Source of the DNA: a virus
IMG/VR virus record: IMGVR_UViG_3300049255_000405
Length of the DNA stretch: 10,806 nucleotides
Reading direction: 5' to 3' (one strand)
In this document: one piece after another, positions 1 to 10,806 of the stretch
How the letters are laid out: every line of letters starts with the position of its first letter
Numbering within the stretch: the stretch's first letter is position 1
Position numbers and translations under genes: made by a program
Notes under the pieces: generated by a model
Told to the model about the DNA's origin: nothing
Databases searched by the model: none
Seen by the model: only the letters and a program-made list of their open reading frames with translations

Positions 1-693
1 GCCTGGGTTGTTCATGTCGGGCGGATACGCGCGCCCGCTCGGGGTGGGAAGCGGAGGGCCCCACAGGAAAGGCCGGTAATTCGTGGTTTTCTTCGGATCA
101 GGCTCATATTTGTCAGCTGCGTGGACGTTCACCTCCACCGAGTCCACATCGAGTTGGCTGCCTGCATTCGACTCTTGAAGCGCCGGCGAGAAAAAGACCT
201 GTCCTTGACCGCCGGCGAGGATGCCGGACCGGACCTCTCCTGTAAACTCGGCGAGCGGAATGCTGGTCAGCGGGACTCCCAAAGGAGTCGGCGGATACTG
301 GACATTCGGCTTGGCCTGGACCATGTACGACTGCGTGGTCGTACCGCCATCGGTGGTGCTCGCCTGGACGACAACAGAGACTGTGGCCGGATAGTCAAAA
401 CCGGCTATGATGTTGAAAGAATAGCCGTTGTCCGGGATGCTATACTCGTAGCTCGAGCCCGTGAACTGCGGATCGAAACTCGCGGTGCTTCCATCGAAGC
501 ACGGCAAGGCAGCGATGCTGATCTGCACGGTCGACAGATCGATGAGTCCGCCCTGGACTCCGATCGTCAGCTGAATCGCGTTCGTGCCTGTGGGTATAAG
601 GTCGCCGGGCTCCGGATTGAGCCCGGTCAAATATATGACACCACCACCGCCGTAGTTTGAGCCGAATTCTGCGCCCCAGCCAGGTGCGGGCAT
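1..693 (-). CDS. Hypothetical structural protein; N-terminal 231 aa only, the gene continues past the window start
   Basis: Hand translation of the minus strand from ATG (complement of 691..693) is open with no stop down to position 1: MPAPGWGAEFGSNYGGGGVIYLTGLNPEPGDLIPTGTNAIQLTIGVQGGLIDLSTVQISIAALPCFDGSTASFDPQFTGSSYEYSIPDNGYSFNIIAGFDYPATVSVVVQASTTDGGTTTQSYMVQAKPNVQYPPTPLGVPLTSIPLAEFTGEVRSGILAGGQGQVFFSPALQESNAGSQLDVDSVEVNVHAADKYEPDPKKTTNYRPFLWGPPLPTPSGRAYPPDMNNPG... A GGAGG Shine-Dalgarno sits 7 nt upstream. The gene is co-directional with and 71 nt downstream of the giant gene. It is absent from the ORF track because it is truncated by the window edge. The listed ORFs 121..660 (+) and 440..721 (-) are other frames of this same locus. 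Confidence 0.6.
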   Translation of the reverse strand, partial: MPAPGWGAEFGSNYGGGGVIYLTGLNPEPGDLIPTGTNAIQLTIGVQGGLIDLSTVQISIAALPCFDGSTASFDPQFTGSSYEYSIPDNGYSFNIIAGFDYPATVSVVVQASTTDGGTTTQSYMVQAKPNVQYPPTPLGVPLTSIPLAEFTGEVRSGILAGGQGQVFFSPALQESNAGSQLDVDSVEVNVHAADKYEPDPKKTTNYRPFLWGPPLPTPSGRAYPPDMNNPG

Positions 694-700
694 TCCGATG

Positions 701-705
701 CCTCC
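701..705 (-). promoter_or_regulatory. Shine-Dalgarno GGAGG for the 693..1 gene
   Basis: Minus-strand sequence GGTGGAGGCATCGGA-ATG; GGAGG lies 7 nt before the ATG. Confidence 0.55.
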
Positions 706-764
706 ACCGCACGTTACCCATTAGGCGCCTAGCTGCAGGGCTCGGTATTTAGTTACAGATACCC

Positions 765-1250
765 TCAGCTCAGCACAGCGATGGAGAACGAATTGGTCGC
801 TGCAGTGCGTATCAGCTTGTAAGTGTGGAAATTCCCGTCTGCCCAGTTGAAAGCTCGACGGAAAAGGCACTTGTTGGCGTTGAGGTCCTGGATCTTGATG
901 AAGTTCACGCTGTTGACGGTGTCGAAACCGATGGCTGCCGTGAACCCGGGACCCGCCATGCCGCTGATACCGATGTAGATATTCGTGTCGCCCGTGATGG
1001 GGTCTGGCACCGCCGCGTTGATGCGCACGCTGAAGGTCACGTCGAAATCCAGCGACGTGGCGTCGGGTAGTCCGGACGGGCTGATGTACACGGTCTTGGT
1101 ACCTGTGCCCGTCGTGCTGTAACGCAAGAAGTCGGTCACGCCCACGCTCAGGAGCTGGAGGGTGACCGCTCCCGGATTGTCCGCCGCCAGGACGAACGGC
1201 GTGAACTGCGCCACGTCGAGTCCGAGCTTGATTGACGCCGGCCCGCCGAC
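765..1250 (-). other. C-terminal domain of the giant protein with a third LamG-like motif (FNWADGNFHTYKLIRTAATNSFSIAVLS); candidate distal receptor-binding tip
   Basis: C-terminal residues about 2052-2080 match the same W...H-T-Y-K/R motif as copies 1 and 2. In fibre proteins the C-terminal domain is usually the receptor-binding tip (established general knowledge). Confidence 0.3.
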
Positions 1251-4200
1251 GAAGATTGAAGAGGGTGGACCGATGGTGGGACTGGTCAGGCGCAGCCTTC
1301 CGTCGCCATTATTTGACGCAAAGTTCGCCGGGATTCCCGGCGTTCCGTTGATACGAGACACGACCGCGCCGATGGTAGTGTCCGTCGCCTGGAACTGGAC
1401 GATAATCGGTGGGTTTGTATCGATCGCAATACTCAGATTATCGCCGGCCTCGATGGAGAATGGTTGAACATTGGCTCCGACCAAGTTGACCTGTTCGGGG
1501 AACGAGCCGCCTTCGTACGAGAGCGTGTGATCGGTCTGGTACTTCAGACCGCCCATGTGAAGGGTTTCGTCATCCGAAAACGGAGCGACGAGTCCAGCCT
1601 CTCCCGTCGTTATGGGGAAGAACTTCAGATTCTCGTACAGGACGCCGGACGGCGGGTCGATGTGAATGAAGATGGAGTTGCCGTGGACGCCCGGCTGAGT
1701 CAGGTGCAAGTTGTACGCGAGGTTGATGGCATCGGCGAGGACTGCCATCGTTCCTTCGTCGACAGCATCTGGGGCAGTCACCACATTCACGGTGTCATTC
1801 ATCACGTGGGCGGGAGCGTCCGAGTCGTTGACGACGGCCACTCTGTGCGCGTTGAAGTTGGCCTTGAGGGCGTTCGCCAAGGCGATACCGGTCGGCAAAT
1901 CCACCGCCGGCGGCAGGAGCACGGCGTCGAACTGGTCGTTGGACAAGTGCACGCGGTACTGCACGACGTGCTTGTTGAACGCCGCGAGGAGGTTGTTCAG
2001 GACAACGAGAGTTCCGGCGAGGAATGGCTGTACGACGAACGCCGTGCCGAGATTGTAGCCCTCGAGGTCCACGATGAGGTGGGAATCCTGGACCAGGATG
2101 TGCTGGTTGTAGTGGTTGGCGAGGTTGTTCGCGAAGGTGATTCCGGTGGGCAGGTCGACAGGCGGAGAATCGGAGTCGCTGTTGAAGCGGTCGATCCCTT
2201 TGTGCACGCCGGGCGCGTTCGGTCGATCGACGTTGACGATGTGCCGATTGAACTGAGTCTCGATGTCCGGCAGGAGGGCGAGAGCGCTCGGCAGGTCGAA
2301 GCAGGGCGGAGCTGTCGAAATGTCGACAGTGTCTGGCCGAACGTGCACTCCCACTTCCGACAAGTGGGCGTTGTAGAACGCCTGCAGGTCGTTGGACAGA
2401 GTGATGAGAGTCGGCAGATCCGATGCGGTGAGAGGCTCGAGGTTGATGATGTCGATGACGTTGTGAGGCCAGGTCCTTTCGACGTGCTCGACGAAGACCT
2501 GTTGGAAATTCTGCACCAGAGTGGCCAGGCTGGGTGCATCCGTCGCCGGCGGAGCCGTAATGGCGAACAGAGTGTCCGCGATGACGTGGACGCCGGCGGC
2601 CACGCGGTGAGCTTCGTAATTCGTGCGCACCTGATTCATCGCCGAGATGGCGTTGGGCAAGTTGAACATGCCCGGGATGGGAACGGTGTCTCCTGGATCG
2701 TTCGTCTGATGAACGCCTGGCGAAATGAGGTGATTGTTGAAGGTCGGAATGACCTGCGTGAAGACGATGGAAATGAGTTCCGTGATGGGCGTGTCGGACG
2801 ACGTCGCGTTGGTGGTGTCGTCCTCGAGGTCTGAGAGGAACCCACTCTCATCGACGAACTGAAGGGCGGGGACGGCCTCTTGCAGAGTCGCGGTCTTGCT
2901 CAGCCCACCACGCGACTGCAAATCCTGCGTCATGGGCACCGGAGGAGTGCCCTCGCCCAGGTTTGTGAAGGCGGCCAGAGCCGGGTTCGACAAGAAGTCG
3001 TCGGAAGGAGTCCCTCCCGAGTAAACCGTGAAACCTGCGTGCTCATGTGGCAGCTGAGTGTGCAGGTGCTCAGGAGAGACGACCGCGTTGGCCTGATTGA
3101 GCGTCTGGTGCGGCGGGATGAGGCGATTGGTCAGCGTCAGCTTGCCGATCGAATACTTGATCGGACCCCAAATGACGCGAGCGATTTCTTCGGGGTCGAA
3201 ACACCCGAACGCGATGCATTCCCTGTTGCCAGTAATCGGCTGCAGGAAACTCGCCGCAACCCCTGGAAGCTTGATAGCGTCGTAGTTGATGGAGATGACG
3301 GGGATGTTACCGCCGTCGAGAAAGACGGACACATTCCCTGACGGGTCACGCACCACACGATAAGTGTGGGACTGAGTCCAATCGACCTGAGAGATGTAGT
3401 ACGAGGCAAGAAGCGACGGATCTCCGCCCGAGTAGATACCGATGAATCTCCTGGAAGCCGCCGTAGGATCTGCGACCTTCAGGTCGCGGAATCCGCAGAC
3501 CGACCTCCAGTCGACCACGGACATCGCTGTACTCGGGTCGCCGTTGCCGACCGCCGTACCGCCAGACCCAAAAGTCATGGCTGGACCGACGACACCAGGG
3601 TGGAGGCTGTTGTACGAGAAATTCCCGAGCGAGATGTTATCGCCCAGGACTATGCAGATCCCGGCTGTCTTGTTCGTGAACAGGTCGACTGAGTGGATCT
3701 GCCCATCATTCCAGGCGAACGGGAAAGCTGCTTGCTGATCGAGAAAGCCGGTTGTCGAATTGTACGACAGCACATTGATATATGTGCCGCCGAATTGGTC
3801 TACCGCGTACTGCAGCTCTACATTCTTGCCGGACGTGCCTTCATCGACGTTGACGAGGACTCCAGCGAATTGCAAATTGGTCCCCGAGACGATCGGGTTC
3901 CCCGGAGTGAATGACACGACAGCGAGCCGGAAGTCGACCTTCCAGTCCACAGCGGGATTGAAGACGGGGCTCGTGTACAGAGTGTTGTTCAGAGTGTAGA
4001 CAAGGAAGTCGCTGGTGCTCGAGTCCGTGATCCGCATCGTGCGGCCGAGCATCTCGGACGCCTGGCTTCCAGAAGCCACCCAGTCTGGCGTGTCCTGGTC
4101 CGGGAAAGTCGCGCCAAACCAAGAGACTTTGGGTTCAGGATTGGAGTCGCGTCCGAAGTATGTGCCCAGGGCCAGACCCAACTTCTCCAGTGCGTTTCCG

Positions 4201-7007
4201 CCGAGAAGTCGGAGCTGAGAATTCGCGCCGAGCGTCTGATCCGTCAGAACGATGGCGCCGGAGCCGTTGTCCGCGGCGAGCGCGAAGCCTACCGCGGCGT
4301 TGATGACGGTCGAAACCTGCGCTGTGGTCGTCGCTGGTGAGGTGAAAGTGACGGTGATGGGCTCCGCCGAACCGATGCCAATAATGGCGGTGTCGTTGGT
4401 GGCGATGCCGAAAGGTTGCGTCGATGTCCCGGTGACAGTGGCCGCGCTCGGGGTGTCCTGCAGGAACAGAAGCCACGTCGAGAAGATGTCATCGTCGATG
4501 AAGACGCCGGCGCCCTTGTTGTCCAGGCTGAATGTGTAGAATCCAAGGCTCGCCGTGAACTCCACGGTGCTGGCGGCCACTCGAGTGAGGATAGGCTCGA
4601 GCCGCAAGAACCCGCGATACGCACCGGTTGTCATACCGAGCGCGGCAATGTCATCGAGCGGAGCGCTGGCAGTCGAATCCAGGACGAGCTTGTTGAGCGA
4701 CAGTCGCTCGAAACCCGACTGCCCAATAGTGATCCACGGGGCGGTGGGGTCGAGTTCCGGGAGGACCGTGGGCTCGTAGTCGACCGCTTTGTTGTCGCCA
4801 ATCTGGTCTTCGTCGATGGGCGTGACATCAACGCGGATGAAAGCCCACTTGCTGGTCGAAGTGCTTCGGCGCCACACAGCACCGAAGAACACTTGCGACA
4901 TCGGATTGAGCCGAATGTCGACGTCGGACGTTGCAGGAAGCTGCGCGTGGGTCACGCTTGCTGTGGGGACAACAGCGCCGCTGGTGTAGAGGGAAACGTT
5001 CCCCTCCGAGTCGCGGAAGATGCGGTAAGTCGCGTCGATGGACCAGTTGACTGCTCCACTGACCCAGCTGTCCTCGAACTCCGGGAAGCCAGAGTTGGTG
5101 AGAAACCCGATCTGCTGCACCAGACCCACCGAGTTGACGGTGTCGTTGTTGTAGTGGATGCCAGGAGCGGTCAGGTGCGTGTTGAGGTTGTCACGCAGCT
5201 GGTTGACCAGGGCGAGAGCGCTCGGGAGATCTGTCGAGTCCGGCGCCGTAATCTGGTCGGCCGAGTCAGCGAGCACGTGAATGTGACCGCCGCCGTAGGA
5301 CATGTGCTGATTCATCAGCACTTTGAGGCGGTTCGCGAGGATGATGAGAGAGGTGAGATCCGTCGCGTTGACGATATCCACCGTGTCTATAGTGTCGTTC
5401 GGCCGATGCACACCCGTAAGGATAAGGTGAGCGTCGAAAGCGGCCGACAGATCGTTCACCATTGCAATGGCGGACGAAAGATTATTGGCGTCGGTGAGGA
5501 GCAAGCCGACCAGAGCGACTTTTTGACCATCCGCGAGGCCGAAGCCGACGCCCGTGAAGGTCCCATCCGGAACGGTCTGCGACACGCTCACGCGGAAAGC
5601 TGCGGAGACTGTGCTGTCGAAAGTGAGGTCGATGGGATGCGTGTAGAAAGGAGGCTCGATTCCCGGACCTGGACTCGGGTTAGAGTCCACAATGGTGAGC
5701 CCGGTCCCTCCAGGAGCCAAGCTCATCGTGCCTTGACCCTCGAGCGTCCAGGGGTCTGTCGCCTGATCGGGCAGAGCCGTCGGGTCGTACCTAATCACGA
5801 CCTCGAACACTTCAGCGTTGAGGACCGGGAAGAAAACCCGGTTAGTTGGCACGTTCAGCAGCAGCGTGTTCGGATCGTTGAGGACAGCGCTGTAGCTGCG
5901 CTGGAGCATCTTGTACTTCCAGCCCGTGCGCAGCGGTTGATACGGAGACTTGATGGTGGGAAGCGCGTTCGTCGGGTCGACGAGGGTTGCTTTGGCCCGA
6001 TACGTGTAACCCGGCACGCCCATGAATCCGCGGTTGCCGGATTCGTTGAGGACGAACTCTGGAGAGTTGAGCCTCTGAAACTGCGTCGGTGGATTTCCGA
6101 GAAAATCGTAGTTGATGGTGACGGTGTCGGTCGGTTGTGGTGTGTTCGTCAGCACCACTGCACCGAGGAGACCGAAGACAGCGTCGACACTGGTCTCGAT
6201 GCCGTTGACGAAGACCTGCACATCTGCAGGGCTGTCAGCCACTTCCCCGATGCGCGGGTCCGAGAGAACCCAATTGAATGGACCGATGTTGACGCCCGAC
6301 TGGAAGGCGACTTGAGCGGATGGAACCGTGACCCTGTCGACCGTGTCTCTCTCGTAGTGGTAGACGCCGCTGTCACGGTGAAGTTCGTACGCTTGCCGGA
6401 GAGCGTTGGCCAGATAGAACGCGCTTGCCAGATTGCTCGCTGGCGGCAAGAGCACGACGTCTTGCGAGTCAGGATTGAGGTGAACGGGAGGAACGCCGCC
6501 GGTGAGCCCGATGTGGTTGAGGAACTTCGGCAGAAGCTCGTTGAGGAGAATGATCACACTCGACAAGTCCACCGAATTTTGCGCCAGAACCACGTCTGCC
6601 GGGTCGATGGTGCCGTGCACATATGGCGGCGCTCCCGTCCCGCCATTGACCACGTGGGCGTTGAACTCAGCCTTGATGTTGTTGGCCAAGGCAACGACGG
6701 CCGCAAGCGTCACCTGAGGATCCGAAGCGTCTAGCGTCGCGTTGCCAAGTGCCAGAGTCGTCGAATTCGGCACCGCCGCGATGGGAAAAGTGCCATCATT
6801 GCGTCCGTGCGGACTGCCGGAGATGGTGATCGTCTTGCCGATGAAGGTCAGGTCGAACGATGCAGTCGGGATCTGCACCAGGTTCGGACCGATGACCATG
6901 AGGTTGGAGCCTGTGAGCAGCGGGAGTGGCTGCTTGACGATCACACCCTTGTTGGTGAACAAGGTGCGGTCGCGCACAGACTGGAGGGCGGAGAGCGGGA
7001 CAGTCAT
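765..7007 (-). CDS. Giant 2080-aa mosaic fibre/adhesin-like protein: about 15 copies of a His-pair ~40-aa repeat in three blocks, plus three LamG/concanavalin-like lectin motifs; putative tail fibre or host-recognition protein
   Basis: Single uninterrupted 6.2-kb ORF, essentially impossible by chance. It has internally coherent protein-level repeats. It has no N-terminal signal peptide (MTVPLSALQSVRDRTLFTNKGVIVKQ...). Composition is rich in T/S/N/D/V/G and poor in K/R/C/W, as in beta-rich fibre proteins. Its start ATG overlaps the upstream gene's stop as TGATG. Confidence 0.88.
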   Translation of the reverse strand: MTVPLSALQSVRDRTLFTNKGVIVKQPLPLLTGSNLMVIGPNLVQIPTASFDLTFIGKTITISGSPHGRNDGTFPIAAVPNSTTLALGNATLDASDPQVTLAAVVALANNIKAEFNAHVVNGGTGAPPYVHGTIDPADVVLAQNSVDLSSVIILLNELLPKFLNHIGLTGGVPPVHLNPDSQDVVLLPPASNLASAFYLANALRQAYELHRDSGVYHYERDTVDRVTVPSAQVAFQSGVNIGPFNWVLSDPRIGEVADSPADVQVFVNGIETSVDAVFGLLGAVVLTNTPQPTDTVTINYDFLGNPPTQFQRLNSPEFVLNESGNRGFMGVPGYTYRAKATLVDPTNALPTIKSPYQPLRTGWKYKMLQRSYSAVLNDPNTLLLNVPTNRVFFPVLNAEVFEVVIRYDPTALPDQATDPWTLEGQGTMSLAPGGTGLTIVDSNPSPGPGIEPPFYTHPIDLTFDSTVSAAFRVSVSQTVPDGTFTGVGFGLADGQKVALVGLLLTDANNLSSAIAMVNDLSAAFDAHLILTGVHRPNDTIDTVDIVNATDLTSLIILANRLKVLMNQHMSYGGGHIHVLADSADQITAPDSTDLPSALALVNQLRDNLNTHLTAPGIHYNNDTVNSVGLVQQIGFLTNSGFPEFEDSWVSGAVNWSIDATYRIFRDSEGNVSLYTSGAVVPTASVTHAQLPATSDVDIRLNPMSQVFFGAVWRRSTSTSKWAFIRVDVTPIDEDQIGDNKAVDYEPTVLPELDPTAPWITIGQSGFERLSLNKLVLDSTASAPLDDIAALGMTTGAYRGFLRLEPILTRVAASTVEFTASLGFYTFSLDNKGAGVFIDDDIFSTWLLFLQDTPSAATVTGTSTQPFGIATNDTAIIGIGSAEPITVTFTSPATTTAQVSTVINAAVGFALAADNGSGAIVLTDQTLGANSQLRLLGGNALEKLGLALGTYFGRDSNPEPKVSWFGATFPDQDTPDWVASGSQASEMLGRTMRITDSSTSDFLVYTLNNTLYTSPVFNPAVDWKVDFRLAVVSFTPGNPIVSGTNLQFAGVLVNVDEGTSGKNVELQYAVDQFGGTYINVLSYNSTTGFLDQQAAFPFAWNDGQIHSVDLFTNKTAGICIVLGDNISLGNFSYNSLHPGVVGPAMTFGSGGTAVGNGDPSTAMSVVDWRSVCGFRDLKVADPTAASRRFIGIYSGGDPSLLASYYISQVDWTQSHTYRVVRDPSGNVSVFLDGGNIPVISINYDAIKLPGVAASFLQPITGNRECIAFGCFDPEEIARVIWGPIKYSIGKLTLTNRLIPPHQTLNQANAVVSPEHLHTQLPHEHAGFTVYSGGTPSDDFLSNPALAAFTNLGEGTPPVPMTQDLQSRGGLSKTATLQEAVPALQFVDESGFLSDLEDDTTNATSSDTPITELISIVFTQVIPTFNNHLISPGVHQTNDPGDTVPIPGMFNLPNAISAMNQVRTNYEAHRVAAGVHVIADTLFAITAPPATDAPSLATLVQNFQQVFVEHVERTWPHNVIDIINLEPLTASDLPTLITLSNDLQAFYNAHLSEVGVHVRPDTVDISTAPPCFDLPSALALLPDIETQFNRHIVNVDRPNAPGVHKGIDRFNSDSDSPPVDLPTGITFANNLANHYNQHILVQDSHLIVDLEGYNLGTAFVVQPFLAGTLVVLNNLLAAFNKHVVQYRVHLSNDQFDAVLLPPAVDLPTGIALANALKANFNAHRVAVVNDSDAPAHVMNDTVNVVTAPDAVDEGTMAVLADAINLAYNLHLTQPGVHGNSIFIHIDPPSGVLYENLKFFPITTGEAGLVAPFSDDETLHMGGLKYQTDHTLSYEGGSFPEQVNLVGANVQPFSIEAGDNLSIAIDTNPPIIVQFQATDTTIGAVVSRINGTPGIPANFASNNGDGRLRLTSPTIGPPSSIFVGGPASIKLGLDVAQFTPFVLAADNPGAVTLQLLSVGVTDFLRYSTTGTGTKTVYISPSGLPDATSLDFDVTFSVRINAAVPDPITGDTNIYIGISGMAGPGFTAAIGFDTVNSVNFIKIQDLNANKCLFRRAFNWADGNFHTYKLIRTAATNSFSIAVLS
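1668..2795 (-). repeat. Repeat block C of the giant protein (about residues 1405-1780): 9 tandem copies of the His-pair repeat
   Basis: TFNNHLISPGVHQTND; NYEAHRVAAGVHVIAD; FVEHVERTWPHNVID; DLPTLITLSNDLQAFYNAHLSEVGVHVRPD; DLPSALALLPDIETQFNRHIVNVDRPNAPGVHKGID; DLPTGITFANNLANHYNQHILVQDSHLIVD; VVLNNLLAAFNKHVVQYRVHLSND; DLPTGIALANALKANFNAHRVAVVNDSDAPAHVMND; AVLADAINLAYNLHLTQPGVHGNS. The spacing of the first His is 40-47 aa. Similarity is at protein level only, since the nucleotide sequences have diverged. Confidence 0.7.
3150..3700 (-). other. LamG/concanavalin-like lectin motif 2 in the giant protein (DWTQSHTYRVVRDPSGNVSVFLDGG); domain bounds approximate
   Basis: Residues about 1209-1233, nt about 3309..3383. 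This is the best match of the three to the LamG core W-H-x-x-x-V-x-R-D-x-x-G-x-V-S-x-F-L-D-G. Confidence 0.4.
4900..5150 (-). other. LamG/concanavalin-like lectin motif 1 in the giant protein (W-x-x-x-x-TYRIFRDSEGNVSLY); domain bounds approximate
   Basis: NWSIDATYRIFRDSEGNVSLYTSG (about residues 654-677) resembles the conserved core of laminin-G/ConA-like jelly-roll domains (W-h-h-v-x-v-x-x-D-x-x-G-x-x-x-L-Y-V-D-G). Confidence 0.35.
5148..5495 (-). repeat. Repeat block B of the giant protein (about residues 505-620): 3 copies of the His-pair repeat
   Basis: NLSSAIAMVNDLSAAFDAHLILTGVHRPND / DLTSLIILANRLKVLMNQHMSYGGGHIHVLAD / DLPSALALVNQLRDNLNTHLTAPGIHYNND. The first His falls at residues about 528, 568 and 611, a spacing of 40-44 aa. 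Confidence 0.65.
6318..6725 (-). repeat. Repeat block A of the giant protein (about residues 95-230): 3 copies of the His-pair repeat
   Basis: TLAAVVALANNIKAEFNAHVVNGGTGAPPYVHG / DLSSVIILLNELLPKFLNHIGLTGGVPPVHL / NLASAFYLANALRQAYELHRDSGVYHY. Coordinates are approximate (+/- 10 nt). Confidence 0.6.
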
Positions 7008-9049
7008 CAGGCGCTCACGATCTCGTTTCCGTAGAGGTCCTGCACTCCGTAGATATCAAGAGAGTATTGGGCTTTGGCCATTCCGATGACGTTGATGCTC
7101 AGAACTCTATCGTCGACCCACTCCGAGCCCTTCGTCAACAGTCCCGGTGGCCCAGTAATGACGATGTCCGCCGGCGTGAGTGCGGCCGGGCGGATGGGTT
7201 TAGAGAAGTAGACTTGCACGGCGTCCTGCTCCCAGCGAACACCATTGTTCGTATCGACTACGCCAATCTTCGGGATGGCCGACGCTACGAATGGAGGCGG
7301 CTCCACACCGATGAAGGGAGCCTGGATCATGAACCTCCTCGGCACGGTGCCGTTCCTCACGTCGATGAAGGAATACTGCGATTGCGCCTTCACCTGATAG
7401 GCCGCACCGTTGAGCATCCCGAGGTCGATCTGAAGAGTGTCGTAGAGTTTGGCCGAGTAGAGCGACACGCCAGCGGAATTGTGAACGCCCACGTTCACGT
7501 TGTGCGCCGTGAACGAGTTGGTCAGCCGCTCGAGAAGCAGAACGGCGGAGGGGAGGTCCGTCGCGTACCGCATCCGGACCAAGTTCGGATCCGGATAGTT
7601 GTGGTAGACAGTCGAGCTGGCGTGGTCGAGGTAGATGTCGCGCACGCGGTTGACTGCGGCGATGGCCGAAGCGAGACTGGCTACCGGGAATTCGCTCGGC
7701 AAGAAGTAGTTGATGAAGTCGGGTTGCACATGTCCCGCGCCGTACGGCGTCGTGATGTGCTGATTGTACGACTGCATCAGGTCGGTGACGGCCAGAACGA
7801 GAGCCTGGATGGAAGCGGTGACGTCGGCTCCGTCTGTAGGAACAGCGCTCGTTGGTCCAAGCACTGAAAGACTTTGGAGTGCCGGAAGCTGGATTCCCTG
7901 CGAGAATCGGAAACCCGCTTGTTGCGGGATCACCTGAGTGCCGACCACACGAGGCGGCGTCGCCAGAGGAAGAACTGAAATGCTGCCTGTGTAATCACCA
8001 GGATTCGTTGTACGAGCGAGATCTTCGCTTTGAATTTGCGCAGTCAGCTGGTACGACGGATTCGGGCTCGTCGCCGCGACCTCCACCTGGGCGAAATACG
8101 TGCAGGTATCCACCGCCGGGAACGCGAGGCCGTCCTGTGCCGAACTCCAATCGCGCACCGACTTGATGACCACGGGCGAACCGTTGGACGTCACCGTCCA
8201 GTTCGCGGTGTTGATGACCTCAGCATGGGCCATCGTGCAGCTGAAGAACACGTTGATGAAGGCGCGGTTGTACCCGCTGGGTGCGTCGGAAACGCTGTCG
8301 ACCCATGCATCGATGATCTGCGGCTGGCTGAGGACAGCGTATGTGTAAGGCTGCGGTGCCCGCAAAGTCAGTGACAGAGGGATAGTAGCCTGCACTTGAT
8401 TGTACGACCCGTCGACCACGTCCGCGAACGAGATGGTGTAGCTCGAGGCTGTGTCCATCGCCGGATTCAGCTCGAACCGAAGGACGTTGGCCGGGAACGA
8501 TCCATCCCACGGAATGCGGGTCATGGGTTGAGGTGTCCCTCCCATTGCCGCCTGGATGGTCGCTGTGCACGCTGGAGAACTCGGACCTACGGACCGGTCG
8601 AAATAGATGTCGACCATATTCCGGAGCGAGAGAAACGCTCCGATGGCCAGAGGAGGGTTCGGCACGTTTGCCCGAAAGTTTCCAGCACTCGGAGTCACAC
8701 TGTTGCCATCTGGACTCGTGACGCCGACGATGGAGAGCGCGTAGACCGTCTGGAATGTGAGCGACTGATTGAGCGTGAGGGCGACGGACCTATGGTCCGC
8801 GTCGTAGAAAGAGACGGTGACTACGACCGGGACGTAGTTCGGGACCGGGCCGCTGACGGCGAGCATCGAGTAAGCGCCCGGTTGAAGGGCGGACTCGTCA
8901 ACTTGGTCGTCGAACTGAACTCGAATAGTTCGCTGATCAAGCACGTGCGGTGTGAACCCGAACGGCAGAGGCGGAAACTGGCCGATACCGCCAAGAACGA
9001 TCTTGCCTAGCTGGCTACCGGCGCCTCCGAGCTGTCCAGTGAACGGCAT
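7007..9049 (-). CDS. 680-aa protein with four bacterial Ig-like (SbsA/Big_5-like) domains and three copies of the His-pair repeat; putative fibre/baseplate-associated structural protein
   Basis: Complete ORF. AAGGTG Shine-Dalgarno 4 nt upstream of the ATG. Only 11 nt after the stop of the collagen-like gene. Its stop overlaps the next start (TGATG). No signal peptide (MPFTGQLGGAGSQLGKIVLGG...). Confidence 0.85.
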   Translation of the reverse strand: MPFTGQLGGAGSQLGKIVLGGIGQFPPLPFGFTPHVLDQRTIRVQFDDQVDESALQPGAYSMLAVSGPVPNYVPVVVTVSFYDADHRSVALTLNQSLTFQTVYALSIVGVTSPDGNSVTPSAGNFRANVPNPPLAIGAFLSLRNMVDIYFDRSVGPSSPACTATIQAAMGGTPQPMTRIPWDGSFPANVLRFELNPAMDTASSYTISFADVVDGSYNQVQATIPLSLTLRAPQPYTYAVLSQPQIIDAWVDSVSDAPSGYNRAFINVFFSCTMAHAEVINTANWTVTSNGSPVVIKSVRDWSSAQDGLAFPAVDTCTYFAQVEVAATSPNPSYQLTAQIQSEDLARTTNPGDYTGSISVLPLATPPRVVGTQVIPQQAGFRFSQGIQLPALQSLSVLGPTSAVPTDGADVTASIQALVLAVTDLMQSYNQHITTPYGAGHVQPDFINYFLPSEFPVASLASAIAAVNRVRDIYLDHASSTVYHNYPDPNLVRMRYATDLPSAVLLLERLTNSFTAHNVNVGVHNSAGVSLYSAKLYDTLQIDLGMLNGAAYQVKAQSQYSFIDVRNGTVPRRFMIQAPFIGVEPPPFVASAIPKIGVVDTNNGVRWEQDAVQVYFSKPIRPAALTPADIVITGPPGLLTKGSEWVDDRVLSINVIGMAKAQYSLDIYGVQDLYGNEIVSA
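7010..7228 (-). other. C-terminal Ig-like domain of the 680-aa protein
   Basis: VQVYFSKPIRPAALTPADIVITGPPG...VLSINVIGMAKAQYSLDIYGVQDLYGNEI. The classic SbsA_Ig-type ending is ...V-x-D-L-x-G-N. Confidence 0.45.
7460..7828 (-). repeat. Three His-pair repeats in the 680-aa protein (residues about 408-530)
   Basis: DVTASIQALVLAVTDLMQSYNQHITTPYGAGHVQPD / FPVASLASAIAAVNRVRDIYLDHASSTVYHNYPD / DLPSAVLLLERLTNSFTAHNVNVGVHNSAG. This is the same family as in the giant protein, and the first-His spacing is 45 and 40 aa. Confidence 0.65.
8054..8923 (-). other. Three tandem Ig-like domains (SbsA_Ig/Big_5-like) in the 680-aa protein
   Basis: RVQFDDQVDESAL...VTVSFYDADHRSVALTLNQSLTFQTVYALSIVGVTSPDGNSV; VDIYFDRSV...WDGSFPANVLRFELNPAMDTASSYTISFADVVDGSYNQV; INVFFSCTMAHAEVINTANWTVTSNGSPVVIKSV...CTYFAQVEV. 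These follow the V-x-V-x-F-S-x-x-V ... T-Y-T-V-x-V ... D-x-x-G-N pattern of bacterial Ig-like domains. Confidence 0.45.
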
Positions 9050-9053
9050 AAGG

Positions 9054-9059
9054 CACCTT
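9054..9059 (-). promoter_or_regulatory. Shine-Dalgarno AAGGTG for the 680-aa gene
   Basis: Minus-strand sequence TAG-TAAGGTGCCTT-ATG: stop of the collagen-like gene, SD, 4-nt spacer, start. Confidence 0.55.
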
Positions 9060-9060
9060 A

Positions 9061-10686
9061 CTAGAAGGTAGCGATCAGCATCCAGTCATTTTGCCCGTCG
9101 CTGACAAACATGTAGGAGGTGCGTGAACTGACGGGTGTGAACGAGAGCCCAGTCTGCCCGTCCATTGTGTCCGCCCCGGTTGGAACCAAGCCGACTGCAT
9201 TCGTCGAGGTCGCGATGGCCTTGACCACGATGGGAATGCCGTAGTAGAGAGCGGCCTCAGGGAAGAGGACGTTGACCGGCTGGTGCGTGGAATTCACGCG
9301 CACGATCTGTCCGGGCTCCGCAAGGACAGTGATCGCCGATTGCTCAGGCGTGGGGGAATAGCTGGTGTTGATGGGCCCGGTGACGCCTTGCGGTCCCTGA
9401 ATACCCGTAGCACCGATGGGCCCTTGAGGACCTGTGGCGCCTTGCGGTCCAGTCGGTCCGATGGCACCCTGAGGACCAATATCGCCGGTCGGGCCCTGTA
9501 CACCAGTGGCTCCCGGGGGCCCGCCAAAAGGACCAGTTGGTCCTTGATCTCCCTGCGGCCCCGTGGCACCCGCAGGTCCGGTCGGACCCGTCGCGCCCGT
9601 GAGACCCTGGTTTCCTTGGGGGCCCTGGACGCCGGTCGCGCCTTGCGGGCCGGTCGCCCCAACAGGGCCAGTTGGCCCGAGAGGGCCGGTGAATCCGATA
9701 GGCCCGGGAGTCCCTTCGATACCCTGGACGCCGGTCGCTCCTTGGGGTCCCGTCGCACCTTGCGGGCCGACTGCACCCGTAGGGCCGGGCGGACCACCGA
9801 ATGGGCCGGTGGGTCCTTGCGGACCAGCGGAGCCCGTTGGTCCGGCAGGCCCTGCAGGGCCTGTTGCACCAGCTTGACCGGTTCCCTCGAGCGCAATGGC
9901 TGAAAGGTTGCCCGCGTCGAACTGGATTTGGTTGCCACCTACGCTTCGCCACTGGACTTTGACGGTATACGTCCCGGCGGGAAGTTGAGTGCTAACAAAG
10001 TTGTTCGAGACAATTGCGGCTTCGTTAGTGTTCACCTCATTGCGCCGAATCTCCGAGCTAAGTTGCCCGTCGATGTAGAGAATGATGCCGATGGACTCCG
10101 TGGTGCTAATCTGCTCCCACTGGATATCGGTTTGAGCGTAAATAGCGCAAGTTGCGCTGGTCGTAATAGTCGTGCCGAGCCCAGGAACATCGACAAACGA
10201 CGTCGACGTAGTTGTGGCGGGCCCGACTGCAGATGCGTAGGCAGAATCGATCGGGTTGTTCGGACCTGCAGGCCCTGTAGCGCCATCAGCCCCGGTGGCT
10301 CCCGGGATACCCTGCGGCCCCTGGATTCCCTGCGGACCCTGAGGGCCAGTGGAGCCCTGCGGACCGATTGCCCCGGTTGGTCCCTGGACACCGGTGGGCC
10401 CGATGGTGCCCTCGACGAAATTGGTCAGAGCGCCAGCAGTCAAAACGTGAGTGACAGTCGCTCCCGGGAGGTGCTGAGCCGGAGGCGTGTTCTCGATGCC
10501 GCGGATGACAGAGAAGACGCTGCCCTGAATACCCGTCACCAGCATCAACTCGTTGTCGATGCGGATGCGGAACTGCGGCGCCGGCGGGAACTGGGTGACG
10601 TTCGTCGTCTGGACGTAGTTCGTCACTGCGTCCAGCGGCAGCTGCAGAGTCCCCTGGGCTGTGTTGGCAAATTGCTCTTGGGCCAT
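9061..10686 (-). CDS. Collagen-like triple-helix repeat fibre protein, 541 aa. Layout: N-terminal domain, G-X-Y tract 1, globular beta-rich domain, G-X-Y tract 2, C-terminal domain
   Basis: Long runs of uninterrupted Gly-X-Y triplets rich in P/Q/T/A ([47 protein letters not shown] and a second tract of about 170 aa). Complete ORF with ATG. No signal peptide. Confidence 0.9.
9373..9885 (-). repeat. Collagen-like G-X-Y tract 2 (about 57 triplets, residues about 268-438) with two one-residue register 'stutters' ([11 protein letters not shown])
   Basis: [43 protein letters not shown]...[32 protein letters not shown]...[11 protein letters not shown]. The GPF-GGP-PG motif occurs twice, about 91 residues apart, as part of an internal duplication. 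Each occurrence shifts the Gly register by one residue. Confidence 0.85.
9886..10260 (-). other. Globular beta-rich domain between the collagen tracts (possibly C1q/TNF-like, as in BclA-type collagen-like proteins)
   Basis: [125 protein letters not shown]. It shows alternating hydrophobic beta-strand character. Its position, interrupting a collagen stalk, is unusual. Confidence 0.35.
10261..10404 (-). repeat. Collagen-like G-X-Y tract 1 (about 16 triplets, residues about 95-142)
   Basis: [50 protein letters not shown]. Confidence 0.85.
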
Positions 10687-10706
10687 TTTGCACCCGCGCA
10701 GGGCGG

Positions 10707-10725
10707 TTATTCACAGGTGCAATAA
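10707..10725. promoter_or_regulatory. AT-rich imperfect inverted repeat TTATT-N9-AATAA in the intergenic region upstream of the collagen-like gene; candidate promoter or operator element
   Basis: On the transcribed strand: CTTATTGCACCTGTGAATAAC, 35-55 nt upstream of the ATG at 10686. It is the only AT-rich patch in an otherwise GC-rich region. TTGCAC is a 4/6 match to a -35 hexamer. Confidence 0.25.
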
Positions 10726-10735
10726 GAGCCCCAGA

Positions 10736-10806
10736 CTAGAAATCGCTGCTGTGATCTTCTCCGACCACTTGCTTGGCCCGTTTGAAGCCCGCGGTGTCCA
10801 ACCCGG
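10736..10806 (-). CDS. Possible 3' end of an upstream co-directional gene (C-terminus ...GLDTAGFKRAKQVVGEDHSSDF-stop); an alternative frame ends at 10711
   Basis: Two of three minus-strand frames stay open from the window edge. One runs to TAG at 10736..10738 and the other to TGA at 10711..10713. There is no way to choose between them without upstream sequence. Confidence 0.2.
   Translation of the reverse strand, partial: GLDTAGFKRAKQVVGEDHSSDF

Follow-up and report, generated by a model that had tools for sequence, protein, structure and literature searches.

The locus analysed here raises the question of which structure, viral or cellular, is built from a tightly packed block of giant genes that are wholly unannotated. 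The window, that is the whole stretch of DNA under analysis (10,806 nucleotides; IMG/VR record IMGVR_UViG_3300049255_000405), very probably carries the distal baseplate genes and the fibre genes of a late structural operon; the operon would belong to a huge, contractile-tailed phage that has not been cultivated and whose genome probably measures about 240 kb. Such a reading would assign a role to a gene block that recurs in huge-phage genomes from soil and other environments.

An ORF scan with translations identified three complete, uninterrupted ORFs on the minus strand and a fourth that runs off the window start (541, 680, 2080 and at least 231 aa; Table 1). These are the four tightly coupled genes described in the initial annotation, and their junctions are as it gave them. 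The collagen-like and 680-aa genes are separated by TAG, 11 nt (TAAGGTGCCTT, with a modest AAGGTG Shine-Dalgarno sequence) and ATG, the stop and start codons of the 680-aa and 2080-aa genes have one base in common (cTGATGa), and a 71-nt gap precedes the fourth gene, with GGTGGAGG positioned 8 nt ahead of its ATG (693-691). The 3′ end of a fifth co-oriented gene also lies inside the window, 49 nt upstream of the collagen gene. No sigma-70-like promoter was found within the gene block, and terminator-like sites inside it are fewer than expected from shuffling. The genes of the block are co-transcribed and translationally coupled, and the partners are therefore made together. The long plus-strand ORFs, such as one of 772 aa at 4416-6734, run antisense within the 2080-aa gene and, given the ~60% GC, are most sensibly regarded as artefacts. 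By crude hydropathy heuristics, as opposed to SignalP, none of the four proteins has a TM-like segment, and the reported lack of Sec/Tat signal peptides was borne out, with a basic N-region, an N-terminal hydrophobic core or an RR motif in 0 of 4 and an N-terminal hydropathy maximum (KD10) of at most 1.66. Virion proteins do not need signal peptides, since phage particles are put together inside the cytoplasm and released when the cell lyses.

Table 1. Features of the window, with protein segments given in residues (aa) of the protein concerned.
Feature	Window position	Strand	Protein segment	Basis
3′ end of upstream gene, last 22 codons + TAG	10736..10804	-		frame-3 translation, GLDTAGFKRAKQVVGEDHSSDF then stop
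Collagen-like fibre protein, 541 aa	9061..10686	-		translation, Pfam Collagen
N-terminal domain of 541-aa protein			1-92
GXY run			93-143
Globular knob			144-265
Long GXY run			266-438
C-terminal domain of 541-aa protein			439-541
680-aa Ig-like chain protein	7007..9049	-		Big_5, AF2 model
Three-repeat His/His/Asp helical module of 680-aa protein	7430-7810	-	414-540	repeat search
2080-aa giant protein, predicted lectin jelly rolls + repeat arrays	765..7007	-		AF2, Foldseek
Repeat array 1 of 2080-aa protein, 3 copies	6312..6710	-	100-232	hmmsearch, alignment A2
Repeat array 2 of 2080-aa protein, 3 copies	5109..5483	-	509-633	hmmsearch, alignment
Repeat array 3 of 2080-aa protein, 9 copies	1638..2786	-	1408-1790	hmmsearch, alignment
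Fourth gene, 5′ part, 231 of 275 codons, preceded by GGAGG	1..693	-		sequence; full length on L007

Syntenic relatives (65-89% identity) have a wedge gene of the Baseplate_J type (T4 gp6-like) upstream of the module, at a distance of two to three genes. The order is kept on one strand, with products of ~780, 244, 393, 1148, 281, collagen, 680, 2080, 275/351, 218, 205 and 913 aa. In relative L004, whose module is interrupted by homing endonuclease genes of the HNH and GIY-YIG types, the 1148-aa protein scores 35 bits against Baseplate_J (cutoff 21.1, E = 1.2e-8), and the Baseplate_J gene is found upstream also in L001 and L005. This protein further matches the wedge genes of LR745208.1 (34% identity, 99% of the length), of phage G and of Tunturi_5, an isolated 309-kb jumbo myovirus (PMC11924767; accession PP885688, host name Tunturiibacter). 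Two downstream neighbours of the module have phage matches: phrog_5417 and a virion structural protein of Tunturi_5 for the 218-aa protein, and the tail fibre of Tunturi_5 for the 913-aa protein. A baseplate gene had been proposed as something to look for beside the module, and the wedge gene now located just upstream of it in the relatives, together with the IMG/VR viral contigs and the distant synteny with LR745208.1, supports the initial view of the window as the end of a phage structural operon at which tail fibres and host specificity are encoded.

The segment that closes the window upstream, GLDTAGFKRAKQVVGEDHSSDF and a stop, corresponds to the C-terminal end of the 281-aa protein in L004, GLDTAGFKRVRQVVGEDHSSDF and a stop. 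Judged by this match, it is the tail end of the ~281-aa gene that follows the wedge gene in the relatives. Searches of Pfam and PHROG with the 281-aa protein gave no match. In LR745208.1 (L012) this protein is joined in one frame to the core of the giant protein (aa 296-885; ORF 23361-28652). By its position after the gp6-like gene and by this fusion, the 281-aa/2080-aa pair might be likened to the wedge partner T4 gp7 or P2 gpI.

The collagen-like protein is the sole protein of the window for which fibre character is demonstrated. Four stretches match Collagen (PF01391) above the gathering threshold (E = 7e-31; 106.2 bits versus a cutoff of 27.2). Its PHROG tail-fibre matches cover the GXY repeats only, and were discounted because they are driven by this low-complexity sequence. 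Long GXY runs are shared with collagen-like phage tail fibres (phrog_6320, phrog_5073 and phrog_1806, 'collagen like minor tail') and with the Scl and Lcl adhesins, as are a predicted trimeric triple helix and globular domains that interrupt and cap it. The likeness is, however, limited to GXY, as the non-collagen domains of the window protein belong to no family; compared with Scl/Lcl, it also scores below the cutoffs and is without the anchors that define these adhesins, having neither an LPXTG motif nor a signal-like N-terminus. An identity as Scl1/Scl2 or Lcl was rejected (131, 120 and 114 bits versus NCBIfam cutoffs of 325, 500 and 400). The knob is the fastest-diverging segment relative to L004 (46-50% identity); its similarity to a TNF-like lectin is weak, non-significant and sub-threshold (E = 0.035), and is a lead only.

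The 680-aa protein is a chain of predicted Ig-like domains with one three-repeat module. Two stretches match Big_5 (PF13205; 46.7 bits versus a cutoff of 23.6), and the AF2 model (pLDDT 82.6, pTM 0.75) consists of serial β-sandwiches with helices at residues 414-431, 459-477 and 499-517. Foldseek returned only generic Ig/FN3 strings for this model, and a search of the family against PDB sequences gave nothing significant. The protein has 20 homologs; neither tblastn against 50,697 phage records nor a single-protein scan of IMG/VR returned a match.

For the 2080-aa protein, an AF2 model of residues 1-1200 (pLDDT 79.4) predicts lectin jelly rolls of the ConA/LamG type, which three repeat arrays separate along the chain. 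Foldseek matches include the lectin wings of Vibrio cholerae sialidase, legume lectins, the Hc domain of BoNT, phage ConA/LamG adhesins and minor tail proteins, and a jelly roll was aligned to 2w68, 1oq1 and 2a6w with a probability of 1.0 and TM(target) values of 0.55-0.64. A Pfam LamG/Laminin_G match is absent from the window's protein, as is any significant hit in a PDB sequence search, and one homolog (P0070) carries a precomputed match to PF13385. Of the domain content initially listed, collagen and Ig-like domains hold at the level of Pfam, and the LamG-like domains are seen at the level of structure only. More than 100 homolog clusters were found, all of them metagenomic, on contigs of up to 475 kb. 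Multiple copies of a predicted jelly roll also occur in a putative adhesin of the Pseudomonas phage PaBG and in LamG proteins of Vibrio phage phi-Grn1 and a Synechococcus phage, and the sialidase wings have the same predicted lectin fold. However, sequence identity to these proteins is 8-16%, and interspersed helical repeat arrays have not been reported for them. The 2080-aa protein fits the description of a baseplate-peripheral, lectin-rich protein better than that of a fibre.

The fourth protein, 275 aa in full on L007 (one of two identical short contigs found, the other being L008), has no family match in Pfam, PHROG or NCBIfam, and a PDB sequence search returned nothing significant. It shares 54-72% identity with its L004 orthologue, with a 76-aa indel, and diverges quickly. 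Beyond Big_5, none of the 680-aa, 2080-aa and fourth proteins has a significant PHROG, Pfam or NCBIfam family of its own; matches to Flagellin_IN (E = 0.06), lumazine synthase and HxsA4 fell below threshold and were set aside. Most of the divergence falls in three pieces, namely the collagen knob, the fourth gene and the C-terminal end of the giant protein; as the fastest-evolving parts, these are flagged here as candidate host-range determinants.

Two proteins of the window carry a 42-aa repeat with invariant His, His and Asp residues, present in 15 copies in the 2080-aa protein and in 3 copies in the 680-aa protein. AF2 predicts helices at residues 97-119, 148-166 and 193-211 in array 1, and at 510-528, 551-569 and 594-612 in array 2. 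The repeat is used in threes, and secondary structure and pLDDT suggest a three-helix bundle for each triplet. Arrays 2 and 3 are missing from the distant homologs P0126 and P0127, and P0032 has 26 copies in total. About 900 protein clusters (at 50% identity) carry the repeat, which has no Pfam family; its profiles found no significant sequence relative in the PDB, tblastn with a consensus-like segment of three repeats found no match among phage records, and nothing useful on the repeat or on LR745208 was found in the literature. Beyond this lineage, proteins of the tail sheath, baseplate wedge, tail spike and head fibre contain the repeat too. We tentatively suggest, as a possible and rather doubtful reading of the conserved residues, that the repeat is a new and widespread virion-surface domain in which the invariant His-x(6-13)-His-x3-Asp binds a metal in each unit or triplet, yielding a rigid spacer that sets the reach of the lectins; alternatively, these residues may form a ligand-binding or catalytic site. 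If the former is true, phages would insert and expand a metal-stabilised spacer and thereby adjust the reach of receptor-binding lectin domains. The type of module is ordinary for a huge-phage baseplate and fibre region; its proteins are unannotated, and what is new is this undescribed, predicted three-helix repeat, which many uncultivated phages carry in their sheath, wedge, spike and fibre proteins and which would merit a family definition and a structure. Current ideas of how phages work are unchanged by these findings.

The proteins could instead be mounted on the head of the same kind of virion, as capsid fibres or decoration. The capsids of some phages are indeed decorated by Ig-like chains and collagen-like fibres, 6 of 70 unrelated repeat-carrying proteins match phrog_6994 'head fiber protein', and in Tunturi_5 the portal gene is followed, two genes on, by the homologue of the 218-aa neighbour. 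This placement is nevertheless unlikely, given that the module directly follows Baseplate_J and its partner, to which one of the proteins is fused in LR745208.1, that a downstream neighbour matches a tail-fibre gene, and that the repeat occurs in sheath, wedge and tail-spike proteins as well.

A location in the tail leaves the question of whether the tail belongs to a free huge phage or, as the initial annotation allowed, to a prophage or temperate element in a bacterial chromosome. The module is found on IMG/VR viral contigs of 393, 274, 242, 182, 133, 132 and 69 kb, and the window's own proteins sit on a contig of 240,015 bp. The longest contigs with identical and related proteins measure 240,015, 242,266, 273,770, 302,149, 382,860, 393,220, 436,316 and 475,623 bp, and the longest contigs of ~140 homolog clusters do not exceed 476 kb, with none above 1 Mb. 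These sizes agree with the suggestion of a large phage, contigs with further relatives spanning 200-480 kb. A chromosomal element would be consistent with the host-like GC content of the window (59-65%), with the recombinase and/or integrase genes reported for Tunturi_5 (PMC11924767), and with a 2.1-kb fragment binned in a Methylobacter MAG. This fragment was the sole match when 185,579 species genomes of reference bacteria and archaea (GTDB) were scanned twice; the scans rest on a few peptide patterns and hence have limited sensitivity. A stand-alone short contig, the fragment is probably mis-binned. With no relative on a contig of chromosomal size among these genomes, and with homing endonucleases and a size of 200-480 kb that are typical of virulent huge phages, we consider the prophage option quite improbable.

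Baseplate_J and fibre genes are also common to tailocins, eCIS and T6SS-related systems, and the module could accordingly encode a cellular phage-tail-like particle whose fibres target other cells. In line with this, the ~20 kb of extra flank examined in the 393-kb relative (10 kb on each side) contain no capsid, portal, terminase, sheath or tube genes; one weak tape-measure match, one 'tail protein' match and more giant unannotated genes were found there. This possibility is, however, very remote, as the relatives are listed as viral genomes of 130-390 kb in IMG/VR, LR745208.1 was deposited as a phage genome, the isolated phage Tunturi_5 has its portal gene 11 kb from the wedge gene, and the module is absent from the reference bacterial genomes apart from the 2.1-kb MAG fragment. 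Finally, the cellular surface-fibre system with non-classical export that had been offered as an alternative is extremely improbable: bacterial adhesins also carry collagen-like, Ig-like and lectin domains, but the partial NCBIfam Scl and Lcl matches (113-131 bits, far under cutoffs of 325-500) come from GXY repeats alone, LPXTG motifs, signal peptides and TM segments are absent, no secretion partner was seen in ~45 kb of syntenic flanks, where most genes have no family match, and all context is viral.

Taking the window as the distal baseplate and fibre region of a huge phage, gene order suggests an assembly in which the gp6-like wedge protein, whose gene sits immediately upstream of the window, would carry the ~281-aa protein. 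The 2080-aa protein may dock on the latter and form the baseplate periphery, because the two are fused in one ORF of LR745208.1; this fusion would give a docking order for the periphery that is open to test. Several ConA-like domains of the 2080-aa protein, predicted by fold, could then bind glycans on the host surface, spaced by stiff modules in which triplets of the 42-aa repeat, with their predicted helices and invariant residues, would form three-helix bundles with a putative metal site. The collagen-like protein would form a trimeric fibre bearing the rapidly diverging knob, and the 680-aa chain of Ig-like domains and the 275-aa protein, which evolves fast, may be further exposed fibre, adaptor or receptor-binding components.

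The arrangement is reminiscent of the baseplate and fibre genes of T4 (gp6-gp7-gp8...gp12), P2 (gpJ-gpI-gpH) and Mu (gp47-gp48-gp49). There too, late genes on one strand lead from a gp6-like Baseplate_J protein to a small or large wedge partner and on to the fibres, with translational coupling, no signal peptides and distal parts that diverge fastest. In contrast to these clusters, to which only Baseplate_J has detectable sequence similarity, the module is much larger, with ~45 kb of structural genes and three proteins of ~2000 aa in the relatives. The 485-kb uncultured phage LR745208.1 has homologues of the 244-aa, 395-aa, Baseplate_J, 281-aa, giant-protein core, 218-aa and 913-aa proteins in the same order, and Tunturi_5 shares Baseplate_J, the 218-aa virion protein and the 913-aa tail fibre as single-gene homologies. 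Identity to both is, however, only 24-42%, and the His/His/Asp repeat is absent from the two regions. LR745208.1 is without the collagen-like and 680-aa genes, and partner and giant protein, split in the window, are fused in it. In Tunturi_5, RCC1-like giant proteins take the place of the lectin-rich ones of this lineage.

Packing of the minus-strand genes in the window is as tight as the initial annotation described, and direct reading of the sequence bore out all three junctions. The collagen-like gene ends in TAG and is followed, after the 11-nt gap TAAGGTGCCTT, by the ATG of the 680-aa gene, with AAGGTG as a modest Shine-Dalgarno sequence. The stop and start of the 680-aa and 2080-aa genes overlap by one base (cTGATGa), and 71 nt separate the 2080-aa gene from the fourth gene, with GGTGGAGG lying 8 nt ahead of the start. 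The fifth gene's piece is the end of a 281-aa gene, co-oriented with the other four. No sigma-70-like promoter was found within the gene block, where terminator-like hairpins are rarer than in shuffled sequence. The four N-termini were also said to carry no signal peptides, which holds by a simple, heuristic hydropathy screen: none of the four proteins shows a TM-like segment or a twin-arginine motif, and their N-termini have neither a basic N-region nor a hydrophobic core. Two plus-strand ORFs with TTG starts (4416-6734, 772 aa; 1464-2834, 456 aa) run antisense in the 2080-aa gene; they are unsupported as genes and in all likelihood arise from the GC content of ~60%.

Coordinates of genes, repeat arrays and further features (window positions unless a flank piece, L013 or L019, of the 393-kb relative is named)
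Feature	Position	Residues	Strand	Remark
Collagen-like gene	9061-10686	541 aa	minus	complete ORF (ORF scan and translation)
680-aa gene	7007-9049	680 aa	minus	complete ORF (ORF scan and translation)
2080-aa gene	765-7007	2080 aa	minus	complete ORF (ORF scan and translation)
Fourth gene	ATG at 693-691, continues past window edge	275 aa in full on L007 (contig with identical 2080-aa gene)	minus
Fifth gene, C-terminus only	10736-10804		minus	encodes GLDTAGFKRAKQVVGEDHSSDF then stop; 49 nt before collagen gene
Collagen knob	9892-10257	144-265	minus	fastest-diverging segment against the relative L004
Repeat array, 680-aa protein	7430-7810	414-540	minus	3 copies
Repeat array 1, 2080-aa protein	6312-6710	100-232	minus	3 copies
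Repeat array 2, 2080-aa protein	5109-5483	509-633	minus	3 copies
Repeat array 3, 2080-aa protein	1638-2786	1408-1790	minus	9 copies
2011-aa gene, 393-kb relative	L013, 2704-8739 (also given as 2689-8736)	2011 aa	module's strand	further giant structural-block gene
1547-aa gene, 393-kb relative	L019, 15235-19878	1547 aa	module's strand	phrog_1101 'tail protein' match

The single-strand gene order is conserved at the loci of relatives with 65-89% identity and runs, in aa, ~780, 244, 393, 1148, 281, collagen-like 492-813, 680 (to 936), ~2080, 275-351, 218, 205 and 913. The 1148-aa neighbour matches Baseplate_J over the Pfam cutoff. In tblastn it aligns over 99% of its length, at 34% identity, with an ORF of the 485-kb uncultured phage LR745208.1, and it also resembles annotated baseplate wedge subunits of Bacillus phage G and of Tunturiibacter phage Tunturi_5, a myovirus isolate with a genome of 309 kb (PMC11924767). 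For the 218-aa neighbour the matches are phrog_5417 and a 'virion structural protein' of Tunturi_5, and the 913-aa neighbour resembles the 'tail fiber protein' of the same phage. IMG/VR viral-genome contigs of 393, 274, 242, 182, 133, 132 and 69 kb carry the module. Given the Baseplate_J and tail-fibre neighbours and the viral contigs, the proposed tail-fibre and host-specificity module of a phage is well supported. By the tests applied it qualifies as a distal cluster of baseplate and fibre genes such as contractile-tailed phages have, working as such a cluster would in any of these phages. The suggested large phage is probable: a contig of 240,015 bp is on record with proteins identical to the window's, and the relatives' longest contigs measure 242, 274, 302, 303, 383, 393, 436 and 476 kb, none exceeding 1 Mb. 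The lineage is probably one of poorly charted huge phages, distant kin of LR745208.1 and Tunturi_5.

Extension in relatives in search of phage hallmarks turned up the Baseplate_J gene. No capsid, portal or terminase gene was detected in the flanks of the 393-kb relative, walked 10 kb further on either side. There the one-strand block of large genes goes on (643, 219 and 2011 aa on one side; 900, 483, 222 and 1547 aa on the other), with family matches limited to 'tail protein' (phrog_1101) and a weak tape-measure match. Mostly unannotated virion genes surround the module over ~45 kb.

Four other origins were weighed, each less likely than a baseplate and fibre cluster. Beyond this lineage, proteins carrying the 42-aa repeat of the 680-aa and 2080-aa proteins match 'head fiber' families along with tail sheath, Baseplate_J/wedge, tail spike and major tail families; that the window's proteins are head fibres is improbable. 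A prophage, which had been left as an option, is very unlikely: of two pattern-based scans of one genome per species for 185,579 bacterial and archaeal species, the first gave no match and the second only one contig, of 2.1 kb and from the bin of a Methylobacter MAG. Set beside the viral contigs, a tailocin or eCIS origin is harder still to entertain. A cellular fibre system, also raised initially, is barely conceivable for a module found on IMG/VR viral contigs beside a Baseplate_J gene, and the same scans argue against it. The Methylobacter sp. contig (DATBQC010000365.1, 2103 bp) stands alone and encodes part of a protein homologous to the 2080-aa protein; a phage fragment in the wrong bin is the probable explanation, or possibly the contig is a weak hint to the host. 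Resemblance to Tunturi_5 points, no more than weakly, to Acidobacteriota as hosts.

Within the preferred baseplate and fibre cluster, a fusion in LR745208.1 suggests how the parts are ordered. The gene following its Baseplate_J homologue is a single 1763-aa ORF (23361-28652 in the region L012), of which the N-terminal part resembles the 281-aa protein and the middle, in the same frame, residues 296-885 of the 2080-aa protein, with neither a collagen-like nor a 680-aa gene separating the two parts. Together with the start of the window in the end of the 281-aa gene, this fused ORF points most simply to the 281-aa protein as a putative wedge partner of the gp6-like protein, in a position like that of T4 gp7 or P2 gpI. 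On the simplest reading of gene order and fusion, the 2080-aa protein would bind this partner and make the baseplate periphery, and the collagen-like and 680-aa genes would be additions specific to the lineage.

The initial description of the domains as collagen, Ig-like and LamG-like is borne out, the first two by Pfam matches (Collagen and Big_5) and LamG-like by predicted folds. The 680-aa protein scores above the Big_5 threshold, and its AlphaFold model, built with 17 homologs as input, is confident (pLDDT 82.6, pTM 0.75), with beta sandwiches in series and long helices at 414-431, 459-477 and 499-517; Foldseek returned only generic Ig/FN3 strings (S-layer proteins, contactins) at TM <0.2. 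For the 2080-aa protein, searches of Pfam, PHROG and NCBIfam gave no significant family match, and a sequence search of the PDB no relative. In the model of its residues 1-1200 (pLDDT 79.4), long helices come in two groups of three, alongside several jelly rolls resembling concanavalin-A-like lectin domains (Foldseek probability 1.0, target TM 0.55-0.64). The structures matched are the V. cholerae sialidase lectin wing, legume lectins, Emp46/47 and the botulinum Hc domain, and among viral models multi-ConA/LamG phage adhesins and minor tail proteins. Homologs number 20 for the 680-aa protein and more than 100 clusters for the 2080-aa protein, all metagenomic 'hypothetical proteins'.

The repeat common to these two proteins is a 42-aa unit with the consensus DLpSaixLxNxLxxxFNxH-x(6-13)-vHxxxDxvdxVtaP, present in 15 copies in total in the 2080-aa protein. 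Two His and one Asp are the sole invariant residues in a 17-copy alignment, and 30 of 30 His of the 2080-aa protein are invariant across 20 homologs with identity down to 39%; one may speculate that these residues bind a metal or form a fixed network of hydrogen bonds. Each copy is modelled as one long helix and a loop, with pLDDT >90. Searched against 1.84 billion representative proteins, the repeat profile matched 896 at E ≤1e-3 and 369 at E ≤1e-10. Among the matches listed, copy number is a multiple of three in 94 of 148 proteins, and in 65 of the 82 listed with seven copies or fewer; a count of exactly three is common among proteins of 140-350 aa. This bias and the small three-copy proteins argue for the triplet as the structural unit, which would most simply be a three-helix bundle. 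In two distant homologs (P0126 and P0127) the flanking beta domains align and arrays 2 and 3 are absent, another homolog (P0032) has 26 copies, and a third giant gene with the repeat, which lies upstream in the 393-kb relative and encodes its 2011-aa protein, has six, so that the arrays behave as insertable spacers. No Pfam family covers the repeat and no PDB chain matched it in a sequence search; it was not detected in LR745208.1, in the Tunturi_5 region or, by tblastn, in isolated phage records, and one informative name alone, 'phage tail sheath gpL-like', occurs in 144 further homologs. The module itself is of a known sort, and this undescribed His/His/Asp triplet repeat is the sole element that could be new at the domain level.

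In the 541-aa protein the GXY runs, which span aa 93-143 and aa 266-438 and match Pfam Collagen at E 7e-31, set apart a domain at the N-terminus, a knob of 120 aa and a C-terminal domain of 100 aa. The protein's many PHROG 'tail fiber' matches all align through the GXY runs only and are therefore no independent evidence. Models of streptococcal and Legionella collagen-like adhesins score far under their cutoffs. The knob is only 46-50% identical to that of L004, the closest relative fetched, against 82-88% for the segments on either side. Its similarity to TNF-like trimeric lectins of the BC2L-C N-terminal type is sub-threshold (E 0.035-0.06) and not significant, and would weakly fit a receptor-binding role. 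Among close relatives (L001, L004 and L005 compared) the collagen-like gene encodes 492, 541 (window), 626 or 813 aa, consistent with GXY repeats gained and lost. Neighbours are 80-89% identical to L004 overall, and the 218-aa protein 90-100%. The fourth gene, which also has a 76-aa indel, falls to 54-72%, the central part of the 680-aa protein to 68-72% and the last 280 residues of the 2080-aa protein to 77-80%, against ~90% elsewhere. This divergence and the collagen-length pattern are those expected of receptor-binding parts, which supports a probable host-range role for the most divergent segments.

In the mechanism we propose, late genes coupled in translation yield proteins that would assemble in the cytoplasm. 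The gp6-like wedge would bind the 281-aa partner, on which the 2080-aa protein would dock with its lectin domains projecting on stiff three-helix spacers. Extra reach and specificity would then come from a presumably trimeric collagen fibre, from the Ig-like chain of 680 aa and from the 275-aa protein, and binding of host surface glycans may trigger the baseplate.

The module of L004 is interrupted, as the window's lineage is not, by genes for an HNH (endonuclease VII-like) and a GIY-YIG homing endonuclease (6271-6822 and 20145-20882), which look like recent mobile insertions. The GIY-YIG gene separates the 218-aa and 205-aa genes in L004; it is missing on L007, where the two adjoin.

Follow-up and report, generated by a model that had tools for sequence, protein, structure and literature searches.

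A candidate tail adhesin of an uncultured jumbo phage with nested jelly rolls and His-helix repeat modules

Virus record IMGVR_UViG_3300049255_000405 of IMG/VR, analyzed here over a stretch of 10,806 nucleotides (the window), encodes a 2,080-aa protein that we consider, with fair probability, to be a baseplate-distal adhesin on the virion tail of an uncultured jumbo myophage of ~240 kb. According to structure models and sequence profiles, the protein is built on four homologous ConA/LamG-like jelly rolls (D1 to D4) that are nested by domain insertion. The loops of this scaffold hold accessory insertions, namely, two IN-like modules and five three-unit His-helix modules (A, B, and C1 to C3). 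Lectin-fold adhesins on jumbo-phage tails are already known, and meeting another one was to be expected; what is new is the family of ~42-aa His-helix repeats, which has no name in curated databases, together with the nested-domain architecture.

Gene and genomic context

The window has a G+C content of ~60%, and all of its long genuine genes are on the minus strand. In the order of that strand, the genes considered here are as follows:

9061..10686, minus strand: collagen-like fiber protein, 541 aa (Pfam Collagen, 7e-31; PHROG tail fiber families, to 3e-57)
7007..9049, minus strand: 680-aa gene for a probable partner protein with Big_5 Ig-like domains, translationally coupled
765..7007, minus strand: adhesin-candidate gene, 2,080 aa plus stop, ATG start (identical protein, P0001)
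1..693, minus strand: downstream gene, truncated at the edge of the window after 231 of its 275 aa, with a GGAGG ribosome-binding site

The 2,080-aa open reading frame claimed in the earlier note is thus present, from ATG to stop, on the minus strand, which that note had left unstated; its ATG shares bases with the TGA that ends the upstream 680-aa gene (ATGA). The synteny of these two genes is retained in the relatives L002 and L003. The 680-aa protein contains one three-unit His-helix module of its own (aa 412-528, window ~7415-7822), and the collagen-like protein has Gly-X-Y tracts at aa 93-143 and 270-439. A match to L003 that spans two open reading frames raised the possibility of stop-codon recoding, which was rejected after tblastn assigned the upstream part to the repeat-bearing neighbor gene.

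The window's own genome was read on contigs of 3.7-12.8 kb, and the baseplate context was read from the 89% identical relative L002. There, a gene for a Baseplate_J-like wedge protein (1,148 aa, Pfam 1e-8) is followed by an endonuclease VII/HNH gene, a 281-aa gene, the collagen-like gene, the Big_5 gene, and the homologue of the 2,080-aa gene, after which come several unknown genes, a GIY-YIG homing endonuclease among them. By its gene content, the locus thus reads as a tail/baseplate module of an uncultured jumbo phage, which answers the question of whether the surroundings are those of a phage or of an S-layer or adhesin operon: no secretion-system genes were found nearby.

With the whole 2,080-aa protein as the query, Pfam, PHROGs, NCBIfam, and the PDB sequences yielded no usable match, including none to a named tail-fiber or tailspike family. 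The only PHROG match was phrog_37030 (E 0.022), a family of unknown function. Full-length homologues number ~105, share 33-89% identity, and are all annotated as hypothetical. They lie on contigs of up to 475 kb (240,015 bp for P0001 itself), and one of them belongs to a 241.6-kb IMG/VR viral genome. Since the whole family spans 1,550-2,590 aa, the size of the protein, which had been described as very large for a single fiber gene, is unremarkable. Among deposited phage genomes, the sole match is a weak one, in a 485-kb "uncultured phage."

That the protein is cellular rather than viral, for example, a bacterial adhesin, an S-layer protein, or a toxin component, is scarcely credible. The His-helix module does occur in TcA-type subunits of an Oligoflexia metagenome-assembled genome (MAG), and the collagen-like neighbor resembles the bacterial Scl/Lcl adhesins, albeit with scores well under the thresholds of those families. 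However, the genes around the 2,080-aa gene include Baseplate_J, homing endonucleases, and PHROG tail-fiber neighbors, with secretion-system genes absent nearby; a homologue is found within an IMG/VR viral genome; and the genomes of 185,579 bacterial and archaeal species, one each, gave a single match, on a tiny, 3.5-kb MAG contig.

Jelly-roll scaffold

Two AlphaFold2 monomer models were built from alignments of 36 sequences each. The first covers aa 230-1340 (mean pLDDT, 79; mostly >85 for aa 399-1289), and the second covers aa 1341-2080 (mean pLDDT, 83.5; mostly >90 in block C). From the N terminus to the C terminus, the scaffold and its IN-like insertions are as follows:

6723..7007, minus strand: N-terminal domain, candidate attachment domain, aa 1-95 (occupancy 0.95-0.99, consensus ~0.6)
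5814..6305, minus strand: conserved "mid" region, aa 235-398, a small beta domain followed by aa 301-398
5493..5813, minus strand: D1a, first half of ConA-like domain 1, aa 399-505 (beta strands with pLDDT >85)
4803..5108, minus strand: D1b, second half of ConA-like domain 1, aa 634-735, holding motif 1
4452..4790, minus strand: D2a, first half of ConA-like domain 2, aa 740-852
4143..4445, minus strand: IN1, flagellin-IN/FliD-like alpha/beta module inserted in D2, aa 855-955
3468..4136, minus strand: D3, whole ConA-like domain nested in D2, aa 958-1180, with motif FAWNDGQIHSVDLF
3132..3455, minus strand: D2b, second half of ConA-like domain 2, aa 1185-1292, holding motif 2
2793..3131, minus strand: conserved linker, aa 1293-1405 (consensus 0.6-0.7, pLDDT <50)
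1497..1637, minus strand: D4a, N-terminal strands of ConA-like domain 4, aa 1791-1837 (pLDDT low in part)
1212..1496, minus strand: IN2, second FliD/flagellin-IN-like module, aa 1838-1932
768..1205, minus strand: D4b, C-terminal ConA-like domain, aa 1935-2080, holding motif 3

In the monomer models, the chain folds with confidence into beads, in contrast to the classic intertwined trimeric fibers, and the word "fiber" may therefore mislead when applied to this protein.

All of the peptides quoted in the earlier note were located: motif 1, NWSIDATYRIFRDSEGNVSLY, at aa 654-674; motif 2, DWTQSHTYRVVRDPSGNVSVFLDGG, at aa 1209-1233; the His-rich linker, PEHLHTQLPHEH, at aa 1312-1323; and motif 3, WADGNFHTYKLIR, at aa 2055-2067. 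That note had counted three lectin modules, but the protein has four homologous jelly rolls, the fourth motif, FAWNDGQIHSVDLF, being found at aa 1097-1110 within D3. D1 is split by block B, D2 by IN1 plus the whole of D3, and D4 by IN2. When profiles of family subalignments with the inserts excised were compared with hhalign, the pairs of jelly rolls scored as follows:

D1 versus D2: probability 99%, E 5e-18
D3 versus D4: probability 95.5%, E 1.5e-8
D2 versus D4: probability 90%, E 1.7e-6
D2 versus D3: probability 72%, E 3.4e-5

The D1-D3 (48%) and D1-D4 (29%) links are weak when taken alone.

In a Foldseek search of the PDB, the model of aa 230-1340 gave 301 matches at E<=1e-3, a number that counts matches of the whole model and not of each domain. 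The Vibrio cholerae sialidase and its lectin domains stand at the top of the list (1e-10 to 1e-6); further matches include the botulinum neurotoxin (BoNT) Hc, legume lectins, PL7 alginate lyases, neurexin LNS domains, NanS-p of phage phi24B, and the central fiber of mycobacteriophage Douge. The proposal that the W..HTYR motifs mark LamG/ConA-like domains is thus borne out at the level of the fold, by AlphaFold2 and Foldseek, but not at the level of Pfam sequence models, as neither LamG nor Laminin_G_3 (PF13385) matches the 2,080-aa protein at E<=1. A ConA-like fold does not in itself prove sugar binding, and D1 to D3, which are the most conserved, may be structural only.

Conceivably, one or more of the jelly rolls are enzymes (a PL7/PL14-type lyase or a GH16-type glycanase), which would make the protein a capsule or exopolysaccharide depolymerase. 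We regard this as very unlikely, since noncatalytic lectin, LNS, and toxin-binding domains score equally well or better in Foldseek. Moreover, inspection of the sequence and of the family consensus by eye revealed none of the PL7 (RxEL, QIH, YFKAG) or GH16 (ExDxxE) signatures in conserved form; of the "QIH" at aa 1102-1104, the family consensus retains just the His.

The relatives P0106 to P0120 keep the mid region, D1, D2 with D3, the linker, and D4 while lacking blocks A, B, and C; D1 is contiguous in all of them, and P0106 is also devoid of both IN modules. In distant relatives without the inserts, the segment equivalent to aa 1785-1844 directly abuts that equivalent to aa 1935-2077. D4 is therefore a split domain as well, which accounts for its apparently abrupt end after motif 3. 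The conserved order of the scaffold is hence mid, D1, D2 with D3 nested inside, linker, and D4. The mid region is the part best conserved in common with the distant relatives, and its second portion, aa 301-398, combines strong conservation with low pLDDT. The N-terminal domain is weakly common to the distant relatives P0106 and P0107. In the linker, which includes PEHLHTQLPHEH, H1321 is invariant and H1323 nearly invariant (HxH) across the family.

The two IN-like modules are related to each other (hhalign probability 99.6%, E 1.2e-23), and their fold resembles that of FliD D2-D3. The 2,080-aa protein reaches 14 bits with the Pfam Flagellin_IN model (PF07196), below the threshold of 22.7, whereas its ortholog P0029 scores above the threshold, at 27.4 bits, in the position equivalent to IN1.

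His-helix module in this protein and elsewhere

A hidden Markov model (HMM) of the repeat unit detects 15 units in the 2,080-aa protein, with per-unit E values of 1e-9 to 1e-20, and no match at E<=10 in 200 shuffles of the same protein. They are distributed over the three repeat blocks described earlier, A (three units), B (three units), and the nine-copy C:

6312..6719, minus strand: His-helix module A, aa 97-232, 3 units (unit HMM E 3e-17 to 6e-15)
5109..5492, minus strand: His-helix module B, in a loop of D1, aa 506-633, 3 units, three 19-residue helices between the beta halves
1638..2768, minus strand: His-helix modules C1 to C3, aa 1414-1790, 9 units, helix-plus-loop period of ~42 aa

The blocks align with one another over full three-unit lengths; A and B, for instance, do so with 36% identity (E 4e-20). 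Tandem Repeats Finder found no repeats in the DNA, because the units are too diverged at that level. According to DSSP on the AlphaFold2 models, each ~42-aa unit consists of one 19-residue helix and an extended loop of ~22 residues. The unit consensus is A-x-D-L-x-s-A-I-x-L-a-N-x-L-k-x-x-f-N-x-H-x(5-13)-V-H-x3-D-x2-N-x-V-t-x-P; in an alignment of 103 units, the two His residues are invariant, and conservation of the Asp is 90% or higher. In module B, the two His residues of each unit are invariant in the family.

The earlier note had read the repeats as a stalk. This does not hold for blocks A and B, which are three-unit globular insertions; in the relatives P0106 to P0120, D1 is contiguous without block B. 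Only block C is spacer-like. Family-wide, A and B are fixed at three units, and block C ranges from 3 to 21.

We searched the unit profile against 1.84 billion representative proteins (clusters at 50% identity). The repeat is carried by at least 1,648 clusters at E<=1e-3 and by 927 at E<=1e-10, in proteins of 180-3,370 aa. The predominant sizes of contiguous blocks are 3, 6, and 9 units (66, 28, and 10, respectively, of the 197 blocks in 126 representatives), which indicates that the autonomous unit is a three-repeat module of ~125 aa. In the adhesin family, the total number of units is a multiple of 3 for 78 of the 105 members. Units at equivalent positions of the module are no more alike than others (p = 0.3); the threefold grouping thus rests on counts and block sizes and not on position-specific sequence. 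The six His residues and the Asp residues of the module are at least 90% conserved across 58 unrelated carriers.

No Pfam or NCBIfam model covers the His-helix module, nor does any named family in the PDB; the sole family that does is phrog_37030, a PHROG of 76 positions and unknown function. Searched with the repeat-unit profile, the PDB sequences gave only chance-level matches (E>=0.065), and our literature searches did not retrieve a description of the repeat or of a BARA-like phage domain. The annotated carriers are exclusively tail proteins or Tc toxins. They include a tail sheath protein with an inserted repeat of nine units (P0137), Baseplate_J wedge proteins, a pectate-lyase-type tailspike, a tail fiber, a major tail protein, and a Big_5 protein, as well as two TcA-type Tc toxin subunits from an Oligoflexia MAG, in which six units adjoin a PA14 domain. 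Among 50,697 deposited phage genomes, one has the module, the metagenomic phage MW202476.1, whose carrier is a stand-alone hypothetical protein of 178 aa encoded between head-region genes and the sheath gene. Judging from these carriers, the module is probably a small, autonomous, surface-exposed decoration of the virion, placed in loops of sheath, baseplate, tailspike, and fiber proteins.

Such a general role in decorating virion surfaces, illustrated by the sheath protein P0137 and by the 178-aa protein of MW202476.1, would also suit a hair- or whisker-like appendage of the sheath or head, which would mediate weak, nonspecific adhesion and not act as the primary receptor-binding fiber; hair-bearing jumbo phages have been reviewed (PMC7824862). 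We hold this to be unlikely for the 2,080-aa protein, whose gene adjoins those of the baseplate wedge and the collagen-like fiber, with nothing that would put the product on the head or sheath.

As for the module itself, we can only tentatively put forward a broader view, in which the ~125-aa domain would be a widespread and hitherto undescribed metal-binding domain that copies within a single chain the threefold His-metal sites for which classical phage fibers need three chains. It would form a mobile, surface-exposed cassette that spread through sheaths, baseplates, tailspikes, and fibers of uncultured phages and into bacterial Tc toxins, and in the present protein, it would give rise to a monomeric, length-tunable "beads-on-a-string" receptor-binding fiber.

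Role in the virion and comparison with known systems

Conservation along the protein is uneven. Over aa 1-1400, occupancy in the family is ~1.0 and consensus is 0.5-0.7, while over aa 1400-2080, they are 0.56-0.98 and 0.23-0.5, respectively. The tip is even swapped in some members, for Laminin_G_3 in P0050 (8e-19) and for TIG domains in P0086. The receptor-binding function proposed at the outset is in keeping with this conserved N-terminal part and variable C-terminal part, as seen in the conservation profile, the unit number, and the swapped tips.

A structural protein of the baseplate or its periphery, with a role like that of T4 gp7 or gp10 and with jelly rolls and modules devoted to protein-protein contacts, is possible, albeit doubtful. 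In favor of it, only a few genes separate the Baseplate_J wedge gene from this gene downstream of it; conservation is high over two thirds of the protein (aa 1-1400, D1 to D3 included); the two conserved segments of low pLDDT suggest assembly interfaces; and proteins with a purely structural function, the sheath and the wedge among them, also bear the His-helix module. However, variable repeat numbers and swapped tips (Laminin_G_3, TIG) are typical of host-range determinants, and neither gp7 and gp10 nor any other wedge family came up in the Pfam, PHROG, and PDB-sequence searches.

If the protein is a tail adhesin, as we favor, its N-terminal part, together with aa 301-398 and aa 1293-1405, may anchor it to the baseplate or to the cotranscribed 680-aa and collagen-like proteins, or may drive oligomerization. 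Block C would serve as a rigid spacer of adjustable length. The jelly rolls, chiefly the variable tip formed by IN2 and D4 and possibly also D1 to D3, may bind polysaccharide on the host surface. Each His-helix module would be an autonomous fold with pseudo-threefold symmetry, in which the six invariant His and three Asp residues could form a buried metal site or a polar network that stabilizes an exposed decoration domain.

The architecture is extreme, with one jelly roll within another and three of four domains split, and the insertion-free relatives provide natural controls. The His/His/Asp signature and the grouping in threes invite a simple biochemical test of metal content. Moreover, phage tail proteins and the receptor-binding region of Tc toxins have the module in common, which points to a set of tools for engaging cell surfaces that the two share. 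Should the module prove to be a stable modular spacer or binder, it could aid host-range prediction in uncultured huge phages as well as protein engineering.

ConA-fold lectins on jumbo-phage fibers are already documented (PMC7824862). The ConA-like relatives of D1 to D4 comprise LamG/Laminin_G_3, the V. cholerae sialidase lectin domains, BoNT Hc-N, and the legume lectins. The present protein differs from ConA-like adhesins in that the fold occurs four times, with inserted domains breaking up three of the copies and one jelly roll lying inside another. For the IN-like modules, the comparators are D2-D3 of the flagellar cap protein FliD, Pfam Flagellin_IN, and the outer domains of myophage sheaths; in contrast to the FliD, flagellin, and sheath systems, the module here is a single ~95-aa insertion that interrupts a phage protein's lectin-like domain.

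The YHYH domain is His rich, is predicted to bind Zn, and is fused to tail or baseplate proteins and to ConA-like lectins in jumbo phages (PMC7824862). The His-helix repeat is similar to it as a His-rich, conserved element tied to jumbo-phage tail proteins and ConA-like lectins, but YHYH is a single domain with a YHYH motif, whereas the element here is a tandem helical repeat of 42 aa. Identity with the YHYH domain (PF14240) was considered and rejected, no Pfam match to it being found in the 2,080-aa protein at E<=1. In terms of fold, the comparator is the BARA domain of Vps30/Beclin 1 (PDB 3vp7), with three beta-alpha repeats in a pseudo-threefold arrangement; within our models, the BARA-like match probably belongs to the His-helix module. 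The two share no sequence similarity, BARA is devoid of the His signature, and DSSP assigns mostly loops to the His-helix model where BARA has three-stranded sheets.

Metal sites are also present in trimeric phage fibers and spikes, such as the HxH-Fe sites of T4 gp37, the Fe at the apex of P2 gpV, and the Zn of T4 gp12. By analogy, the His-helix module presents invariant His residues that recur along a tail appendage, and with six His in each threefold unit, octahedral coordination would be feasible. Unlike in the trimeric fibers, the threefold unit here comes from one chain, and the spacing is H-x6-13-H-x3-D rather than HxH; the only conserved HxH in the 2,080-aa protein (aa 1321-1323) is in the low-pLDDT linker. 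Finally, Ig-like, FN3, and other accessory decoration domains are found inserted in phage structural proteins. The His-helix module resembles these decorations, being small, autonomous, sporadic, variable in copy number, and located in exposed loops, but it is set apart by its (helix + loop) x three fold, its invariant His/Asp signature, and its presence in TcA toxins as well.

Genes and conserved segments around the giant protein

The minus-strand neighborhood of the giant gene (765-7007, 2080 aa) contains the following features.

7007-9049, minus: 680-aa gene upstream of the giant gene, with Big_5 Ig-like domains on either side of one three-unit His-helix module
about 7415-7822, minus: the His-helix module of the 680-aa protein (aa 412-528), three units
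9061-10686, minus: collagen-like protein gene, with Gly-X-Y tracts and strong PHROG tail-fibre matches
5814-6107, minus: conserved segment 1 of the giant protein (aa 301-398), pLDDT <50
2793-3131, minus: conserved segment 2 of the giant protein (aa 1293-1405), pLDDT <50

The stop codon of the 680-aa gene overlaps the start of the giant gene (ATGA), suggesting that the two genes are translationally coupled and that their products may be physical partners. The gene order is kept in two related loci, in which the counterpart measures 679 aa (the 89%-identical locus L002) or 849 aa (the syntenic locus L003). Further upstream, the collagen-like protein has a globular insert of some 125 aa, with Gly-X-Y tracts on either side (aa 93-143 and 270-439); its C-terminal domain is non-collagen. 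Since collagen tracts imply a trimer, the locus would encode at least one truly trimeric fibre beside the bead-like giant protein.

Within the giant protein, aa 301-398 and 1293-1405 are among the most conserved parts of the family, yet their pLDDT falls below 50 in monomer models. The latter segment includes a conserved HxH motif, with H1321 invariant and H1323 nearly so. Both segments are candidate assembly or oligomerisation interfaces. Long plus-strand ORFs with TTG starts also run antisense to the giant gene (e.g., 1464-2834, 456 aa, and 4416-6734, 772 aa); these are most likely shadow ORFs of the 60% G+C coding strand.

Relatives, locus variation, and a host hint

The distant relatives P0106 to P0120 form a sister family of 1,230 to 2,140 aa that retains the jelly-roll scaffold, most members having an additional N-terminal extension of 400 to 650 aa. 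No His-helix modules were found in this family. Closer to the window, L002 carries two endonuclease genes.

L002, 4232-4783 and 18106-18843: GIY-YIG homing endonuclease or endonuclease VII/HNH genes

The GIY-YIG gene lies downstream, between the 218-aa and 205-aa genes, and is missing from the window's own contig; the endonuclease VII/HNH gene follows the Baseplate_J gene. Taken together, these genes show mobile endonuclease traffic within the tail module.

The sole relative in the species-genome collection, a 3.5-kb contig (DATBQC010000623.1; 51% identity over aa 13-396), belongs to a bin assigned to Methylobacter sp., a MAG from soil. This binning is at best a weak clue to the host, and the G+C content of the window (60%) has no obvious fit with Methylobacter.

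The His-helix module in phage tails and Tc toxins

In other uncultured phages, the module is inserted into several tail proteins; among 50,697 deposited phage genomes, only one, MW202476.1, carries it.

P0137, aa 226-603: 9 units in a tail sheath protein
P0196, aa 143-269: 3 units in a Baseplate_J wedge protein
P0240, aa 615-746: 3 units in a pectate-lyase-type tailspike
MW202476.1, 5857-6393: stand-alone 178-aa hypothetical protein with the module, its gene flanked by head-region genes on one side and the sheath gene on the other

In the sheath, wedge and tailspike proteins, the module behaves as a mobile surface cassette. The 178-aa protein may decorate the head or neck. Six units also occur within TcA-type Tc toxin subunits, in P0176 (NOY25333.1, Oligoflexia MAG; aa 1236-1475) and P0178 (aa 1515-1750), immediately preceded by a PA14 domain and followed by ABC_toxin_N. 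A decoration module of phage tails is thus shared with the shell that bacterial ABC toxins use for receptor binding.

Follow-up and report, generated by a model that had tools for sequence, protein, structure and literature searches.

A His/His/Asp repeat grouped in triplets in virion proteins of uncultivated huge phages

Genes and repeat units of the locus

The window analyzed here, a stretch of 10,806 nucleotides from the viral record IMGVR_UViG_3300049255_000405, carries genes A, B and C on one strand (Table 1). The preliminary description of this DNA spoke of two adjacent giant structural genes. A and B are indeed adjacent, with the stop codon of B overlapping the start of A in a UGAUG at 7005-7009, but B, at 680 residues, is not giant. 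We collected about 105 full-length orthologues of A, every one labelled 'hypothetical', on contigs of 240-475 kb. Searching IMG/VR with the A alignment placed A relatives on viral contigs of up to 452 kb, and the same search with B alone returned no match. In one orthologous locus (L004), a Baseplate_J gene lies upstream of the A-type gene and homing endonucleases are also present, while Pfam was silent for most genes neighboring A-type genes. The setting of A and B is a baseplate/fiber module of huge phages. Matches among GTDB genomes (two short contigs, one Methylobacter MAG) are insufficient for naming a host, and a tblastn search of 50,697 phage genomes with the array and near-consensus relatives found one metagenome-assembled phage only.

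Table 1. Genes and repeat blocks of the window; residue numbers refer to the encoded protein.
Feature	Position	Strand	Description
Gene A	765-7007	minus	ORF, 2080 aa; 15 repeat units = 5 triplets
Gene B	7007-9049	minus	ORF, 680 aa; Big_5 Ig-like domain(s) N-terminal, one triplet
Gene C	9061-10686	minus	ORF, 541 aa; collagen-like; directly upstream of B
Triplet 1 of A	6318-6716 (units 6315-6716)	minus	residues ~98-230; first His 118, 165, 210
Triplet 2 of A	5127-5495 (units 5112-5489)	minus	residues 505-627; first His 527, 568, 611; second His 534, 577, 618; Asp 538, 581, 622; beta-hairpin insertion
Nine-unit array of A	1638-2789 (units 1641-2792)	minus	residues ~1407-1790; three triplets; first His 1426, 1467, 1508, 1548, 1589, 1636, 1680, 1721, 1768
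Triplet of B	7430-7819 (units 7439-7819)	minus	residues ~411-540; first His 431, 476, 516

The two proteins share a unit of about 41 residues. The pattern [LIVMFA]x3[LIVMF]x3[FYLMV]xxH x5-13 H matched exactly 18 sites in A and B, compared with a mean of 0.29 and a maximum of 4 matches in 2000 shuffles of the two sequences. These sites fall into blocks of three, three and nine units in A and three in B, exactly as first described. The measured His positions and mapped unit coordinates likewise agree with the reported 40-48-residue spacing of successive first histidines and with the overall span of 1668-7828. In all 18 units, a helix ending in His is followed by 6-12 residues, a second His, three residues and an Asp, so that the length of the inter-His loop varies at a constant His-x3-Asp spacing. 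These three residues form the only invariant columns of the 18-unit alignment, which has a mean pairwise identity of 28%.

Conservation had been said to exist at the protein level only, and the helix cores do show 30% amino-acid identity versus 47% nucleotide identity; a DNA repeat search found only 61-71% matches over 38 nt. The 47% figure rules out a recent DNA duplication. Units in the same position of a triplet were no more alike than units in different positions (1.02 versus 1.03 BLOSUM per column across the 18 units, p = 0.58), and without such a signature the triplet is not visibly the unit of duplication.

No named family was recognized in the preliminary description, and none emerged for A or B from Pfam, NCBIfam, PHROGs or PDB sequences. 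At E<=1, Pfam gave only Flagellin_IN, which was sub-threshold and outside the repeats, and Big_5 at the N-terminus of B, and NCBIfam and PHROG scans of both proteins gave nothing meaningful. PDB sequences searched with A, the unit profile and the triplet profile yielded chance matches only (a xylanase at E 0.29, a helicase at E 0.75). When other repeat proteins were scanned, ten of them small and another 92 besides, Pfam found no common family covering the repeat. We regard the repeat as a previously unannotated domain family of a kind, the accessory virion domain, that is already known. We also considered LamG-like modules in the core of A, where a W..HTYR.VRD..G motif recurs, and rejected them, as Pfam gave no confirmation for A itself.

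Conservation and accessory behavior of the repeat

The array had been taken to be old and selectively maintained, and orthologues without the His pair had been named as what would speak against its importance. This objection fails: both histidines are invariant across the 105 A orthologues at 33-89% identity, apart from replacements of the second His, usually by Tyr (10 of 77 at position 1602). Judged from these alignments, the repeat is evidently old and under strong selection. It is not special to these two genes: a search with the unit profile found 972 clusters of phage-type proteins. His, His and Asp occur at 100%, 100% and 99% in both unit sets, one of 1438 units and one of 773 units from unrelated proteins; the 100% His figures are partly circular, since the profile used to find the units rewards His, and the orthologue columns are not.

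Proteins that bear the repeat elsewhere also carry Phage_sheath_1C, Baseplate_J, Big_5 or DUF2586 domains. Small repeat proteins of 175-178 aa are encoded directly behind the major capsid gene, which was identified by Pfam in one locus (L040). In MW202476.1 the capsid gene is unannotated and was deduced from gene order. The small three-unit capsid-adjacent relatives match phrog_6994 weakly (E 4.5e-6), and our searches brought out no resemblance, in sequence or in fold, to the stem structure of the phi29 gp8.5-type head fiber (3QC7; phrog_6994). The same general construction, a helical three-fold phage surface appendage built of repeated helix-turn elements, is known (PMC6542822, PMC7602432).

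Comparison with a repeat-less homologue of A, encoded in locus L026, delineated the insertions. BLASTP aligned A residues 242-504 with 619-882 of the homologue, 628-839 with 884-1104, 1207-1366 with 1426-1589, and 1786-1854 with 1627-1692. Where A has triplet 2, the homologue has one residue, located in a β-hairpin, and the two ends of the triplet must therefore be adjacent. Where A has the nine-unit array (segment 1367-1785, window positions 1653-2909), the homologue has 37 residues. A rod-like shaft spacer was ruled out because the ends of each triplet are adjacent.

The number of units is also variable. A-type proteins from 18 IMG/VR loci contain 6-27 units, with most of the variation in the nine-unit array, and B-type proteins of other IMG/VR loci contain 1-8 detected units. 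Triplet 1 occupies the same position in all 18 scanned orthologue loci, with all three units detected in 16, and 14 more distant homologue loci have zero units. In some orthologues, TIG or LamG domains are found in the array region. One of them (P0086) keeps a single C-terminal triplet followed downstream by TIG (four matched stretches, the best at 1891-1965), and another (P0050) has a Laminin_G_3 domain between two units as a lineage-specific insert. The module is thus dispensable in homologues and variable in copy number among orthologues, both features of the accessory decoration/insertion class. We conclude that it is an insertion domain and probably an accessory decoration of virion proteins.

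The triplet as a probable module and its predicted fold

Among 131 unrelated proteins with the repeat, the unit count is a multiple of three in 77 (binomial p = 2e-9), and the commonest block size is three. The remaining 41% have counts that are not multiples of three, for which missed degenerate units may be a cause.

AlphaFold2 modeled triplet 2 as a monomer (A 499-640) with a pLDDT of 96.4 and a pTM of 0.89. The model consists of three helices between two strands (E2-7, H12-30, H53-71, H96-114, E132-137), with a loop of 17-24 residues after every helix, including the third. The monomeric nine-unit array (A 1398-1812) was predicted with a pLDDT of 89.8 and a pTM of 0.81 and contains the same helix-plus-loop units. 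The amphipathic helix that had been proposed for the front half of the unit is borne out in these models, and a helix with a return arm in a compact triplet is predicted with high confidence. With the nine-unit model as query, Foldseek reached a TM of about 0.1 in the PDB, this elongated multi-domain query being a poor choice, and the triplet model found nothing in BFVD at E<=0.001.

Helix directions, strand pairing and side-chain positions were deduced rather than read from the models, which are of monomers without metals. Mean-field DCA on 262 triplets favored in-register pairs (11-11, 7-7, 12-10, 4-6; p = 0.01) over antiparallel ones (p = 0.12), in a noisy analysis dominated by gap and neighbor artefacts, in which several high-ranking pairs fit an antiparallel arrangement. 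All three positions of the triplet conserve the same residues, which we counted towards a parallel topology. Together, these observations hint at parallel helix packing. The heptad register, read from the profile of the 1438 and 773 units, puts conserved Asn at position b and gives the core small Ala residues.

The preliminary description had envisaged a homotrimer on whose axis the His pairs would converge. In such a fiber shaft, units of three chains would be aligned and their His pairs would bind metal on the threefold axis, like the HxH repeats of T4 gp37. Several lines of evidence instead favor a closed module of three consecutive units of one chain with its ends side by side: the unit counts favor multiples of three inside a single chain, the monomer model of one triplet is compact and very confident, and the adjacent ends of triplet 2 are unfit for a unit running along a shaft. 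Furthermore, the triplet also occurs inside tail-sheath and Baseplate_J proteins, which we take not to be trimeric fibers. The tip of gp37 is not known to be helical, unlike the helix and loop predicted here, and an HxH motif is missing: all 18 units read H-x6-12-H-x3-D. A homotrimer would agree with phage fibers being usually homotrimeric and with gene C, which is collagen-like and therefore trimer-forming, lying directly upstream; our monomer predictions are also compatible with an inter-chain role for the triplets. T4 gp37 itself binds seven iron ions via paired His (PMC11705849). On this evidence the homotrimeric shaft seems improbable, and the functional module seems to be three units of a single chain.

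A candidate His/Asp cluster and its possible roles

Our best explanation, to which we assign a probability of roughly 0.55, is that a single-chain three-helix triplet acts as an accessory surface module with a His/Asp cluster. Each unit would comprise an amphipathic helix of ~19 residues, with the heptad core L4, A7, A11, L14, Y/F18 and H21 (profile numbering), and a non-helical return arm of ~22 residues (G-V-H28-x3-D32-x2-N35-x-V...T-A-P-D-A-T-D) that returns the chain to where the next unit begins. Three successive units would most likely close into a parallel, pseudo-threefold three-helix bundle, a one-chain version of the trimeric coiled coils found in phage fibers. As the chain would enter and exit at one end, the module could plug into a hairpin or linker of its host protein. 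On the virion proteins of contractile-tailed phages that are uncultivated and often huge, it would be an accessory decoration exposed at the surface, gained and lost among orthologues.

The three H21 would form the last core layer, at the bundle tip far from the insertion point. Joined by three H28 and three D32 of the return arms, they would make up a cluster with six His and three Asp in all. This cluster would staple the three units together, most likely by way of a metal ion or a network of His-Asp hydrogen bonds, and may double as a contact surface. We infer the parallel topology, the His clustering, metal binding and a role in adsorption or stability from the patterns described above. 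Some relatives (P0143), in which full units alternate with short units without the second His, count against the single-chain bundle, since a strict three-unit arrangement leaves this alternation unexplained.

It is plausible that the His/Asp cluster binds metal. In the fiber tip of T4 gp37, iron, as Fe(II), is coordinated by His in an octahedral His6 site (PMC11705849), and three-stranded coiled coils with a His3 site are reported to bind Zn or Co (PMC13262294). Like the HxH repeats of gp37, which also occur in lambda, pyocin and marine phage fibers, the repeat presents recurrent, strictly conserved His pairs in a tail or fiber protein, and six His around a pseudo-threefold axis would match the octahedral His6 arrangement if the triplet model holds. 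In gp37, however, the three-fold set comes from three chains and here it would come from one, and no sequence or fold match was found. The de novo His3 three-stranded coiled coils and the gp41-5 single-chain bundle are designed proteins, and the returns here are extended arms rather than helices.

More specifically, the triplet could be a new metalloprotein fold, a one-chain pseudo-threefold bundle that would hold a metal at an exposed tip by means of its six invariant His, together with three Asp; we put this forward tentatively, as a possibility with the odds against it. If true, the fold would parallel, within one chain, the His6 iron sites that trimeric phage fibers form, and five sites in A, one in B and about 1000 protein clusters would amount to a large unrecognized class of metal sites on the virions of phages that are uncultivated and often huge. 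Such a class would be relevant to the proposal that phages use their particles to capture and exploit trace metals. A bound metal would also represent a second, unrelated solution beside the HxH iron sites of phage fibers. As a 125-residue domain, the triplet should express alone, which would make the metal question easy to address.

Alternatively, His, His and Asp may be fold determinants only, acting without a cofactor through helix C-capping, buried His-Asp hydrogen bonds and stacking, in which case the module would be an inert spacer or stabilizer. The second His is most often replaced by Tyr in orthologues, a replacement for which packing or hydrogen bonding is no worse an explanation than metal ligation. 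The heptad-b Asn and small core Ala point to a tightly packed, self-sufficient fold, and Pfam/PHROG, PDB sequence and fold searches found no similarity to known metalloprotein families. However, near-total invariance of three polar residues across about 2200 units at ~30% identity is typical of ligand or cofactor sites, the deduced topology places these residues at an exposed distal tip, and the inter-His loop tolerates 6-12 residues at a fixed His-x3-Asp spacing. We regard a purely structural role as the less likely reading. An enzymatic 2-His-1-carboxylate site was ruled out by the 18 copies of a 41-residue unit and by its dispensability in homologues.

The position of the invariant residues at the deduced tip would also suit a working site, either a pH-sensitive latch, with the bundle loosening on protonation of His in the course of infection, or a recognition site for ligands on the host surface, acting directly or via a metal. 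The accessory, copy-number-variable behavior resembles that of adhesion-type decoration domains, TIG or lectin-like LamG domains take up the array region in some orthologues, and a role in cell attachment has been proposed for head fibers and Hoc-type decorations (PMC7602432). Yet adhesion modules normally differ in their binding sites according to host range, whereas the residues here are constant. A working site of this type has a low probability.

In the preferred single-chain triplet, one chain would mimic a trimeric coiled coil and could be placed within a hairpin. This would be an unusual construction, with no close match in the PDB or BFVD. The unit provides a sharp sequence signature for a domain present in about 1000 protein clusters, among them proteins of the fiber, baseplate and sheath and proteins encoded next to the capsid gene. 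Annotation is almost absent from the large virion proteins of the huge phages examined. The signature could serve as the starting point of a new family entry and help to flag virion modules when phage genomes from metagenomes are annotated.

Even without a metal, the triplet would still be a tidy accessory decoration domain, occupying the same region as Ig-like domains in relatives. The Ig-like accessory domains (Big_2, Big_5, TIG, FN3; Hoc-type) are likewise small autonomous modules that are present or absent and variable in copy number. They are β-sandwiches, whereas AlphaFold2 predicts three 19-residue helices and loops for the triplet, and to our knowledge no Ig-like decoration carries an invariant His/His/Asp signature. 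B joins both module types, combining Big_5 with one triplet.

The repeat unit and its conservation

Searching for a hydrophobic helix ending in His, followed after 5-13 residues by a second His, returned exactly 18 matches, at the same places as in the preliminary description: fifteen units in the 2080-aa protein A, arranged in blocks of 3, 3 and 9, and three in the 680-aa protein B. This confirms the repeat, its copy number and its block structure, as 2000 shufflings of A and B yielded a mean of 0.29 matches and a maximum of 4. Once aligned, the 18 units share just three invariant columns, His, His and Asp, at a mean pairwise identity of 28%, and 32 of the 47 His residues of A fall between the first His of a unit and 16 residues past it. 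Because the helix cores are only 47% identical at the DNA level and a DNA repeat search found matches of only 61-71% over 38 nt, the array is old rather than recently duplicated, in line with the earlier proposal.

We collected ~105 full-length orthologues of A (33-89% identity, every one unnamed) from contigs of up to 475 kb. In their alignment, both His residues are conserved wherever the unit is present, with rare exceptions, the main one being a Tyr at position 1602 in 10 sequences; the Asp is nearly as constant. Loss of the His pair among orthologues, which would have spoken against its functional importance, is therefore not seen. A profile of the 18 units, searched against 1.84 billion representative proteins, retrieved 972 at E<=0.001, of which 76 also reach E<=1e-30. 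The family consensus reads A-T-D-L-x-[ST]-A-I-x-L-A-N-[ED]-L-K-x-x-[YF]-N-A-H-[RL]-x-x-x-G-V-H-x-x-x-D-x-x-N-x-V-T-A-P-D-A-T, and in 773 units of proteins unrelated to A the two His and the Asp are present in 100%, 100% and 99%, percentages that are partly circular since the profile rewards His.

Scans with Pfam, NCBIfam and PHROG placed no named family over the repeats of A and B, nor a shared family over those of the further proteins with repeats that were scanned, 10 small ones and 92 others, and the unit and triplet profiles gave only chance matches to PDB sequences. As far as these four resources reach, the repeat is undescribed, as proposed earlier. One faint lead was phrog_6994 ("head fiber protein"): small three-unit relatives matched it with E values between 4.5e-6 and 4e-3, none of the individual stretches passing, and A and B did not match it.

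The triplet and its predicted fold

Three consecutive units, here called a triplet, probably form the working module within one chain. Three is the commonest block size, and in a set of 131 proteins with no relationship to A the unit count is divisible by three in 77 (p = 2e-9); it is never below three, a lower limit affected by the low chance that a profile search retrieves proteins with one or two. AlphaFold2 modeled residues 499-640 of A, using 40 orthologue sequences, with a pLDDT of 96.4 and a pTM of 0.89. The model comprises three helices (12-30, 53-71 and 96-114 in model numbering) between two flanking strands (2-7 and 132-137), with 17-24 non-helical residues after each helix, and the first His occupies the penultimate position of each helix. 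The nine-unit block gave the same pattern as the single triplet (pLDDT 89.8, pTM 0.81).

The conserved hydrophobic positions L4, A7, A11, L14, Y/F18 and H21 are spaced 3-4-3-4-3, which puts the first His at a core position in the last helix turn. We infer that the three helices would run parallel, joined by return arms, because each of the three helices, also the last, is followed by a loop whose length would let it return along the helix, because the triplet ends are adjacent, and because the conserved residues are the same in all three units; no position-specific signature separating the three units of a triplet was found. A crude coevolution analysis of 262 triplets weakly supports in-register packing (p = 0.01, against 0.12 for antiparallel packing). 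In such a bundle, the three first His would make up the final layer of the core, at the tip remote from where the module is inserted, and the second His and Asp of each return arm would lie close to it.

For this predicted cluster, metal binding has precedents: T4 gp37 holds seven iron ions by paired His (PMC11705849), and Zn or Co is reported to bind to three-stranded coiled coils that contain a His3 layer (PMC13262294). The earlier proposal of metal coordination survives as a hypothesis, in a modified, intra-chain form. An alternative is that the His and Asp residues form a purely structural hydrogen-bond cap, as the Tyr replacements of His hint; another is that the cluster serves as a pH-sensitive or ligand-binding site. 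Least compatible with the data is the originally suggested convergence of the His pairs on a homotrimer axis.

Foldseek searches of the nine-unit model against the PDB and of the triplet against BFVD found nothing. In the structural comparison, Vps30 and Beclin 1 scored 5.8 and 5.4 through their BARA domain. The solved stem of the phi29 gp8.5-type head fibre (3QC7) was not matched in sequence or fold. We rate the repeat as a new domain family, whose fold is probably new as well; in kind, it belongs with the accessory modules already known from phage virions. In a 454-aa relative (P0143), full units alternate with short ones that keep the first His and are missing the second His and the return arm, a misfit with a simple three-unit bundle that hints at a variant architecture.

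An accessory insertion domain

Distant homologues of A in IMG/VR share 23-41% identity over core segments and have no detectable unit. In BLASTP, residues 242-504 and 628-839 of A align with 619-882 and 884-1104 of one such repeat-less protein (L026, 1822 aa), so that the 123 residues of the middle triplet correspond to one single residue between two strands; likewise, A 1207-1366 and 1786-1854 align with 1426-1589 and 1627-1692, the array-bearing 419 residues of A corresponding to 37. The triplets are thus insertions whose ends necessarily lie side by side, which agrees with the two flanking strands of the predicted model. Right after the last unit of A lies the segment GVHGNSIFIHIDPPSGVLYENLKFF, which ranks with the most strongly conserved parts of the orthologue consensus and is partly kept in L026 as PDDVLYNSLQ from residue 1627 onward; it looks like an anchor to which the array attaches.

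Across 18 orthologous IMG/VR loci, A-type proteins carry 6-27 units and B-type proteins 1-8. The two N-terminal triplets of A-type proteins keep constant positions, and the count varies mostly in the C-terminal array. The array is also a hot spot for cassettes: the orthologue P0086 (residues ~1500-1965) keeps a single triplet there, followed downstream by TIG domains in four matched stretches, and in the orthologue P0050 (residues 1736-2064) two units of the last triplet are separated by a Laminin_G_3 domain (E 8e-19). The repeat also occurs in proteins with Phage_sheath_1C (2), Baseplate_J (1), Big_5 (4) and DUF2586 (1) domains, and two unrelated phage contigs encode, among their head genes, 175-178-aa proteins that amount to little more than one triplet. 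These genes lie after the capsid gene, the usual place of head decoration genes; for MW202476.1, whose neighboring genes are unannotated, we read this location from gene order.

The repeat is an ancient, strongly constrained and widespread domain, inserted into phage virion proteins in varying numbers and dispensable to homologues of these proteins. Its accessory behavior is like that of the Ig-like decoration domains of phages. The best-supported role is that of a surface decoration module whose three units the His/Asp cluster would join at the tip.

Genomic setting and other features of the window

Coding in the window is exclusively on the minus strand and consists of three genes. C is collagen-like: Gly-X-Y blocks at residues ~90-145 and ~266-440 flank a non-collagen middle, and its matches include Pfam Collagen (7e-31) and numerous PHROG tail-fibre families, the best at 2.9e-57. 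The His repeats are absent from it. B has an N-terminal Ig-like Big_5 domain (Pfam), and A matched no family above threshold in the Pfam, NCBIfam and PHROG scans. The B stop and A start codons overlap by one base (UGAUG). Such overlaps are a typical sign of translationally coupled genes, which suggests that the two repeat-bearing genes may be coupled.

Features and their coordinates
Feature	Sequence	Nucleotides	Residues	Strand	Remark
Gene C, 541 aa	window	9061-10686		minus	ORF
Gene B, 680 aa	window	7007-9049		minus	ORF
Gene A, 2080 aa	window	765-7007		minus	ORF
B/A stop-start overlap	window	7005-7009		minus	
W..(H)TYR motif	window, A	~4983-5045	~655-675	minus	
W..(H)TYR motif	window, A	~3303-3389	~1207-1235	minus	
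W..(H)TYR motif	window, A	~783-845	~2055-2075	minus	
Post-array segment	window, A	1617-1691	~1773-1797	minus	
Flagellin "IN" match	window, A	1281-1418	1864-1909	minus	
Long ORF, 456 aa	window	1464-2834		plus	opposite A
Long ORF, 772 aa	window	4416-6734		plus	opposite A
HNH/endonuclease VII-type and GIY-YIG genes	L004	4232-4783, 18106-18843			between structural genes
HNH/endonuclease VII-type and GIY-YIG genes	L005	6645-7502, 22758-23678			between structural genes
Small triplet protein	L040	8001-8528			after SU10_MCP capsid gene (Pfam), HNH gene in between
Small triplet protein	L007 (MW202476.1)	7782-8318			a few unannotated genes after portal gene

In IMG/VR, 32 loci were found on viral contigs of up to 452 kb. 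At one orthologous locus (L004), the genes lie on one strand; a 1148-aa Baseplate_J protein is encoded upstream, homing endonuclease genes of the HNH and GIY-YIG types are scattered among the others, and the majority of the remaining genes had no Pfam match. The insertion places of the endonuclease genes differ among orthologous genomes, and none lies between C, B and A of the window. The repeat is absent from cultured phage genomes, its single match among 50,697 records being a metagenome-assembled 77-kb phage. The setting is therefore the baseplate/fibre module of a contractile-tailed phage of very large size that is uncultivated. Among GTDB species genomes, only two short contigs matched (DATBQC010000365.1 and DATBQC010000623.1, 2.1 and 3.5 kb), both binned with one Methylobacter MAG; this either hints at the host or results from an artefact of binning.

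The long plus-strand ORFs opposite A have an odd Arg/Val/Asp-rich composition and a GC content of 59-65% in the underlying DNA; they are probably artefacts, by-products of GC-rich coding on the opposite strand. Three copies of a W..(H)TYR.(V)RD..G..S.Y..G motif occur in the non-repeat core of A; a concanavalin/LamG-type sandwich was considered for it and set aside, the resemblance having no Pfam confirmation in A. Finally, A seems to contain two small flagellin "IN" modules outside the repeats, with a sub-threshold match in A itself (E 0.06) and two stretches above threshold at 877-920 in the orthologue P0029.

What the first reader, a model, noticed from the sequence alone, without database searches (positions are those of the whole stretch)
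9061..10686. Collagen-like fibre protein whose triple-helix stalk is interrupted by a globular domain, with two register-shifting 'stutters'
Most bacterial and phage collagen-like proteins have one G-X-Y tract followed by a C-terminal globular head. This one has a tract of about 16 triplets, then an inserted beta-rich domain of about 125 aa (possibly C1q/TNF-like), then a tract of about 57 triplets, then a separate C-terminal domain of about 100 aa. The long tract contains the motif [11 protein letters not shown] twice, from an internal duplication of about 90 aa. Each copy breaks the Gly-X-Y register by one residue. That would introduce local kinks or hinges into a trimeric stalk. G-X-Y tracts are also known hot spots for length variation by slippage.
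Basis: partly seen in the sequence, partly recalled or inferred. Interest (0 to 1): 0.6.

Follow-up and report, generated by a model that had tools for sequence, protein, structure and literature searches.

The report
Collagen-like phage tail fibre, TNF-like knob
This gene encodes a modular, collagen-like fibre of a phage-type tail: its stalk carries a TNF/C1q-fold knob in the middle and two conserved one-residue breaks, all real features, but each of a kind already common in phage and bacterial collagen-like proteins.

Summary
ORF 9061..10686 (-) encodes 541 aa: an N-terminal domain (1-92), 17 G-X-Y triplets (93-143), a globular domain (144-269), 56 triplets in blocks of 10+30+16 separated by two one-residue breaks inside [11 protein letters not shown] (270-439), and a C-terminal domain (440-541).

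The only full-length homologue (about 60% identity) keeps both stutters, so they are not errors. The two copies have diverged at synonymous sites, so they are old and under selection.

None of this is rare. Among the 149 listed cluster representatives carrying the middle domain, 23 have it flanked by collagen on both sides. The GxyGGPxG break was described in E. coli prophage collagens in 2012, together with two-stalk, three-globule fibres.

Verdict: an ordinary modular tail fibre with an undescribed domain combination. One open structural question remains: how the stalk continues past a knob whose two termini lie on the same face.

The parts
10411..10686 (-). N-terminal domain, aa 1-92 (start ATG at 10686). 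Probable virion or baseplate anchor module with the conserved core [13 protein letters not shown]...RGIE.T......H..GA.V.HVLTAG.
   Evidence: PHROG tail-fibre family phrog_8469 at E=5.5e-5. PDB sequence hits to the phage Chi tail-tip protein 8vjh (E=6e-5) and to JBD30 protein J, 8rk3. The same module heads non-collagen fibre-like proteins on IMG/VR viral contigs L003-L005. It is the best-conserved part versus P0001.
10258..10410 (-). Collagen tract 1, aa 93-143: 17 uninterrupted G-X-Y triplets, about 15 nm long as a triple helix.
   Evidence: Pfam Collagen best stretch at aa 93-142.
9880..10257 (-). Middle globular domain, aa 144-269: an eight-stranded TNF/C1q-type jelly roll of the BC2L-C-Nt/PLTL lectin family, joined to the collagen by linkers of only 3-4 residues on each side.
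9370..9879 (-). Collagen tract 2, aa 270-439: 56 triplets in blocks of 10, 30 and 16, about 49 nm long. Across both tracts, Pro fills 49% of X positions, and Thr (36%) and Gln (30%) dominate Y positions.
9784..9816 (-). Stutter 1: [11 protein letters not shown], aa 291-301. One extra residue, which can be read as G-G adjacency or as G-GPP-G.
   Evidence: Conserved as GPTGPSGGPVG in P0001. The same GxyGGPxG form recurs in other proteins and is described in PMC3368898.
9511..9543 (-). Stutter 2: [11 protein letters not shown], aa 382-392, lying 91 aa after stutter 1.
   Evidence: Conserved as [11 protein letters not shown] in P0001. Nearly every third codon position differs from copy 1.
9064..9369 (-). 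C-terminal domain, aa 440-541 (stop codon at 9061-9063): a nine-stranded mixed beta-sandwich of the XD1 / T4 gp9 middle-domain fold, forming the distal end of the chain.
7007..9049 (-). Downstream 680-aa gene of the same operon (11-nt gap after the collagen gene). It has a Big_5 Ig-like domain and three copies of a His-containing repeat of about 42 aa.
   Evidence: Syntenic and 65% identical in L001.
765..7007 (-). Downstream 2080-aa gene whose start overlaps the stop of the 680-aa gene. It carries 14 copies of the same repeat.
   Evidence: It is 74% identical to the split 1623-aa + 406-aa ORFs of L001.

Best explanation
The gene encodes one chain of a homotrimeric fibre belonging to a phage-type (contractile-tail or baseplate-bearing) particle.

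The N-terminal domain (aa 1-92) docks the fibre on the particle. Two collagen triple helices, about 15 nm and about 49 nm long, act as thin spacers. They lack hydroxyproline and are rich in the triplets GPT, GPQ and GAT.

Between the two helices, each chain folds into a TNF/C1q-type jelly roll of the BC2L-C-Nt/PLTL family. This knob most likely serves as a trimerisation and registration node for the two helices. It may also be an extra binding surface, but not with the fucose site of the characterised lectins.

The two conserved [11 protein letters not shown] one-residue breaks locally loosen the long helix and probably act as flexible points.

The C-terminal XD1-like sandwich is the distal end. 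It either binds a glycan receptor or forms the joint to the products of the next two genes.

Shown here: the anatomy, the folds, homology of the knob to the lectin family, conservation of the stutters, and synteny. Inferred: trimer formation, which end attaches to the particle, the hinge role of the stutters, and what the domains bind.
For: Collagen tracts and stutters.

Trimer logic: the solved relatives are trimers (PMC12914763). In addition, 21 collagen-free representatives carry exactly three abutting copies of the domain, as expected for single-chain pseudo-trimers.

Node role: 23 of the 149 listed representatives have the domain flanked by G-X-Y on both sides.

Tail-fibre assignment: N-domain hits to PHROG tail-fibre families and to phage Chi and JBD30 tail-tip proteins. 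The same N-module sits on other viral fibre-like proteins. The syntenic locus L001 has a weak baseplate-wedge gene (phrog_6, E=1e-5) two genes upstream, and the end of the window's upstream ORF matches the L001 280-aa protein.

C-domain fold.

Stutters conserved and old.

Precedent for multi-stalk prophage collagen fibres with the same break: PMC3368898.
Against: There is no experimental or multimer-model evidence for the trimer or for hinges.

The knob's N and C termini should lie on the same face, as in PLTL and in jelly rolls generally (PMC8825819). A simple straight 'stalk-knob-stalk' picture is therefore not automatically possible.

The baseplate hit in L001 is weak, and the source genome was not recovered. 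A tailocin or an extracellular contractile injection system cannot be excluded.

The C-domain model rests on only three sequences (pLDDT 78.7).

The lectin ligand residues are absent, so no binding function is shown for the knob.
Confidence: 0.75

Rival explanations
1. The protein is the same, but it belongs to a bacterial phage-tail-like machine (a tailocin or an extracellular contractile injection system) rather than to an infectious phage. The fibre would then target that machine to other cells.
For: Tail fibres of extracellular contractile injection systems with collagen-like shafts and with C1q or TNFR-like domains are catalogued in PMC12923769. The exact protein is on record on contigs in the 0.2-1 Mb size class, and a fragment of it on a 240-kb contig; these could be bacterial. 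No match to the 680-aa neighbour was found in the INPHARED phage records.
Against: The N-terminal module recurs on IMG/VR viral contigs, including a 210-kb one. Nothing in the window or in L001 is specific to a contractile injection system: no sheath, AAA+ ATPase or toxin gene was seen, although only about 11-12 kb is visible.
Confidence: 0.15
2. The fibre is the proximal segment of a multi-protein fibre. The C-terminal XD1-like domain is not a receptor binder but a joint onto which the downstream 680-aa and/or 2080-aa proteins dock. The TNF-like knob, whose termini lie on one face, forms an elbow or a side branch, as the XD2 and XD3 domains do in T4 gp10 and CBA120 TSP4.
For: The best fold matches of the C-domain are baseplate-proximal adaptor proteins: TSP4-N, a gp9-like protein and the proximal long-tail-fibre subunit. 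The three genes are tightly coupled, with an 11-nt gap and a 1-nt overlap, and are syntenic in L001. Jelly rolls with adjacent termini act as off-axis branch points in gp10 and TSP4 (PMC8825819).
Against: According to PMC8825819, XD1 itself is not the partner-binding module in TSP4 or gp10. The same fold binds glycans in CpaA and StcE. No interaction data exist. The function of the neighbouring genes is unknown.
Confidence: 0.3
3. The stutters are sequencing or assembly artefacts, or recent slippage products without function.
For: G-X-Y coding repeats are prone to slippage and hard to assemble. The homologues differ by whole-triplet indels.
Against: Each break is an in-frame 3-nt feature. Both are present at the same alignment columns in a homologue from a genome with 48% GC, against 60% here. 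An independent assembly is identical over 3682 nt. The two copies share 22/29 aa but only 54/87 nt. The same GxyGGPxG form accounts for most of the 49 one-residue breaks found in 26 of 163 related collagen proteins.
Confidence: 0.02

Closest known systems
EHEC prophage collagen-like tail-fibre proteins EPclA-D (Ghosh et al. 2012, PMC3368898)
   Same: These are trimeric phage fibre proteins with one or two (Gly-X-Y)n domains set between non-collagen globular domains. The EPclB type appears as three globules joined by two stalks. Length varies in whole triplets. [quoted passage not shown]
   Different: The flanking and internal domains are unrelated. The E. coli proteins have PfN, Pf2, PfC and a coiled coil, whereas this protein has an N-module resembling parts of the phage Chi tail-tip protein and JBD30 protein J, a TNF-like knob and an XD1-like end. 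No Pfam Phage_fiber domains were detected here.
BC2L-C N-terminal domain and PLTL, the TNF-like trimeric fucose lectins of Burkholderia and Photorhabdus (PDB 2wq4, 6tid, 9ib6)
   Different: Those lectins are stand-alone or N-terminal soluble domains without collagen. Their fucose ligands Tyr48, Thr74, Arg85 and Arg111 correspond to Gln, Arg, Ile and Gly here. Here the domain is embedded between two collagen helices.
C1q/TNF-headed collagen proteins (C1q, adiponectin, collagen VIII/X NC1, Bacillus BclA and F-BclA, ExsFA)
   Different: In all of these the knob is the C-terminal end of the chain and nucleates a single helix. Here the chain re-enters a second, longer collagen helix after the knob and ends in a different domain.
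XD1 domain of CBA120 TSP4-N / middle domain of T4 gp9 (PMC8825819)
   Same: The C-terminal domain has the same nine-stranded mixed sandwich fold and the same list of structural neighbours (gp9, CpaA, StcE).
   Different: In TSP4 and gp9 the domain is internal and close to the baseplate. Here it is the last domain of the chain, after about 64 nm of collagen. Sequence identity is only 11-16%.

Membership tests
Collagen triple-helix repeat proteins (Pfam PF01391) | Long uninterrupted (Gly-X-Y)n runs that match the Collagen profile above the gathering score. | tested here: met
   Runs of 17 and of 10+30+16 triplets. PF01391 matches at E=7e-31 and 106 bits, against a cut-off of 27.2.
Collagen triple-helix repeat proteins (Pfam PF01391) | Actual formation of a trimeric triple helix (CD maximum near 220 nm, cooperative melting). 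| not testable with these tools
   This needs recombinant protein. It is inferred from the sequence and from the behaviour of EPclA (PMC3368898).
Phage tail fibre proteins | An N-terminal module shared with known tail or tail-tip proteins. | tested here: met
   phrog_8469 tail fibre at E=5.5e-5 and phrog_1101 tail protein at E=5.7e-4. PDB 8vjh (phage Chi) at E=6e-5 and 8rk3 (JBD30) at E=2e-3. The same module is found on IMG/VR proteins.
Phage tail fibre proteins | The gene lies in a tail or baseplate morphogenesis cluster. | tested here: inconclusive
   In the syntenic locus L001, a partial gene two positions upstream matches the baseplate wedge family phrog_6 only weakly (E=1e-5). The other neighbours have no annotation.
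Phage tail fibre proteins | Physical presence in the virion tail. | not testable with these tools
   This needs virion proteomics or cryo-EM.
TNF-like lectins of the BC2L-C-Nt / PLTL family | Significant sequence-profile homology over the whole domain. | tested here: met
   Profile A3 against 6tid, 7bfy and 2wq4 gives E=2e-6 to 5e-6 over profile positions 15-123. Against 9ib6 it gives E=1e-4.
TNF-like lectins of the BC2L-C-Nt / PLTL family | TNF-type jelly-roll fold. | tested here: met
TNF-like lectins of the BC2L-C-Nt / PLTL family | Conserved fucose-binding residues at the protomer interface (BC2L-CN Tyr48, Thr74, Arg85, Arg111). | tested here: not met
   These positions align to Gln192, Arg215, Ile225 and Gly250 in the window protein, and to Thr, Arg, Glu and Gly in P0001. 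The domain is therefore a structural homologue and should not be filed as a fucose lectin.
TNF-like lectins of the BC2L-C-Nt / PLTL family | Homotrimer built around a three-fold axis. | not testable with these tools
   Only single-chain prediction was available. Indirect support comes from the attached collagen trimer and from the three-copy tandem relatives.
C1q domain family (Pfam PF00386) | A match to the C1q sequence profile. | tested here: not met
XD1 / gp9-middle-domain fold | A nine-stranded mixed beta-sandwich whose first six strands alternate between the two sheets, with gp9, TSP4, CpaA and StcE as structural neighbours. | tested here: met

The most novel reading that the evidence does not exclude
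The BC2L-C-type TNF-like domain is a large family with no Pfam or NCBIfam model. One of its recurrent roles is as an intercalated node inside collagen stalks. Its two termini lie on the same face, so the fibre cannot pass straight through a canonical trimer. Such fibres would have to fold back or branch at the knob, or else splay the three jelly rolls out as lateral petals. Either way, this would be a way of building elbows or side-facing binding heads into collagen fibres, one that I did not find described in the papers searched here.
Probability: 0.3. Interest if true: 0.55.

Novelty: new variant of a known kind. Interest (0 to 1): 0.3.

Why it matters
For annotation, the work turns a 'collagen repeat hypothetical protein' into a tail fibre with four assigned modules. 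It also shows that a domain known only from two bacterial fucose lectins belongs to a very large, unmodelled family that is used in stand-alone, triple-tandem and collagen-embedded forms. For collagen biology and protein design, the family offers many natural examples of a compact trimer node that starts a second triple helix, and of a selected one-residue break (GxyGGPxG). The structural effect of such breaks is still unknown. For phage biology it adds little that is new in principle: modular fibres with swapped distal parts are the rule.

Tried and rejected
1. Whole-protein family and homology searches are dominated by the collagen repeat and say nothing about the globular parts. I therefore searched each domain separately.
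2. Single-sequence Pfam and PHROG scans of the middle and C-terminal domains gave nothing significant.
3. Recovering the source genome failed. The exact 680-aa protein is not on record. Protein-pattern scans of viral and metagenome contigs with the 680-aa alignment found no relative. An exact 35-mer was absent from the metagenome, viral and genome collections. The 80-aa JGI fragment P0121 could not be placed on a contig.
4. The word-index search for the C-terminal domain found only a fragment of the same protein and one 105-aa relative, P0270.
5. The 50-sequence alignment of the middle domain was too divergent for the search for related loci.
6. The neighbour proteins have no PDB, Pfam, PHROG or NCBIfam match apart from Big_5.
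7. I rejected the idea that the knob is a fucose lectin, because the ligand residues are absent.
8. I rejected the idea of a recent 90-aa duplication, because nucleotide identity is low.
9. Tandem Repeats Finder reports only short 9/18-nt periodicity and no long DNA repeat.
10. A trimer model could not be made.

Full report
**1. Observation**

The window is about 60% GC, and its real genes all lie on the - strand. ORF 9061..10686 (-) encodes 541 aa. A register scan gives the following layout:
- aa 1-92: non-collagen.
- aa 93-143: 17 G-X-Y triplets.
- aa 144-269: non-collagen.
- aa 270-299, 301-390 and 392-439: 10, 30 and 16 triplets.
- aa 440-541: non-collagen.

The three blocks of the long tract are separated by exactly one extra residue each. 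Both breaks lie inside the motif [11 protein letters not shown] (aa 291-301 and 382-392). Pfam Collagen matches at E=7e-31.

Of the 73 triplets, Pro fills 49% of X positions, and Thr (36%) and Gln (30%) dominate Y. Only four residues are charged. This is the Thr-rich composition reported as typical of bacterial and viral collagens (PMC11923368).

**2. Are the stutters real?**

Each break is an in-frame 3-nt feature, so a frameshift error cannot produce it.

The only full-length homologue in 5.8 billion clustered proteins is P0001 (532 aa; 60% identity by BLASTP, 63% in the MAFFT alignment). It comes from a metagenome contig with 48% GC, against 60% here. It has GPTGPSGGPVG and [11 protein letters not shown] at the same alignment columns, plus one further two-residue break (GATVTG). 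Its other collagen length differences are whole triplets: -1, +2, -2 and -1.

A Logan contig seen in two samples is identical to the window over 3682 nt.

Within the window, the two stutter regions share 22/29 residues but only 54/87 nucleotides, and almost every third codon position differs. The repeat is therefore old and kept by selection on the protein. It is not a recent slip or duplication.

The claimed 90-aa duplication reduces to this 29-aa conserved region spaced 91 aa apart. Elsewhere, non-Gly identity at offset 91 (22 matches over 82 positions) is hardly above that at other offsets.

**3. How unusual is the stutter?**

They contain 49 one-residue breaks (in 26 proteins), 110 two-residue breaks and 43 four-residue breaks. 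Most of the one-residue breaks have the same Gly-x-y-Gly-Gly-x-y-Gly form, for example GPSGGPTG, GPEGGPIG, GDPGGPTG and GPYGGPAG.

Ghosh et al. [quoted passage not shown]

The structural consequence of such breaks is still unknown. A kink has been proposed only by analogy with C1q (PMC11923368). A hinge role here is thus plausible but inferred.

**4. The middle domain**

I mapped the domain and the G-X-Y runs on the 149 listed representatives other than P0001:
- 23 have the domain flanked by collagen on both sides, some of them several times in one chain (for example P0123, P0147, P0020 and P0180).
- 18 have collagen on one side only.
- 21 collagen-free proteins carry three abutting copies.
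- 47 are small stand-alone proteins.

A 50-sequence alignment (A3) gave an AlphaFold2 model with pLDDT 93.6 and eight long strands.

The A3 profile also hits BC2L-C-Nt (6tid, 7bfy, 2wq4) at E=2e-6 to 5e-6, and PLTL at E=1e-4, across the whole domain. This is therefore homology and not only fold resemblance. The shared motifs are TTSxxFVDvPGL and VKxQW[RK]SVxG.

No Pfam or NCBIfam model covers the domain. In BFVD, 593 viral models match the fold at E<=1e-3, among them collagen proteins of phages and giant viruses.

However, the fucose-binding residues of BC2L-CN (Tyr48, Thr74, Arg85, Arg111; PMC7024360) align to Gln192, Arg215, Ile225 and Gly250. A fucose-lectin function should not be transferred.

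**5.

In the model, the first strand starts 4 residues after tract 1, and the last strand ends 3 residues before tract 2.

In PLTL, the N and C termini lie on the same face of the trimer. Jelly rolls in general place their terminal strands adjacent and antiparallel, which in T4 gp10 and CBA120 TSP4 makes such domains off-axis branch points or splayed petals (PMC8825819).

By inference, then, the stalk cannot run straight through a canonical trimer. There are two options:
- The knob forms a canonical trimer and the fibre bends or folds back there.
- The three jelly rolls project sideways from a continuous stalk.

The three-copy tandem relatives argue that the domain does like to form canonical (pseudo)trimers. 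I could not build a trimer model, so this remains the main open question.

**6. The two ends**

The N-terminal domain matches PHROG tail-fibre families (5.5e-5). It also matches short stretches of the phage Chi tail-tip protein (8vjh, E=6e-5) and of JBD30 protein J (8rk3). Pattern scans of IMG/VR found the same module at the start of three otherwise unrelated, collagen-free fibre-like proteins of 781, 998 and 356 aa. One of these lies on a 210-kb viral contig. This is the classic picture of a conserved anchor carrying exchangeable distal parts.

**7. Context**

The gene is followed after 11 nt by a 680-aa gene (with a Big_5 domain), and then, with a 1-nt overlap, by a 2080-aa gene.

L001 has the same order: a partial baseplate-wedge-like gene (phrog_6, E=1e-5), a 280-aa gene, the collagen gene, a 678-aa gene, and 1623-aa + 406-aa ORFs that together equal the 2080-aa protein. 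The last 22 codons of the window's upstream ORF match the end of the L001 280-aa protein.

This position, just after the baseplate genes, suits a tail fibre. A tailocin or a contractile injection system cannot be excluded, since such systems also use collagen shafts with C1q or TNFR-like domains (PMC12923769).

The source genome was not found.

**8. Comparison with what is known, and verdict**

Phage and prophage collagen-like fibres with more than one collagen domain, an internal globule, whole-triplet length variation and a GGP stutter have been described (PMC3368898). Collagen stalks with TNF/C1q heads are classic.

What I did not find described is the combination seen here: a TNF-like domain of the BC2L-C family placed between two collagen helices, with an XD1-like end. 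The database shows that the collagen-knob-collagen arrangement is common (23 of the 149 listed representatives).

I therefore rate the finding as a new variant of a known kind, of modest interest (0.3). The claimed rarity is not supported, and the hinge mechanism is untested.

Noticed in passing
window 765-7007 (-) and 7007-9049 (-): Both downstream giant proteins carry a repeat of about 41-45 aa, 'DLpSal.LaN.L...[FY]N.H.....G[VI]H...Dt', with two conserved histidines. It occurs mostly in sets of three: in the 2080-aa protein 3 copies at aa ~95-245, 3 at ~505-645 and 8 at ~1400-1800; in the 680-aa protein 3 copies at aa ~410-550. There is no Pfam, PHROG, NCBIfam or PDB sequence match. It may be an undescribed, possibly metal-binding fibre repeat.
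   Followed up: partly
L001 5463-11686 compared with window 765-7007: The window's single 2080-aa ORF corresponds to two ORFs in L001 (1623 aa + 406/479 aa). This is probably a frameshift or assembly error in that metagenome contig. This protein is more conserved (74% identity) than the collagen fibre (53-63%), even though the two genomes differ by 12 points in GC content.
   Followed up: partly
proteins P0122, P0125, P0127, P0129 and others: Twenty-one collagen-free proteins contain exactly three abutting copies of the BC2L-C-type TNF-like domain. They look like natural single-chain pseudo-trimers, the arrangement that has been engineered artificially for TNF, adiponectin and C1q.
   Followed up: no
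window 1-720 (-) and 10738-10806 (-): Partial ORFs run off both ends of the window. The upstream one ends ...GLDTAGFKRAKQVVGEDHSSDF, matching the 280-aa protein of L001. The downstream one is 59% identical to the 145-aa ORF of L001. Neither has any family assignment.
   Followed up: partly
window 9283-9952, both strands: Several ORFs of 200 aa or more lie in other frames and on the + strand over the collagen-coding region (for example 9283..9903 +, 9294..9938 -, 9344..9952 -). They are by-products of the GC-rich, stop-poor G-X-Y codon repeat and are not genes.
   Followed up: no
L003 8091-8595: On the 210-kb IMG/VR contig, the N-terminal anchor module appears twice in close succession: once at 8091-8288 and once at the start of the 781-aa ORF. 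This suggests a local duplication or a remnant of a swapped fibre gene.
   Followed up: no
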